Below are positions 1 through 64,000 of a stretch of 64,000 nt of DNA, piece after piece. The notes beneath the pieces are model-generated. The model saw nothing but the letters and a program-made list of their open reading frames with translations. It was not told the origin of the DNA and did no database searches. Each line of letters begins with the position of its first letter. Position 1 is the first letter of the stretch. The translations under genes were made by a program, and so were the position numbers. The stretch is taken from positions 842 to 64,841 of the forward strand of contig CALWDY010000014.1 of the NCBI GenBank assembly GCA_944376825.1, in the 5' to 3' direction. This stretch comes from an uncultured Clostridia bacterium (GTDB taxonomy: Bacteria > Bacillota > Clostridia > Christensenellales > UBA1242).

Positions 1-225
1 TCTAAGCATTTTTTGTGTAAGTTTTTTGCCTGTCAATACGGCCTTATCTGAATTTATTACTATAACATGGTCGCCTGTGTCTACATGTGGTGTATATGAT
101 GGTTTGTTTTTTCCTGACAAAATGTCTGCAACTTGTGAAGCAAGTCTTCCAAGTGGCATATTTGTTGCATCAACAACATACCATTTTCTTTCCACATTTT
201 CTGGCTTTTCCATAAATGTTTTCAT
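1..225 (-). CDS. rplM: 50S ribosomal protein L13 (uL13), first 75 codons; gene runs off the left window edge
   Basis: Own minus-strand translation from ATG 225-223: [68 protein letters not shown]...; GGAGG 8 nt upstream. Not in ORF track (no stop in window); + ORF 26..253 is its antisense shadow. Confidence 0.9.
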
Positions 226-293
226 CAAAATTTCCTCCAAAAATTGTGTATAACTTTTAAATAAGACCATTTCTTTTTAAGGGGCTAACTTTA

Positions 294-320
294 CAAAAAA
301 ATATGCCTTATTCAAGACAT
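294..320 (-). terminator. Hairpin plus U-run between truA and rplM (truA terminator or rplM leader attenuator)
   Basis: Minus strand: ATGTCTT-GAAT-AAGGCAT (7 bp incl. one G.U) followed by ATTTTTTTG. Confidence 0.5.
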
Positions 321-468
321 GGTTAAGTTTATTATATATCAAGATAATTGTCAAGCATATTTTTATATTTTATTATTAAATTTTAAAGTATACATAAAAG
401 TATTTTCAAAACACAAGTTTATAAAAAATAGGCACATTTTGCATAATTATACATAAAACTTATAATTA

Positions 469-1206
469 TTATTCATATTTAACATCAAACAAATAAAGCC
501 CCCTGCCGTCCACGGTTTTGCCACCGAGTGCACGATTGCCTGTTTTAAACATATCTTCAATGCAAGAAATGTCAAGATGTCTCCTTGCAATGTCAATTAT
601 TGTTCCAATAATAATTCTTACCATATTGTATAAAAATCCATTTCCGCTAATTTTAAATATTAAATAATTTTGTTTTTCTTCCATGGTAAAATCATAAATT
701 GTTCTTATAAAACTCGTTGCGCATGTTTTGCTTGAACAAAAAGCTTTAAAGTTATGGGTACCAATAAATTTTTCCATACAATTTTTTATCAAATTTATAT
801 CTACATTATATTCAAGTTTAGAAACCATATCAAAAAGCATTGGATTAATAATTTTATCTTTGCAAAAAACATACATATATGTTTTTGTTTTAGCACTTGT
901 CCTTGCATTAAACAGACTATCAACTTTTTTTGCCGAGTAAACTCTTATGTCTGGTGGCAAAAATGTGTTTAATGCTGTTGGCAATTTATTTAAATCTATT
1001 TTATTTTCACATTCAAAATGTGCGTACTGTTTTAAAGCATGTACACCTGCATCAGTTCTTCCGCTTGCAATAATATTAATATTTTCTTTTAAAACTTTAC
1101 TTAAACAATCTTCAAGCACAGATTGCACAGTTATTTTGTTTGGTTGTTTTTGATAACCACTGTAATTTGTGCCTTTATATGCAAAACAAATTAAAATTTT
1201 TCTCAT
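469..1206 (-). CDS. truA: tRNA pseudouridine(38-40) synthase TruA
   Basis: MRKILICFAYKGTNYSGYQKQ..., GRTDAGVHA catalytic Asp motif; start moved to Met14 of track ORF because TruA N-termini begin MR.K..I.YDG; canonical truA-rplM adjacency. Confidence 0.9.
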   Translation of the reverse strand: MRKILICFAYKGTNYSGYQKQPNKITVQSVLEDCLSKVLKENINIIASGRTDAGVHALKQYAHFECENKIDLNKLPTALNTFLPPDIRVYSAKKVDSLFNARTSAKTKTYMYVFCKDKIINPMLFDMVSKLEYNVDINLIKNCMEKFIGTHNFKAFCSSKTCATSFIRTIYDFTMEEKQNYLIFKISGNGFLYNMVRIIIGTIIDIARRHLDISCIEDMFKTGNRALGGKTVDGRGLYLFDVKYE

Positions 1207-1312
1207 ATATAGAGTGTAGAATATTTTTAACAAATAATCAAACATTTAAAATGTTTAATTTTACACAAAATAAAATATATGCTAAAATTATCTAGTTTAA
1301 TTGGAGATTAAT

Positions 1313-4300
1313 ATGGAATATAAGTGCTTAGATGGAAATACTGCCTGTGCCTTAATGGCATATAAACTCAGTGAGGTTTCTGCGATATACCCAATAACCC
1401 CATCTTCAACAATGGCAGAGCTTGTAGATGCGTGGTCAAATGAAGGTAGAAAAAATTTATTTAACCAAACCATGCTTATTCGAGAAATGCAATCCGAGGC
1501 AGGAGTAAGTGGAGCAATTCATGGCGCACTTCAAACTGGCAGTTTGGCAACTACCTTCACCGCAAGCCAAGGTCTTCTTCTAATGATACCAAATATGTAT
1601 AAAATTGCAGGAGAATGTTTACCTTGCGTAATGCATGTTTCAGCAAGAACAATAGCATCTCATGCCCTATCAATTTTTGGCGACCATAGTGATGTTATGG
1701 CAGTTAGAAGCACTGGATTTAACATTATTTCTTCATCATCTGTTCAAGAGTGTTACGACATGGCACTTGCAAGCCACATAATTACACTTAAAACAAGTTT
1801 GCCAATATTACACTTTTTTGACGGATTTAGAACAAGTCATGAAATTCAAAAAATAGGTTTAATAAATGAAGAAGATATAAAAAAAATATATCCTTTTGAA
1901 AAAGTTTATCAGTTTAAACAAAAAGCCCTTACTCCATTTAATCCAATCGCAAAAGGCACAGCACAAAATAGTGATGTTTTTTTCCAAAATAGAGAAAGCG
2001 CAAACCAATTATATAATTATGTTTATGAAAAAGTTTGCGAAACATTTAAAGACATTGAAAAAATTTGTGGCAGAAAATACAGTGCTTATGAATACTATGG
2101 CAACCCAAATGCTAAATATGTTGTTGTTTTAATGGGCAGTTCTTATCAAACTGCACAAGAAACGGTTGATTATTTAACAAACCAAAGTAGTAGCGTTGGT
2201 GTAATTTATGTTAGACTTTATAGACCTTTTTTTGCAAAAGAGTTTTGCAAAATTATTCCAAAATCCACCAAAAAAATCTGCGTTTTAGATAGAACAAAAG
2301 AAAGTGGAAGCATAGGAGAACCTTTATACCTTGATGTTGTAACAGCACTTAAAGAAAACAATATAAACATTGAAGTTGTTTGTGGAAGATATGGACTTGG
2401 TGGCAAAGAATTTAACAAAAACCATTGCATTGCTGTGTTTGAAAATTTAATGACCCCAAACAGCAAAAATCATTTTACTGTTGGAATTGAAGATGATGTA
2501 ACTCATACTTCCCTTAGTTGCAAAAATGTTGTTATGGATAATGATTGCTATGAATTAAAATTTTACGGACTTGGAAGTGATGGAACCGTTAGCGCAAACA
2601 AAAACAGTATAAAAATAATTGGCGAAGATACAAACATGTTTGTTCAAGGATATTTTGAATATGATTCAAAAAAATCTGGAAGTTTAACCACTTCTCACCT
2701 AAGAATAAGCAAATCTCCAATAAAAAAAGCATATAAAACATATTCTCACGATTTTATTGCAATTCATAATTTTACTTTTATTGGTAAATATGATTTAATT
2801 TCAACTTTAAAAAATAATGGTGTCGTTCTTATAAACACACGATTAGATGAAACAAAACTGCAAAAATTTTTGCCACAAGACTTTATTGATACGCTTAAAG
2901 ATAAAAACGCAGAACTATATACCATTGATGCTTATAAAATTGCCGAAGAAATTGGACTTGGTAGAAAAATAAACTTAATTATGCAAACTGCATTCTTCAA
3001 ATTGTTAAAAGTTATTCCTTTTGAAAAAAGTTTACAACAAATAAAACAACTTGCAATTAAAACATATGCAAAAAAAGGTGATGATATTGTTAATAAAAAC
3101 TTGTTGGCAATAGACAAAAGCATAGACCAAATTCAAAAAATAGATTATTTAAAGTTTAAAGAAAGTTTAAAATCTCAAATCACAGCAAAAACAGATTGCA
3201 AATTTTTTGATGAGGTTATTTCTCCTATTGAAAAACAAAATGGCGACAGTTTGCCTGTATCCAAATTTAGTATAGACGGTAGCGTTCCAACGGACACAAG
3301 TAAATATTTAAAAAGAGGCATTGCGCTAAACTTGCCAAAATGGATAAAAGAGAATTGTATCCAATGTGGTTTTTGTTCTCTATCTTGCCCGCACTCGGCA
3401 ATAAGAAGCATTTTGTTTAAAGATGATGGAAACATAAAACCCGAATTTGAATGCGTTGATGCAATAGGTATGAAAGGCTACAAATTCAAAATACAAGTAA
3501 GCCCACAAGACTGCACGGGTTGTGGTGTTTGCGCAAATACTTGCCCAGCAATTAAAAAAGCACTAGAAATGGTAGCCACACAAGAAATTATGGAAAAAGA
3601 AAAACAAAACTATAATTATAGTTTGTCTTTAAATCGTGAAAATTCCATATTTAATAAATACACTGCAAAAGGTCTGCAATTCTACGCCCCATATTTTGAA
3701 TTCAACTCAGCATGCGCAGGTTGTGGTGAAACGCCATACATTAAAATACTTTCGCAATTGTTTGGCGACAAACTTTTAATTGCAAACGCAACCGGTTGTT
3801 CAAGCATTTACGGTGGTTCATATCCTGTTTGCCCCTACACCAAAGACAAAAACGGACATGGACCAGCTTGGAGCAATAGTCTTTTTGAAGACAATGCTGA
3901 ATATGGTTATGGCATGGCATTATCTCAAAGTCAAGGCAAAAAAACAATCTCCAATATAATAAATGAAATTTTGCCAACAAAAAATCAAGAATTAAACACA
4001 CTTTTAATTAATTGGCAAAAAAATCAAAATTGCACATATGATGACCAAGAAAAAATAGCCACATTGTTAGATGATAATAATGAAAAAGAAAAACTTTTAA
4101 AATTATACAAAGACAACTTTGTAACAAAATCTATTTGGATTGTTGGCGGAGATGGCTGGGCTTATGATATTGGTTATTCTGGGCTTGACCATGTGCTTGC
4201 TTCAAACGAAAATGTAAACATATTAGTTTTAGATAGCGAAGTTTATTCAAACACAGGGGGGCAATCTTCAAAAAGTTCTCCAAAAGCAAGTGTAGTAAAA

Positions 4301-4768
4301 TTTAATGCCAATGGAAAAACAACAAAGAAAAAGGATCTAGGTGCCATTTGCATGGCAAATAAAAATTGCTATGTTGCAAGCATAAGTTTGGGTGCAGATA
4401 TAAATCAAACAATAAAAGCATTAAAAGAAGCCGAAGATTACGATGGACCAAGCATTGTTATTTGTTATGCCCCGTGTATAAATCATGGATTTGATATGTC
4501 GCAAAGTAGCAATCATATGAAACTTTGTGTTGAATGTGGTTATTGGAATTTATATAGGTATAACCCACACAACAATAAACCACTTGTTTTAGACAGCAAA
4601 GAACCAACAAAGGATTATAAAGAATTTTTAATGACCGAAACAAGATTTACTTCTCTTATTAAAAAAGATAAAAACTTGGCACAAGAATTATTTGAAGAAA
4701 GTAAGAAAGATGCAATAGAGAGAAGACAAAAATTAATAAATATGTTAAAATTGCAAAATAATGAATAA
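1313..4768 (+). CDS. nifJ: Pyruvate:ferredoxin (flavodoxin) oxidoreductase, single-chain PFOR
   Basis: 1151 aa; IYPITPSS, two ferredoxin-type clusters (CIQCGFCSLSCP, CTGCGVCANTCP), TPP motif GGDGWAYDIG; ATG 1313 with GGAG 6 nt upstream (track TTG 1301 lies inside the RBS). Confidence 0.95.
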   Translation: MEYKCLDGNTACALMAYKLSEVSAIYPITPSSTMAELVDAWSNEGRKNLFNQTMLIREMQSEAGVSGAIHGALQTGSLATTFTASQGLLLMIPNMYKIAGECLPCVMHVSARTIASHALSIFGDHSDVMAVRSTGFNIISSSSVQECYDMALASHIITLKTSLPILHFFDGFRTSHEIQKIGLINEEDIKKIYPFEKVYQFKQKALTPFNPIAKGTAQNSDVFFQNRESANQLYNYVYEKVCETFKDIEKICGRKYSAYEYYGNPNAKYVVVLMGSSYQTAQETVDYLTNQSSSVGVIYVRLYRPFFAKEFCKIIPKSTKKICVLDRTKESGSIGEPLYLDVVTALKENNINIEVVCGRYGLGGKEFNKNHCIAVFENLMTPNSKNHFTVGIEDDVTHTSLSCKNVVMDNDCYELKFYGLGSDGTVSANKNSIKIIGEDTNMFVQGYFEYDSKKSGSLTTSHLRISKSPIKKAYKTYSHDFIAIHNFTFIGKYDLISTLKNNGVVLINTRLDETKLQKFLPQDFIDTLKDKNAELYTIDAYKIAEEIGLGRKINLIMQTAFFKLLKVIPFEKSLQQIKQLAIKTYAKKGDDIVNKNLLAIDKSIDQIQKIDYLKFKESLKSQITAKTDCKFFDEVISPIEKQNGDSLPVSKFSIDGSVPTDTSKYLKRGIALNLPKWIKENCIQCGFCSLSCPHSAIRSILFKDDGNIKPEFECVDAIGMKGYKFKIQVSPQDCTGCGVCANTCPAIKKALEMVATQEIMEKEKQNYNYSLSLNRENSIFNKYTAKGLQFYAPYFEFNSACAGCGETPYIKILSQLFGDKLLIANATGCSSIYGGSYPVCPYTKDKNGHGPAWSNSLFEDNAEYGYGMALSQSQGKKTISNIINEILPTKNQELNTLLINWQKNQNCTYDDQEKIATLLDDNNEKEKLLKLYKDNFVTKSIWIVGGDGWAYDIGYSGLDHVLASNENVNILVLDSEVYSNTGGQSSKSSPKASVVKFNANGKTTKKKDLGAICMANKNCYVASISLGADINQTIKALKEAEDYDGPSIVICYAPCINHGFDMSQSSNHMKLCVECGYWNLYRYNPHNNKPLVLDSKEPTKDYKEFLMTETRFTSLIKKDKNLAQELFEESKKDAIERRQKLINMLKLQNNE

Positions 4769-4832
4769 TTTAAATAAATTTGCAAATAATAAAAATGTGA
4801 AATTAAAACAATTATGTTTTTTTCACAAAAAT

Positions 4833-4860
4833 ATAGTGGCATTATTGCCACTATTTTTTA
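4833..4860 (+). terminator. Rho-independent terminator of nifJ
   Basis: ATAGTGGCA-TTAT-TGCCACTAT followed by TTTTTT. Confidence 0.8.
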
Positions 4861-4874
4861 TATAAAAATAAAAA

Positions 4875-4929
4875 ACAAATAAAAGCAAAAATCTGTGAAC
4901 ACCATATGATAAAAGGTATTCACAGATTT
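4875..4929 (-). terminator. Rho-independent terminator of tkt
   Basis: Minus strand AAATCTGTGAA...TTCACAGATTT (11 bp, extendable) followed by TTTTGCTTTTATTT. Confidence 0.7.
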
Positions 4930-5029
4930 GCTCTGTAGGGATTTATTTATTTAATTAAATAAATAGAATATTTTAAAATTTAATATTTATTTATTCCCTA
5001 CACTAATATTATGTTTCATTATTTTTTAT

Positions 5030-6994
5030 TTATTCAAAATTTTTTAAATGTTTTTTTATTTTATTTGCAACAATGCTTGGTGTAAAACCAAAGTATTCAT
5101 CAAGCACTTTCCCACTTGCACTTCTACCAAAATCTTCAATTGATATTTTTAATCCTTTATCACCTAAATATTTATACCAAATATTGTCATTAGATGCTTC
5201 TAAACTAACTTTTATTTCCCCCCTAGACAATACATCTTGTTTATATTTATTAGATTGCCTTTCAAATTCTTCTATGCATGGAAAACTAGCAACAACTGTT
5301 TCTATATTTTGTTTAGCAAGAATTGTTTTAACTTGCATAGCAAGTTCAACTTCACTTCCCGTTGCCATAATTAAAACCTTACCCACGCCTCCACTTAAAA
5401 TATATCCACCTTTTATTATATCTTTAAAATCTGCGTTTTGATTAGTTACTGTTTGTTTAGACAAAGCAAAACAGGAAGGACAATTATTATTTAAAGCAAT
5501 ATCATAGCAACACAAAAGTTCTCTAATATCACATGGTCTAAATACATTGACATTTGGAATTAGTCTAAGTGTTGAAAGTTGTTCAACTGATTGGTGCGTT
5601 GGTCCGTCTTCGCCAACTTTGTAACTGTCATGTGAAAACATATACATAACAGGCAAATTCATTAAAGCACTCATCCTTATTGGTGGAATCATATAGTTGG
5701 AAAAAGTTAAAAATGTTGAGCAAAAAGTTGGACTATTTAAATACAAAGTAAGCCCATTACATATTGCCCCCATAGAATGCTCTCTAATTCCAAAGTGAAT
5801 ATTCTTTCCCCTAGGATTTGTGTTTGAGTAATCTCCCGCACCAGATATATAAGCCTTTGTTGAAGATGCCAAATCTGCCGTTCCACCAACAAACCTTGGC
5901 ATTTTTTGTGATAGTTCTTTTAAAATTATTTCGTTTGCATCTCTTCCACTAAATGATTGAGATAAAAGTTCTTCTCTAACAAGCTTATAAACATCAACTT
6001 TTTTGTTATCCATAAATAAAACAAGTTGCCTATATAATTCTGGATTTGTTGTTTGATATATTGCAAACATATTGTTCCATTTTTCAATTAAACTAGCATT
6101 TCTTTCTGTTGTTTTTTGTGATATTTTTATCACATCATTTGGCAACTTATAAGGATCGCTAACGCCCAATTTTGCTTTTAGTTGATTCAATTCAATAGTT
6201 GTTAACGGCTTTCCATGAATAGAGTTTAATCCCGCTTTATCTGTTCCAAAGCCAATTGTGGTTTTAAAAATTATAATACTTGGTTTCGTTGTGCATTTTT
6301 TTGCTTTTGCAATTGCTCTTGTTACAAAATAGTAATTATTACCGTTGTTAACTTCTATAACATTAAAATGCATTGCTTTAAATTTTTTTGCTATGTTCTC
6401 GCTGTTTGCCATATCTGCATTTCCATCTATTGTAACATTGTTGTAATCATATAAAAGTATAAGTTTATTTAACTTTAATGTTCCTGCTAAACTAAGTGCT
6501 TCTTGCGCAACACCTTCCATTAAACAACCATCGCCAACAAAACAATAAGTATAATTATCTATCACAGGACATTTTTGAGCATTAAACCTCTTGCCAACCA
6601 TATTTTGTGCAATTGCCATTCCAACTGCATTTGCCACTCCTTGCCCCAAGGGCCCCGTTGATGTTTCAACAAAATTTGTAACCCCATATTCAGGATGTCC
6701 CGGAGTTTTTGAATTTAATTTTCTAAAATTTTTTAGATCATTTTCTGTGAGACCAAAATTAAACATATACGCAGTTGCATAATAAAGTGCACTTGCATGG
6801 CCTGCCGATAACACTAATCTATCGCGTGCAATAAATTTATGATCTTTTACATCATAAAAATAATGATCCTTAAATAAAGCATAAAAAATTGTTGTTGCGC
6901 CAAGCGCTACTCCTGGATGTCCACTATTTGCAGTTGTTATCATGTCTGCCGACAAACATCTTAAATAATTTATACATTTTTGATTAATATTCAC
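5030..6994 (-). CDS. tkt: Transketolase
   Basis: 654 aa; SGHPGVALG, VGDGCLMEGV TPP-binding motif, full three-domain length. Confidence 0.95.
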   Translation of the reverse strand: MNINQKCINYLRCLSADMITTANSGHPGVALGATTIFYALFKDHYFYDVKDHKFIARDRLVLSAGHASALYYATAYMFNFGLTENDLKNFRKLNSKTPGHPEYGVTNFVETSTGPLGQGVANAVGMAIAQNMVGKRFNAQKCPVIDNYTYCFVGDGCLMEGVAQEALSLAGTLKLNKLILLYDYNNVTIDGNADMANSENIAKKFKAMHFNVIEVNNGNNYYFVTRAIAKAKKCTTKPSIIIFKTTIGFGTDKAGLNSIHGKPLTTIELNQLKAKLGVSDPYKLPNDVIKISQKTTERNASLIEKWNNMFAIYQTTNPELYRQLVLFMDNKKVDVYKLVREELLSQSFSGRDANEIILKELSQKMPRFVGGTADLASSTKAYISGAGDYSNTNPRGKNIHFGIREHSMGAICNGLTLYLNSPTFCSTFLTFSNYMIPPIRMSALMNLPVMYMFSHDSYKVGEDGPTHQSVEQLSTLRLIPNVNVFRPCDIRELLCCYDIALNNNCPSCFALSKQTVTNQNADFKDIIKGGYILSGGVGKVLIMATGSEVELAMQVKTILAKQNIETVVASFPCIEEFERQSNKYKQDVLSRGEIKVSLEASNDNIWYKYLGDKGLKISIEDFGRSASGKVLDEYFGFTPSIVANKIKKHLKNFE

Positions 6995-6996
6995 AA

Positions 6997-7485
6997 TTAA
7001 CTCCTTAACTTTTCCACAATTTCTTTAATCACTGTTTGTTTTTTCTTGTTTTTAACAATTATTTTTAAATCGCTAACGCTACTCATTTCTTTGTCTCTGT
7101 CATCAAAGGCAATTATATCAACACTAAGTGTTTCCCAAAATTCACCATCATCAGTTTTTTTTGTTAAATTTTTTTTTGAAAAATATAAATATACAATTTT
7201 TGCATTTGACTTTAAGTCAATGTTGTTTTTATTTCTAACAAAATACAAATAAGGAAATGTCATAACCGTGTTTTCAAATTCCAAACAACCCTTAATTGCA
7301 GAATTTTCTTGTTTTTCTAAATATTCCACCCCACATTTTTCTTTCATATCTTTTCTAGAAAATAATGTGTAATTAACATATTCCATTACATCAAGAAAAT
7401 ACAAATTTGTTTTATCTGCCAACAATTTGCCTATCTCTAAATTGTATTTATAATCTAATCCTAATATTATTATGTTTGATTTCAT
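6997..7485 (-). CDS. Shikimate-kinase-like protein with a degenerate P-loop
   Basis: Collinear with AroK layout (NIIILG...IGKLLA...FLD...ENTVM..) but GxxGxGK[ST] replaced by GLDYKYNLE. Confidence 0.45.
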   Translation of the reverse strand: MKSNIIILGLDYKYNLEIGKLLADKTNLYFLDVMEYVNYTLFSRKDMKEKCGVEYLEKQENSAIKGCLEFENTVMTFPYLYFVRNKNNIDLKSNAKIVYLYFSKKNLTKKTDDGEFWETLSVDIIAFDDRDKEMSSVSDLKIIVKNKKKQTVIKEIVEKLRS

Positions 7486-7550
7486 ATGTATTATATTATC
7501 ATATATATTTTGTTTTGCAAATTATAAATATTTACTTTATTGAAACATAT

Positions 7551-9008
7551 TTAATAAATTTGCTGATTTATAGATTTAAAATTTTCTATTGTGCTTATTA
7601 TATTTAACAACAATTTTTGTTTATCGGTTTCATTAGATTGATTTGTACTTATAATAAGTAATATATTATTGTCTAATAATATAAAATTCATAAGCACATT
7701 TTGTTTTTCACCCGAACCCACTAAAACACTTTTTATATTTTTTTTAGTTATTGTTGAAAAATTATTTTCTTTAATTATTTCAAATCCTGAATTTTTTAAT
7801 GTTTTTAAATTTTCTTGATATAAAAGTTCCAAATCATACTTTTCCTTGTTTCTATCAATAACAAAAGATAATGTTTCATCATTGTATATACACTCAAATA
7901 TTGCGCCTTCTACTAACGACGAATCATCTTTTTGAAAAACTACCTTCCATTTTTTATCCAACTTAAAATAAAATTCATACTCTTCAAACATATACATGTT
8001 TTGAGAAGTTGTTTCATTGGTCTCTATTTGTAGAGCATAAGATTTTAATTTATACATGTTAAGTTTTTTACGCACATTCTTTTGCAAAGTTTTATCATTA
8101 ATAATGTTATTTATGCAACTTTTATACATAATTAAATATGATGCCATTATATTTTTTGAAAACCATAAAGGCAATTTATGCTTACCTAAAACTTGTTCTG
8201 GCAAATTATTAAACGCATCTGTTACAACTTTATCATTAAGCAAAATACTGTTTAGAAGTTGCAATATTTTATTACGCATAACAAAACTTAGATTAAATTT
8301 TAATGAATATAAAGCACATGCCTTTGCCAATTGATAATTATTTTTATTATAGAAATAAAAGGAATATAAATAATAATATGCACCTAAATCTTCAAGAGAT
8401 TTAATTATATTATATGATTTATCCAAAAAAAACTTTAAACTCTCAAAATCTTTCAATTCCAAATAAGAGTTGCAAAGTTCAAAATAAGCAGGAAAAGACA
8501 TTGGCGAACATTTCAAACAAGACTTAAAATCTTTTATTGCCATATCATAATTTTTTAAATTTTTATAGGCAATTGCCCTTCTATAATAAAGCCACCCTTC
8601 AACTCCTGTTGTAAACTTTATTGGAAAAGAGTTTTGATGGAGAGTTGCAAAAATAAAAAAATTTTCAAAATTATCAAAAACAAGTTTATTGTCTGTTACC
8701 TCAAAATATTCAAAAGCAATGTTTAGATAATAAATCATATTATCCCATTGTTTTTTACCATTTTTTATATTTACTTTTTTTTCTATATAAGCAAAAAATT
8801 CTTTTTCTAATTTATTTATCTTTTGTAAATAAATAGCCAATTTATTTGAATATGTGCCACACAACGACTTCATATATTTACAAATTTGCATTTGATTAAA
8901 AAAATCAGTTTCATTGTCTGTCTGCTTTGTAATTTCATTATAAAGCAAATCTAAATCAACATCTAAATTGCCAGAGAGTGTTTGCTTTATTTCGTCAAGT
9001 GTTTTCAT
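7551..9008 (-). CDS. Hypothetical cytoplasmic protein with TPR-like helical repeats
   Basis: 485 aa, no signal peptide/TM; central WLYYRRAIAYKNLKNYDMAIKDFKSCL.. TPR-like repeats; no SD, -10-like TAACAT 6 nt from ATG. Confidence 0.5.
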   Translation of the reverse strand: MKTLDEIKQTLSGNLDVDLDLLYNEITKQTDNETDFFNQMQICKYMKSLCGTYSNKLAIYLQKINKLEKEFFAYIEKKVNIKNGKKQWDNMIYYLNIAFEYFEVTDNKLVFDNFENFFIFATLHQNSFPIKFTTGVEGWLYYRRAIAYKNLKNYDMAIKDFKSCLKCSPMSFPAYFELCNSYLELKDFESLKFFLDKSYNIIKSLEDLGAYYYLYSFYFYNKNNYQLAKACALYSLKFNLSFVMRNKILQLLNSILLNDKVVTDAFNNLPEQVLGKHKLPLWFSKNIMASYLIMYKSCINNIINDKTLQKNVRKKLNMYKLKSYALQIETNETTSQNMYMFEEYEFYFKLDKKWKVVFQKDDSSLVEGAIFECIYNDETLSFVIDRNKEKYDLELLYQENLKTLKNSGFEIIKENNFSTITKKNIKSVLVGSGEKQNVLMNFILLDNNILLIISTNQSNETDKQKLLLNIISTIENFKSINQQIY

Positions 9009-9074
9009 ATTTATATGTTAACACAAATAAAAATTTTAGTAAACAATCTAATGATTACAAATTATAATATTACA

Positions 9075-9100
9075 TAAAAAAACTCACTATAAAGTGAGTT
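9075..9100 (-). terminator. Rho-independent terminator of the surface-protein gene
   Basis: Minus strand AACTCAC-TTTATA-GTGAGTT followed by TTTTTTA. Confidence 0.75.
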
Positions 9101-9114
9101 TTTAAAATTTATTT

Positions 9115-12100
9115 TTATTTATAAGATTGCATTTTCTTTTTTGAAACAACCATATAAACTATTGAACCTGCAAGTACAAGTACTGCAACGCAACAAAGAA
9201 CAATTGTGATTACTTCGTTTGTTGTTACACCAGAATTTCCTGGTTCGTTTACTGTAAATTCCCTAACTACAGGCACTGCCTCATTTCCTGCATCATCTAC
9301 TGCTGTAAATGTTACTGTATATATACCTGCTGTTTCTATGCTATATTCAAATTTACCATTGTCTTCATCTTCGTGAATGTTTTTAATTTCAACACCTGTT
9401 GTTGTATTTTTTACAACAATCTTAATATCATTTGCAGACATTCCTTGTGTGATGTTATCTTCAACAGTGATTTTACTTAGGTCAATAGACAATATTGTAT
9501 CAATCTTAACTGTGCTTGAAACTATATCATCTTTAACATCTACAACAGGTTTAACCAAATCACCAACTTTAATTGTGTGAGTTACAACTGTTGAATTTTT
9601 GTTTGTTGATTTATCATAAACAGTATAAGTTACTGTATATTGTTCATTATAGTTTAATGTTACATACAAATTTCCAGCATTTGGATGTTCTCTTTCTTCT
9701 GGAAGAAGTGTTCCAGCTGCAATTTGTTGTTCTTCTTCAAGCCACAAACCATATTGATTTAATAGGTCTGCCATTTCGCTACCTTTAATTGTTCTTGTGT
9801 ATGATTTTGAAGAAATAACAATTTTAGAAGAATCTAAGTCTATTCCCGAAATGTCGCTTGCACTAAATACAGGAATTAAAACTTTGCTTCCAACTTCATA
9901 AGAGTCATTTAAGTTCCATTCAACTCTTACATCTGGATTTGTTGTGTCGCTTACTTCAACCTTAAATTCTTTTCTTTCACTTTCAACTTCAACGCTGTCT
10001 ACATAAAGTGAATATACAATTGTGTATGTTCCTGCTTTCTTAGGTGTAAATGTTTCTTTGTTTAATTGGCTTCCAACTGGACCAATAACATTTACTTCAT
10101 AACTCAAATCTCCTGAGCCTGTGAGTTCTGGAACAGGAAGTGTAATAGATTCTCCAAGTTCAAGTTTTCCATCACTAAGTGCTTCTGGAAGATTGCTAAA
10201 TCTTGGTTCATCAACAACTGCTTTTTCTGCAACATTTACTGTTTGATAAATATATGTTTTGTTGTTTCCTGCATCTGTTATTTCATAAACAACATTGTAG
10301 TCGCCTGCAAGTGTTGCATAGAATTTTGCACCACTTAGTGTGTATGTTTGTGCACTTGATGACCTAATAATTGTAGCATTTTCAACATCGAAGTCTTGTG
10401 TTTTAATTTCTCCATCAACTTCTTGAGTGTGAGTTACTGTGATATTTACATCAACATAATCAACAAGGTCATCAGTAAGTGTAAGTGTTGGCAAAACAAC
10501 TTCATCATTTTGTTCATATGGACCAGCCCAATCAGAAAGACTTGTAATAGTTGGTCTTGAAGTATCTTTGTTGTCTTTGATCAAGATATCAACTTCATCA
10601 TATCCATATTTAAAGCCATTATATGCTTCAATATTATTATCAGCATTTGTTTCCAATTCTGTAAGAGGTGCGTCGTTTTCAGTTTTTGCTCTTATTTTTA
10701 ATGATGTTGCACCTTCTTTATCAACAACAATTTCATATTTTCCATCTTCATTTGCTTCAAGAACTGTCCAATTTGCATCGTTGTCATACTTATACATAAC
10801 TTGTGTGTAAAGTCTGTCATCGTTTTCATCGCTTGCAACAGGTTTATTAAATATAATTTTCTCTCCTGTTGATACAGATTTAGAAAATGTGTCTTTAAAT
10901 TCAACAGTTGGCGCTTTTGTAAATTCAAAATTAGAATCAACTTTAAATGAATAATTTAATGTTACAGTGTTTCCTGCGCTATCTTTTGCTTTGTAATAAG
11001 CAGTATATGTTCCATCTTCAAGTTTATCTATCCCAAGGTTTTTTGCATCAACCATTGTTTCTGGATTAAAAGCAAAGTCATCTGTTCTGTTAAATACGAT
11101 ATCTTTTGTAAATATTGACTCATCATCTTGTGAAGCATCTGTATAAATATCATCTGATGAACTTGATTGAGATGTGCTTCTAATATATCTTACAAGTTCC
11201 ATATCGCTTAACTTATCAGAAAGATCTTTTGCAAAAATTGCTTTTAAAACAATATTTTTACCATTAGTAAAATTATTTTGAAGTTTATATTCAACATTTT
11301 CAATGTTTTCAGTGTTATCTGTTGTATATGGATCTGCAACTATAACCGTAGGTGCTTTTGTATCTTTTACACCACTTATTTCAAACCCTGTTTTTTCTGC
11401 TTTTTTACCAAGTGCATCTGTTACATTGTAATAGAACAAATATCTGCCATTGTCAACAGTGTAAGTTTGTCCATCAATAACATAAGTTTTTTGTGCAGTA
11501 AATTTATTTCCATCTATTGTTTGGCTTGTTACATCAACCGTTCTTCCATCAATATAAACATATGCTTCTATTGTGTAGTAAACTGGTGTTGTTTCAGCAC
11601 CCATTTTACCAATTGGAGTTGGCAATTCAATTTCTTCTCCAATATCTGCACTTGTGTTTACTGTTTTAGAATATTCAAACTTTAATTCATAATCTTTGCC
11701 ATATTCTTTTTCAAATTGAGTGTCAGACAAAACAGTAAATTCTTCTGTTCTTGTATTTAAATATACACCTTCACTTGTTTTTGCATCAAATCTAACTGAA
11801 TATGTGCCTTCTTCAAGTGAGTCAAAATTTAATAGTCCAGTTTCTGCATTAAATGACAAAGTTTTTTGTGATGGTGTTGTTATTGTTGTTGTAATTGTAT
11901 AGTCTGTTTCAACTTCCTCGTCTGCAAATTCTACTTCTGCTTGTGGAATATAAATTTCCCCATCGTAACTTTGCCATACATATTTTGGAAGTGTTCTTTT
12001 GGTGTTTTCAACAATATTTATTGTGTTTACACCAACTTGTCCATTTACTGTTACAGTTGCAGTGTATTCTTTTTCTGCATTTTCAATTTTATAATTGATG

Positions 12101-12444
12101 GTATAATTACCTATTCTTGTAATTTCAAACTTTCCTTCAACAACATCAACACTTTCGCCAATTGGACTTAAAACCGTGTAATTTGTTTGATTTAAAACAA
12201 TTGGGTCTGCTCCGTTTACAACTAATCTTGCTGTTGGTACTGTGTACATTGATCCAACAAGTGCTGTTGAGTTTTGTCCATCTACTTCAAGCATTGTGAG
12301 TGTGCTTTCTGTTTGCTCTGCGTAAACAGTTTTGTTTGGTGTTTCATAACTATTTGGCAACACTACCGCATTTACGCCAGTAGCGGCTAATGTTGAAGTG
12401 GTTAATAATGCAACCATGCAAGCCTTTTTCATTGATTTTTTCAT
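9115..12444 (-). CDS. Large membrane-anchored surface protein built of repeated Ig-like beta modules
   Basis: 1109 aa; N-terminal signal peptide MKKSMKKACMVALLTTSTLAATGVNA, C-terminal TM+KKKMQSYK stop-transfer; Thr/Val/Tyr/Asp-rich; recurring module boundaries DTKAPTV, DTSRPTI, DTTNPDV, DLVKPVV; AGGAG RBS. Confidence 0.75.
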   Translation of the reverse strand: MKKSMKKACMVALLTTSTLAATGVNAVVLPNSYETPNKTVYAEQTESTLTMLEVDGQNSTALVGSMYTVPTARLVVNGADPIVLNQTNYTVLSPIGESVDVVEGKFEITRIGNYTINYKIENAEKEYTATVTVNGQVGVNTINIVENTKRTLPKYVWQSYDGEIYIPQAEVEFADEEVETDYTITTTITTPSQKTLSFNAETGLLNFDSLEEGTYSVRFDAKTSEGVYLNTRTEEFTVLSDTQFEKEYGKDYELKFEYSKTVNTSADIGEEIELPTPIGKMGAETTPVYYTIEAYVYIDGRTVDVTSQTIDGNKFTAQKTYVIDGQTYTVDNGRYLFYYNVTDALGKKAEKTGFEISGVKDTKAPTVIVADPYTTDNTENIENVEYKLQNNFTNGKNIVLKAIFAKDLSDKLSDMELVRYIRSTSQSSSSDDIYTDASQDDESIFTKDIVFNRTDDFAFNPETMVDAKNLGIDKLEDGTYTAYYKAKDSAGNTVTLNYSFKVDSNFEFTKAPTVEFKDTFSKSVSTGEKIIFNKPVASDENDDRLYTQVMYKYDNDANWTVLEANEDGKYEIVVDKEGATSLKIRAKTENDAPLTELETNADNNIEAYNGFKYGYDEVDILIKDNKDTSRPTITSLSDWAGPYEQNDEVVLPTLTLTDDLVDYVDVNITVTHTQEVDGEIKTQDFDVENATIIRSSSAQTYTLSGAKFYATLAGDYNVVYEITDAGNNKTYIYQTVNVAEKAVVDEPRFSNLPEALSDGKLELGESITLPVPELTGSGDLSYEVNVIGPVGSQLNKETFTPKKAGTYTIVYSLYVDSVEVESERKEFKVEVSDTTNPDVRVEWNLNDSYEVGSKVLIPVFSASDISGIDLDSSKIVISSKSYTRTIKGSEMADLLNQYGLWLEEEQQIAAGTLLPEEREHPNAGNLYVTLNYNEQYTVTYTVYDKSTNKNSTVVTHTIKVGDLVKPVVDVKDDIVSSTVKIDTILSIDLSKITVEDNITQGMSANDIKIVVKNTTTGVEIKNIHEDEDNGKFEYSIETAGIYTVTFTAVDDAGNEAVPVVREFTVNEPGNSGVTTNEVITIVLCCVAVLVLAGSIVYMVVSKKKMQSYK

Positions 12445-12685
12445 TATTGTGCTCCTATATATTATTTAACAAATAGAGTTTATACTATAACATTTTTTTT
12501 GTCAACGAATTGAATAAAAAATATAAACCATAAAAGCAAATTTAAAGTTGCAATCATTTTTATAAAAACAACAGCAAAATTAATAATCAACTTAAAACTT
12601 GTCGCATCTATTTGTTTTCGATATTATTTTTTGAACAAAATTTATATTTATGTTGTTTTTTTATGTCGAATATAGGGTTCTATTG

Positions 12686-12714
12686 TAAAAAAGACTGTAA
12701 CCCAAGTTACAGCC
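12686..12714 (-). terminator. Terminator of the Cys-rich micro-protein gene
   Basis: Minus strand GGCTGTAAC-TTGG-GTTACAGTC followed by TTTTTT. Confidence 0.7.
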
Positions 12715-12731
12715 TTCTTTAATTGTCGGTA

Positions 12732-12935
12732 TTAGTTGTTGCCACATGGTGTATTGCAGCCACAGCCACAGCAAGAGAGTAATAAAAGTAAGAATATAAT
12801 ATTCATACAATCGTTACCGCCACCGAAGCAACTGTTGTCGCAACCACAAATTTGCAATAAGAACAATAACCATATAAGTGAACAACAGTTGTTTGTTCCA
12901 TGTCCGCAGTTACCGAAACCACCAAAAAGATTCAT
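12732..12935 (-). CDS. 67-aa Cys/Gly-rich micro-protein with two hydrophobic segments (YjcZ-like tiny sporulation membrane protein?)
   Basis: MNLFGGFGNCGHGTNNCCSLIWLLFLLQICGCDNSCFGGGNDCMNIIFLLLLLSCCGCGCNTPCGNN: 12 Cys, 12 Gly; GGAGG 5 nt before ATG 12935 (track GTG start lies in the RBS); own terminator. Confidence 0.7.
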   Translation of the reverse strand: MNLFGGFGNCGHGTNNCCSLIWLLFLLQICGCDNSCFGGGNDCMNIIFLLLLLSCCGCGCNTPCGNN

Positions 12936-13048
12936 ATGTACCTCCACAAAAATTAAACTTAAATATGTAAATCATTTCATCTTTTGTGCTTCTCTTTTTT
13001 TTCCTTTGCTCATATCACTATATGAATTTGGTGATTTTTTGTTACAAA

Positions 13049-14116
13049 CTAATTTATATGTTTTATAATTTCTTGTTTTAATTCCTCAATTCCTATTTTA
13101 TTCTTTGCAGAAATATATACGCCGTCATTATTTTCAATGCTTTCAACTTTGTCGCATTTATTATAAACTTTTATTATAGGACAATTAATACCCAAATCAT
13201 CAAGAACTTTGTTTACAACTTCAACTTGACTTTGATAATGAGTATTGCTCACATCAATTACATGCAAAATAACATCAGCATCTCTCGCCTCATCAAGTGT
13301 TGAACTAAAAGCATCAACCAAATCATGTGGAAGTTTTGAAATAAACCCAACTGTGTCTGTTAAAATAATTTTTTTGCCTTCACAAAGCCAAACCGTTCTA
13401 CTTGTAGTATCAAGTGTTGCAAACAACTTGTCGTCAGCATATATCGATGCTTTTGTAATTAAATTTAAAAGCGTACTCTTGCCTGCATTTGTATAACCTA
13501 CAATTGCAACTTTACAAATTGAGTTCTCTTTTCTAGACTTTCTTTGAACTTCTCTGTTTTGTTTAATTTTTTCAAGTTCTTTTTCAAGTTTTAGTATGTT
13601 ATTTTGAGCAATTCTTCTGTTTATTTCAAGTTTTGTTTCACCTGGACCTCTCATTCCTACTCCACTTCCACCAAACTTTCCACTTGTCCCACTTATTCCA
13701 GCTAGCCTTGGAATGTTGTATTTAAGTTGGGCAAGTTCAACTTGTAATTTCCCTTCATTGCTGGTTGCCCTTTGAGCAAAAATGTCTAAAATTAATGTTA
13801 TTCTATCAATAACTTTAACATTAAATATGTCCGACAAATTTCTTGCCTGTGAACCACTTAATTCATAATCAACAACAACAACATTTGCACCATTTTTTTC
13901 TATTTCCTCTTTTATTTCTTCAACCTTACCAGTACCAATCAAAGTTGCCGAAGTAACTTGTCTTACAAGTTGATATGTTTTTCCAACAACATTAAGCCCA
14001 GCAGTTTCGCAAAGACTTTTTAGTTCTGTTAATGAAACATTTACATCTTCTTTATTAGAAAAAATCACCCCAACCAAATATGCCTTTTCTGTTATCTTTT
14101 TTGTCTCGTATGCCAT
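13049..14116 (-). CDS. hflX: GTPase HflX
   Basis: 355 aa; HflX N-domain + G-domain GYTNAGKSTLLN, DTVGF, NKCD; AAGGAG RBS. Confidence 0.92.
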   Translation of the reverse strand: MAYETKKITEKAYLVGVIFSNKEDVNVSLTELKSLCETAGLNVVGKTYQLVRQVTSATLIGTGKVEEIKEEIEKNGANVVVVDYELSGSQARNLSDIFNVKVIDRITLILDIFAQRATSNEGKLQVELAQLKYNIPRLAGISGTSGKFGGSGVGMRGPGETKLEINRRIAQNNILKLEKELEKIKQNREVQRKSRKENSICKVAIVGYTNAGKSTLLNLITKASIYADDKLFATLDTTSRTVWLCEGKKIILTDTVGFISKLPHDLVDAFSSTLDEARDADVILHVIDVSNTHYQSQVEVVNKVLDDLGINCPIIKVYNKCDKVESIENNDGVYISAKNKIGIEELKQEIIKHIN

Positions 14117-14177
14117 TTTTTGCTCCTTAAAATAAAACTAGTCAATTATAGCATAAAAAATCTATTAATTCAATAAT

Positions 14178-14855
14178 TTAACTTACAAATAAAACATCGC
14201 CACTAAAAACATCTATAACGGCATTTTTTGATTGCAAATTACTACTTTTAACCATAAACACCCAAAAATAGTTGGTTTCTTCATCAAATTTGTTATAAGC
14301 AATAGTTAAATAACATTCGCAAGATTTGTTATTTTTTGAATTTTCTTTTATAAAACTTTTTAAAGTGTCGAAACCCTTTTCAAGTGCCCTATAACAATTT
14401 ATTTTAAAAGAATTAGAAACACAATCAAGTTTTACATAACCATCATCAATATTCTCAATCAAAATTTCAATATTTGCATCATCTTTAAAAACACTGCCAA
14501 CATCACACATAAATGTTCCGTTAAAAGGATTTTTTTCTAAAATAAATATATATTCGTTGCCATTTAATTTAACAAAAGCATTTAAAGATTTTGCATAATT
14601 ATTATCACCAAAAAGTTTAATTGAAAAAATACCATATGCAATTTTGGGTGTGCTAATACCATTATATTCAAATGATTGTTCACGCTCACCAGAATAAAAC
14701 TCTGCAAAATACCTATCTGTTGTCTTCATAAAATAATTATGCTGTAATTGTGATGACATATTATACATTTGACTTCTGCCAAAATATAAATTTATGCATA
14801 ATAATCCCAATACACTTGCAAGAATAATGATTACAAAAATTAAATGTTTTTTCAT
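14178..14855 (-). CDS. Membrane-anchored hypothetical protein
   Basis: MKKHLIFVIIILASVLGLLCINLYF N-terminal anchor; no recognisable domain (C-terminal ..AVIDVFSGDVLFVS faintly PepSY-like); start chosen at Met7 of track ORF. Confidence 0.5.
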   Translation of the reverse strand: MKKHLIFVIIILASVLGLLCINLYFGRSQMYNMSSQLQHNYFMKTTDRYFAEFYSGEREQSFEYNGISTPKIAYGIFSIKLFGDNNYAKSLNAFVKLNGNEYIFILEKNPFNGTFMCDVGSVFKDDANIEILIENIDDGYVKLDCVSNSFKINCYRALEKGFDTLKSFIKENSKNNKSCECYLTIAYNKFDEETNYFWVFMVKSSNLQSKNAVIDVFSGDVLFVS

Positions 14856-14967
14856 AATGTAATATATTCTCATATTTAATAATATAGAAATAAATTATAA
14901 CAACAAACCTATTTAAAAAATTTGTATATTTATAAAATAAAGTATAAAATTACAATAAGGAGATTTT

Positions 14968-15891
14968 ATGACACTTAAAGAATATTATCAAGATGCCATA
15001 CAAAATGGCTACGCACTGGGTGCTTTTAATTTTTGCAATTTAGAAAGTTTAAAAGGAATTTTAAATGGGGCAACAAATCTAAATTCTCCCGTAATAGTTT
15101 CCGTATCTTCAAGCGCAATGAACCACATGGGAAAAGAATATTTAAAAGCTATGATAGTTGCAACTAAAAAAACTTACAACATACCTTTTTTCTTTCATTT
15201 AGACCACGGCAAAGATTTTGATATTTGCAAAACAGCAATAGACATTGGGTTTGACAGTGTTATGATTGATGGAAGTGGTTTGCCTTTTGAAGAAAATGTT
15301 AAACTCACTAAAAAAGTTGCAGATTATGCTCACAAATATAACATTCAAGTTGAAGGTGAACTTGGTAGACTATTAGGCGTTGAAGATGAACATGTAAGCA
15401 ATGAGAGCATTTTCACATCACCTGTCGAAGCAAAACTTTTTGTTGAAAAAACAGGTGTAGATTCATTGGCAATTGCAATAGGCACAAGTCATGGAATAAA
15501 TAAATTTGAAGGAGAGCCAAAACTTGCTTTTGATATTTTACAAAAAATACAAAATAACTTGCCAAACTTTCCTTTGGTTTTGCATGGAGCATCAAGTGTT
15601 GATGATAAAACTATTGATAAAATTAATATTTTAGGTGGAGAAATAAAAAAAGCAAAAGGTGTGCCAGGTGAAATGTTGAAAAAAGCATGTTCAAACTACA
15701 ATGTTTGTAAAATAAATGTTGACACAGATATTAGAATGGCTACAACCCTTGCTTTAAGAGAATACTTTCAAAATCATAGAGATAGTGTTGACACAAAAAA
15801 ATATTTTGCTTTTGCACAAGAAAAAATTACAGAACTTGTTGAATATAAAATAGAAAAAGTATTTAATTCAAAAGACAGAAAAAAAGACTAA
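14968..15891 (+). CDS. fba: Class II fructose-1,6-bisphosphate aldolase
   Basis: 307 aa; FFFHLDHGKD, LVLHGASSV, IGTSHG motifs; AAGGAG RBS. Confidence 0.93.
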   Translation: MTLKEYYQDAIQNGYALGAFNFCNLESLKGILNGATNLNSPVIVSVSSSAMNHMGKEYLKAMIVATKKTYNIPFFFHLDHGKDFDICKTAIDIGFDSVMIDGSGLPFEENVKLTKKVADYAHKYNIQVEGELGRLLGVEDEHVSNESIFTSPVEAKLFVEKTGVDSLAIAIGTSHGINKFEGEPKLAFDILQKIQNNLPNFPLVLHGASSVDDKTIDKINILGGEIKKAKGVPGEMLKKACSNYNVCKINVDTDIRMATTLALREYFQNHRDSVDTKKYFAFAQEKITELVEYKIEKVFNSKDRKKD

Positions 15892-15912
15892 GATTAATTC
15901 TTAGCCTTTTTC
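15880..15912. terminator. Short bidirectional hairpin spanning both convergent stop codons (fba / 555-aa gene)
   Basis: CTAAGA-TTAAT-TCTTAG flanked by A-run and T-run. Confidence 0.45.
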
Positions 15913-17568
15913 ATTTACAAAAGTTCTTGGAGTAAAAGCATTTTTGTCTATTTCCCTGTATATTGATTTTAAATTTTTGTTAAGAGCATTTGATACAAAT
16001 GATGAAAGCTTTTTACCGTATTTTTGTTCAACATATTCGTTGATTAAAGTCATAACACTTTTCCCATCTTTTTTCTCAATTACTTCTTTATTGCCAAATA
16101 ATTCTTCTAAAATATCTTTTCTTAAATCCACAAAACTTTTTGCAAAAGAATGTGCGTAATTGTTGTCTTCAACTTCCCTGCTCTCATTTAATTCACTATT
16201 TAAAATTTCCTCAATTTTCAATTTGTCCACATCCTTGTTTTTATTATAAAACGACAGCATGTGTTCCAAAAAGTTATAATGCCTGTTTAAGTTTGCTAAT
16301 TTTTTATCACCTTCATCACCTAAAATGATTTTTCCAACAGATTTATCTATTTGTTTCTTTAAATTAGATTCAATAACTTTATCAATATATTTCTTTGCAC
16401 TGTTTTTGGTTAAATTTGTTTTTGCATCTTTAACACCAATAAGTCTTGTCTTATCTGCATATTTATCATTGCTTTCATCTTTTTTCTGTTCATTGTTTTG
16501 TTTCAAATTTTCATCTTCTGCTTTAATCAAATTTTCATTTAAAGCATATTTTGGCAAAAGTGCTTCTTCTATTGAAGTTGGCATAACATCATATTTATAA
16601 CCGGCATTCATTACACTTTTCTTTATGTCTTCTAGTGTCAATCCCAAATTTTTTATAGTGGTGAGTGCAACATTAAAACCAATTTTTGAAGCTTCGTTTA
16701 ATTCACTATTAGACATATCAAGTCCTGCCAATACATTTGACATTTGAAGTGTTAAACTGTCTTCAATTTTTCTATTGGTTTCAGGATCACCATAATCAAT
16801 TGCTCTGGAAAGCAATACTTCTGCGTATAATCTACTAAAAAACAATTCCTTGCTAGACAAATTCGACCTTAATTTTTTTGCCGCAATAGATGTTGTTGTT
16901 GAAAGTATGCCATCTAATATTTTTGTAAATTTTTCTTGTTCGGAAATTTTATACATAGAGTTATTATCAAACACTAAATTATTGTTTATAACTATTTTCC
17001 CTCTGTATGATGACATTGTTGATAATTTAGATTTTTTGAAAAGTTTTCTGCAAAGATTTAAAGCCCCATAAGCAAAATTTTTTATCATTGCTTTTATTTT
17101 ATTTTCTTTTTTAAATCTATATAGTTCACTTTTATCATTTTTTTCAACAATCTTTACTTTGTAAACATCTTTAATTTTTTTAACAAGTTCATTATATTTT
17201 GGAAATGTTTTTTTTGAAAACAATATGTTTTTAGATGCAAAAGAACTGCATAAAGGATATCTTAACTGTCCATAAAATTGTTCACTTTCTTTTAAAGCAA
17301 AACAAGAATATTTATTATCGCATACAGGACTGAGAGATGTTCTAATATCTTTTAAAGGAGAACTAAACTCGTTCCATTCTTTTACCGTTTTAAGTCCCGA
17401 ATTAAAAACCTCACCAATTCTTGATGATTGAAGTCGTGTTATTATTTGATCTATGCTTAAATCTCTATATTTTCCAAGCAAAAAAATTGCATCTTCACCA
17501 GTCGATTGATAATCTTTCAAATCATTTTTCATAGCAACAGACAAACTATTTGAGTTTAATATATTCAT
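15901..17568 (-). CDS. Hypothetical soluble protein (555 aa) downstream of the VirB4-like ATPase
   Basis: No TM/signal, Lys/Asn/Glu-rich, no motif recognised; ATG 17568 preceded by GGAGGAAAT (track start 17628 has none). Confidence 0.55.
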   Translation of the reverse strand: MNILNSNSLSVAMKNDLKDYQSTGEDAIFLLGKYRDLSIDQIITRLQSSRIGEVFNSGLKTVKEWNEFSSPLKDIRTSLSPVCDNKYSCFALKESEQFYGQLRYPLCSSFASKNILFSKKTFPKYNELVKKIKDVYKVKIVEKNDKSELYRFKKENKIKAMIKNFAYGALNLCRKLFKKSKLSTMSSYRGKIVINNNLVFDNNSMYKISEQEKFTKILDGILSTTTSIAAKKLRSNLSSKELFFSRLYAEVLLSRAIDYGDPETNRKIEDSLTLQMSNVLAGLDMSNSELNEASKIGFNVALTTIKNLGLTLEDIKKSVMNAGYKYDVMPTSIEEALLPKYALNENLIKAEDENLKQNNEQKKDESNDKYADKTRLIGVKDAKTNLTKNSAKKYIDKVIESNLKKQIDKSVGKIILGDEGDKKLANLNRHYNFLEHMLSFYNKNKDVDKLKIEEILNSELNESREVEDNNYAHSFAKSFVDLRKDILEELFGNKEVIEKKDGKSVMTLINEYVEQKYGKKLSSFVSNALNKNLKSIYREIDKNAFTPRTFVNEKG

Positions 17569-17717
17569 ATTTCCTCCGTTTTTTATATTATAACATTTAA
17601 TTATTGATTTTTCAATACCTTTACTCAAAATTTTATTAATATACCAAACAAATGAATATTAAAATAACAATATATGATATGAATGTATAAAAAATAAAAA
17701 AACCTAAAAAGGTTTTT

Positions 17718-20390
17718 TTATGAAAATAGTTTTCTAACATAATCATATGCAACAATTTGAACCATTGTTCTGTTAACCGGGCTAGTAATTAAAAAGGCCT
17801 GTCCTACACCAGCAGTTACAATGGTATCTTGTTCTTGCTGATTTATTTCACCAGATTTTCTATATAGTTCTACAAGGTCATTCATATCACTAGGTGCAAG
17901 TGAGAAAATCATAGAATATTGGCTGGCGTTAATAACTGCAGTAGATTGTCTTTCAATTTCAGGTGAACCAACAAAGTCCTTAATGTTTTGTGTAATAACA
18001 ATTTGCATTCCACCATACTTACGAATTCTTTTTGCCATTTGAGCCATGAAATCTAACGCTATTGGATATTTAGGATTTATAAACATATGTGCTTCATCAA
18101 CTGCAACAATTACTTTTCTTAAAACATTATATTTTGCATTAAAGTCTTTGTTTTTAATAATTTCATTCATAAGATATTTAAACACAATTAACATTTGAGC
18201 GTTTGCAATAACTTGGTTGTTGTTTGCAAGAAGAGATTGAAAGTTAAAAGTAATAAAATTTTCCTTTGTCTCTAATGTAGTTGGTCCATTCCAAAGTTTG
18301 CTATTTCTTCCTCCATTTGCAAACTTCTTTATGTATGTTTCAACAATATTTAAGTTATTTAAAACATATTCGTTTTTTTCGGTTTTAAGTTTTTCTAATA
18401 TCAAACTATACAAATCATCAAATGTAGGAAACTCATCTGCTTTAAGCGAAGTAAAATTACTATTTTCTGTTATTCCTTTTCTAGTATAAACATCAACAAC
18501 CAGTGAGTTTAAAAGCTCAAATGGATCTGATTCTATTCCTTCAAGAATAACACGGAAAAATTGTTCCAAAAATTGCAAGTGTTGAGCAAATGTATCGCTT
18601 GAACTATATTCCTCATCTACAACTTCACCATTTTCATCTTTTTTTGCCGTAAGCGAAATTGTATCATCTTTAAGAGATGTCATAACATGGAAAGGATTAA
18701 TTATTCCCATTTGAGAAGACCCAACATCAATAACCTTTCCCTTCAAATTTATTGCAAGATTAGTATATTCGTTTTCCGGATCCAAAATAAACACTTTGGT
18801 ATTATCCGCCGCAAAATTAGTTAATAGCGTTTTTGTTGCATAAGATTTTCCCGAACCAGATTTACCAATAATCATCATGTTTGAGTTTACTCTTTCTCTA
18901 TTTCTTAAAAAGAAATCAACAAAAACAGGGAATTCATTATCTCCTATATAAAATCCATTTTTATCTTGTAGAGCAGCACTTATAAAAGGGAAAATGGCAG
19001 CAAGACTAGTTGTTGGTATCCCTCTTTTGCAGTCTTTAACATTGTCTCTCATAGAAATATTTGAACTAACAAATGCATCTACTTGTCTTCCAAACATTTC
19101 GCTATATTTAAATCCCTCTTGTCTAAGTCTTGCCCTAACTTCTTTTCTTGCAGGTTCTTCGCAAGTTATAAATATATTCACATCAAAAAGTTGTTCATTG
19201 TTGTTTTTTAAGCTAACAAGCAAATTTTGTAGGGTTTGCAAATGCGTTTCATTTTCAATTTGCTTACTTGTTGAAGCAGTATGAGAAAATTTTCCCTCCA
19301 TTTCCATAATAGCTTTATCAATTGCTCTTTCGGATTCATATTTTTTTTGAGGTTTAATTTTAGTTACAACTTTCGTTCTATCAAGAAGATAAAAAGATGC
19401 ACCCCATGCATCAGGAACTTGAATAGGATAATCCGAAATTGCAAATTGCCTGTAAGGTTTATTGTCAATTAAAACTCTACCTGCTTGAAATTTAATTTTT
19501 TTTGGAACAACCCAATTGTAGTATTGGGCCATGGAAATAGAATCTAATTCCCTTTCATCAAATTCTTTGCCATAATTTGCTTTTAAAAAGATAAGCAACT
19601 CTTTGCCAGTTAAAACTTTTGCATATATTGGAGTTATGGCTTGAACCAAAGTCGTTATAATACCATTTACAGTATTTTCCAAAACCTCTCTGTCTTTATC
19701 ATACACAACAATATAAAAGTAATCTTTGTAAATTTTGTCTTGGCGGTTGCGCCTTTCCATTTGGCTTACCCTTTCTTCAAAAACGCCAGCTCTAACTTCA
19801 ACTTCAGTTTTTGTTATTTCCCCTTCATATTGAAGTTCTAAAAGGTTATCATATTTTTTATCTTCGTTATATATGTAGTTATCCAAAACCATTGCTTTGT
19901 TTAACTTAATTATGCTCGCAGTTTGATCGTTTGTTAATCTTCTTAATGCATTTGCAAAAGTGTTTATAACCATGTTTCTTTTGTATTCATTTAAAAGACT
20001 AAAAACTATTGGCTGAACTTCAATAACTTGTGCATAATATTCTTTAAAATCAATAAACCTGTCTTGCTTTACACCCTCAAATGGTATAAGTTCATTCATA
20101 GACGCGTTATGTTTTACTTTATTTATTGAATACTTTTTTTGCTGTGCTAAAAACCTAAACAAATATCCCAAAGTAGAGTATAACCTCATGTTATCAGCCA
20201 CTTTAAAAAACATGGCCACAACAATAGCACACCATGCAATGCCTATCCAATAATTTATTCCACCTGCAAAGTTACTTAAAAATAACCCCAGTGCCCCCGC
20301 AACGCCAATTGCCCCAACAATTATATCGGAAAGCGTAACATTTTTAATAATTTCCATTTTAATTTTTGTTTTGCGTGGAATAATTCTCAT
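17718..20390 (-). CDS. VirB4/TrsE-family type IV secretion ATPase with fused N-terminal VirB3/PrgI-like membrane domain
   Basis: 890 aa; N-term MRIIPRKTKIKMEIIKNVTLSDIIVGAIGVAGALGLFL.. + second TM; Walker A GKSGSGKSYATK, ILDPENEY, Walker B VAVDEAHMF, RKYGGMQIVITQNIKDF; GAGAGG RBS. Confidence 0.85.
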   Translation of the reverse strand: MRIIPRKTKIKMEIIKNVTLSDIIVGAIGVAGALGLFLSNFAGGINYWIGIAWCAIVVAMFFKVADNMRLYSTLGYLFRFLAQQKKYSINKVKHNASMNELIPFEGVKQDRFIDFKEYYAQVIEVQPIVFSLLNEYKRNMVINTFANALRRLTNDQTASIIKLNKAMVLDNYIYNEDKKYDNLLELQYEGEITKTEVEVRAGVFEERVSQMERRNRQDKIYKDYFYIVVYDKDREVLENTVNGIITTLVQAITPIYAKVLTGKELLIFLKANYGKEFDERELDSISMAQYYNWVVPKKIKFQAGRVLIDNKPYRQFAISDYPIQVPDAWGASFYLLDRTKVVTKIKPQKKYESERAIDKAIMEMEGKFSHTASTSKQIENETHLQTLQNLLVSLKNNNEQLFDVNIFITCEEPARKEVRARLRQEGFKYSEMFGRQVDAFVSSNISMRDNVKDCKRGIPTTSLAAIFPFISAALQDKNGFYIGDNEFPVFVDFFLRNRERVNSNMMIIGKSGSGKSYATKTLLTNFAADNTKVFILDPENEYTNLAINLKGKVIDVGSSQMGIINPFHVMTSLKDDTISLTAKKDENGEVVDEEYSSSDTFAQHLQFLEQFFRVILEGIESDPFELLNSLVVDVYTRKGITENSNFTSLKADEFPTFDDLYSLILEKLKTEKNEYVLNNLNIVETYIKKFANGGRNSKLWNGPTTLETKENFITFNFQSLLANNNQVIANAQMLIVFKYLMNEIIKNKDFNAKYNVLRKVIVAVDEAHMFINPKYPIALDFMAQMAKRIRKYGGMQIVITQNIKDFVGSPEIERQSTAVINASQYSMIFSLAPSDMNDLVELYRKSGEINQQEQDTIVTAGVGQAFLITSPVNRTMVQIVAYDYVRKLFS

Positions 20391-20523
20391 ATAAACCTCT
20401 CAACTAATTAATTATAGTATAACCCAATTGCCAATAAAAACAAAACAATACATCATATTATTTGCATATAAAAATTTTTTTTATTGTTATAATGCAAAAA
20501 AAAACATAAAAAATTATAAAAGA

Positions 20524-20556
20524 AAAACAAAAAACAATCCATAAATATGGATTGTT
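20524..20556 (-). terminator. Terminator after the 207-aa gene
   Basis: Minus strand AACAATCCAT-ATTT-ATGGATTGTT followed by TTTTTGTTTTT. Confidence 0.75.
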
Positions 20557-20560
20557 AAAA

Positions 20561-21184
20561 TTATTTAATATAATTATTTTTTACTTTTGGCAATGAATTA
20601 TCAAGTTCCATATCAATCTTTTTTAAAGAGAACCAATTATTTAACACCAAATTTTTTGCATCTTTTATATAGAAATAATAAAATACTGCTTGATCTTTTT
20701 TTGTATATATATTTTCTATTGAATTAAATTTTTTTATATAAATTTTTAAATTTGATACAATTTTCTTTAAGTTAGCACCAATTTTTCCTTCATTTTTATA
20801 TTCATTTAAAAATCTAGCAACTGCCAAATAACTTTCAACAATACATTCATTTTTTTTGTATTTTTCTTTTAGCATAAAAATTTTATCTTTAACTTGTTCA
20901 TCTTTATTGCTTATAGAACTATACTTTTTCTCATCACAATATTTAATAAGTTTATAATACAAACGATTAGATTCATGCATTAAAAAATTTGGAGCATTTC
21001 TTTTTGCTTCTATAACAATATTAGAAAAACTTTCTGGATATGTATTTACAAAATTTTCTGTTTTTTCAAACAAATTTTTGTCTACTGCATTATCAATATA
21101 AAATGAAATACTTTTTAATTGGTCGTTTATTTTCTCAATTTTTTTTCTTAATTGATCTTTAATTTTATACATGCTATTTTCCAT
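20561..21184 (-). CDS. Hypothetical helical cytoplasmic protein (207 aa), probable leaderless mRNA
   Basis: MENSMYKIKDQLRKKIEKINDQLK...; no TM, no recognised domain; ATG 21184 lies 6 nt after a perfect TATAAT, no SD. Confidence 0.55.
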   Translation of the reverse strand: MENSMYKIKDQLRKKIEKINDQLKSISFYIDNAVDKNLFEKTENFVNTYPESFSNIVIEAKRNAPNFLMHESNRLYYKLIKYCDEKKYSSISNKDEQVKDKIFMLKEKYKKNECIVESYLAVARFLNEYKNEGKIGANLKKIVSNLKIYIKKFNSIENIYTKKDQAVFYYFYIKDAKNLVLNNWFSLKKIDMELDNSLPKVKNNYIK

Positions 21185-21190
21185 GCGAAA

Positions 21191-21219
21191 ATTATAACAG
21201 CAAAGCAATTCAATGTCAA
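21191..21219 (-). promoter_or_regulatory. Consensus sigma-A promoter (TTGACA-17-TATAAT)
   Basis: Minus strand TTGACAttgaattgctttgctgtTATAATtttcgcATG. Confidence 0.8.
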
Positions 21220-21290
21220 TATGCAAATAAAATATTTTTTGTTTTTTTTATCACTAATTGTGAAAACAAGCATATAAAATATTTTAAAAT

Positions 21291-21332
21291 AAAAAAATTC
21301 AATCAACTTAAAATATATATAAATTGATTGAA
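21291..21332 (-). terminator. Terminator of the ribosomal super-operon after rplQ
   Basis: Minus strand TTCAATCAA-(17 nt)-TTGATTGAA followed by TTTTTTATTTT. Confidence 0.65.
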
Positions 21333-21341
21333 TTTATTAAA

Positions 21342-21848
21342 TTAAATTAATTCAACTATTGCAAGTTGTGATGCATCTCCACGACGTGCAGAAGTTTTTA
21401 TAACTCTTGTATATCCACCCTTTGTTCCTAATTCTTTTGCTCTTTCAGCATATTTAGGAGCATAAACGTTAAATATTCTTTCAACAAGTGGATGATTGAT
21501 TCCCTTTGTTCTTGCTCTATATGCTTCAAGGCTTTCTTTATCCTTTCTCTCGTCTTGCAAATCATATAAAAATGACATAATTTTTCTTCTTGCAGCAAGT
21601 TTTTGAGGGCCATCATTTACAACTTCTTTGTTAACTTTCAGGCCTTTTTCCATAACTGCTTTTGTTGTTTTTACATTGTCTTCATAACTATTAATTGCAA
21701 GTGTAAGAATTTTTTCAGCTTTTGATCTAACAGCTTTTGCCTTTGCAAGTGTAGTTTCAATTTTTCCATATTTGAATAAACTTGACACTTGAGATCTAAG
21801 AACTGCAATTCTTTGGTCTGTTGGTCTACCTAATTTATCGTTAGCCAT
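21342..21848 (-). CDS. rplQ: 50S ribosomal protein L17 (long form, ~50-aa internal expansion)
   Basis: KLGRPTDQRIAVLRSQVSSL...GGYTRVIKTSARRGD...AIVELI; follows rpoA. Confidence 0.95.
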   Translation of the reverse strand: MANDKLGRPTDQRIAVLRSQVSSLFKYGKIETTLAKAKAVRSKAEKILTLAINSYEDNVKTTKAVMEKGLKVNKEVVNDGPQKLAARRKIMSFLYDLQDERKDKESLEAYRARTKGINHPLVERIFNVYAPKYAERAKELGTKGGYTRVIKTSARRGDASQLAIVELI

Positions 21849-21862
21849 GTTTTTTCTCCTTT

Positions 21863-22816
21863 TTAGTCTTCATCAATGCGTAAACTTAAACCATAAGATT
21901 CAAGTTTAGCTACAACTTCTTCTATTGATTTTAGTCCAAGGTTTCTAACCTTTAACATATCATTTTTTGATTTTTTAAGAAGGTCTTCAACTGTGTTTAT
22001 GTTTGCTCTTTTCAAGCAATTGTATGATCTGACAGAAAGATCCATTTCTTCAATAGGCATTTCTAAAACTTTTGTATGTTGGTCTTCTTCTTTGCTAACC
22101 AAAATGTTCATACCGTTCATTTCTTCGCAAAGATCAACAAACAACGATATATGTTCTTGAATTATTTTTCCTGCCAAACTAACTATTTCTCTTGCTGTTA
22201 TTGTTCCATTTGTTTCAACTTCTAATGTCAATTTATCATAGTCAATGCTTTGTCCAACTCTTGTGCTTTCTACATTATAATTAACTCTTTTAACAGGAGA
22301 ATATATAGAGTCGATTGCGATATAATCTAATGTGTCTATTCTTTCCTTGTTTAATGTATTTGGCACATAACCTCTACCTTTGCCTATTAAAACTTCCAAT
22401 TTAAAATCCGCATCAGAATCTGCATTGCAAATATGAAGGTCTGGATTTAAAATTTCAACCTCATCATTTGGTTCAAAATCTTTTGCAGTGATTTCGCCTT
22501 CACCTTTGTGATTAATTCTAAGAATTGTTGTAAAGTCGCTATTTTTATTATCGGTTTTAACAGCCAAGCATTTTATGTTGAGAACAATATCAACCACATC
22601 TTCACTTATTCCTGGAACAGTTGAAAATTCATGTGGAACTCCGTTAATACGTATTGCGATTGGTGCAGCACCTGGAAGTGCGCCTAATAATGTTCTTCTC
22701 ATGCAATTCCCAAGTGTTATTCCGTATCCTCTTTCAAGTGGTTCTACTATAAACCTAGCGTATGAACCACCTTCTGTTTCTTCGCAAGTAATTCTTGGTT
22801 TTTCCATTTCCATCAT
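21863..22816 (-). CDS. rpoA: DNA-directed RNA polymerase subunit alpha
   Basis: GYGITLGNCMRRTLL.., C-terminal LDLSVRSYNCLKRANI; ATG 22816 is 9 nt after AGGAGG. Confidence 0.96.
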   Translation of the reverse strand: MMEMEKPRITCEETEGGSYARFIVEPLERGYGITLGNCMRRTLLGALPGAAPIAIRINGVPHEFSTVPGISEDVVDIVLNIKCLAVKTDNKNSDFTTILRINHKGEGEITAKDFEPNDEVEILNPDLHICNADSDADFKLEVLIGKGRGYVPNTLNKERIDTLDYIAIDSIYSPVKRVNYNVESTRVGQSIDYDKLTLEVETNGTITAREIVSLAGKIIQEHISLFVDLCEEMNGMNILVSKEEDQHTKVLEMPIEEMDLSVRSYNCLKRANINTVEDLLKKSKNDMLKVRNLGLKSIEEVVAKLESYGLSLRIDED

Positions 22817-22836
22817 AAACAAATTCCTCCTTATGA

Positions 22837-23457
22837 CTATCTTGAGTACAACTCAATAATTAAGTGTTCTTTAATGTTAAGGTCAATATCTTCTCTTGTA
22901 GGAAGTGCTAAAATTTTTCCTTCAAGTGTATCGCTGTTAAATTCTAACCATTTTGGCATAACGATTTTCATGCCTTTAAGTTGTTTAAACATTTCAAGTT
23001 CTCTTTTGTTTTCTTTAACTGCAATAACATCACCAACTTTAACTTGATAAGATGGAATATTTACTGTTTTCCCATTAACTGTAATTTGACAATGATTTAC
23101 AATTTGACGACATTCGCTTCTTGAAGAACCAATTCCCATTCTGTATACAACGTTGTCAAGTCTTCTTTCAATAAGTGATAACATATTTTCACCTGTTACA
23201 CCTTTCATTCTTTCAGCTTCTTCGTAGTATTTTCTAAATTGGTTTTCTAAAATTCCGTATGCCTTTTTAACTTTTTGTTTTTCTCTAAGTTGAGTGCCAT
23301 ATTCTGTTACTCTCTTTCTGCCTGTGCCATGTTGTCCAGGAGCAACAGGTCTTCTTTCCATTGCACATTTTTTTGTAGTACATCTTTCGCCTTTAAGAAA
23401 AAGTTTACAACCTTCTCTTCTGCATTGTCTACAATCTGCACCTATCATTTTAGCCAT
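22837..23457 (-). CDS. rpsD: 30S ribosomal protein S4
   Basis: 206 aa, Cys-cluster form ([12 protein letters not shown]), S4 domain. Confidence 0.96.
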
Positions 23458-23469
23458 GTTTTTCTCCTT

Positions 23470-23868
23470 TTATATTCTTCTAACCTTTGGAGGTCTGCAA
23501 CCGTTATGAGCGATTGGAGATACATCTTTGATTAGTGTAACATCGAGTTCAGCAGTTTGGAGTGCTCTAATTGCAGATTCCCTGCCATTACCAGGTCCTT
23601 TAATGTAAACTTCTACTGATTTCATCCCGTGTTCTTTTGCGACTTTTGCTGCATCTTCAACACATTGTTGTGCTGCAAATGGTGTGCTCTTTTTTGAACC
23701 TTTAAATCCTAATTTTCCAGAACTTGCCCATGAAACAACATTTCCGTCAAGGTCAGTAAAGGTAACCATTGTGTTGTTGAATGAAGATTTAATATGAACT
23801 TGACCTTTGTCAATGTTTTTACTTACTCTTTTTTTCTTTGAAACAGATTTTTTTGCTACTTTTGCCAT
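23470..23868 (-). CDS. rpsK: 30S ribosomal protein S11
   Basis: ..[32 protein letters not shown].. Confidence 0.97.
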
Positions 23869-23880
23869 AACAACTCCTTA

Positions 23881-24261
23881 TTATAGTTTACCTTTCTTTG
23901 AGCTTCCACCAACGACTTTTCTTGGACCTTTTCTTGTTCTGCAATTTGTTCTTGTGTTTTGACCACGAACAGGAAGTCCTTTACGGTGTCTAGTTCCTCT
24001 ATAAGAACCAATTTCTGTTAACCTTTTAATGTTAAGCGAAACTTCTTTTCTTAAATCTCCCTCAACTGTTAAGTTGTGTTCAATATAATTACGAAGTTTA
24101 GCAACATCGTTTTCATCCAAATCTTTTACTCTTGTATTTGGATCAATTTTTGTTTCGGTTAAAATTTGATTTGATGTGTGTCTGCCGATGCCATAAATGT
24201 ATGTCAAACCAATTTCAACTCTTTTTTCTCTGGGTAAATCAACACCAGCGATTCTTGCCAT
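23881..24261 (-). CDS. rpsM: 30S ribosomal protein S13
   Basis: [26 protein letters not shown]... Confidence 0.97.
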
Positions 24262-24341
24262 ATTTTCCTCCGAAATTTTTATAGATTATATATCATCGAA
24301 ACACATTTCAGCCGCTTATGTTTCGTTATTTTTGAACTTAA

Positions 24342-24458
24342 TTAACCTTGTGTTTGTTTGTGTGATTTATCTTTTGAACAAATAACCATTACTTTGCCTT
24401 CACGTTTAATAACTTTGCATTTATCACACATAGGTTTTACTGATGGTCTTACTTTCAT
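24342..24458 (-). CDS. rpmJ: 50S ribosomal protein L36
   Basis: Not in ORF track; own translation [45 protein letters not shown], between infA and rpsM. Confidence 0.93.
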
Positions 24459-24499
24459 TTTTATCTCCTTTTTTTTCTCAATTTATAATTTAAAAATAA

Positions 24500-24718
24500 T
24501 TACTTAATTCTATAAGTTATTCTGCCTTTTGTTAGATCGTATGGGCTCATTTCAATTTTTACCTTGTCGCCTTCCAATATCTTGATATAGTTCATTCTCA
24601 ATCTTCCAGAAATATATGCTGTTATGACATGACCATTGTCAAGACGAACTTTAAAAGCAGTGTTTGGTAAAACTTCTTCAACTACCCCTTCAAATTCTAT
24701 CACATCTTCCTTTGACAT
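24500..24718 (-). CDS. infA: Translation initiation factor IF-1
   Basis: [48 protein letters not shown].. Confidence 0.97.
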
Positions 24719-24730
24719 ACAAACTCCTTT

Positions 24731-24997
24731 TTAAATTATGTTTAAATTATCAATTGTTTTTCTAATCTCCAAATCTTGCACTTTTTCATTTCTTTCAAAC
24801 TTTTCGTTTAATGCTTCAATGCAAATATTTGCAGTTCGGATATGTTTGAATTTTTTCTTTTTTGGATTTGATATTGTTTTGCCACGACCATCAACTAAAT
24901 AAAGATAATCATTCTCTATATTTTTAACAATATATACTTTGCCCGTATCTCTACCTTTGGTTGACACAACAACATCACCTTTTTTAATTTGTAACAT
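24731..24997 (-). CDS. KOW-domain RNA-binding protein (map-infA spacer gene typical of Clostridia)
   Basis: MLQIKKGDVVVSTKGRDTGKVYIV.. KOW motif; position between map and infA. Confidence 0.7.
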   Translation of the reverse strand: MLQIKKGDVVVSTKGRDTGKVYIVKNIENDYLYLVDGRGKTISNPKKKKFKHIRTANICIEALNEKFERNEKVQDLEIRKTIDNLNII

Positions 24998-25008
24998 AGG
25001 TTTTCCTT

Positions 25009-25752
25009 TTACAGCGACAGAATTTCAACACCATTTTTTGTAACAATTACTGTATTTTCATAATGAGCCGATGGCTTATTATCTGCAGTTGCAATAGTCC
25101 AACCATCGTTTTTCATATAAACATATCTTTTCCCCATATTTATCATAGGCTCAATTGCAAGACACATATTTTCTTTAACAATTATGCCTTTGTTCTTTGG
25201 TCCAAAATTTGGAACTTCAGGTTCTTCGTGCATATTATACCCAATACCATGACCAACCAGTTCTCTTACAACTCCATAACCGTGCATTTCTGCATATGTT
25301 TGAATTGCATTAGAAAGTTCTCCAAGTCTTGCCCCAACTTTTAAATGCTTTATTCCTTCAAAAAAACTTTGCTTTGTTACATCAATAAGTCTTTGTTTTT
25401 CATCAGTAATTTTACCAACAGGGAATGTTCGTGCGGCATCTCCGTTATAACCATCAACAATTGTTCCTATATCAATGCTTATAATGTCGCCTTCTTTTAA
25501 AATAATTTCTTTGCTTGGTATTCCATGAACAACCACTTCGTTTACAGAAGCGCAAATGCTTGCTGGATACCCTTCAAAATTTTTAAAAGATGGTATTGCA
25601 CCGTGATCTATTATAAACTTTTCTACCAATTTGTCAAGTTCATAGGTGGAAATGCCGGGACGAATTTGTGATTCTGCATATTTTAATGCATCACTAACAA
25701 CTTTATTTGCTTTTCTCATTCCATCGATATCTTGCTGTGTTTTACAAATCAT
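25009..25752 (-). CDS. map: Type I methionine aminopeptidase
   Basis: 247 aa; VVHGIP, DIGTIVDGYNGD, GHGIG, EPM metal ligands. Confidence 0.95.
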   Translation of the reverse strand: MICKTQQDIDGMRKANKVVSDALKYAESQIRPGISTYELDKLVEKFIIDHGAIPSFKNFEGYPASICASVNEVVVHGIPSKEIILKEGDIISIDIGTIVDGYNGDAARTFPVGKITDEKQRLIDVTKQSFFEGIKHLKVGARLGELSNAIQTYAEMHGYGVVRELVGHGIGYNMHEEPEVPNFGPKNKGIIVKENMCLAIEPMINMGKRYVYMKNDGWTIATADNKPSAHYENTVIVTKNGVEILSL

Positions 25753-26381
25753 TTTTTACCTTCATTTTGCAAAATTTGTTTTATTTCATCATAAACTTCA
25801 TCTTTTTGATTATTACCGTTTACTCTATACAATAAATTTTGCTCTTTATAAAAACCAATAAGAGGTTCTGTTTGTTTTAAATAAACATCAAATCTATTTT
25901 TTAGAATTTCTTTACTGTCATCATCCCTTTTTACCAATTTGGTTTTGCAAAATTTACAAAAATTATTTTTATAAGTTTTTGTATTATAAATTGTTTTGCA
26001 ATTTGGACAAATTTTTCTTGACAAAATTCTTTCTTCGATATTATTAAAATCCACATCAATAAAAATAACAATATCAATTTTAGCAAATGTTGCAAGCGAT
26101 TTTGCCTGAGCAACAGTTCTTGGAAACCCGTCTAAAATATAACCATCTTTTGTGTCATTTTCCATCAATCTTTCCCTAACCAAATCAATAACCATTTGGT
26201 CTGGAACTAATTGACCAGAATTTATATATTTTTCATATATGGCACCATTTTGTGTTTTGTTTTTTATGTTATACCTTATAATGTCCCCAGTCGAAATTGC
26301 TGGAATACAATAATCTTTTGCAATCAAAGTGGCTTCCGTGCCCTTTCCAGACCCAGGAGCGCCCAATAGAATAATGTTCAT
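25749..26381 (-). CDS. adk: Adenylate kinase (Zn-lid form)
   Basis: MNIILLGAPGSGKGT; lid CPNC...CKFC. Confidence 0.96.
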   Translation of the reverse strand: MNIILLGAPGSGKGTEATLIAKDYCIPAISTGDIIRYNIKNKTQNGAIYEKYINSGQLVPDQMVIDLVRERLMENDTKDGYILDGFPRTVAQAKSLATFAKIDIVIFIDVDFNNIEERILSRKICPNCKTIYNTKTYKNNFCKFCKTKLVKRDDDSKEILKNRFDVYLKQTEPLIGFYKEQNLLYRVNGNNQKDEVYDEIKQILQNEGKK

Positions 26382-26397
26382 ACAACTCCGTTTCTAT

Positions 26398-27717
26398 TTA
26401 TATTTTAACTCTTTTTAAAAAACCTCTATTTTCAGTTCTTCTTGCGACTTGCTGATCTAATTGTTTTTCAAATTCAAGTGCAACAGAAACCAAAATCATA
26501 AGCCCTGTAACACTAAAAGCGTTTATGAGTGTAGAATCTAAACTTGTTGTAGCAAGTGCATTAAACACCAAACTTGGAACAAGTGCAATAAACGCCAAAT
26601 ATATTCCACAGAACCAATTTAATCTAGAATTAATTCTATTTAAATAATCTGCTGTTTGTTTTCCATGATGGAACATATTTATAGTTAAATTATTCTTTTG
26701 GAAAAATTCACTAGGATTTTGTTCTTTAAACATCATTGCACCATAAACCACTGTTAAAAATAATATCAAGAGTGCTGTAACAACAATGTATACCCATGAA
26801 CCTGTTCCCAAGTATCTTGTCCACCAATCTGCAAATTCTGTATTAGGCCAGAATATTGTGATTAGCATTTGAGGGAATGATACAAGTGCATTTGCAAAAA
26901 TAATTGGAATAACACCTGTTGAATTAACTTTCATTGGATAATAAGAACTTGGTCTATTAAACCTTGAATCTCTCGTGTATCCCGCTGCATGGTATACTAT
27001 CCTTCTTTCTGCATTGTCGATAAAGATGATAAGACCAAATATAAGTACTACTGCAAAAAGGAAAATTAAAATTGTCCACAAATAATCAATATTTTGTGCA
27101 ACTCCTTGTGCTGCTGTAAAAAGTCCTGTGCATGCTGTTGATAATATTCCAACAAAAATTAAAAGTGAAAGTCCGTTACCAACACCAATACTTGTAATTT
27201 TTTCACCAAGCCAAACGGTGAACATTGCACCTGAAACAAGCATTACAACAATAAACATACAAGAAAGCCAAACTGGTGCAGATTCACCAAACATTCTCGT
27301 ATCTATAAAGCCTTCAGAATTAGCATATGAAACAACAATACCAATTGATTGAGCAATTGCAAGTATTAAAGCAACAATTCTATTTAAAAAATTAATCTTT
27401 TTTTGCTTGTTGTCGTTTTTAAGCATATCTGGAAAAGCCATTGCTATAAGTTGAACGATAATTGATGCACTAATATAAGGAGAAACTCCTAACGCAAAAA
27501 ACGATGCATTTGCAAGTGCACCACCACTGATTGAGTTCATAAGAGATAAAAATGTTATCCCCGTTGAACCCGAAACTTGGTCTTGAAGTGCCCCAGGACT
27601 AATTCCAGGGACAGTTAGCCAGCACCCTACTCTATAAACAAACAGTAAAAGTAGTGTTATTAAAAGTTTTTTTCTTAAGTCTTTAATTTTAAAAGCACTA
27701 TATAAAGTTCTAAACAT
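26398..27717 (-). CDS. secY: Preprotein translocase subunit SecY
   Basis: 439 aa polytopic membrane protein in spc-operon position. Confidence 0.96.
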   Translation of the reverse strand: MFRTLYSAFKIKDLRKKLLITLLLLFVYRVGCWLTVPGISPGALQDQVSGSTGITFLSLMNSISGGALANASFFALGVSPYISASIIVQLIAMAFPDMLKNDNKQKKINFLNRIVALILAIAQSIGIVVSYANSEGFIDTRMFGESAPVWLSCMFIVVMLVSGAMFTVWLGEKITSIGVGNGLSLLIFVGILSTACTGLFTAAQGVAQNIDYLWTILIFLFAVVLIFGLIIFIDNAERRIVYHAAGYTRDSRFNRPSSYYPMKVNSTGVIPIIFANALVSFPQMLITIFWPNTEFADWWTRYLGTGSWVYIVVTALLILFLTVVYGAMMFKEQNPSEFFQKNNLTINMFHHGKQTADYLNRINSRLNWFCGIYLAFIALVPSLVFNALATTSLDSTLINAFSVTGLMILVSVALEFEKQLDQQVARRTENRGFLKRVKI

Positions 27718-28163
27718 TAGATCACCTCAGCTTTTCCACCGACTTTTTCTATTTTTTCAACAGCACTTTTAGTAAATTTTTTAGCTCTTACTATAAGTGG
27801 TTTTGTAAGTTCTCCATTGCCAAGAACTTTAAGTCCATATGGCAACATTTTTCCTACAACTCTTGTTTCGTATAAAAGTTCAAGTGTAATAACTGAGTTC
27901 TCTTCAAACTGTTCCAAATCACCTACATTGCAAGTTGAATATTTTTTTGCAAAATTGTAGTTATTGAAACCTCTAATTGGCATTTTTCTTACAAGTGGTA
28001 ATTGTCCGCCTTCAAAACCTGGTCTAACTCCACCACCGCTTCTTGCATTTTGTCCTTTGTGTCCTTTTCCACTTGTTTTTCCAATTCCACTACCTATTCC
28101 ACGACCAACTCTAAAAGAGCTAGTTCTAGAATTTTTTGCTGGAGAAAGTGTTTGAATATCCAT
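27717..28163 (-). CDS. rplO: 50S ribosomal protein L15
   Basis: ..GRGIGSGIGKTSGKGHKGQNARSGGGVRPGFEGGQ.. Confidence 0.96.
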   Translation of the reverse strand: MDIQTLSPAKNSRTSSFRVGRGIGSGIGKTSGKGHKGQNARSGGGVRPGFEGGQLPLVRKMPIRGFNNYNFAKKYSTCNVGDLEQFEENSVITLELLYETRVVGKMLPYGLKVLGNGELTKPLIVRAKKFTKSAVEKIEKVGGKAEVI

Positions 28164-28173
28164 TTTTTTCCTC

Positions 28174-28362
28174 CTATATTTCTTCCACTTTTACCAAGTG
28201 TGCAACATGAGAAATACTTCCTCTAATGCTTGCATTGTCTGGTAAAACAACAGAATTATTTAATTTTCTTAATCCAAGTGCTTCTATAATTTGAAGCTGT
28301 TTTTTGTTATAACCAATAGGACTTCTTACCAAAGTTACCTTTAATTGTTTTTCTTGTGCCAT
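28174..28362 (-). CDS. rpmD: 50S ribosomal protein L30
   Basis: LKVTLVRSPIGYNKKQLQIIEALGLRKLN.. Confidence 0.95.
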   Translation of the reverse strand: MAQEKQLKVTLVRSPIGYNKKQLQIIEALGLRKLNNSVVLPDNASIRGSISHVAHLVKVEEI

Positions 28363-28370
28363 AATTCCTC

Positions 28371-28907
28371 CTAGATCTCTTCAACAGATTTACCACGAAG
28401 AGCAGCAATCTGTTCCTTTGTTCTAACGCTTCTTAACCCGTTAAGAGTTGCTCTCACACTGTTAATTTTGTTAGTTGAACCGTGAATTTTTGTCACAATA
28501 TCTTTAACACCAGCAAGTTCAAGTACAGCACGTGCACCACCACCAGCGATGATCCCTGAACCTTCTTTTGCTGGCATCAAATGAATTTTTGATGTGCCAT
28601 ATTTACCTATTATTTCATGTGGAATTGTTCCGTTTACAATATTAATAGGTTTCATATCTTTTTTAGCAGCCATTGTTGCTTTGTCTATTGCAACAGGAAC
28701 TTCTTTTGCTTTGCCAATTCCCATTCCAACATTGCCTTTACGATCTCCTACTACAACAACTGCAGAAAATCTTAAAGTTCTTCCACCTTTAACAACTTTT
28801 GTAACGCGACGAACTGCCACAAGATTTTTATCAATACCGATATCATCACGCCTTGATCTCTCTTCTCTTGGTTTTCTGGTTTTTTTAATTTCTTCTTTTT
28901 CTACCAC
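28371..28907 (-). CDS. rpsE: 30S ribosomal protein S5
   Basis: ..[24 protein letters not shown].. Confidence 0.96.
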
Positions 28908-28916
28908 GATAACCTC

Positions 28917-29285
28917 CTAAAATTCTAGTCCAGCACTTCTTGCGCCTTCGGCCAATGCTTGAACTCTTCCTGTGTAAATATATCCACCTCTGTCAAAAAC
29001 CACATTTTTAATTTTTGCTGAAAGTGCTTTTTCTCCAATTGTTTCACCAACAATTCTAGCTTGCTCGGTTTTTGTTTTTCCTTTAAGTTTGCTCTCTAAA
29101 TCTTTATCACGGCTTGATACTGCAAGCAAAGTAACTCCTTTTGAATCGTCTATTATTTGAGCATAAATACTTGCATTACTTCTATAAACATCAAGTCTAG
29201 GGCAATCACTTGTTCCAGATATTTTTTTTCTAACACGAGCATGTCTTATAACTCTTAAATTATTTTTGTCTTCTTTTTTAAACAT
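28917..29285 (-). CDS. rplR: 50S ribosomal protein L18
   Basis: ..[31 protein letters not shown].. Confidence 0.96.
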
Positions 29286-29298
29286 TTATGCTCTCCTC

Positions 29299-29847
29299 CT
29301 ATTTTTTACCCTTGCCTGCTGTTTTTCCAACTTTTCTCACAACGACTTCGTCTGCATAACGAACGCCATATGCATGATAAGGCTCAACTTTTCTTAAATC
29401 TCTAATTTTTGAAGCAACTTGTCCAACTTTTTGCTTGTCAATTCCTTTAACAAGAATTTCAAGGTTAGAAGGACATTCCAAAGTTATACCATCTTCTTCG
29501 TTAACTTCAATATTATGTGAATATCCCAAGTTAAGAACAAGTTTGTTTCCTTGTTTTTGTGCCTTGTAACCAATACCGTTAATGATAAGTTTTTTCTCAA
29601 AACCTTTGCTAACACCAGTTACCATGTTTGCCAAAATTGCTCTGTAAAGACCGTGCTTTGCCTTTGCTTCGTTACTATCGTTTGCTCTTGTAAGTTCAAC
29701 CTTAGTATTTTCAACTTTAACAGTTATAAGTTTGTCAACTTCTTGTGTTAAAGTTCCTTTTGGACCTTTAACAGTAACAAGTCCGTTGTCTACTGAAAGT
29801 TCAACTCCTGCTGGCAAATCTATGTGTTTTCTACCTATTCTAGACAT
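29299..29847 (-). CDS. rplF: 50S ribosomal protein L6
   Basis: MSRIGRKHIDLPAGVELSVDNGLVTVKGPKGTL.. Confidence 0.96.
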   Translation of the reverse strand: MSRIGRKHIDLPAGVELSVDNGLVTVKGPKGTLTQEVDKLITVKVENTKVELTRANDSNEAKAKHGLYRAILANMVTGVSKGFEKKLIINGIGYKAQKQGNKLVLNLGYSHNIEVNEEDGITLECPSNLEILVKGIDKQKVGQVASKIRDLRKVEPYHAYGVRYADEVVVRKVGKTAGKGKK

Positions 29848-29856
29848 ATTTTCCTC

Positions 29857-30255
29857 CTACCATACAAAAGCCAAAACTTCACCACCAACATTAAGGGTGC
29901 GAGCTTGCTTATCTGTTAAAATACCTTTGTTTGTTGAAATAACTGCAATTCCAAGTCCATTTATTACTTTTGGTAATTTATCTTTTTCTGCATAAACTCT
30001 AAGTCCTGGTTTTGAAATTCTTCTTAGACCTTGAATAACGCTATTTCCATTTTCATCATATTTAAGTTTAACAACAATATTTTTAATTGTTCCTTCTTCA
30101 ACAAGTTTTAGTTCTTTTATATAACCTTCATCAAGAAGAATATTTAAAATTGCCATTTTTTCTTTTGAAGCAGGAATTGTTACTTCGATGTGCTTAGCCG
30201 TTATGCTATTACGAATACGGGTAAGCATATCTGCGATTGGATCTGTTAAAATCAT
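29857..30255 (-). CDS. rpsH: 30S ribosomal protein S8
   Basis: [17 protein letters not shown]..; ATG 30255 is 9 nt after AAGGAGG (track start 30276 overlaps rpsN). Confidence 0.95.
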
Positions 30256-30269
30256 ATCTATATTCCTCC

Positions 30270-30455
30270 TTACCAACTAGCCTTCTTAACACCAGGAATT
30301 TCTCCCTTTGATGCAAGTTCTCTAAAACATATTCTGCAAATACCATACTTTTTAAGAACAGAGTGTGGACGACCACAAATTGAACAACGAGTATATTCTC
30401 TTGTAGAAAATCTTTGTTTTCTTTTTTGTTTTTCTTTTAATGCTGTTTTTGCCAT
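30270..30455 (-). CDS. rpsN: 30S ribosomal protein S14 type Z (Zn-binding, 61 aa)
   Basis: [48 protein letters not shown]..; GGAG RBS; track ORF over-extended upstream. Confidence 0.94.
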
Positions 30456-30465
30456 ATTACTCTCC

Positions 30466-31014
30466 TTAACCTCTTGTTCTAAAAGGCATACCCATTTTTT
30501 CAAGTAATGATTTTGCCTCTTCATCCGACTTTGCACTTGTTACAACTATAATATCTAAACCTCTAATTTTGTCTAGTTTATCATATTGAATTTCAGGGAA
30601 AATAAGTTGTTCTTTAATTCCTAATGCGTAATTTCCTTTTCCATCAAACGCTTTTGTTGAAACACCCTTAAAATCTCTAACTCTTGGAAGAGCAATTGAT
30701 ATAAGTCTGTCTAAAAATTCGTACATTCTGTCACCACGAAGTGTAACTTTTGCACCAACTTTCATGCCTTGACGAACTTTAAAGTTGGAAATAGCCTTTT
30801 TAGCAACAGTAGGAACTGCTTTTTGACCTGCGATTGCTGTTAATTCATCAACTGCAATATTAAAACTTTTTGAATTGTCTTTAACTTCGCCAAGTCCCAT
30901 ATTTAAAACTATTTTGCTAAGTTTTGGAACTTCATTTACATTTTTATAACCAAATTCTTCAAGAAGTGCAGGAACAACTTTTTCTTTATATAAAACTGAT
31001 AATCTACTTTTCAT
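30466..31014 (-). CDS. rplE: 50S ribosomal protein L5
   Basis: ..[19 protein letters not shown].. Confidence 0.96.
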
Positions 31015-31514
31015 TATTCCTCCTCCTTAACAACTTCTTTTTTTGTTGTTGATTTTTTAGCTGTTGTTGAAGCCTTTTTTGTTGTTGTTTTCTTTTCAGT
31101 TTTTGTTCCTTCAACTTTTGCTTGTGTTGATTTTTCTTCTTTTGCAGAAGATTTCTTTTCTTGTTTAGCTAATTTTTTTACTGTTTTAGCCATTGCCTTG
31201 TCAAGACTTGCTCCGCATTTTTTGCAAACTCTAACTTTTTTGCCTTCAATTTCTTTATGAGCAACTCTTGTTGCTTTTCCACAGTCTGGGCAAACAACCA
31301 TAACATTTGATGCACAAAGTGGTGCACTTTTTTTGATTATTCCACCTTTATCTTCTTGTGATTTTCTTCTTTGATGTTTTGTTACAACATTTACATTTTC
31401 AACAAGAACTTTGTTTGTTTTTGGAGAAACACCCAAGACTTTAGCTGTTTTGCCTTTTTCTTTTCCAGCGATTACAACTACTGTATCACCTTTTTTAACA
31501 AATAATTTTGCCAT
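31014..31514 (-). CDS. rplX: 50S ribosomal protein L24 with CxxC..CxxC knuckle and ~60-aa Lys/Thr-rich C-terminal tail
   Basis: [22 protein letters not shown] (KOW) ..[23 protein letters not shown].. then [45 protein letters not shown]. Confidence 0.94.
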
Positions 31515-31526
31515 GTTTTTCTCCTT

Positions 31527-31895
31527 TTATATAACTTCTGGTGCAAGTGATATAATTTTCATATATCCCTTATCCCTTAGTTCTCTTGCAATAGGTCCAA
31601 AAATACGAGTACCTTTTGGTTGTTTTTGGTTATCGATAATAACTGCTGCATTATCATCAAATTTAATGTGTGAACCATCTGGGCGACGAAGACCCTTGCT
31701 TGATCTAACAATAACAGCCTTAACAACATCTCCCTTTTTTACTGCTCCACCAGGAATTGCGCTTTTTACTGATGCAACAATAACATCACCAATATTTCCG
31801 CTTCTTCTATAAGAACCGCCAAGAACACGGATACACATGATTTGTTTTGCTCCAGTGTTATCAGCAACTTTTAATCTTGTTTGTGGTTGAATCAT
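31527..31895 (-). CDS. rplN: 50S ribosomal protein L14
   Basis: [28 protein letters not shown].. Confidence 0.97.
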
Positions 31896-31906
31896 TTTGT
31901 ATCCTC

Positions 31907-32173
31907 CTATCTTGCCTTTTCAACAATCTTTACAACTCTATAATATTTGTCCTTAGAAATGTGTCTTGTTTCCATAATTTCAACAGTGTCACCAATTCCA
32001 CATTCGTTGTTTTCATCATGAGCTTTAAATTTTGTTGTTTGTTTAACGACTTTTTTGTAAAGTGGGTGTTTTCTGCTTGAAACAACAGCAACAACCACAG
32101 TTTTATTCATTTTGCCAGCACTAACTACTGTTCCTACTTTGCTAGGACGATTGTTTCTTTCTAAATTTTCCAT
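31907..32173 (-). CDS. rpsQ: 30S ribosomal protein S17
   Basis: ..[25 protein letters not shown].. Confidence 0.96.
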
Positions 32174-32182
32174 ATCTTCCCC

Positions 32183-32371
32183 CTATGCCTTTTTCTCTTT
32201 TAATAATGTATTAACCCTAGCAATATCTTTCTTTACATTATGAATTTGCATTGGGTTTGGCAAATTACCGGTTGCTTGTGAAAAACGAAGATTGAATAAT
32301 TCTTGTTTTAAGTCAACAAGTTTTTGATTTAATTCTTCAACTGTTAAACTTCTTAATTCCTTAATTTTCAT
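32183..32371 (-). CDS. rpmC: 50S ribosomal protein L29
   Basis: [35 protein letters not shown]..; start set at Met5 of track ORF. Confidence 0.94.
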
Positions 32372-32795
32372 TGTTGACACCACCTTGTTCTTCTTTTTTT
32401 ACAAATTTTACTTTGCAAGGAAGTTTGTGTCCAGCAAGTCTTAATGCTTCTCTTGCTACTTCTTCACTAACTCCTGTCATTTCAAAAAGCACTCTGCCTG
32501 GTTTAACAACAGCAACCCAGAATTCTGGTGAACCTTTACCTGAACCCATACGAGTTTCAGCAGGTTTTTTTGTTACTGGTTTATCAGGGAAAATTTTTAT
32601 CCAAACTTTACCACCACGTTTAATGTATCTTGTCATTGCTATACGAGCAGCTTCAATTTGATTTGATTTAATCCAACATGGCTCTAATGCAACAAGACCA
32701 AAATCTCCATAAGCGAGTGTGTTACCACGAGTTGCAACGCCAGTCATTCTGCCACGATGAACTCTTCTTCTTTTTACTCTTTTTGGCATTAACAT
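32361..32795 (-). CDS. rplP: 50S ribosomal protein L16
   Basis: [19 protein letters not shown].. Confidence 0.97.
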
Positions 32796-33472
32796 TAGTC
32801 TTGTCCTCCTTTGTTGTCATTTAAATGTTCTTTTTTATCAAGTATATCACCTTTATAAATCCAAACTTTAACACCAAGTTTTCCATAGTTGGTATATGCG
32901 GCTGAAACACCATAATCGATATCTGCTCTTATTGTTTGAAGAGGTAGAGATCCTTCTTTGTATGTTTCACTTGTTCCAATAGTGTTTGCACCATTAACAA
33001 CGCCACTAACTCTAACCTTGCAACCTTTTGCTCCGGCTTTCATAACTCTTTGCAAGGCTTGTTTTAAACATCTTTTATATGCAACTCTTTTTTCAAGTTG
33101 ATTTACAATACTTTCAGCAACTAAATTTGCATCCAAATCTGGTTTTTTAACTTCTTTAACATTAATAACAAGATTTTTTGTTGGGCTTATAATTTTTGAA
33201 AGTTGTTTTTTGATAACTTCAATATTTGAACCTTTTTGTCCAATCAAAACTGCTGGTCTGCATGTTAAAACATTGATAACCAATCTTTCTTTTGTTCTTT
33301 CAATATTTACTTTTGAAATTCCAGCTTGTGCATAAGATTTTGCAAAAAAGTTTCTAATTTTTTTGTCTTCAAGAAGGAATTTGGCAAAATCTTCTTTGCT
33401 TGCAAACCATGAAGAATCCCATTGTTTGTTAATTCCTACTCTAAATCCTATTGGACTTACTTTTTGACCCAT
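32795..33472 (-). CDS. rpsC: 30S ribosomal protein S3
   Basis: [24 protein letters not shown].. Confidence 0.97.
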
Positions 33473-33489
33473 TGTTTTGCCTCCTTTCC

Positions 33490-33879
33490 TTACGCTTCAA
33501 TATTACCAAGTATCATGGTAATATGAGAACTTCTTTTTAATAATCTGTTGGCTCTACCCCTTGCACGAATATCAAGTCTTTTAAGTGTAGGACCAGCACC
33601 AACGTAACATTCTTCTACAAACAAATCTGCTCTGTTTAAACCTTTGTTGTTTTCAGCATTAGCAATAGCAGATTTTAATAGTTTTAAGCAAACTTCTGCT
33701 GCATATGTTGTTGAATTTTCTAATATTGCAACAGCATCTTCTACCTTTTTGCCCCTAACCAAATCAAGAACAATTCTAACCTTTGATGGGCTCATTCTTA
33801 CATATTTTACTTTTGCATATGGGCGAGTGTCTTTTGCCTGTTTTCTCGCTTGTGCTTTTTCTCTAATTCTTGTTGCCAT
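33490..33879 (-). CDS. rplV: 50S ribosomal protein L22
   Basis: ..AKVKYVRMSPSKVRIVLDLVRGK.. Confidence 0.96.
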   Translation of the reverse strand: MATRIREKAQARKQAKDTRPYAKVKYVRMSPSKVRIVLDLVRGKKVEDAVAILENSTTYAAEVCLKLLKSAIANAENNKGLNRADLFVEECYVGAGPTLKRLDIRARGRANRLLKRSSHITMILGNIEA

Positions 33880-33889
33880 TATTCACCTC

Positions 33890-34177
33890 TTAGCCTCTTG
33901 TTGCCGTTGTAGTCGACTTTTTACTTCCAGCATGACCTTTAAAAGTTCTTGTTGGTGCAAACTCACCTAGTTTATGTCCAACCATTTCTGCTGTACAATA
34001 AACAGGGATGTGTTTTCTTCCATTGTGAACTGCAAAAGTGTAGCCTACAAATTCAGGATATATCACAGAAGAACGTGACCAAGTTTTTATAGGTTTTTTG
34101 TTGCTTGGATCCATTTCTGTAACTCTTTTCATGAGTCTTGGGCAAACATATGGTTTCTTCTTTAATGATCTACTCAT
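33890..34177 (-). CDS. rpsS: 30S ribosomal protein S19
   Basis: [27 protein letters not shown].. Confidence 0.97.
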
Positions 34178-34187
34178 ATTTTATCTC

Positions 34188-35015
34188 CTAATTTATTCTC
34201 TTAACAATTAACTTGTTAGATGCTTTTTTAGATTTTCTTGTCTTTAAGCCAAGAGCTGGTTTACCCCAAGGTGTAAGAGGTGTTTTGTGTCCAACAGGGC
34301 TCTTACCTTCACCACCACCATGTGGGTGATCATTAGGGTTCATTACCACACCACGAACAGTTGGTCTTATACCCATATGTCTTTTTCTTCCTGCTTTTCC
34401 AAGAGAAATAAGTTCATGATCTGCATTTCCAACAGTTCCAAGTGTTGCTTTGCAAGTTAAAAGCACTTTTCTCATTTCGCCACTTGGCATACGAAGTGTT
34501 GCATATTTTCCTTCTTTTGCCATAAGGCTAATTTCAACACCAGCACTTCTTCCAAATTGTCCACCTTTTCCTGCAACTAATTCAACATTGTGGATAACTG
34601 AACCAACTGGAATAAATTCAAGTGGAAGAGCGTTTCCGACTTTTATTTCTGCATCTTTACCACTTTGAACAGTGTCACCAACACTTAAACCAAGTGGAGC
34701 CAAGATGTATCTTTTTTCGCCATCAGCATAGCAAACTAATGCGATGTATGCGCTACGATTAGGATCGTATTCAATGCCAACAACTTTTGCTGGTATTCCA
34801 TCTTTATTTCTTTTAAAATCAATTATTCTGTATTTTTGTCTGTTTCCGCCACCAATATGACGAACTGTTATTTTTCCACTAACATTTCTGCCTGCTGTTT
34901 TCTTTTTTGTTACTAGCAAACTTTTTTCAGGAGTTTTTTTAGTTACTTCTTCAAAGGTTGCTTTTGTATAAAATCTACGACCAGCAGATGTTGGTTTGCT
35001 TGTTTTAATTGCCAT
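34188..35015 (-). CDS. rplB: 50S ribosomal protein L2
   Basis: ..[32 protein letters not shown].. Confidence 0.97.
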
Positions 35016-35032
35016 AACTAATTATACTCCTT

Positions 35033-35335
35033 TTACGATAAACTTTCAAAGAACGCAATTGGTTTGCTATCTTTTGTAAGAGTAACAATTGCTTTTGTGT
35101 AATCACTTGTTTTACCAACCGTTCTTCCTTCTTTTAAATTTCTTGTTTTTTCTTTACCTTTAACGCTAACTTTGTTTACTCTTTCAACTTTAACGTTAAA
35201 AAGTTCTTCAACTGCTTTTCTAATTTGAATTTTATTTGCATCAGCGTTAACTTTAAAAGTATAAACTTTGTTTGCAATTCCTGAATATGCCTTTTCTGTT
35301 AAAACAGGTTTAATTATAATATCTTGTGCTTTCAT
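35033..35335 (-). CDS. rplW: 50S ribosomal protein L23
   Basis: ..IIKPVLTEKAY..YTFKV..ANKIQIRKAVEELF.. Confidence 0.95.
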   Translation of the reverse strand: MKAQDIIIKPVLTEKAYSGIANKVYTFKVNADANKIQIRKAVEELFNVKVERVNKVSVKGKEKTRNLKEGRTVGKTSDYTKAIVTLTKDSKPIAFFESLS

Positions 35336-35958
35336 TATTCTGCATAAGCCTCCTCTAATTTTTTAACAGCCGACTTTGTAAGAACAACTTGCTTGTTTGC
35401 AACAACATCATAAACATTTAATAAGTCTGTTGTTGTTAAACTTGTTTTTTGAATATTATTTGTTGCTCTTAAAGCCTCATCGCTCTTTTGATCTAAAACA
35501 ATAAGAGTGCTTGCTTTAAAACCAAATGCATCTAAAAATGCCTTAACTTCTTTTGTTTTTGCATTTTCAAGTTTAAATTCATCCAAAATAAGAAGTTCTT
35601 TTTGTGCAAGTTTTTGAGATATTGCGCTAAGAAGTGCAAATCTTCTTGCTGTTTTGTTTTGCTTTTTAGAGAAATCTCTTGGCTTTGGAGCAAAAACAAC
35701 TCCACCACCCACAAATTGAGGGCCTTTTGTTGAACCTTGTCTAGCATGTCCAGTGTGTTTTTGTTTCCAAGGCTTTTTTGCGTGTCCTCTAACTTCACTT
35801 CTTGTAAGTGCAGATTTTGTTCCTTGACGATTGTTTGCATTGTAAGCAACAACTGCATCGTGAATTAAAGGTTCATTATACTCAACACCAAAAACTGAAT
35901 CTTTTAAATTGATTGTACCAACTTCGGCGTTTTGCATATTATATACTTTTGCTTTCAT
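35335..35958 (-). CDS. rplD: 50S ribosomal protein L4
   Basis: ..RQGTKSALTRSEVRGHAKKPWKQKHTGHARQGS.. Confidence 0.96.
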   Translation of the reverse strand: MKAKVYNMQNAEVGTINLKDSVFGVEYNEPLIHDAVVAYNANNRQGTKSALTRSEVRGHAKKPWKQKHTGHARQGSTKGPQFVGGGVVFAPKPRDFSKKQNKTARRFALLSAISQKLAQKELLILDEFKLENAKTKEVKAFLDAFGFKASTLIVLDQKSDEALRATNNIQKTSLTTTDLLNVYDVVANKQVVLTKSAVKKLEEAYAE

Positions 35959-36596
35959 TATTTGCCTCCTTTAACCGCTTCACTAACTGTTACAACTGTT
36001 CCTCTTGGACCAGGTATGCAACCTTTAATAAGTAGCAAATTGCGAGCAGAATCGACCTTAACAATTTCCAAATTTTGAATTGTTACTCTCTCGTGTCCGT
36101 AGTGTCCAGCAAGATGTTTGTTTTTAAATACTCTTGATGGTGTACTGTTTGCACCCATAGACCCTACTTCTCTATGAACAGGTCCTGTTCCGTGTGTCAT
36201 TTTTAAACGATGTTGATTCCATCTTTGGATAACACCAGTAAAACCACGACCTCTTGTTAAACCGGTTACATCAACTTTGTCTTTTTCGTTAAATATATCG
36301 CAAAGGATTGATGATCCGATTTGATAGTTTTGTGAATTTTCAAGTTTTAACTCTCTTAAAATTCTGTGTGCAGGAACATTTGCTTTTTTAAATGCTCCCA
36401 TTTGTGCTTTGTTTACTCTTGATTCTTTTGTTTCATCAAAAGCAACAACAACACTATCATAACCTTCCTTGCTTTGTGTTTTTATTTGAACAATTTTGCA
36501 AGGACCGGCTTCAACTACTGTAACCGGAACAACCAAACCATCAGGTGTGAAGATTTGTGTCATTCCTAGTTTTTTGCCTATAATTGCTTTATTCAT
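35958..36596 (-). CDS. rplC: 50S ribosomal protein L3
   Basis: ..[24 protein letters not shown].. Confidence 0.97.
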
Positions 36597-36610
36597 TTTC
36601 TTCTCCTTCC

Positions 36611-36919
36611 TTATAGTTCGATTTTTATATCAACACCTGCAGGCAAATCTAATTTCATAAATGCATCAGTTTGCTTTGGTGAAGTTGGATACACATCTAT
36701 CATTCTTTTGTGTGTTCTAGATTCAAATTGTTCACGACTGTCTTTGTGTTTGTGTGGTGAACGAATAACAGTTATAACTTCCTTGTCTGTTGGAAGAGGA
36801 ACTGGACCCACCACTTTGGCACCACTCTTGTTTGCAGTGTTTATTATTCTTACACATGCTTGGTCAAGAAGTGTATGGTCGTAAGATTTTAGTTTGATTC
36901 TAATTTTTTGTGTTGCCAT
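36611..36919 (-). CDS. rpsJ: 30S ribosomal protein S10
   Basis: [27 protein letters not shown]..; AGGAGG RBS; first gene of the operon. Confidence 0.97.
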
Positions 36920-37136
36920 TTTTAACCTCCTGTTGTTTTGTGCTAGCCAACAAATTACATAAATGTAAACCTTTTATTTGTTTTCAACACTATTCCGTGT
37001 GTTTGTATGTGGTTTTAAAATAAAAAGGCGTTTGTTGGTCGCCCTGCTTTAAGCAGAACTTGTCGACATGAATTATCCTTTTCCGCTTGCTAGGAAACAA
37101 GTAACTTCATGCGTCAACCCGTACTTTGCCACATTA
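36920..37136 (-). promoter_or_regulatory. ~215-nt structured leader of the S10 operon with an internal terminator-like hairpin (candidate attenuator)
   Basis: Between promoter and rpsJ ATG: hairpins CTGC-TTAAA-GCAG and AGGGCG-ACCAACAAA-CGCCTT followed by TTTATTTT (~37015-37060). Confidence 0.45.
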
Positions 37137-37142
37137 CATGGT

Positions 37143-37172
37143 ATTGTATAATATTACACACCCTCTTGTCAA
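37143..37172 (-). promoter_or_regulatory. Sigma-A promoter of the S10-spc-alpha super-operon
   Basis: Minus strand TTGACAagagggtgtgtaatattaTACAAT (18-nt spacer; alt. TATACA at 16), preceded by a long A/T-rich UP-like tract. Confidence 0.75.
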
Positions 37173-37395
37173 CACCTTTTTTATGGTTTTTAAAAATAAT
37201 TTTGGTTTTTAAATGTTTATTTACAAAAACTAAATGTTTAAAAAATTGCACAAAAAAACTTAAACAAATTAAAAATTTTGTTTGTATAAATAAGCAGTTT
37301 TTTTAAATTTATTTACACTTATCGTAAAAAAAATAAATGTTTTGTTATTTTATAAGTCTCCAATTACAACGCTCACGCACCTTTGTTTATTTAAA

Positions 37396-37424
37396 GCAAA
37401 AAAGCAAGCGTTTTACGCCTGCTT
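37396..37424 (-). terminator. Second of two tandem terminators after the exported-protein operon
   Basis: Minus strand AAGCAGGCG-TAAAA-CGCTTGCTT followed by TTTTGC. Confidence 0.7.
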
Positions 37425-37441
37425 CAAATTTTTGTTTAGGG

Positions 37442-37468
37442 CAAAAAAAGCAGGCGTTTACGCCTACT
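37442..37468 (-). terminator. First of two tandem terminators after the exported-protein operon
   Basis: Minus strand AGTAGGCG-TAAA-CGCCTGCT followed by TTTTTTTG. Confidence 0.75.
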
Positions 37469-37535
37469 TTTATTTGCCGTTTATAAAATTTATAAATTTT
37501 TTTGCTATTATAATAGCCCTATTTGTGTGCTTATT

Positions 37536-38108
37536 TTACTTAGCATCAAATAAGATATTAATTGGCAAACTAAAATTTCCCGATGCATTTGTTGTTGCAT
37601 CATCAAGCCCTATATAATAAACCAAATCTAATGGTTTTGAAATTGTAACCACCCCCGCAGTAGGACTAACAATAAATGTATTTACTGGTTTATTTGTTAT
37701 TGGTACTGGGGCAGCCGTAACAGTTCCTGTTTTATTTATTGTTGAAATTGTTACAACAATTTTATATGCAAACGATGTATTAAATTGCAATGTTTGCAAA
37801 TTCGCAAAACCCTCTTCACTGTTAATTACATTTGTGCTTGTGTCATAAGAAAACCAAGTTTGCGCTTTACCAAAAGTTTGCCAAGCAGAATCGCCTGCCG
37901 AAACCACCGAACTTTCTGTGTGCTTAACATTTGGGTCAAGTATATACATTTGCGTACTCACACCAACAAGCGCATTGCTTACCGTGTAAGTTAGTGTGCC
38001 ACTAACAGTGTAAGACACGCTTGACGCCGCATAAACACCAAATGCTAGCATCGAAATTGCCAAGCAAAATGAAGCAATTGTAACAAACAATTTAACTTTC
38101 TTTTTCAT
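37536..38108 (-). CDS. Exported beta-rich protein A, SipW-type (TasA-class) signal peptide candidate
   Basis: MKKKVKLFVTIASFCLAISMLAFGVYAA|SSVSYTVSGTL..; Thr/Val/Ser-rich mature part; paralog of next gene; GAGGGG RBS; adjacent to two SipW-like peptidases. Confidence 0.6.
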   Translation of the reverse strand: MKKKVKLFVTIASFCLAISMLAFGVYAASSVSYTVSGTLTYTVSNALVGVSTQMYILDPNVKHTESSVVSAGDSAWQTFGKAQTWFSYDTSTNVINSEEGFANLQTLQFNTSFAYKIVVTISTINKTGTVTAAPVPITNKPVNTFIVSPTAGVVTISKPLDLVYYIGLDDATTNASGNFSLPINILFDAK

Positions 38109-38167
38109 TTTGCCCCTCGCTTAGTTTTTGTAGTACAATTATATTATGCCTTCTACTCAACCAAAAA

Positions 38168-38749
38168 TTATTTTTTAAGAATTACAGTTAAAGTAAATCC
38201 AGCTCCCTCTGTCAAACTTTTTGTAACATCAGAAAGATATACATAGTATTCAAGAGTCACTTCCTTTGTTGTTTCATCTTCTGGTACTACAGGTACTGTT
38301 GCTGCATTGTCAGTTTTTGCCTGTACAACAAGGTTATCATCTTGTCCCTTTTTTACAATTTGTGTTCCTGCCAAATTAATAGCATTTGTTTTAGAATAGT
38401 TTGTAACTGTTACAACTATTTTAATTGCTGCATATTCTCCAAAAGTTGCAGCGATTGAATCACTTGGAGTATCTGATGTACTTCCATAGTTGTAATCATA
38501 ACCATTCAACGCTGGTGTTTCTGCTGTTTTGTTCCAAGTAACATTACCAGCTTGATCTGTTACATTTAGTAATGTATCGTTTGTATACCATTCAACATCA
38601 ATATCTGCGATAACGCCAGCAACTTCATATTCAACAGTACCGCTCAATGTATATGTAACTTGTGTTGCAGCATATACACCAAAAGCCATTAATGCAACTG
38701 CCAAACAAAGAGAAGCAATTGCTGAAAAAACTTTTATTTTTCTTTTCAT
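38168..38749 (-). CDS. Exported beta-rich protein B, SipW-type signal peptide candidate
   Basis: MKRKIKVFSAIASLCLAVALMAFGVYAA|TQVTYTLSGTV..; N-terminal ~45 aa nearly collinear with protein A; GGGAG RBS. Confidence 0.6.
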   Translation of the reverse strand: MKRKIKVFSAIASLCLAVALMAFGVYAATQVTYTLSGTVEYEVAGVIADIDVEWYTNDTLLNVTDQAGNVTWNKTAETPALNGYDYNYGSTSDTPSDSIAATFGEYAAIKIVVTVTNYSKTNAINLAGTQIVKKGQDDNLVVQAKTDNAATVPVVPEDETTKEVTLEYYVYLSDVTKSLTEGAGFTLTVILKK

Positions 38750-38943
38750 TTTAAATCTCCCTTTTTTATTTTTTTACAACCAAACATAGCAATCACACAT
38801 TTTTGTAAGAACGGCACCTTACTGTGTTACGCTTGTTTTGTTGTTTTTAAACTAGTTAAATTACTAGGCATTTTTATTATGCGTGAAAACGGCATTTTTA
38901 TCACACAAAAATATAAAATTTCATTTAACTAAGTTTCGATGTT

Positions 38944-38972
38944 ATTATATAAATTAAATAAGATTTGGTCAA
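38944..38972 (-). promoter_or_regulatory. Near-consensus sigma-A promoter of the exported-protein operon (leaves ~190-nt 5' UTR)
   Basis: Minus strand TTGACCaaatcttatttaatttaTATAAT (17-nt spacer). Confidence 0.75.
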
Positions 38973-39105
38973 ATAATTTTAAGCAATTTTAATCAATTTT
39001 TAATTTTTTTTTACACAATTATACAAAATACATTGTTTTATGCCACACTTATGCACCATATACTGAAAATTTAAAAAGCAATTCAAGCAAATTTAATAAA
39101 AAACC

Positions 39106-39139
39106 ACAAAAATACGCAATAGCAAATTGCTATTGCGTA
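39106..39139 (-). terminator. Terminator after SipW-like peptidase 1
   Basis: Perfect 12-bp stem TACGCAATAGCA-ATT-TGCTATTGCGTA followed by TTTTTG. Confidence 0.85.
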
Positions 39140-39143
39140 TTTT

Positions 39144-40166
39144 TTACTCCTTCACCTTTTCTGTATATATCAAATATGTCAATTCTTCATCAATATGTTT
39201 TATGTCCCACTTCCATTTTAAATGGTTCTTCCAAAAAAGCAAATATTCTCTTTTCCCTTTGTTTTTAAGAATTTCTATGCCTTCCTCTACATTATTTTTA
39301 AGAGTTTTTTGTTTTTTGTTTAAATTGGATTTAAACACCCACAAGTTATCAGCAAGTTCTTCCCTTTCTTCTTCTTCAACTTTCATATAATATATTATTT
39401 TGCAAACTTCTTCCATGTCGCCAGTTTTTATGAGTCTTTTTGCCTCTCTATCTTGCCAGTGCATTTCGCCTTTCATCAATTTTTTTTCAACATACATAAA
39501 ATTTATTTGTTCAATTAGAGCAAGCGACTGAAATATCACCAAAATTCCAAGCGGTATACAAACACAAACAACCATACCCATTGCACTTGAAAGCCATCTA
39601 ACTGCTCCTCTAAACCATGTTGGCGTTTCAATGTATTTACCCAAAACAAAGTCCGCTCTAACTTTTATGCTGTCAGGACTACCATTCGACGAACCTTTTG
39701 TTTCAAAAAATCTTGTTCCAGTTTCATCATAATATACATTTATAATTTCATGAAAAATCACCTTAAGTCCAGTTCCTTGCAAATCTTCAATTGTCAACCT
39801 ATCTTCTGGAATTGGTTTTGTTATCACAGGTTCTTGACTAACACTGTCTAGTTCCGTCAAAACCCTACCACTGTCAGCGGGATCTGTTTTTTGAAAAAAG
39901 GCAATAATATCACCTTTCCAAAGAGTGTTTGTGTCTGTTTTTTTGATAATAACATTGTCACCAATATTAAAGCCACTATTTTCCATACTACCAGATAATA
40001 TTCTTACAATTGAAACTCCAAAAAAAGAAGGGAGAGTGTCTGTTTTTGATTGAAAGAAAATAAGCAAACTTACGCAAAGTGAAATAATAACAATGGGAAA
40101 CAGCAAAATGTCTCCAATTTTTCCAAGCAAAGTATACGCAGTGTTTTTTGGTTTTTTATTTGTCAT
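39144..40166 (-). CDS. Archaeal/ER-type (S26B, SipW-like) signal peptidase with ~130-aa C-terminal cytoplasmic extension
   Basis: N-TM, VRILSGSME (Ser), GDIIAF, VIFHEII (His), ETKGSSNGSPD, second TM, then IEQINFMYVEKK..EEEREEL.. tail; start placed at MTNKKPKN (Met28 of track ORF; alt. 40247). Confidence 0.7.
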   Translation of the reverse strand: MTNKKPKNTAYTLLGKIGDILLFPIVIISLCVSLLIFFQSKTDTLPSFFGVSIVRILSGSMENSGFNIGDNVIIKKTDTNTLWKGDIIAFFQKTDPADSGRVLTELDSVSQEPVITKPIPEDRLTIEDLQGTGLKVIFHEIINVYYDETGTRFFETKGSSNGSPDSIKVRADFVLGKYIETPTWFRGAVRWLSSAMGMVVCVCIPLGILVIFQSLALIEQINFMYVEKKLMKGEMHWQDREAKRLIKTGDMEEVCKIIYYMKVEEEEREELADNLWVFKSNLNKKQKTLKNNVEEGIEILKNKGKREYLLFWKNHLKWKWDIKHIDEELTYLIYTEKVKE

Positions 40167-40244
40167 ATGGTTAGTGTAACACATACAAAAAAATTCTTGC
40201 AAACAATTTAACAAAACAAATAATTTATATGATTTAAAATATTG

Positions 40245-40270
40245 CAAAAAAATAAAGCCACGTGGCTTTA
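40245..40270 (-). terminator. Terminator overlapping the stop codon of SipW-like peptidase 2
   Basis: Palindrome TAAAGCCAC/GTGGCTTTA followed by TTTTTTT on the minus strand. Confidence 0.65.
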
Positions 40271-41902
40271 TTTTTTTGGTGGAATTTTTTTAGGTGGTTG
40301 TTTTTTTGCTGTACTTTCTTTATTTACATCAACCTTTTTAGGTGGCATTTTTTTAGTTTCAACTTTTGCATTGTTATTGATTTTTTTATCAGCATTTTGA
40401 TTGTTTGCCTTTCCCACCGTTTTTTGCAATGGTTTTTTTGGCGGTTTTTTAGGCTTTACACTTGATGTTTTTAGTTTTGTTTGCTTTTCATTTATTTCTT
40501 CTAGTTTATCATCAATAGATTTTTTAAGTTTTTCACCTTGTTTTACATCATATATATTTTTTTGATGTGCAAACTTATCTTCTTCTTTTGCTAACTCTTC
40601 TTTTTTAAGAATTTCATCTGCATCCATAAAATCATATGGATTTTCGCCATCACGATAGTTTTGATATTCTTTATTTAAAACATCAGCATATCTATCATTT
40701 TCTGCCTTTACCTGCGCTTGCGCAATTTGTTTTTTCATTCTCTTCGACTTAAACATATCAGACCAAGTTGAATAATATGGTTCCAAATTGTTTTCATCAT
40801 AAACATTTGTTGCAAGCTTGCTTGTTGCATAAATTTTTTGTTGTTTTTTATTTTGACTTTCTTCTAAACATCCCCACAAAAAGTTATACACATCCAATTT
40901 AAATTCACCGGGCATGACATCGTATAAGTATATTTTATCACTCTCTCGCATTTCAAGCCCAATGCTTGCCTTTGCGCACTCTTTTGTGTCAAAAGGAACT
41001 TCTCGATTTATAACCCTTTTTTCCAACAACAAATTGTTTATTTGCTCAATAACCGACAAAAGTTCAACCAAAACAACAATTGAAATTGGGAAAACAACTA
41101 GCAAAAGCATACCTTCCGTTGATGCACAGAAATTTATTAACGATGCCAACCAATCTGGCGTGCTCACATATTTACCAGCAACAAAATCTTCTCTAATTGC
41201 ATAACCATCAGTTGCAGAATTTGCCGTTCCTTTTGTCACATAAAATATTGTTCCAGAAGCATCTATTTTTATTTGAACAATTTGATGAAAATATACCGGA
41301 GTGTTTGCTTCTATAACCTCTTCAACAGTATCTCTATCCTCTGGCGCTTGTGTTTTTTCGTAATATTCTTTGTACTCTTCATAATAGAACTCTTCTCCAA
41401 CGCTTGCATTTATTATGGAATTATACAACTCTGTATTAAAAACAACCTCACCATTGTCATCTCTTACTGGACTATATCTATTTTCAACATAAACGGTTTG
41501 TCCATTTTCATCTGTAACAACATTACCGTTTTGATCTAACTTTTCAACTTGTTTTGTTTCAATTTGTGTTAAATTGAAAAGTTGAGCATTGTCTTCATCA
41601 TCATGATGATAATAAAAAGCAATAATATCTCCCACCTGATATGTTACATTTTTTGTTTGCACAACAGCAATGTCGCCTTTAACAAAATGGCGTTCTGCCT
41701 CTGGGCAATATTCACTCATACTGTTAGACAAAACCCTAACAAAAGTTTTTCCAAAAATTGGAGACACTAAATTATTGCTTCTTGCAACAAGCATAAAGAA
41801 ACTTGAAAAAAATGATATTATGATTATTGGATAAACAATAATATTTACAATATACTCCACAACTCTAAAAAACGTAGTTTTTCTTTTTACCTTCTTAACC
41901 AT
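40268..41902 (-). CDS. SipW-like S26B signal peptidase paralog, 544 aa, with acidic insert and ~260-aa C-terminal domain ending in PPKK repeats
   Basis: N-TM, VRVLSNSMSE, GDIIAFY, ~110-aa acidic insert, VYFHQIV, TKGTANSATD, second TM, IEQINNLLLEK.., tail KPKKPPKKPLQK..KKMPPKK..KKQPPKKIPPKK. Confidence 0.7.
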   Translation of the reverse strand: MVKKVKRKTTFFRVVEYIVNIIVYPIIIISFFSSFFMLVARSNNLVSPIFGKTFVRVLSNSMSEYCPEAERHFVKGDIAVVQTKNVTYQVGDIIAFYYHHDDEDNAQLFNLTQIETKQVEKLDQNGNVVTDENGQTVYVENRYSPVRDDNGEVVFNTELYNSIINASVGEEFYYEEYKEYYEKTQAPEDRDTVEEVIEANTPVYFHQIVQIKIDASGTIFYVTKGTANSATDGYAIREDFVAGKYVSTPDWLASLINFCASTEGMLLLVVFPISIVVLVELLSVIEQINNLLLEKRVINREVPFDTKECAKASIGLEMRESDKIYLYDVMPGEFKLDVYNFLWGCLEESQNKKQQKIYATSKLATNVYDENNLEPYYSTWSDMFKSKRMKKQIAQAQVKAENDRYADVLNKEYQNYRDGENPYDFMDADEILKKEELAKEEDKFAHQKNIYDVKQGEKLKKSIDDKLEEINEKQTKLKTSSVKPKKPPKKPLQKTVGKANNQNADKKINNNAKVETKKMPPKKVDVNKESTAKKQPPKKIPPKK

Positions 41903-41908
41903 GATTTT

Positions 41909-41937
41909 AGTATAACTTATTCTACAAAATTTTACAA
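41909..41937 (-). promoter_or_regulatory. Sigma-A-like promoter 6 nt from the ATG of SipW-like peptidase 2 (leaderless layout)
   Basis: Minus strand TTGTAAaattttgtagaataagtTATACTaaaatcATG; no SD. Confidence 0.6.
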
Positions 41938-41995
41938 CAATTTTTATAAATATGCTAAATTTTATTTACAAAAACAAAAATTCATAATAAAAAAA

Positions 41996-42442
41996 TCACT
42001 TGTTTCTTTTGCTTTTAAAAAAACTTTTAAGCAAATTTTCACAATTTTCATTTGGCAAATAAAAATGTTGTGTTTTATGATTTAATCTTAAATTGTTTTC
42101 CACAATTTGTTCAAACAAATTATTGTTATCATTTGTATCCTTTGCACCATAAAAAACAGTTTTTATTCTGGCGTTAACAATTGCCCCTGCACACATTGGG
42201 CAAGGTTTAAGCGTTACATACATTTCACAATCATCCAAACGCCAAGATTTAAGTTTTTTACATGCTTTTATTATTGCATCAACTTCTGCATGCAATATTG
42301 CATTTTGAGTTTTTTCACGCCTGTTGTATGCTTTTGATATGATTTTATTATTTTTTACTATAATTGCTCCAATTGGCACTTCATTCTTCTTGTATGCTTT
42401 TTTTGCCAATTCTATTGCAACATTCATAAATTTATTTTCCAT
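41996..42442 (-). CDS. tadA: tRNA adenosine(34) deaminase
   Basis: ..LHAEVDAI.., PCPMCAGAI; 148 aa. Confidence 0.92.
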   Translation of the reverse strand: MENKFMNVAIELAKKAYKKNEVPIGAIIVKNNKIISKAYNRREKTQNAILHAEVDAIIKACKKLKSWRLDDCEMYVTLKPCPMCAGAIVNARIKTVFYGAKDTNDNNNLFEQIVENNLRLNHKTQHFYLPNENCENLLKSFFKSKRNK

Positions 42443-42448
42443 GCAAAT

Positions 42449-42477
42449 ATGCTAGTACAAAATAAAAAAATAGTCAA
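42449..42477 (-). promoter_or_regulatory. Sigma-A-like promoter 6 nt from the tadA ATG (leaderless layout)
   Basis: Minus strand TTGACTatttttttattttgtacTAGCATatttgcATG; no SD. Confidence 0.55.
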
Positions 42478-42516
42478 TTTGAAAAATGGCTATTTTTATT
42501 TAATTTTAAATTTAAA

Positions 42517-42978
42517 TTATTTGTGATATGACACATTATTCATAATTGTAAAAGCCCTATAAATTTGTTCTAGCGCCATAACTCTAAAAAGTCTGTGAGG
42601 AAATGTCATTGCACTTAAACTAATTTTTTTATTTGCATTGTTTTTTAATGTATTTGACACCCCATAACTTCCACCAATAACAAAATTAATTTCGCTGTTA
42701 GTATTAAAAAATTTTTCAATAAAATTTGCAAATTTTTGGCTTGAAAAACTATCACCATCAACATCAAACAAAACAATGTTTGATGAATTTATTTTGTTTA
42801 AAATTTCTTTTGTTTCATTTTCAATTATTAGATCAATGTTACCCAATTCATTTTTTTCTTTTATTTCAATAATATTTATATTTGCAAAGCGAGAAATTCT
42901 CTTTTTATATTCCTCACACATTGAAATATATTCTTTATCCTTTAAATTGCCAACGCAATATAAATTTATTTTAAACAT
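42517..42978 (-). CDS. rlmH: 23S rRNA (pseudouridine1915-N3)-methyltransferase RlmH
   Basis: MFKINLYCVGNLKDKEY.., SPOUT C-terminus ..LSAMTFPHRLFRVMALEQIYRAF; ATG overlaps upstream stop (TAATG). Confidence 0.88.
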   Translation of the reverse strand: MFKINLYCVGNLKDKEYISMCEEYKKRISRFANINIIEIKEKNELGNIDLIIENETKEILNKINSSNIVLFDVDGDSFSSQKFANFIEKFFNTNSEINFVIGGSYGVSNTLKNNANKKISLSAMTFPHRLFRVMALEQIYRAFTIMNNVSYHK

Positions 42979-44087
42979 TATAAAATTCCCCAAATAAATG
43001 TAAATATGGTTATAAGGGCACTCATAAACAAATTTACATACAAAAATATGTTGTCTTTAAATGTTGGTTTATATAAATTTCCTCCCAAAATCGGCAAATT
43101 TTTAAAATTTACATTAAATATTCTTTTTGATCCAAGAATTTCTTTTGTAAACTCAATGTTGTCAACATCCTTTTTTTCTTCTTCAACCAAATCACCCATA
43201 ATTTCTTTTCTAAGTTCGCTTTTCATAATATCGTTGGCCATTTTGGTTAATTTTTGCACTCTTGTTTGCTTAAATAATTGAAGAGTTAAAAACATAAGCA
43301 GAAAAACAATTGTTATTATCAAAGCAAAAATGAGTATAATTGAAACAACAGGATTTCCACTTGCAAAAGAATTTAAAAAGTTGTTTATTGCAGTTCCTAT
43401 TGGCAAATTATGAAATAGCGAAAATCCCATTAAAGTGCTTACAGCATTATTTGTAAAATGCATAATCATTGTTGGATAAATACTGTCAGTTAAAAGAACA
43501 ACAAACCCGAAGAAAAAACCAATTATTGTTGCATAAAAGAATTGTTCGATATTAAGATGCATAAGTCCAAACAAAAGCCCACTTAAAAGAATTGCCTTTT
43601 TTGCCCCACTTTTTTTATAAACACTAAGAACCATTCCCCTATTTGCAACTTCTTCGCATATTCCAGGAAGAACACATGTGAAAATAAGTTCCAAAATTAA
43701 AAGCCAAACAGGATATGATTGCATAACAGAGCCAGATGTTTTTTCGTATCCTAAAAGTTTTAAAATAGCTGAAAAGAAGGTTGCAACAAAAATAGTTGCA
43801 AAATAAACCAACACGCCAATCAAAACAGAAAGCAAAACGGCTTTAAAATTTATTTTATGAAAACCGTACATGTCTAATGTTTGTTTTAACTTTTGTTTTC
43901 TTAAAAAAGAAAACAAAAACAAAGACAAGCAAAGCATTAGTCCAACTTGTATAACAAAATTAAGAACATAACCAACAACACCGCTAAGAGAGAAAGTCGC
44001 CGATATTATTCTTATAACAATAAACAAACCCAGTATTAAAAAATACACAAAATTACCATCAAAAATTTCACTTCTTTTCTTAAACAT
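42978..44087 (-). CDS. CPBP-family (CAAX/Abi) intramembrane glutamic protease 1
   Basis: Polytopic; EEVANRG, FGLMHLN, HFTNN motifs; long C-terminal extension. Confidence 0.8.
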   Translation of the reverse strand: MFKKRSEIFDGNFVYFLILGLFIVIRIISATFSLSGVVGYVLNFVIQVGLMLCLSLFLFSFLRKQKLKQTLDMYGFHKINFKAVLLSVLIGVLVYFATIFVATFFSAILKLLGYEKTSGSVMQSYPVWLLILELIFTCVLPGICEEVANRGMVLSVYKKSGAKKAILLSGLLFGLMHLNIEQFFYATIIGFFFGFVVLLTDSIYPTMIMHFTNNAVSTLMGFSLFHNLPIGTAINNFLNSFASGNPVVSIILIFALIITIVFLLMFLTLQLFKQTRVQKLTKMANDIMKSELRKEIMGDLVEEEKKDVDNIEFTKEILGSKRIFNVNFKNLPILGGNLYKPTFKDNIFLYVNLFMSALITIFTFIWGIL

Positions 44088-44105
44088 AACTTTCCTTTAT
44101 CTATT

Positions 44106-45101
44106 CTATGCACCAAAACCCGAAATTAAATCTACAACCCAAACAAAAATTGCAACAAAGGCGCCTGCCCATAAAAAAATGTTATACTTTTTATTAATGT
44201 TTGTGTTCAATTTTGGCAAATCTTCTATTATAATATCACTTTTTGTTTCTGTATATGAATCTTTTTTTTGTTTTTTTAATAAAAATTTTATTATTAAAGC
44301 AATTAAAAGTATTGCCGTTATGCAATAAGTTATTGCAAAAACCACCGACTTAACCGACAAAACAAACTCTGTTGGTTGCAAATTTTTTACTGTTGACACA
44401 TAAGTTACAACAATAACAATTGCATTATTTAAAAAATGAATAATCATAGGATAAATAATATTGTTTGTTTTAAGCATAACAAATGCCAAAACTGCCCCCA
44501 CTATAAATGGATATACAGTTTGTTCAATATTTAAGTGCATAAGTGAAAACAATATTGCACTACCAAAAATTGCCCACCACTTGTTATAGTCTTTTAAACC
44601 ATTAAATATAACCCCTCTAAACAACAATTCTTCAAATATAGCAGGAAGAATAGCCATTGCAAAAATCATTAAAAAAAAGATTCCAATGTTATCTATTTTA
44701 ACAGGCAAGTCGTTTTGCACTTTAAAGCCAAGTTCCTTTAAAACTGCTTCAAACATATTCACAATATCAGTAAAGCCAAAAGTACAAATAAATGCCAAAA
44801 CAACGCACAAAACAATGTTTAAAACGCTTATTTTACTTTTTATATTCAATGTATTTACCCAATTTATTTTTGCTTTCTTGTTGTATATAAAAAACAAACT
44901 ACTAAAAGCAATTGGAGATATAAACAGTGAAAAATATATAAACACTTGGTTGTTTGACAAATCATCTATATTTGCGCCTAGCAACATAGCTATAATAGTT
45001 GCAAGAACCATATAAATTATACTTACAACTGACGGAAAAATTATTGATCCAAAAAAGCAAAAACCTGCATCATATTTGTTATATTTTATTTTTTTATCCA
45101 T
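44106..45101 (-). CDS. CPBP-family (CAAX/Abi) intramembrane glutamic protease 2
   Basis: Polytopic; EELLFRG, FSLMHLN, HFLNN; start at MDKKIKYNK (alt. 45140); TTGTGA-16-TATAAT-7-ATG, no SD. Confidence 0.78.
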   Translation of the reverse strand: MDKKIKYNKYDAGFCFFGSIIFPSVVSIIYMVLATIIAMLLGANIDDLSNNQVFIYFSLFISPIAFSSLFFIYNKKAKINWVNTLNIKSKISVLNIVLCVVLAFICTFGFTDIVNMFEAVLKELGFKVQNDLPVKIDNIGIFFLMIFAMAILPAIFEELLFRGVIFNGLKDYNKWWAIFGSAILFSLMHLNIEQTVYPFIVGAVLAFVMLKTNNIIYPMIIHFLNNAIVIVVTYVSTVKNLQPTEFVLSVKSVVFAITYCITAILLIALIIKFLLKKQKKDSYTETKSDIIIEDLPKLNTNINKKYNIFLWAGAFVAIFVWVVDLISGFGA

Positions 45102-45223
45102 GGCATATATTATACATATAAAACGCAAAATCACAAGCATTTAAAAAATAAAATCGCACTTTTTTGATTTTGTAGTGTAAAAATCATACTCACAATGCGA
45201 TTAATAAATATTATATCCATAAA

Positions 45224-46109
45224 TTATTTAAAGTAACTAACCAAAAAATTATAAAAAGTTTTTTTCGTGTATGAATTTATATTTTGTTTTAAATTTGCAA
45301 CAACCAACTCTCTTGGATTTATACATAAATCAGTATTAATAATTTTAACTCTTTTTTTATCTATATCATCTTGAACAAAATCTTTTACAGTAAAGGCAAT
45401 ACCCAAATTTTTTTCAACAAAATCTGTTATTAAACCAAAACTTACAATCTCATATTGTGGCATTAATTGAATTTTATTTTCAACGCAAATTTGTTCAAAA
45501 TAATCCCTGTTATTTGATGGTCTTTTTTGAACTATTAAAGGATATTTATTAAGGTCATCTTTGCAAATAAAATCTTTTTCAAAATTTACGCTTGAAATAA
45601 AACAATCTTCTGTTTTTTTAATCACCACACATTCCATTATTTCATTTGTTTCAAATGGAGTATTTAAAATTGCAAAGTTTATTTCCCCTCTCTTTAAATA
45701 TTTTATTAACTTTTGGCTGTTTGCATCAACAATATTTATAGAAATATTTGGATATTTTTTTGAAAACTCCATTATAAAAGACATTAAAATTTTTCTTATT
45801 ATGGTAGAACTCGAACCTATAATAATTTTTCCTTTAATTGATTTTGAAACATTTGTAAAATTATCAACGCCATTTTCAATAAATTTAAAAGCAGTATACC
45901 ACGTGGAATTAAGTTTTTCACATTCCTCAGTTGGAACAAGTCCCTTTGTTGTTCTTATAAAAAGATCTCCACCCAAATATTTTTCTAATTTTTTTATGCT
46001 TTTTGTAACAGCAGGTTGCGAAATATACATTTTTTGCTTGCCAGCATAATACTTTTTGATTCATAAACACACAAAAAAACTTTTATAAGATTTAAATCTA
46101 AATCGCCAT
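45224..46109 (-). pseudogene. LysR-family transcriptional regulator interrupted by two -1 frameshifts in homopolymers
   Basis: Track ORF starts mid-HTH (MYISQPAVTKSIKKLE). Upstream in other frames: ATG GCG ATT TAG and ..DLDLNLIKVFLCVYESKSIMLASKK. One extra base at 46030-46035 and at 46100-46102 gives MAILDLNLIKVFLCVYESKSIMLASKKMYISQPAVTKSIKKLE. Confidence 0.75.
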
Positions 46110-46212
46110 AATTTATAGTTATACCTCAATAAAAAATATGTTTTTAAATTATAACATAGCAACCAATGAAATGCAATAACAAGAAATTAATTATAAACAA
46201 TATTAGTTTATT

Positions 46213-46244
46213 TAAAAAAGAGCTTTAAAACAATTTAAAACTCT
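46213..46244 (-). terminator. Terminator after htrA-like gene
   Basis: Minus strand AGAGTTTTAAA-TTGT-TTTAAAGCTCT followed by TTTTTT. Confidence 0.6.
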
Positions 46245-46256
46245 TAATTTGTATAT

Positions 46257-47285
46257 TTATCTTTTTGACATATTGCATCTTGTTTCAATAATTTCATCGT
46301 TTCTTAAAACTTTAACAATTAAACTGTCTCCACTTTTATACTTATATAAAACAAGTCTTAAATCTAAAACAGAATTTACTTTTTCACCATTAATTTCAAG
46401 TATTATATCCCCTTTTATAAAACAATCTTTACAAAGAGATTCTTCATCCACACTTGCAACATACACACCTTGATTGGTGCCTAATTTTTCGCCTTTAAAT
46501 CTTGCAACTTCGTTGTCAAGTGCAAAGATGCCCATATATGAAGGTTTCCAATCTTCGCTTACAGATAGTTTTTCAATTGCTGTTTTTCCCACACTTATAG
46601 GAATTGCAAAACCTATACCTTCCGCCTCACTTGCTTTTAAAGTGTTGATACCAACAACTTCACCTTTTAAATTTATTATTGGCCCACCACTGTTCCCTGG
46701 ATTTATGCTTGCATCATGTTGTATTAAATTTTGCATATACGAAACTGTACCATTTTCATTTTCAACTTGTAATGTTCTATTTAGTGCCGAAATTATACCC
46801 TTTGTAACCGTATGCTTAAAGTCCAGTGTAAGTGGAGTCCCTATTGCCAAAACATCTTCTCCAACTTTCACTTTTTCTTCACAGCAAATAAGATATGGAA
46901 GTGCCGTTTCAGATTTAATAACTGCAAGGTCCTGTGAACTATCTTGCCAAATTATTTGTGCCGAAGATTTTGTTTGATTTGCAAAATACACCACAACACT
47001 TTTTGCCCCATCAATTACATGTTGGTTCGTAAGTATGTAGCCATTATCTGCAATTGCAACACCACTTCCAATTGCATATCCCCCTGTTACATTTGCTTGT
47101 ATGCCCACAACAGCACTTTTCACCTGTTCTACAACACTAACCGTGTCCATTTCCCCACTAAGTGTAATTTGTCTTGGTGTCATGTCTATATTTTCTGAAA
47201 AATATGTATCTGTGTTTGTTAAAAGATTGCACCCACTAAAAAAAATTGCCACTACAACAAATAAAAAAACAACTGCTTTTTTCAT
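46257..47285 (-). CDS. htrA: HtrA/DegP-family serine protease (trypsin-like + PDZ), lipoprotein-type signal
   Basis: MKKAVVFLFVVVAIFFSGC; ..TNQHVI.., D.., GNSGGP; C-terminal PDZ. Confidence 0.88.
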   Translation of the reverse strand: MKKAVVFLFVVVAIFFSGCNLLTNTDTYFSENIDMTPRQITLSGEMDTVSVVEQVKSAVVGIQANVTGGYAIGSGVAIADNGYILTNQHVIDGAKSVVVYFANQTKSSAQIIWQDSSQDLAVIKSETALPYLICCEEKVKVGEDVLAIGTPLTLDFKHTVTKGIISALNRTLQVENENGTVSYMQNLIQHDASINPGNSGGPIINLKGEVVGINTLKASEAEGIGFAIPISVGKTAIEKLSVSEDWKPSYMGIFALDNEVARFKGEKLGTNQGVYVASVDEESLCKDCFIKGDIILEINGEKVNSVLDLRLVLYKYKSGDSLIVKVLRNDEIIETRCNMSKR

Positions 47286-47314
47286 AGCTCTCCTTTGCAG
47301 TTGTTTAGTTTAAT

Positions 47315-48106
47315 TTAGTTTAGTTTAAAAATTGCACTTGGATGGATGCTTGCAACAGAAATTTTTATATTTTCGCCTTCAATAATACCCTTTGTTTTAA
47401 GATAATTACAAACTGTGGCATATGCAAGACTTTCTGTGTTGTTATGCCTTGATAAGTGCGACAACATTATTTGTTTTGTTCCTGTTTTTGCAAGATATTC
47501 AACAACCTGTGCACACGCAATATTAGACAAATGTCCGTTTTTTCCAAGTATTCTTGACTTTAATGATGCCGAATAATTTGGGTTGTTTTTTAACATCTGT
47601 TCATCGTGATTTGATTCTAAATAAACTAGCGAACTGCCACTTATTTTATTTAAGATTACATTTGTAGTATGTCCCAAATCTGTTATAATACTAATTTTTT
47701 TTTGACCACACGAAAAAATATATCCCGTGCAATGAACAGAGTCATGTGGAAGTGTTACATTATCTATTAACAAATCTTTTATGTTAAAAGCAAAATCTCC
47801 AAAAGCATACATTTGCATGGCACCAAGTTTTTTCATTTTTGAATACACAGCCCCCATACCTTTTTCATGGACATATACTTTTGTTTTATACTTTGACGCA
47901 AAAACATCAAGCCCTTTAATATGGTCACTATGTTCATGCGTAATTAAAATGGCATCAATATCTTGGGGCTGAACATTTAAAAGATTTAGTCTTTTACATG
48001 TTTCTGCACATGACAAACCAATATCTACTAAGATTTTTGTGTTGTCAGTTTCTAAATATGTAAGATTTCCGTCACTTCCAGATGATAAATTACATACTCG
48101 CATCAC
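47315..48106 (-). CDS. yycJ: MBL-fold metallo-hydrolase YycJ/WalJ-like
   Basis: ..LSSGSDGNLTYLETD..ILVD.G.., ITHEHSDHIKGL, collinear with B. subtilis YycJ; followed by htrA-like gene as in the yyc cluster. Confidence 0.85.
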   Translation of the reverse strand: MMRVCNLSSGSDGNLTYLETDNTKILVDIGLSCAETCKRLNLLNVQPQDIDAILITHEHSDHIKGLDVFASKYKTKVYVHEKGMGAVYSKMKKLGAMQMYAFGDFAFNIKDLLIDNVTLPHDSVHCTGYIFSCGQKKISIITDLGHTTNVILNKISGSSLVYLESNHDEQMLKNNPNYSASLKSRILGKNGHLSNIACAQVVEYLAKTGTKQIMLSHLSRHNNTESLAYATVCNYLKTKGIIEGENIKISVASIHPSAIFKLN

Positions 48107-48546
48107 TCGGCAACGACCTTAACACTAAATTTTGCATATACGCCTTCATAGAGTTTTACTCTCAAATTATAGTTGCCTGCAAATTTTATTGGTTCTTTTA
48201 ATTCTATTTTTCTTTTATCTACTTCTAGATTAATTGTGTTAAATCCTTCTGCTATTTCTCTTGCAGTTACAGCACCAAAAATCTTACCATTTTCTCCACA
48301 TTTTATTTTTACAACAATCTCCTTGCCTTCAATTTGCCTTGCTTTTTCTTGCGCTTTTAGATATTCTTGTTCTTTATGGTAGTTTTGAGCAACTTTTTTA
48401 TTTGTGTTGTCATTCATATTTGAATTATTTGCAACCACAGCAAAACCATTTTTAATTAAATAGTTTTTGCCATAACCATCGGCAACATCTTTTACATCGC
48501 CCTTTTTACCAATATTTTTCACATCTTTTAATAAAATAACTTTCAT
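48103..48546 (-). CDS. rplI: 50S ribosomal protein L9
   Basis: MKVILLKDVKNIGKKGDVKDVADGYGKNYLI.. Confidence 0.95.
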   Translation of the reverse strand: MKVILLKDVKNIGKKGDVKDVADGYGKNYLIKNGFAVVANNSNMNDNTNKKVAQNYHKEQEYLKAQEKARQIEGKEIVVKIKCGENGKIFGAVTAREIAEGFNTINLEVDKRKIELKEPIKFAGNYNLRVKLYEGVYAKFSVKVVAE

Positions 48547-48560
48547 TACATCTCCTTATA

Positions 48561-48655
48561 ACACATTTCTGTGTAATGGTGTGAGAAGCGTTTGCAGGCA
48601 AACAAATTGCTTTGCAATTAAAAATTTGAAATCAAATTTTGCTTCTCACACCCAT
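48561..48655 (-). promoter_or_regulatory. Nested multi-hairpin element in the rplI 5' region
   Basis: Outer 12-bp stem GGTGTGAGAAGC/GCTTCTCACACC enclosing three hairpins, plus ACACA-GAAA-TGTGT next to the SD; overlaps TTGACT-18-TAAAAT promoter at 48654-48683. Confidence 0.5.
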
Positions 48656-48715
48656 TTTAGTTTAAATACATCATATTAGTCAATAATAATAACAAAAATT
48701 GTTAAAGGAGAACAA

Positions 48716-49033
48716 ATGGACATTATATGCAGAGAACGCAGTTGCGTTTATAACAAAGGTTTTTCATGCACATCAAAACAAATTTTAATTGGTGATAAAA
48801 TAAATTGCACTTACTATCAAAAAAACGATAATCTCAAAAACATATCCGACACATCAAGGCATATTTTTGGTGAAAATCCACCCAAATATCATTCACATCG
48901 CGAATCAAAAAAAGGCTGTATACATTGCAGTGCTGATTGTTTGTTTAGAAATGAGCAAATTTGCGAAGCAAATGGAATAACAATAAATTGCATAAAAAAT
49001 ATGCCACTTTGTGCAACATATTTTAAAAAATAA
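48716..49033 (+). CDS. DUF1540-type Cys-rich protein (two repeats)
   Basis: CRERSCVYNKGFSCTSKQILIG..INCTYY and CIHCSADCLFRNEQICEANGITIN..CATYF; AAAGGAG RBS. Confidence 0.7.
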   Translation: MDIICRERSCVYNKGFSCTSKQILIGDKINCTYYQKNDNLKNISDTSRHIFGENPPKYHSHRESKKGCIHCSADCLFRNEQICEANGITINCIKNMPLCATYFKK

Positions 49034-49064
49034 AAAAATCTTGCTAAAATGCAAGATTTTTTTA
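49032..49064. terminator. Bidirectional terminator shared by DUF1540 gene and clpX
   Basis: AAAAAAATCTTGC-TAAAAT-GCAAGATTTTTTT. Confidence 0.8.
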
Positions 49065-50342
49065 CTATTCATTTACAACTTTTTTATTTTCGTTTTGCTT
49101 AACTTCTTCTTTTATTATTGTTGGTTCTGCATTTTCGGTTATCACATTTTCTCCAACAACAATTTTTGTTATATTGGGGTCATTTGGTGCATTATACATA
49201 AGGTCAAGCATATGCTCTTCCATAATAGTTCTAAGTCCCCTTGCCCCTGTTTTTAACTCCATGGCTTTTTTTGCAACAGCGCTTATTGCTTCTGGTTTTA
49301 TTTCAAGTTTAATGTTTTCTATATCAAACATTTTTTCATATTGCTTTACAATAGCATTTTTTGGCTTTGTCATAATTTCAACAAGTGCTTTTTCATTTAA
49401 GTCATTTAACCCAACAACAACAGGAAGTCTTCCAACAAATTCTGGAATAAGTCCATACTTTATTAAATCATGTGGTTGCAGTTGTTTTATTAGTTTTGTT
49501 GCATTGCCATCAAACTTTTCGACCTTGGCATTAAAACCAAGCGATGTTTGATTAACTCTGCTTTCAACAACCTTATCAAGCCCCACAAAGGCACCACCAC
49601 AAATAAACAAAATGTTTGTTGTGTCTATTTGCAAATTTTCTTGTTGTGGATGTTTTCTTCCACCTTGTGGGGGAACAGATGCAATTGTGCTTTCTAAAAT
49701 TTTTAAAAGTGCTTGTTGAACCCCTTCGCCAGACACATCACGAGTAATTGAAACATTTTCGCCCTTTTTGGCAATTTTATCTATTTCATCAACATATATA
49801 ATGCCTCTCTCTGCTTTTTTTATATCATAATCGGCATTTTGAATTAACTTTAATAAAATATTTTCAACATCCTCACCAACATAACCTGCTTGTGTAAGGG
49901 TTGTTGCATCTGCGGTTGCAAAAGGAACTTTTAATATTTTTGCAAGAGTTTTAGCAAGCAGTGTTTTCCCACACCCTGTTGGACCAACCATTAAAATATT
50001 AGATTTGTCAAGTTCAATAAAATTAGTATTTTTTGACTTTGCTTTTTCTTCGGTATTGTAGTTAATTCTTTTGTAATGATTATAAACAGCAACAGACAAT
50101 ACTTTTTTTGCATCATCTTGCCCAACAATATATTCATCAAGCTGTTCTTTAATTTGTTGTGGAGTTGGCAAATCAATATGTTCATCAGCACTTACTATTG
50201 CAGTTTCTTTTATGATATCTTTGCAGATATCAACACATTCATCACAAATATAGCAATCACCTGTTGGATTTGCAATAAGTTTTTTTGCAACTCGTTGTGA
50301 TTTTCCACAAAAAGAACATACCATTTCTTCGTTATCTTTCAT
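49065..50342 (-). CDS. clpX: ATP-dependent Clp protease ATP-binding subunit ClpX
   Basis: N-terminal Zn finger CSFCGK..C.ICDEC, Walker A GPTGCGKT, 425 aa. Confidence 0.96.
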
Positions 50343-50354
50343 AATCTCTCCTTA

Positions 50355-50942
50355 TTAGTCGTCTTTTCTTTTTACAAAAATTTTATCTACAATTCCATAT
50401 TCTTGTGCTTCTTGGGCTTCCATATAATAATCTCTATCGGTGTCTTGTTCAATTTTTTCAAGTGGTTGACCAGTTTTTTCACTTAAAATCTTGTTCATTT
50501 TTTGTTTTATTTTTAATATTTGTTTTGCTTTAATTTGAATATCACTAGCCTGACCTTGTGCTCCACCTAGTGGTTGATGAATCATAATCTCGCTGTTTGG
50601 AAGCGCAAACCTTTTCCCTTTTGTCCCACTTGCAAGCAAGAATGCTCCCATAGATGCAGCAAGTCCCACACAAATTGTACTAACATCACACTTAATATAA
50701 TTCATAGTATCATAAATTGCCATTCCAGCAGTAACAGAGCCACCAGGACTATTTATATAAACAGCAATGTCTTTATCTGGGTTTTTGCCTTCAAGATAAA
50801 TTAATTGTGCAACAACACTGTTTGCAACTTCATCATTAATTTCACCAGAGATAAACACAATTCTATCTTCAAGCAGTCTTGAATATATATCGTATGATCT
50901 TTCTCCTTTGCTTGTTTGGTCTACAACCATTGGTATAAGCAT
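50355..50942 (-). CDS. clpP: ATP-dependent Clp protease proteolytic subunit
   Basis: ..[24 protein letters not shown].. Confidence 0.96.
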
Positions 50943-50969
50943 ATAAAGTGTCTCCTTTTTAAAATAAAA

Positions 50970-52250
50970 TTATGCTAATGTGTTATTTTCTGTTAATAGA
51001 GTTAAAAGTTTATTCATAAGAATGTCGTTTTGATAGTAGGCTATGTTTCTATCCCCCAAACTCTTTTTATAATCTTCTAAACTCTTTTTATATTTGTCTG
51101 CTGTTTCTTTAAGTTTTGCATCAAGTTCTTCTTCTGTTACTTCTAGCTTTTCTTGTTTAACTATTGCTTCTAAAACAAGTCTTGTTTTTACAACTTCTTT
51201 TGCTTGTTCTCTTCTTTCATCTCTAAGTTGCTCCATGGTCATGTTAACTTGTTTTAAGTAATCTTCAAGTTTATAGCCTTGATAACTAAGTCTCATTCTA
51301 AAATCTTCAACAAACATATCCAATTGCTTTTCTATCATTACTTGTGGGATTTCAACTTCGCTAGATTTAACAATTGTTTCAATTATATTGTTGTCATCTT
51401 CCCTTTTTAGTCTTGCTTCAAGATTTTCTTGGAGATGTTTTCTCAAATCGTTTTTATATTCTTCAAGTGTTTCAAATTCTGACACATTTGAAGCAAATTC
51501 ATCATCAAGTTCTGGAAGTTGTTTTTCTTCAACTTTGTTTAAAGTAACTTTAAAAGTAGCATCTTTACCTTTTAGTTCATCACTAAAATAATCATCAGGG
51601 AATTTTACATTAACATCTTTTGTTTCGCCTTTTTTCATGCCAACAACTTGTTCTTCAAATCCTTCAATAAAGGTTTTTGACCCAAGTTTTAAACGGTAAT
51701 CGTTTGCCTTTCCACCTTCAAACTCTTTTCCGTTTACAAAACCAACAAAATCAATAACAGCATAGTCGCCATCCTTTGCTTCGCGATCCACTTCAACATA
51801 TCTTGCTTGGCGTTCTCTTGCTTGGTTTAGTTCTTTTTCAACTTGTTCGTCTGTAACTTCACCTTTTGCTTTATTTATTGTTAAACCTTTATACTCACCA
51901 AGTTTAACTTCTGGCATACATTCAACTTCTGCAATTATAACAATGCCATTATCATCAAATTTATCTATTCTTATCTGTGGATTGTCAATTGGTTCTATGT
52001 CTTTTTCATTCATAAGTGCATTTGAATATTCGTGCGAAAACAAATGATCAATTGCATCATCATAAAATACTGTTGAGCCATAATTTTTTTCAATTATTGC
52101 CCTTGGAGCTTTTCCCTTTCTAAATCCTTCAATGTTAAATTTGTTTTTGTTTTCTTCATAAGCATGGTTTACATAATTTTCCCATTCTTCTTTTGAAGCG
52201 CTTATTGTAATTTGATATTTGTTTTTGTCTAATTTTTTTGTTGTGTACAT
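50970..52250 (-). CDS. tig: Trigger factor
   Basis: 426 aa; ..GFRKGKAPR.., FKBP-type PPIase core, tig-clpP-clpX order. Confidence 0.94.
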   Translation of the reverse strand: MYTTKKLDKNKYQITISASKEEWENYVNHAYEENKNKFNIEGFRKGKAPRAIIEKNYGSTVFYDDAIDHLFSHEYSNALMNEKDIEPIDNPQIRIDKFDDNGIVIIAEVECMPEVKLGEYKGLTINKAKGEVTDEQVEKELNQARERQARYVEVDREAKDGDYAVIDFVGFVNGKEFEGGKANDYRLKLGSKTFIEGFEEQVVGMKKGETKDVNVKFPDDYFSDELKGKDATFKVTLNKVEEKQLPELDDEFASNVSEFETLEEYKNDLRKHLQENLEARLKREDDNNIIETIVKSSEVEIPQVMIEKQLDMFVEDFRMRLSYQGYKLEDYLKQVNMTMEQLRDERREQAKEVVKTRLVLEAIVKQEKLEVTEEELDAKLKETADKYKKSLEDYKKSLGDRNIAYYQNDILMNKLLTLLTENNTLA

Positions 52251-52282
52251 TTATTAAATTTCTCCTTTTTAAAAAACAACTG

Positions 52283-52310
52283 ATTATAGCATATTTAAAA
52301 AAAATATCAA
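52283..52310 (-). promoter_or_regulatory. Extended -10 sigma-A promoter of tig
   Basis: Minus strand TTGATAttttttttaaataTGcTATAAT (16-nt spacer). Confidence 0.7.
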
Positions 52311-52497
52311 ACAATTTTAAAATAGTAAAAACAATATCATACAAAAAGCTGTTTTAAGCACATTTAATAATATAGCACTTTTAAAGAAATAAGAAACCTT
52401 TGATAAATGTCTAAGTTTGTTCTTTTTTATATAATAACCAAATGATTTTACAAATCACCAAATTTTGTGTTGCCTGCTCTTTTAAACAAAATTAAAA

Positions 52498-53888
52498 CTA
52501 AAATTCTTTTTCAATGTCATCATAATTTTCAACAGGTTTTACACAACCTTCATTGCCCAAATTTTTTAAGAGATTATAAAAACTTTCAATTTGTAAATCA
52601 TCGCCTTCTAAATATATTTTATTCATTATAAAATCAATTTTCAGCTTATCGTTATTATATTGAACAATAAATCTTTCCTTTGTTCTAGTCTTCATAATAT
52701 TCAAGCCCAATTTATTAAATTTATTCAATATTTGACTTTTGGTTAACCCAAGCTCATCAAAATCACTTTCACCCAAAAGCTGTTGCTTTGGCCTTATAAG
52801 TTTTTTATCCCTTCTTATTTTTGTTTCACCTTTATAAATTAAAGAAAACAGTTGAAAGTTTGTTCCATCGTATGAATTCTCTCTTAATCTTATTAGTTGA
52901 CCATTTGCTCCACCAATATATGTATCTTTTTGAAAGCACTTTTCAATAACCTTGCAACTAGTTAATAATTTTTTTAATACTTTGCTATCTATTTGGTATT
53001 TTGTTTGCGTTTCCATTTCACCTTGTCTAAGTTCGTCAAATGTCATGTTATTTTCAAATACAAAATCTGCACTCTGTTTTGTTGGTAAAATATTTTTTTT
53101 ATATGCAGGCGCAACATAATCAATATAATTTTTAAAAATAAAAGCTTTTTTACAATCAGTTATTGCAATATCTCTAATCATTCTTCTTAAAAACAAATAA
53201 AAATCATTGCAATCAACAAAATTTTTTATAACACAGTTTTTGTTTAATTTTGATGATAAATTGTTATCAAGAGCATATATCCCCTCAACTATAACCACAT
53301 CAATATCTTTGCCATCAATATAAATTTGTTGTTCATTTCTCTCGCTTATTTTTTTACTATAACTTTTTAAAGCCATTTTTTCATTATTAAGCAAAGATAG
53401 CAAATCTTTTGAAAGTTCATCCAAATCATATATTTCTTTTTGGTCAAAATCAATGTTTTTAAATTCTAAAACAAGACGTTTTAAAAACATTAGCATATCA
53501 ACATTAATATAATTTTTTATTCCTTTTTTTATTAAAATTAAGTTATTTTATCGAATTTTTCATTAAAATTTGTGTTTTTTGTGATTTTTTTGATAATTTC
53601 AATTATTTTTTTCTCATTTTTAATTTCACCATTGTAATATTTTTTATTAACAATTTCAAAAACATTTTTAGCAATTCCCTTGTTATAATCGTCAGTTGAA
53701 ATTATAACAGACCTTATCCCCTTGCTTAATAAAAACTGTTTAAAATAATTGTTCATAAAACTTTTGCCAGAACTCGACGCCCCAGCAATTAAAACAACAG
53801 ACTTATTTCCATGTTCTCTATTTTCTTCTATTAAATCCAAATTGCAATAACACCACTTTGAAACATCTTTAATCTCATTCATAAACAT
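52498..53888 (-). pseudogene. Uridine-kinase-like P-loop kinase fused to a C-terminal CYTH domain, split by a -1 frameshift into 116-aa and 332-aa ORFs
   Basis: ORF 53538..53888 carries IAGASSSGKS..STDDYNKG; ORF 52498..53496 continues the Udk fold (NIDFDQ.., VVIVEGIYAL, RRMIRD) then CYTH-like end. The two frames overlap open only at GATAAAATAAC (T4 run 53546-53549); one extra A joins them as ..FDKNNLILIKKGIKNYINVDMLMF.. Confidence 0.7.
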
Positions 53889-54410
53889 TTTCTCCTGTTA
53901 AATTATAATTTTTGTATTTTTCATCCATTGTTACATCTTTTACATTTAAATTGAATTTTTTTGTTAAAATTTTTATAATATTTATATAATTTTCATTATT
54001 TTTTACTTCAACTTCGCATGTAATAAAATTTTTGTTTTTATAAATGTCAAATTCAAACTTATAACCGGAGTTAAAAAACATATATCTTTCTTTTTCAATT
54101 TTTCCAATTATTTTTAAATTTTTTATAATATTTTGTGATAATTCTTTTGAAATTTTACACTCATATTCTTGTCTTAAAAACAAGCCATTAGATTTTGCAT
54201 TTAAAATATAAATTTCTTTTTCATGTGTTTTCTCCATACGCAATCTTACAGAATGAATGTCTTTTATTTGTTTACTGTTTAATTTTAAACACTGCGTTAA
54301 AATTTTTATGGCTGATGTTATGTCAAAGTAGTATTGAATTATGTGTTTTATATCATCACAAGATTCATTTGGCAATTTATCAACCAAAAATTTATATTTT
54401 TTTCACTCAT
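53875..54410 (-). pseudogene. Stand-alone CYTH (triphosphate tunnel) domain protein, N-terminus displaced by a -1 frameshift in an A7 run
   Basis: GGAGTTAAAAATG AGT GAA A7.. opens a 20-codon dead-end ORF; adding one A (T7 run 54397-54403 on +) gives MSEKKYKFLVDKLPNESCDDIKHIIQYYF.., matching the EIERKFLV..LP..I.QGY CYTH N-terminus. Confidence 0.7.
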
Positions 54411-54602
54411 TTTTAACTCCTTTTAATAAAATATAATTGCATTATATGTTTTTATGCCATATAATTCAAATATATATTTTTTATAATTAATATAACTTTT
54501 GGTTATGCAAAAAAATATCCGCTATTTTAATTTAACTAGTTTAATACATAAATTTTAAATATATATAAAACAAAAATTTAAATTTATAAGCAAAAAATAT
54601 AT

Positions 54603-54645
54603 AAAAAAATGCTATAATTTAAATTTTAATTACAGCATTTTTTTA
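54603..54645. terminator. Bidirectional-looking terminator after the SSB-like gene
   Basis: AAAAAAATGCTATAATT-(8 nt)-AATTACAGCATTTTTTT. Confidence 0.7.
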
Positions 54646-54694
54646 ATTTTTATTTTAACTAATTAATTTATCATATTTTACATTTAAATTATTG

Positions 54695-55339
54695 TTAAGA
54701 CAACATTTCATCTTCTACAATGGTAATTTCATCATCACTTATTTTGTTTATTGAAACCTCATAAGCGGTACGGGTAATTATTTCACCGTTAGTTAATTTT
54801 TTTTGATATTCTCTTGATTGTATTCTTCCAACAAGATTAATTTTTTTGCCAATTTCTAAATTTTTAACAAATCTTGCATTTCTACCCCAAGCGATACAAG
54901 GAAGGTAATCAGATTTATTATAAGCTCTATTTACAGCAATCAAAACATCACATATTTCCCTTTTAAACGGAGTTGTTCTATATGTTGGTTCTTTGCAAAT
55001 ATATCCTGTAATTTCAATTATGTTTGGGTTCATTGTTTCGTTATATTCTATAACTTCTCTAACAAACACCGTAAGCATAAGTTTGCTCTTTCCATCTTCA
55101 ACTTTGTTGTAACTTCTAAATTGTCCTTTAATTGCCAAACTTGTTCCAACTTTCATTTCCTTTGTTAAAAGTTTATCCGAAATTGTTATTGGAATTAAAT
55201 CATCTTGATTTGACAATCTCTTAACGCCTAGTTCCATCTCATAAAAGGCCTCTCCAAAACTTTCATGACTAAATTTTGGCTCTGTTTTTATTGTTCCACA
55301 TAAAAACACTTTGTTGTTTGATAATAGTTCGTATTTCAT
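54695..55339 (-). CDS. Tandem OB-fold single-stranded-DNA-binding-like protein
   Basis: Two SSB-like halves (NKVFLCGTI..;  IEITGYICKEPTYRTTP..VLIAVNRAYNKSDYLPCIAWGRNA..VGRIQSREY); lacks acidic SSB tail consensus; AAGGAG RBS. Confidence 0.55.
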   Translation of the reverse strand: MKYELLSNNKVFLCGTIKTEPKFSHESFGEAFYEMELGVKRLSNQDDLIPITISDKLLTKEMKVGTSLAIKGQFRSYNKVEDGKSKLMLTVFVREVIEYNETMNPNIIEITGYICKEPTYRTTPFKREICDVLIAVNRAYNKSDYLPCIAWGRNARFVKNLEIGKKINLVGRIQSREYQKKLTNGEIITRTAYEVSINKISDDEITIVEDEMLS

Positions 55340-55351
55340 AATTTTTTCTCC

Positions 55352-56116
55352 TTAAACCTTAGGTTTTTGAACACCTGCCCTGTCGATTGTGTAATTATCC
55401 TTATAAACTAAATCTCCAACAGATGTTACTGTATAGCCTTGCCCTTTTAATCTATCAAGTATCATTGGAAGTGCATCTAAAATATGGTCTGAATTATTAT
55501 GGCACAAAATAATAGAACCATTTTTTACATTATTTACTATCCTTGTGGTAATTTCCTTTGCACTGATTCCTTTCCAATCCAAAGAATCAACATCCCATTG
55601 AATTGAAATTAAGTTGAGTTCGTTAGACACTTCTATAACCGTATTATTGTATGCTCCAAAAGGTGCCCTAAACAATTCAACTTTTTTGTTTGTAATTTTT
55701 TCAATCATTTCATTGCATGTTGAAATTTCCATTTTTACCGCATCACGCGACAACTTTGTTAAATCAGGATGAGTGTTTGAATGGCCTCCAATTTCAAAAC
55801 CATTTTCGTTTATTTTTTTAACGATATCTGGATACTTATCCACCCAAAATCCCACTAAGAAAAATGTTGCACCTGCATTATATTCTTCGAGGGTTTGCAT
55901 TATTTTTTCCGTTTTGTCGGCACCCCACGATGCATCAAAACTAATTGCCACTTGTTTTTTGTCTGTTTCTACACTATACACCGGAACAAGTTTAGTGTTA
56001 TATCCAAAAAACACTTGTGCAGATGATGCACCATTAAAAGAAATTGCAAGAAGCACTGTAACAAGAAGCACTAATAGCACATATTTAATAGATTTTAATT
56101 TGACAACACAAAACAT
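55352..56116 (-). CDS. Polysaccharide deacetylase (NodB homology), membrane-anchored
   Basis: ..FDASWGADKT..ATFFLVGFW..GGHSNTHPDL..; start at MFCVVKLKSIKYVLLVLL with GAGG RBS (track start 56206 unsupported). Confidence 0.85.
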   Translation of the reverse strand: MFCVVKLKSIKYVLLVLLVTVLLAISFNGASSAQVFFGYNTKLVPVYSVETDKKQVAISFDASWGADKTEKIMQTLEEYNAGATFFLVGFWVDKYPDIVKKINENGFEIGGHSNTHPDLTKLSRDAVKMEISTCNEMIEKITNKKVELFRAPFGAYNNTVIEVSNELNLISIQWDVDSLDWKGISAKEITTRIVNNVKNGSIILCHNNSDHILDALPMILDRLKGQGYTVTSVGDLVYKDNYTIDRAGVQKPKV

Positions 56117-56348
56117 TAAAACCTCACTTTTAACTATAATCATTATATAAATATATTCAAATGCGATATTTTTATAATGAAATAATATATTGTTGTATTT
56201 TGTCAAAAATACTATATTAAGATTAAGATAAAAATATAACCTGTTTAAAACAATTTATATAAACATTTTTAAACTATACAAACAAAACGATATAACATTA
56301 AATAAAATTGAATATGTTATAGTTTTGATATGTGTAAACAAATAAAAA

Positions 56349-56547
56349 AGCCACAACAACAAAATTATGTGGTTTGCTTGCGAAGGTTGCAGTAATTATA
56401 TAAAAAATTCTTTTTATGTTTTATATTGATAAAGCAAAAAACAAAAAAAGCAAAAAGTTCGAAATCCTGACAATGGCCATTAGCAGAAGTGTAGTCCCCT
56501 ACATGACTTTGTGAGCAAGCCACATAGTAAATGCAGTTATTGTGTAC
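56349..56547. repeat. Copy 1 of a structured intergenic element (5' module 56349-56386, 99-nt AT-rich spacer, 3' module 56486-56547)
   Basis: 3' module is 55/62 identical to 56635-56696; 5' module AGCCACAA..TGTGG.TTGCT..CGAAGG parallels 56598-56636. Confidence 0.7.
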
Positions 56548-56597
56548 TATTTTTTTTCTTTTGTTTGTCGTTTTGTGCAAAAAGATAACAAAAAAAG

Positions 56598-56705
56598 AGC
56601 CACAAGAACAAGGCTCGTGTGGGTTGCTCACGAAGGAGTGTAGTTCCCTACATGACTTTGTGAGCATGCCACACAGTAAACGCAGTTATTGTGAGCTCTT
56701 TTTTT
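56598..56705. repeat. Copy 2 of the structured element (contiguous form), abutting the ppdK stop codon
   Basis: TGCTCAC..GTAG-TTCC-CTAC..GTGAGCA nested hairpin; hairpin+T-run on either strand at its two ends. Confidence 0.7.
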
Positions 56706-56706
56706 G

Positions 56707-59334
56707 TTATCTAGGATTTTTTATGTTAGCTTGTGCAGCAGCCAACCTTGCAATTGGCACACGATATGGTGAACAAGAAACATATGTCAACCCAACTCTA
56801 TGACAGAATTCAACCGATTGAGGGTCTCCACCATGTTCTCCACATATACCAAGTTTAATGTCTGGACGAGTGCTTCTTCCAAGTTTGCATGCCATATCAA
56901 CAAGTTTGCCAACACCAACTTGATCTAAGTGAGCAAATGGATCGCTGTCAAACAACTTTTTATCATAATATGCACCAAGGAATTTTCCTGCATCATCACG
57001 ACTAAATCCATATGTCATTTGTGTTAGGTCGTTTGTTCCAAACGAGAAAAATTCAGCAGTTTTTGCAATTTCATCAGCAGTAAGTGCTGCTCTTGGTATT
57101 TCTATCATTGTACCAATTTTATAAGTTAATGTTTCGCCACTTTCTTTAATTACAGCATCGGCAGTTTCTGCAACTATATTTCTTACATAGTTAAATTCTT
57201 TTGCTTCGCATGTAAGTGGAATCATTATTTCTGGATGGATGTCATATCCATCTTCTTTTTTAACAGTAAGTGCAGCTTCAATCACCGCTCTTGTTTGCAT
57301 TTTTGCAATTTCTGGATATGTTACAGCAAGTCTAAGTCCACGATGTCCCATCATTGGATTAAATTCATGCAAGCTTTGAACTGTGTTTTTAAGTTGTTCA
57401 AATGTTAATCCCATATCTTTTGCAAGGTCTTTAATTTCTTCATCTGTGTGTGGTAAAAATTCATGAAGTGGTGGATCCAAGAAACGGATTGTAACAGGTT
57501 GTCCTTTCATTGCTTTATACAAACCTATAAAGTCTTTTCTTTGCATTGGAAGGAGTTTAGAAAGTGCTTTTTCTCTTTCTTCAACAGTTGAAGATACAAT
57601 CATTTCTCTAACAGCTGGAATACGGTCAGCATCAAAGAACATATGCTCTGTTCTGCAAAGTCCAATTCCTTGTGCCCCAAAATTATAGGCAACTTGTGCA
57701 TCTTTTGGATTGTCTGCATTTGTTCTAACTTGAAGAGCTCTTCTTTCATCTGCCCATTTCATAATTGTTGCAAAATCGCCTGAAACAGAAGCAGGTTCGG
57801 TTTTAACAAGATTTCCATAAACATTTCCCGTTGAACCATCAATTGATATTTCATCGCCTTCATTAAATCTTTGACCTGCAATTGTGCAATAATGTTCTTC
57901 TTCGTTAACAACAAGTGCATTGCAACCTGCAACACATGCAGTTCCCATGCCCCTTGCAACAACTGCTGCGTGTGATGTCATTCCACCACGAGCTGTGAGC
58001 ACACCTTCACTAACAGCCATACCTTCTATGTCTTCTGGTGAAGTTTCAAGACGAACTAAAACTACTTTGTTTTTATTTGATGCAAGCTCCTTTGCTCTTT
58101 CTTCTGTAAACACAATTTTGCCAGCCGCAGCACCAGGAGATGCTGGAAGACCGTTTGCAATAACTTTGCTTGCCTTTAAATCTTTTTCGTTAAATTGTGG
58201 ATGGAGGAGTGCATCTAATTGTTTTGGATCAATCATAAGTAGTGCTTGATCTTGTGAAATTCTGCCTTCATTAACAAGGTCAACGGCAATTTTTAAAGCA
58301 GCGTGAGCTGTTCTTTTTCCGTTTCTTGTTTGAAGCATATAAAGTTTGCCTTTTTCTATTGTAAACTCCATATCTTGCATATCATTGTAGTGATCTTCAA
58401 GAGTTTTACAAATTTTTGTAAATTGTGCATATATTTCAGGATTTTGCGTTTCAAGAAGTGAAATTGGATTAGGAGTTCTAATGCCTGCAACAACATCTTC
58501 GCCTTGTGCGTTCATAAGATATTCGCCATACAATTTCTTTTCACCTGTTGATGGGTTTCTTGTAAATGCAACGCCTGTTCCGCTTGTTTCTCCCATGTTT
58601 CCAAACACCATTGTTTGTACATTTACAGCTGTTCCCCAACTTGATGGAATATCGTTCATTCTTCTATAATAATTTGCTCTTGGGTTATCCCATGATCTAA
58701 ACACGGCTTTAACTGCTTCTATTAGTTGATGAACTGGTTCTTGTGGGAATTCTTCTTTCATCTGTTCTTTATAAAAATCTTTAAATTTTTGAGCCATAAG
58801 TTTTAAATCATCGGCACTAAATTCTATATCAAGTTTAATACCTTTTTCTTCTTTCATTTGATCGATAATTCTTTCAAACTTAGATTTATCTAAACCCATT
58901 ACAACATCACTAAACATTTGAATAAATCTTCTATAACTATCGTAAGCAAATCTTGGATTGTTTGTAAGAGCAGAAAGTCCCTCAACAACTTCATCATTTA
59001 AACCCAAATTCAAAACTGTATCCATCATTCCAGGCATAGATGCTCTTGCGCCCGAACGAACAGAAACTAAAAGTGGATTATTTATATCACCAAATTTTTT
59101 ACCTGCAATTTCTTCAATCTTTTTAAGACCCTCTAAAATTTGGTCAATAACTTCTTGTGAAAGTTTTTTCCCATCATCATAATATTTTGTGCATGCCTCT
59201 GTTGTTACAGTAAAGCCTTGTGGAACAGGTAAACCTATATTTGTCATTTCTGCCAAATTTGCACCTTTGCCACCCAGAAGGTTACGCATGTTTGCATTTC
59301 CTTCGCTAAATAAATATACATATTTATTTGTCAT
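56707..59334 (-). CDS. ppdK: Pyruvate, phosphate dikinase
   Basis: 875 aa; MTNKYVYLFSEG..LGGKGANLAEM, phospho-His region GGMTSHAAVVARG, C-terminal PEP-utilising TIM barrel; AGGAGG 4 nt before ATG 59334. Confidence 0.95.
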   Translation of the reverse strand: MTNKYVYLFSEGNANMRNLLGGKGANLAEMTNIGLPVPQGFTVTTEACTKYYDDGKKLSQEVIDQILEGLKKIEEIAGKKFGDINNPLLVSVRSGARASMPGMMDTVLNLGLNDEVVEGLSALTNNPRFAYDSYRRFIQMFSDVVMGLDKSKFERIIDQMKEEKGIKLDIEFSADDLKLMAQKFKDFYKEQMKEEFPQEPVHQLIEAVKAVFRSWDNPRANYYRRMNDIPSSWGTAVNVQTMVFGNMGETSGTGVAFTRNPSTGEKKLYGEYLMNAQGEDVVAGIRTPNPISLLETQNPEIYAQFTKICKTLEDHYNDMQDMEFTIEKGKLYMLQTRNGKRTAHAALKIAVDLVNEGRISQDQALLMIDPKQLDALLHPQFNEKDLKASKVIANGLPASPGAAAGKIVFTEERAKELASNKNKVVLVRLETSPEDIEGMAVSEGVLTARGGMTSHAAVVARGMGTACVAGCNALVVNEEEHYCTIAGQRFNEGDEISIDGSTGNVYGNLVKTEPASVSGDFATIMKWADERRALQVRTNADNPKDAQVAYNFGAQGIGLCRTEHMFFDADRIPAVREMIVSSTVEEREKALSKLLPMQRKDFIGLYKAMKGQPVTIRFLDPPLHEFLPHTDEEIKDLAKDMGLTFEQLKNTVQSLHEFNPMMGHRGLRLAVTYPEIAKMQTRAVIEAALTVKKEDGYDIHPEIMIPLTCEAKEFNYVRNIVAETADAVIKESGETLTYKIGTMIEIPRAALTADEIAKTAEFFSFGTNDLTQMTYGFSRDDAGKFLGAYYDKKLFDSDPFAHLDQVGVGKLVDMACKLGRSTRPDIKLGICGEHGGDPQSVEFCHRVGLTYVSCSPYRVPIARLAAAQANIKNPR

Positions 59335-59419
59335 ATATCCTCCTAATTTTTTCAACTTTGTTAGTTTAAAACATTAAAAAAAAATAAGCAACTTTTTTTA
59401 ATTGCCTATATATATTTTT

Positions 59420-60130
59420 TTATAATAAATTTAATTTTTTATTAAATCTTCGTTCAAAATTGATATTTAGCACATTAAGTGCCTCATCTTCGCTTTTTAG
59501 AGCCAATTTAATTGTATTTAATTTGTCATAACTTGTTTCACTTAAAATTTTAAAACAACTATGACATCTTGCGGAAATTTCCATACAATTACCACTTTTA
59601 CAACCTGTGCATACAATTTCGCCAAAATCTAAGTTTAAATATCTTTTCCCAATAAACTTTTGGCCACAAGTTGAACATTTATCAAGTGCAAAACTATATC
59701 CCATACTTCTAAAAACTGCCAACAAAAATTTAACCAAAACATATTTATCATTTACTCCATTATAAGCAATAGCACCAATTGCTTTTAATGTTTCAATAAA
59801 CAATTCTATGTTTTTTTCACCTGGCACAACAATAGTTCTTATTGTGTCTAAAATTGCACATGCAATATAAAATTTATCTATATCTCTTGTAACATCAAAA
59901 AAATTATCTTCAACTTCTACACTTGTTATTATTTTTGATGGTAAACTTATTATAAATTCGCCAAAACAAAAAGGTTCTTTTGCAAATTTCATTTTTGCCT
60001 TTTGTGTTTTTACTGACTTCATTACAACTTGCATTATGCCATGCTCAATAGTAAAAAGCGTTACAAGCCTGTCCTTTTCTTTATAGTCGGCAGAAGAAAG
60101 CACTATGGCTTTAACTTTTATTGTATCCAA
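59420..60130 (-). CDS. recO: DNA repair protein RecO
   Basis: MDTIKVKAIVLSSADYKEKDRLVTLFT.., C-terminal CxxC..CxxC; era-yqzL-recO order. Confidence 0.9.
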   Translation of the reverse strand: MDTIKVKAIVLSSADYKEKDRLVTLFTIEHGIMQVVMKSVKTQKAKMKFAKEPFCFGEFIISLPSKIITSVEVEDNFFDVTRDIDKFYIACAILDTIRTIVVPGEKNIELFIETLKAIGAIAYNGVNDKYVLVKFLLAVFRSMGYSFALDKCSTCGQKFIGKRYLNLDFGEIVCTGCKSGNCMEISARCHSCFKILSETSYDKLNTIKLALKSEDEALNVLNINFERRFNKKLNLL

Positions 60131-60298
60131 TTATAACTCCATGGAATTCGATTGTTTGCTGTTTTCGTTAATTATTCTATCAAGAGTTGCATCTTTTGTA
60201 TGTTGCACGGCAAAATAAAGCCTATAAACATTTATATTTCCTGTTTGACTAAACAAATCCCATAACATTTTAGCCTTTGGTGATGCAAAATTGTCCAT
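60131..60298 (-). CDS. yqzL: YqzL-family small protein
   Basis: MDNFASPKAKMLWDLFSQTGNINVYRLYFAV.. (W..F..TG.I..Y.LY signature); GGAGG 5 nt upstream of ATG 60298; sits between era and recO as in B. subtilis. Confidence 0.7.
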   Translation of the reverse strand: MDNFASPKAKMLWDLFSQTGNINVYRLYFAVQHTKDATLDRIINENSKQSNSMEL

Positions 60299-60394
60299 GC
60301 TCTCCTCCATACTGTAAATTTTTCTCTTGCTTTGTGCCGACACTTTCTTTTAACAATATTATACAACTATTATATGCAAAAACAAACAAAAAAT

Positions 60395-61303
60395 TTACAA
60401 CTCTTCTTTTTTATAACCAAACTCTTTTAAATAATTTTTGCTGTCTCTCCAATTTTTCTTGGTTTTTACAAAAAGTTTTAAAAGAACTTTTTTGTCAACC
60501 AGCTTTTCTATATCCAACCTTGCTTTTTCGCCAATTGTTTTTAGCTTGTTTCCTTTTTTGCCTATTATTATGCTTTTGTGGCTATCTCTTTCACATACAA
60601 TATCCGCTTCAACAACAACGATGTTTGGTTTTTCTTCAAAATTTACTATGTTTATGTTTATCCCATGTGGAATTTCTTGCTCTAAATAATAAAGCGTTTT
60701 TTCTCTAATTATTTCTGCAACCAAAAAATTTAAAGATTTGTCGGTATAATAATCATCTTCAAACATAAAATTTTTTTCTTTTTCAGCTGGCAAATAATTT
60801 AACACTGTTTTCAACAACTCTGTTGTGTTTTTATTTTTAAAACTTGAAATAGGAACTATTTCATCAATTTCTTTAATGTCACTTAATTGTGATATAGTTA
60901 AAAGCACATTTTCATGTTTTACAAGATCTATTTTACTTAAGCAAACAATAAGTGGAACCTGATTTTTTTCTTTTAAATTTTTAATGTAGTCAATTTCATC
61001 ATCACTTATTTTTTTTGTAACATCAATTAAATATAAAATAACATTTGCACCACCAATTGCGCTTCTAACATTTTTCATCATAAATTTGTCTAGTGCATTT
61101 TTACTTTTATGAATACCCGGAGTGTCCACTAAAATTAGTTGATAATTTTCTTTTGTAATTATTCCCAAAATATTATTTCTTGTTGTTTGAGGTTTTGAAG
61201 AAACAATTGCAACTTTTTCCCCAACCAAACAATTAACCAAAGTACTTTTCCCAGCATTTGGTTTTCCAAGAATTGCAACATATCCACATTTATATTCCAT
61301 CAT
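60395..61303 (-). CDS. era: GTPase Era
   Basis: GYVAILGKPNAGKSTLVN, DTPG, KH domain C-terminus. Confidence 0.95.
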   Translation of the reverse strand: MMEYKCGYVAILGKPNAGKSTLVNCLVGEKVAIVSSKPQTTRNNILGIITKENYQLILVDTPGIHKSKNALDKFMMKNVRSAIGGANVILYLIDVTKKISDDEIDYIKNLKEKNQVPLIVCLSKIDLVKHENVLLTISQLSDIKEIDEIVPISSFKNKNTTELLKTVLNYLPAEKEKNFMFEDDYYTDKSLNFLVAEIIREKTLYYLEQEIPHGININIVNFEEKPNIVVVEADIVCERDSHKSIIIGKKGNKLKTIGEKARLDIEKLVDKKVLLKLFVKTKKNWRDSKNYLKEFGYKKEEL

Positions 61304-61758
61304 CTCTCCACTTGTGACTTTTTTAAAATTTTATCTTGAAGATTAAACATAACTATCTCATCTTGTTTTTCAATATGGTCAAAACCTAAAACATGCAAAA
61401 ACCCATGAAGTGCCAAAAAACAAACCTCTCTTTCTACGCTATGTCCAAATTCTTTTGCTTGCATAATTGCCTTAGATTTACAAATGACAATATCCCCAAG
61501 GTCTGTAAAAATATTTTCGTCAAGCATTTCGCCGTCATGCAGTTCGTTGTTTTCAAGGAGCGGAAAACTTAAAACATCAGTAACCCTATCAACTTTTCTA
61601 AATTCATTGTTCATTTGTTTGATTTTATCTTTTCCAACAATAGTAACATTAACAGAAATGTTATTTTTGGTGTTTGTTTCTTTTTGTGCAATACTAAAAA
61701 TTTCCGTTATTTTTTCTTTTAAAAGTTCATTTCTTAAATTGTTAAAATTTACAATCAT
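61300..61758 (-). CDS. ybeY: rRNA maturation RNase YbeY
   Basis: HGFLHVLGFDH metal site; 152 aa; overlaps era start. Confidence 0.93.
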   Translation of the reverse strand: MIVNFNNLRNELLKEKITEIFSIAQKETNTKNNISVNVTIVGKDKIKQMNNEFRKVDRVTDVLSFPLLENNELHDGEMLDENIFTDLGDIVICKSKAIMQAKEFGHSVEREVCFLALHGFLHVLGFDHIEKQDEIVMFNLQDKILKKSQVER

Positions 61759-61766
61759 AAATCCTT

Positions 61767-62879
61767 CTAAGTTATAAGTTTATTAAGTGTTATTGTGTAA
61801 ATTATTGTATTTGTTTCGCCTTGTTTATTTATCACATAACTCTCATCTTTTATTATGTCATATTCTTTAACATTTAGCAATGACATTTGCCTTGTTTTCT
61901 CAATATATTTATCTTTATTTTCTTCAAAATTTGTATCAAATTCTTCAAAAACAAATTCATAATAATTTGTATATTTTATTTTTATTGGCAAAATGCAATT
62001 TGAAAGATAACATTCTTTCTCTTCTATTTCATAATCCACAAAAGCAATTTCTTTGTTTGTACTATATAAATTTATCCCCATAAAAGATATCGAATAGTTT
62101 GAAACAATGTTATTGGTTTTTATTTTTTTAATTTCTTTATCTTTCACTTCAAGTCTAGTAGTTATCCAAACATCACATGTTATGTCAGCAAGGGGTTGAA
62201 CGCTTAACATAGTACCATCATCATTTAATACATATGGAAAAACAAGCACATCCCCAAGTTTAACAATATCTCCAACTTTTACAGCACTAGTTCCCTGAAT
62301 TAATTTAATTGATGTTACTTTTCCATCGTATTTTGCAACAAGTGGCTGAAAAGTTCCAATGTTTACAATTTCGTTGTTGGTAAGTTGTTCTTTAATATTT
62401 AAAATAAGCGCATTACCTTTTATTATTACACTTGCATAACTAACATACTTTATTTCTTCAAGTTCTTTTTCTAAACTTTTTACATCAATAGAAGATTTTA
62501 AAGACCACTTATTAATATTGTGCTTTTCAAGTACTTGCATAATTTGATTAGATGTTATTGATAAGTTTCCAACAATTAGCACATCGCTTATAAAAAAAGT
62601 TGATAATATGTATAAAGCCAAAGAAACAGCAATTCCAATAATAATACCCAAACTAGAAACATTTTTTAAATGCTTTGCTAGTCCAAAATAAGATTTAGAC
62701 TTTATGTTGTAACCAAATTGCTTCAATATTTTTTCTATTTGTTTTTTGTTTTTAGATTTACAAAAAAAAGTGCAACTTTTGTCATCTTTCTTTATGTCAA
62801 AAATATCAAACTCTAAAATAAGTTTGTTAATAAGTTTTTCAGTGTTTAATGATGGAATTTCAAATTTATATTGTTTCAC
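61767..62879 (-). CDS. yqfD: Sporulation protein YqfD
   Basis: 370 aa, single central TM, position after yqfC and before ybeY as in Bacillus/Clostridium. Confidence 0.75.
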   Translation of the reverse strand: MKQYKFEIPSLNTEKLINKLILEFDIFDIKKDDKSCTFFCKSKNKKQIEKILKQFGYNIKSKSYFGLAKHLKNVSSLGIIIGIAVSLALYILSTFFISDVLIVGNLSITSNQIMQVLEKHNINKWSLKSSIDVKSLEKELEEIKYVSYASVIIKGNALILNIKEQLTNNEIVNIGTFQPLVAKYDGKVTSIKLIQGTSAVKVGDIVKLGDVLVFPYVLNDDGTMLSVQPLADITCDVWITTRLEVKDKEIKKIKTNNIVSNYSISFMGINLYSTNKEIAFVDYEIEEKECYLSNCILPIKIKYTNYYEFVFEEFDTNFEENKDKYIEKTRQMSLLNVKEYDIIKDESYVINKQGETNTIIYTITLNKLIT

Positions 62880-63139
62880 TAATAACTCTCTATTTCCTTT
62901 ATTTCACCGACAATCACCGCAGTCGAGTGAGAAATCCTTTTTATTTGCAAATGTTTTCCAATAACGCACAAAACGCCTTTTTTTACACGAATTGATATAT
63001 TTTCCTTGGATATAGAAATTACACCCTTGTGCCCTTCGATATATACAAGTTTATTTGACATATTTATTATATTGAACGAATTTATAAAATTTGTTTCCAA
63101 TCCATAATCGCCAATAATTTCATTAAAAAAATTAAACAC
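62879..63139 (-). CDS. yqfC: Sporulation protein YqfC
   Basis: 86 aa; ..LVYIEGHKGVISISKENISIRVKKGVLCVIGKHLQIKRI..VIVGEIKEIES; overlaps yqfD start. Confidence 0.75.
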   Translation of the reverse strand: MFNFFNEIIGDYGLETNFINSFNIINMSNKLVYIEGHKGVISISKENISIRVKKGVLCVIGKHLQIKRISHSTAVIVGEIKEIESY

Positions 63140-63188
63140 GCATACCTCCTAATATTTGTATGCGTGTTTTATTTATTATAAAACTTAT

Positions 63189-63710
63189 TTAATAATCTTT
63201 TTTCTTTAAAACATCACTAATAAGCAATGCTTTAAGTTCTGGTGGCAAATCTTGAATTTGCTTTGATATGCTTGGTTTTTCATTTTCAAACAACATAAAA
63301 TCATCAACACTAGAATCAACTGTTTCTTCTTCATCTTGCAAGTCTTCAACTTCAACATCTATATTTTCAATAGACTTAATTGCTCCATGCAGTCTTCCAC
63401 CTTTGTTTTCTTTTTTTGATTCAAGTTCTTTAAGCTCTTGTTCGTTTGCATTTACAAAATCATAAACCTCGTATTTAATGTTGTTGTTTGATTGTTCTCT
63501 TTTAATATTGTCAACTTTTGTTGAGGAATATTCTTCTTCAACATAACTTAGTCCCATATCATTTAAAGAAGTTTCAACCTTTTTGGGTTTTTCTTCTTTT
63601 TCTTTTGGTTTAATGTTTTTTTTAGCAAACAAACCCTTAATTTTTTGAAAGTTTAAACAAATAACAACAACCACAAAAACTATAACACATATTATGATAA
63701 ATGCAGTCAT
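63189..63710 (-). CDS. Membrane-anchored acidic protein in the yqfB position
   Basis: N-terminal TM MTAFIIICVIVFVVVVICL, then Lys/Glu-rich low-complexity; between floA and yqfC. Confidence 0.55.
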   Translation of the reverse strand: MTAFIIICVIVFVVVVICLNFQKIKGLFAKKNIKPKEKEEKPKKVETSLNDMGLSYVEEEYSSTKVDNIKREQSNNNIKYEVYDFVNANEQELKELESKKENKGGRLHGAIKSIENIDVEVEDLQDEEETVDSSVDDFMLFENEKPSISKQIQDLPPELKALLISDVLKKKDY

Positions 63711-63721
63711 ATGTTCTCCTT

Positions 63722-64000
63722 TTAAAATTTAGGTGGTTTTTTATTGTTTGTGTTATTTGGATCAATTCCTGCAATCGCGTTGCGCATAGCCGTATCTGAT
63801 GTTAAATTTTGAATCTTGTAATAATCCATAACGCCCATTTTACCATTTCTTATTGCTTCGGCCATTGCCTTTGGAACTTCTGCTTGTGCAGCAAGAACCA
63901 TTGCTTGCATTTCTTGGGTTTTTGCTTTCATTTCTTGCTCATGTGCGGCAGCCATCGCTCTTCTTTCTTCGGCTTCTGCTTGTGCAATAACTTTTTTTGC
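63722..64000 (-). CDS. floA: Flotillin-like protein FloA (YqfA), C-terminal part; gene starts beyond the right edge
   Basis: ..[60 protein letters not shown]..; open frame continues to position 64000. Confidence 0.8.

Follow-up and report, generated by a model that had tools for sequence, protein, structure and literature searches.

Four genes were called on the minus strand of the 64,000-nucleotide stretch of DNA analysed here (the window). pepA (40268-41902, 544 aa) and pepB (39144-40166, 340 aa from its ATG) encode enlarged, paralogous signal peptidases of the ER/archaeal type. small1 (38168-38749, 193 aa) and small2 (37536-38108, 190 aa) encode two small paralogs (31% identity, E 1e-22), referred to below as the cargo. 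All four open reading frames are real and match the preliminary description of the locus. Upstream of its ATG the pepB frame runs on without a stop to a TTG at 40247, and public data call the 340-aa product. No terminator separates small1 from small2, which starts 59 nt further downstream. The neighbours in the window are the genes for L9, HtrA, RlmH and TadA and the S10 operon (S10 start at 36919). The reported placement directly before S10 is true here but lineage-specific and incidental, as the same module at 50-54% identity is followed by rpoB/rpoC in two relatives (L003 and L004). A few genes upstream of the module lie two genes for CPBP/Rce1-like intramembrane proteases, which are syntenic.

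A promoter-like element TTGTAA-17-TATACT (41909-41937, minus) precedes pepA. Its -10 box stops 6 nt short of the ATG and no Shine-Dalgarno sequence is present, which implies a leaderless mRNA. This geometry is kept in five relatives (L001, L005, L006, L021 and L003). The leaderless geometry is found again at pepB, where a weak promoter-like element TTGCAA-18-TACACT (40173-40202, minus) ends 6 nt before the ATG and a Shine-Dalgarno sequence is likewise missing. The pepB element matches at 8/12 by reading, falls under the scan threshold, and is kept in L001, L005, L015, L021 and L006. In this AT-rich region, promoter-like sites as a class showed no enrichment (35 found, 28.6 expected). One terminator-like hairpin (40245-40278, minus) overlaps the pepA stop codon, and another follows pepB (39108-39144, minus; 17 pairs, then a T run), its stem being kept with changes in relatives (alignment columns 17-39). 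Of the promoter and terminator previously assigned to each peptidase, both terminators and the pepA promoter were recovered, and the pepB promoter is weak.

Two promoter-like elements lie upstream of small1, and each is kept in 4 of 5 relatives. One, GTGGCA-17-TATAAT (39046-39018, minus), has an extended -10 TG; the other, TTGACC-17-TATAAT (38972-38944, minus), lies about 188 nt before the gene. The 5' leader of ~188 nt (38750-38937, minus) contains two hairpins, each presenting UGCCGUU, and the hairpins are followed by a strong Shine-Dalgarno sequence (AAGGGAGA). The leader is structured (MFE -38.7 kcal/mol, z = -2.79) and aligns with 72% column identity among relatives, and the pairing of one hairpin (columns 351-370) survives two double changes in L006. 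No Rfam family matched the leader. Two terminator-like hairpins follow small2 (37425-37401 and 37465-37452, minus). The near-consensus promoter, ~190-nt leader and double terminator reported before were therefore all seen.

By family, pepA and pepB are ER/archaeal-type (SipW/SEC11-like, S26B) signal peptidases, and their activity is predicted from the sequence. The motifs can be read directly: LSNSM (S61), GDIIAF, FHQIV (H206) and TKGTANSATD (D232) in pepA, and LSGSME (S60), GDIIAF, FHEII (H139) and TKGSSNGSPD (D165) in pepB. Both contain the catalytic His, not the Lys of P-type enzymes, together with a downstream Asp. In a 27-sequence alignment of the family, no variation occurs at S61, M62, G91, D92, F205 and H206. 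The Ser, His and acidic (D or E) motifs are kept in 21/21 pepA orthologs and in all pepB orthologs. Among PDB entries, SEC11A/C are reached by the family profile, whose Ser, His and D232 are in register with the Ser/His/DD of SEC11A (7P2P). These results bear out the S26B assignment made earlier, including its Ser/His dyad. The test with TIGR02228 (sigpep_I_arch) proposed at the same time gave a divided answer. pepB scored 60.3 bits, above the curated cut-off of 51.85 bits and similar to related single peptidases (53-60 bits). pepA scored 39.2 bits (E 5.9e-10), under the cut-off, because a 108-aa insert splits its match into two stretches. Neither protein reached the 190-bit cut-off of the Bacillus SipW equivalog NF046067 (pepB 61.8 bits, pepA 40.4 bits), which indicates that they are homologs of SipW and not orthologs.

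pepA and pepB are 26% identical (E 4e-35), and the similarity includes the region after the second transmembrane segment (TM2). The hydropathy profile showed two hydrophobic segments in each peptidase: TM1 at about aa 11-40 and TM2 at about aa 258-288 in pepA, with TM2 of pepB at about aa 191-221. GDIIAF and FH are ~108 aa apart in pepA and 47 aa apart in pepB, compared with 19-23 aa in the shortest related peptidases (194-262 aa). The extracellular insert of pepA (about aa 98-200) is acidic (25% D+E). The enlargement claimed previously was confirmed, with an acidic insert in pepA and additions after TM2 in both proteins.

These additions begin with the same IEQIN motif, as had been noted, at the cytoplasmic end of TM2 (285-289 in pepA, 218-222 in pepB). 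In pepA the motif opens an all-helical cytoplasmic domain of seven helices (aa 280-425; 40628-41065, minus). The same domain, ~140 aa in size, occupies about aa 214-338 of pepB, and its HMM matches the pepB orthologs with E 1e-24 to 1e-36. The AF2 model of the pepA domain has a pLDDT of 92.4 and a pTM of 0.86. The fold search that had been suggested returned no PDB match for this model (best E 1.5, TM 0.31). Only 40 matches were found among 1.84 billion representatives, and 29 of 32 checked proteins with the domain also carry the SipW-type domain. The domain is previously undescribed, is found almost only on such peptidases, and is confined to one peptidase clade. In Bacillus, the C-terminal cytoplasmic segment of SipW has a separate role (PMC8767453), and the additions had been explained as an expanded SipW signalling tail. 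Our results do not support this origin: an independent seven-helix fold in one clade shows no sign of descent from the 20-residue SipW tail.

The two cargo proteins start with the same 27-aa signal peptide (small1, 38669-38749, minus; small2, 38028-38108, minus). The family consensus is MK[KR]K.KLF..IASLCLAVALMAFGVYA, and the length is 27 aa in 114/120 homologs. The mean pairwise identity is 86% in the signal and 31% in the mature parts, the signal figure being inflated by a word-seeded search that favours signal-sharing proteins. Fourteen of 28 N-terminal positions are invariant. Conservation extends over the full signal, whose hydrophobic core has an invariant Cys at its centre, and the synonymous differences between small1 and small2 show selection at the protein level. 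Hhalign placed this signal in register with that of TasA over 28 columns (39% identity, Prob 24%), and the two cleavage sites (G-x-aromatic-A|A) coincide in the alignment. This register and the canonical -3/-1 site (V-Y-A) of the c-region favour VYA|A as the likely cleavage point, rather than cleavage after VYAA as first proposed. The signal had also been assigned to the SipW-cognate class. TIGR04088 (cognate_SipW), a 34-position signal model with a cut-off of 19 bits, did not match small1, small2 or P0072 at E up to 10, while TasA scored 38 bits as the control in the same run.

We then considered the gene linkage in 38 loci fetched with the peptidase as query. A member of the cargo family adjoins the peptidase gene in 37 of them, and the loci, whose flanking genes are unrelated, come from MAGs of Clostridia, Lachnospiraceae and Acholeplasmatales. 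In the 21 close loci, one or two small genes come after pepA-pepB (small2 orthologs, for example, at 11820-12386 in L001 and 9814-10380 in L021), except L020, whose contig ends within pepB. In all 16 distant loci, one to three small homologs lie directly upstream of a single SipW-like gene, and the Acholeplasmatales order is small gene, peptidase, larger family member. A tandem-peptidase locus (L038) showed no adjoining cargo on its short contig. The co-conservation of the four genes that was to be surveyed therefore holds across relatives.

These results suggest that pepA/pepB and small1/small2 form a dedicated SipW-type signal-peptidase/cargo sorting module, to which we give a probability of about two in three. 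In this mechanism, small1 and small2 would be made in quantity, as judged by the near-consensus conserved promoter, the strong Shine-Dalgarno sequence and the structured leader, and would be exported via Sec by the family-specific 27-residue signal. The peptidases would sit in the membrane N-in, with TM1, an external catalytic domain, TM2 and the cytoplasmic domain in that order. They would use a Ser-His-Asp/Glu triad as in SEC11/SipW to cleave the signal at VYA|A, and so free beta-sandwich proteins of ~165 aa to the cell surface. Processing of the cargo would fall to pepA/pepB and not to a general LepB-type enzyme, and we infer that the two peptidases work jointly. That the signal is nearly invariant throughout, cytoplasmic n-region and mid-membrane Cys included, would reflect recognition by the TM helices and the cytoplasmic domain of the peptidases.

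The same genes might instead encode the general housekeeping type I peptidases of the lineage, with the cargo being abundant secreted proteins in the same conserved core-genome neighbourhood. The module does lie among housekeeping genes, both here and at other loci (holA, der, plsY, glnA), and cargo family members with an identical signal also occur far from any peptidase gene. A LepB-type gene was not found in the ~64-kb window or the 38 short loci, a scope too small for its absence to be informative. However, the cargo stays adjacent to the peptidase though the flanking genes are otherwise unrelated across lineages, and the near-invariant signal is left unexplained by general secretion. We consider this alternative improbable.

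A different question is whether the cargo truly belongs to the TasA/BsaA/camelysin superfamily as a far-diverged member, a jellyroll polymerising by N-terminal donor strand with its similarity eroded past detection. The gene layout and the peptidase type match tapA-sipW-tasA and sipW-bsaABC (PMC9674648, PMC11580942), the signals are in register, and the BsaA paper calls the family widespread and very divergent. By inspection, a T-[FY]-x-x-S-G-T-[VL] stretch past the cleavage site resembles ATFASGTLDL of TasA, but only ~8 residues come before its SGT, compared with 13 in TasA, whose donor strand comprises residues 28-38. The profile searches also argue against this relationship. The checks suggested for the small proteins (TIGR04088, Peptidase_M73, TIGR04090) were all negative: PF12389 (Peptidase_M73) matched none of 39 family members and no window protein, and TIGR04089 and TIGR04090 (BsaA family) did not match the cargo, while TasA matched the tested models as positive control. 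When the mature-only profile (117 sequences) was compared with the TasA family (105 sequences) by hhalign, the Prob was 0.17%. The AF2 monomer of the mature small1 (~166 aa) is a closed, self-contained beta sandwich of eight strands without an obviously free donor strand, at moderate confidence (pLDDT 75.6). In a Foldseek search of the PDB its best matches were weak (FimA-type pilins, TM 0.25-0.35, prob up to 0.69; no TM above 0.35), and TasA (5OF1, 8AUR) was not in the top 50. The absence of the TasA start was confirmed, and the idea of a new cargo family is fair; true TasA descent is slightly less credible than the housekeeping reading. It is very unlikely that a second function of the N-terminal segment (a retained membrane anchor, or a bioactive or pheromone-like peptide), rather than peptidase recognition, drives its invariance. 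The all-residue conservation with its mid-core Cys and the nearby CPBP genes would suit such a function, but the c-region has a canonical -3/-1 site, rlmH and tadA lie between the CPBP genes and the module, and the distant loci lack the CPBP genes.

TasA and BsaA, the biofilm fibres best studied in Gram-positive bacteria, have SipW-type peptidases as their gatekeepers. A dedicated sorting module at this locus would resemble tapA-sipW-tasA of Bacillus subtilis in that the gene for an S26B peptidase (Ser-His-Asp triad) neighbours those for its own cargo, which comprises two paralogs, and cargo genes flank the peptidase gene in the Acholeplasmatales relatives. It differs in having two paralogous peptidases instead of one, of 340 and 544 aa compared with ~190 aa, with a 47-108-aa external insert, a ~140-aa folded cytoplasmic domain in place of the 20-residue tail and G[TS]xN where SipW has GDNN, and in a cargo that is not detectably TasA-like. 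The sipW-bsaA-bsaB-bsaC operon of Clostridium perfringens is likewise clostridial, with paralogous small secreted matrix subunits and a larger accessory protein that is also secreted. The latter has a parallel in three relatives (L016, L017 and L019), where 604-621-aa proteins combine the cargo N-terminus with BspA-type LRRs. Here there is no vWA protein, the peptidase architecture differs as it does from Bacillus SipW, and no conserved K/N/E columns for an isopeptide triad were found in the 117-sequence mature alignment.

SEC11A/SEC11C and the archaeal Sec11-type enzymes share the catalytic fold signature and the aligned Ser/His/Asp positions. pepA and pepB are bacterial, have a second TM, large inserts and a cytoplasmic domain, appear linked to specific cargo instead of general secretion, and have no evident SPC accessory subunits. 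The proposed logic also recalls sortase/LPXTG, prepilin peptidase/class III signal and exosortase/PEP-CTERM pairs, in which a short conserved sorting sequence on divergent paralogous surface proteins is served by a dedicated membrane protease, with several substrates scattered per genome. Unlike in these pairs, the signal here is N-terminal and Sec-type, with a type I ER-type peptidase predicted to cleave it at its C-terminal end, and nothing points to covalent attachment or transpeptidation.

As the cargo fails the TasA, BsaA and SipW-cognate models, fibre formation is an analogy. By this analogy the freed cargo might assemble into a surface fibre or layer, which we find conceivable but would not count on. 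More doubtful, as a whole, is an undescribed sorting system of uncultured gut Clostridia in which a hetero-oligomeric SipW-type pair would recognise the entire 27-residue signal through the helical domain and TM helices and free Ig-like subunits that polymerise into a new class of Gram-positive surface fibre or layer unrelated to TasA, with the LRR members as adhesins. The data suggest that abundant but uncultured gut lineages (Christensenella-like Clostridia, other Clostridia and Acholeplasmatales) have re-used the pairing of a dedicated ER-type peptidase with cognate cargo, here with unrelated cargo proteins and a novel cytoplasmic domain on the peptidases. If this is confirmed, the surface proteomes of gut MAGs could be annotated with the help of a new sorting signal, and the helical domain would define a new family that links an extracytoplasmic protease with the cytoplasm. 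A new class of fibres or adhesins that matters for host colonisation might also follow.

Beyond the helical domain, pepA ends in a lysine-rich low-complexity tail with PPKK repeats (aa 426-544; 40271-40627, minus), and residues 421-544 contain 34 K per 124 residues. This tail varies in length and sequence among orthologs, and their alignment covers the first 76% of the query. Other peptidase clades have unrelated low-complexity tails rich in K, A and P.

Four ORFs, all on the reverse strand, occupy positions 37536-41902 of the window, and the best-supported reading of them is a dedicated module of SipW-type signal peptidases and their cargo. The peptidase genes are pepA (40268-41902, 544 aa) and pepB (39144-40166, 340 aa from its ATG, with an identical product called in public data). 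The small exported proteins are encoded by small1 (38168-38749, 193 aa) and small2 (37536-38108, 190 aa). pepA and pepB are paralogous (26% identity, E 4e-35, in the catalytic region as well as past the second TM), and so are small1 and small2 (31% identity, E 1e-22). The S10 ribosomal operon starts downstream of the module at 36919. Upstream, in transcription order, are genes for L9, a metallo-beta-lactamase-fold protein, HtrA, a LysR regulator, two CPBP/Rce1-like membrane proteases, RlmH and TadA. The G+C content was about 30% across the region, and no compositional break was observed. The CPBP/Rce1-like pair consists of tandem paralogous intramembrane proteases (42978-44087 and 44106-45140, reverse strand) and, with HtrA further upstream, is syntenic with the module in the related loci L001 and L003. 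These proteases were rejected as module members: rlmH and tadA intervene, the synteny is confined to the close clade (MAGs labelled 'uncultured Clostridia' or 'uncultured Christensenella sp.', pepA identity 46-76%), and the pair is missing from distant loci.

The enzyme family of the two large proteins and its catalytic residues were established by profile searches and alignment. pepB matched the NCBIfam model for archaeal/ER-type signal peptidase I, TIGR02228, with 60.3 bits, and pepA with 39.2 bits (E 5.9e-10), against a cut-off of 51.85. In both proteins the match was broken into two stretches by an insert. The Pfam scan of pepA and pepB gave no family match. S61, M62, G91, D92, F205 and H206 were invariant in a 27-sequence family alignment. 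pepB alone found no match in PDB by phmmer, and the family profile reached human SEC11A and SEC11C (7P2P, 7P2Q; E 0.0015 and 0.0057). There VLSxSM, FH and the last Asp of TKGDNNAVDD on the SEC11 side were in register with S61, H206 and D232. Every peptidase motif listed in the preliminary description was found in pepA and pepB, and together with the TIGR02228 and SEC11A/SEC11C matches this bears out its assignment to the SipW/SEC11 type. xSxSM and FH[QE][IV] were kept in 21/21 pepA orthologs and in all pepB orthologs, and a regex for G[TS]xN...[DE] matched all of them except one (the pepB of L008). Since the catalytic motifs are kept across orthologs, both paralogs look catalytically competent. 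Judged by sequence, neither is an ortholog of SipW; they scored 40-62 bits against the SipW equivalog model NF046067, whose cut-off is 190. No LepB-type peptidase was found in the window or the fetched loci, a small DNA sample searched with a SipS query. PAS-fold matches in the pepA insert (E 0.03-0.09) were far below cut-offs and were dismissed as noise. The 775-aa database protein P0162 resembles a fusion of two peptidase units, which would be Rosetta-stone evidence for a heterodimer. The DNA at L038 4050-6377 showed adjacent ORFs of 370 and 403 aa with the TGA between them read as Trp, so the fusion was rejected as a genetic-code or gene-calling artefact.

Hydropathy predicted two TM segments each in pepA and pepB. 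Given that the Lys-rich N-terminus is inside, the catalytic domain would face outside and everything past TM2 would be cytoplasmic. The segment from GDIIAF to FH was about 100-108 aa in pepA orthologs, 47 aa in pepB (106 aa in one pepB subclade) and 19-23 aa in the shortest relatives (194-262 aa). Asp and Glu make up 25% of the external insert of pepA. Past TM2, a domain of about 140 aa is conserved in both proteins and begins with IEQIN. AlphaFold2 with a 26-sequence alignment modelled it as seven helices (pLDDT 92.4, pTM 0.86), and Foldseek found no fold match for it in PDB (best E 1.5, TM 0.31). Only 40 proteins with this novel folded domain were found by phmmer at E up to 1e-3 among 1.84 billion cluster representatives. 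A SipW-type domain was also present in 29 of the 32 that were checked. The remaining three include P0180, an N-terminally truncated fragment, and P0177, which was discarded as a repetitive false positive. At each close locus (L001-L021) the cytoplasmic-domain HMM matched the two paralogs; it matched no distant peptidase.

The C-terminal end of pepA is a PPKK tail, variable and rich in Lys (aa 426-544; 40271-40627, reverse strand), with 34 Lys in the last 124 residues. The distant long peptidases instead have low-complexity tails rich in K/A/P/T, and one representative (P0174) has N-terminal KKRGRPKK (AT-hook-like) repeats. Long cytoplasmic polycationic low-complexity sequences of the PPKK, AKPA/TAKP or N-terminal KKRGRPKK type occur on SipW-like peptidases of several lineages (L022 6007-7404, L026 3128-4687, L023 6001-7203 and P0174). 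A speculative possibility is that they bind nucleic acid, a ribosome or anionic lipid. Because of these domain and tail findings in close and distant peptidases, we conclude that cytoplasmic enlargement is real and recurrent, and that the folded domain is an innovation of a single clade. A separate role has been described for the 20-residue tail of SipW (PMC8767453). No evidence was found for the proposal that the cytoplasmic domain is this tail expanded.

The cargo proteins have a strongly constrained signal peptide. A word-seeded search of 5.8 billion clusters recovered 245 cargo homologs, and many of them aligned over the first ~45 residues only (60-89% identity). The signal was exactly 27 residues long in 114 of the 120 listed homologs, with the consensus MKKKVKLFTTIASLCLAVALMAFGVYA, in which positions 11-25, including a mid-helix Cys, were 93-100% conserved. 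Mean pairwise identity in these 120 was 86% for the signal versus 31% for the mature domain; selection by the word-seeded search accounts for part of this contrast, but full-length homologs showed it too. Between small1 and small2 the signal-coding sequences carry synonymous differences, which indicate that the constraint acts on the peptide. Cys15, in the middle of the hydrophobic core (codons at 38705-38707 in small1 and 38064-38066 in small2), was invariant in 120/120 listed homologs. It has no lipobox context, as ASLC is followed by 12 more hydrophobic residues.

Homology of the cargo to TasA was rejected at the sequence level. The TasA query is identical to PDB 8AUR across the mature protein (residues 28-261). 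As a positive control it matched TIGR04088 (38 bits), TIGR04090 (the BsaA family) and TIGR04089, while none of the three matched small1, small2 or one relative. Small1 and small2 had no Pfam or NCBIfam family match. Peptidase_M73 matched 0 of 39 diverse family members, in which scattered weak Ig-like domains (DUF11, DUF3426, DUF1573) were found. The checks suggested earlier against TIGR04088, Peptidase_M73 and TIGR04090 were therefore all negative. In hhalign the signals alone aligned, with cleavage sites in register, and the mature profiles (117 versus 105 sequences) gave a Prob of 0.17%. Cleavage had been proposed after VYAA; the TasA register instead predicts VYA|A, and the -3/-1 rule agrees, being obeyed by VYA|A and broken by VYAA|. 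A BsaA-style isopeptide triad was rejected, as no conserved K/N/E columns were found in the mature-domain alignment. No sortase motif or wall-binding domain was found in the small proteins. AlphaFold2 modelled the cargo as a signal helix and an eight-strand beta sandwich (pLDDT 75.6, pTM 0.70). Foldseek against PDB gave no convincing match, and TasA was outside the top 50. The best matches were FimA-type pilins (TM 0.25-0.35), too weak for a FimA or Gram-positive pilin fold.

Linkage of peptidase and cargo persists across deep divergence. In the close clade, every locus except L020, whose contig stops inside pepB, had one small gene or a pair of them after pepA-pepB. Sixteen distant loci from Clostridia, Lachnospiraceae and Acholeplasmatales MAGs each have one SipW-like gene (194-519 aa) with one to three small homologs directly upstream; in Acholeplasmatales a 415-442-aa cargo-family member comes after it. 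Cargo and peptidase were the sole gene clusters common to 16/16 distant loci, and the housekeeping genes on either side (comEC, holA, der, plsY, spoIVA, glnA) are unrelated. In the proposed co-occurrence survey, a small homolog lay beside the peptidase in all close loci except L020 and in all 16 distant ones. The position beside S10 was confirmed here and in the closest relatives only, whereas in L003/L004 (P0138, 53% identity) rpoB/rpoC lie downstream.

Some family members carry other mature domains. Proteins of 604-621 aa join the family signal and first strand to BspA-type LRRs (LRR_5, E 6e-30) and are encoded directly after a small cargo gene (L016 9588-11402, L017 4737-6599, L019 9513-11378); they are candidate adhesins or tip components. 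Solitary members at L039 6001-6648, L040 6001-6648 and L041 6001-6861 have the identical 27-aa signal, differing mature domains and no peptidase gene nearby. Those of L039 and L040 lie between priA and def, beside a divergent gene for an XRE-type HTH regulator. The tandem-peptidase contig L038 has no neighbouring cargo gene up to its end. Taken together, one class of signal marks several substrates in each genome, and the gene for at least one of them usually adjoins that of the peptidase.

In the dedicated module, pepA and pepB would be the processing enzymes of the cargo and may act together, with the cytoplasmic domain and TM helices possibly reading the signal peptide. By analogy with TasA and BsaA (PMC9674648, PMC11580942), the product may be a surface fibre or layer. 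Further indirect pointers are the paralogous major/minor subunits, the LRR-bearing members, signs of high expression and an N-terminal strand, moderately conserved, in which hydrophobic residues alternate. All support for the fibre or matrix role proposed in the preliminary description is indirect, and the known fibre families tested did not match. No curated Pfam/NCBIfam model matched the cargo family or the C-terminal domain, the cluster members that were checked all lack a name in the public collection, and full-text searches turned up no paper connecting SipW with these lineages. The kind of system is already known, but this peptidase architecture and cargo are not.

Cargo and peptidase genes differ in their expression signals. 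Ahead of the cargo genes lie a pair of promoter-like elements matching at 11/12 and 10/12 positions, each of them conserved in relatives, then a leader of about 188 nt that is likewise conserved, and a strong SD. In contrast, the peptidase genes have no SD. The -10 boxes of pepA (TATACT, within 41903-41937) and pepB (TACACT, within 40167-40202), both on the reverse strand, end 6 nt before the ATG. This geometry, kept for each gene in five relatives with 55-76% protein identity (pepA in L001, L005, L006, L021 and L003; pepB in L001, L005, L015, L021 and L006), suggests from sequence that both mRNAs are leaderless. As a class, promoter-like sites were not enriched (35 found versus 28.6 expected), so conservation rather than the pattern match was taken as evidence. 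The small1 leader (38750-38937, reverse strand) folds better than shuffles (z = -2.79) and displays UGCCGUU in two hairpins, at 38883-38894 and 38805-38816; the leader as such is conserved. In one of these the pairing is kept despite two double substitutions in L006. The Rfam scan of the window, this leader included, gave no match at gathering thresholds, and the UGCCGUU motif was not enriched elsewhere in the window. Two terminators follow small2. Their hairpins (37401-37465) have a common core, GGCGTAAACGCC and AGGCGTAAAACGCTTGC, and that at 37452-37465, upstream of the other, is a palindrome that could terminate transcription on either strand.
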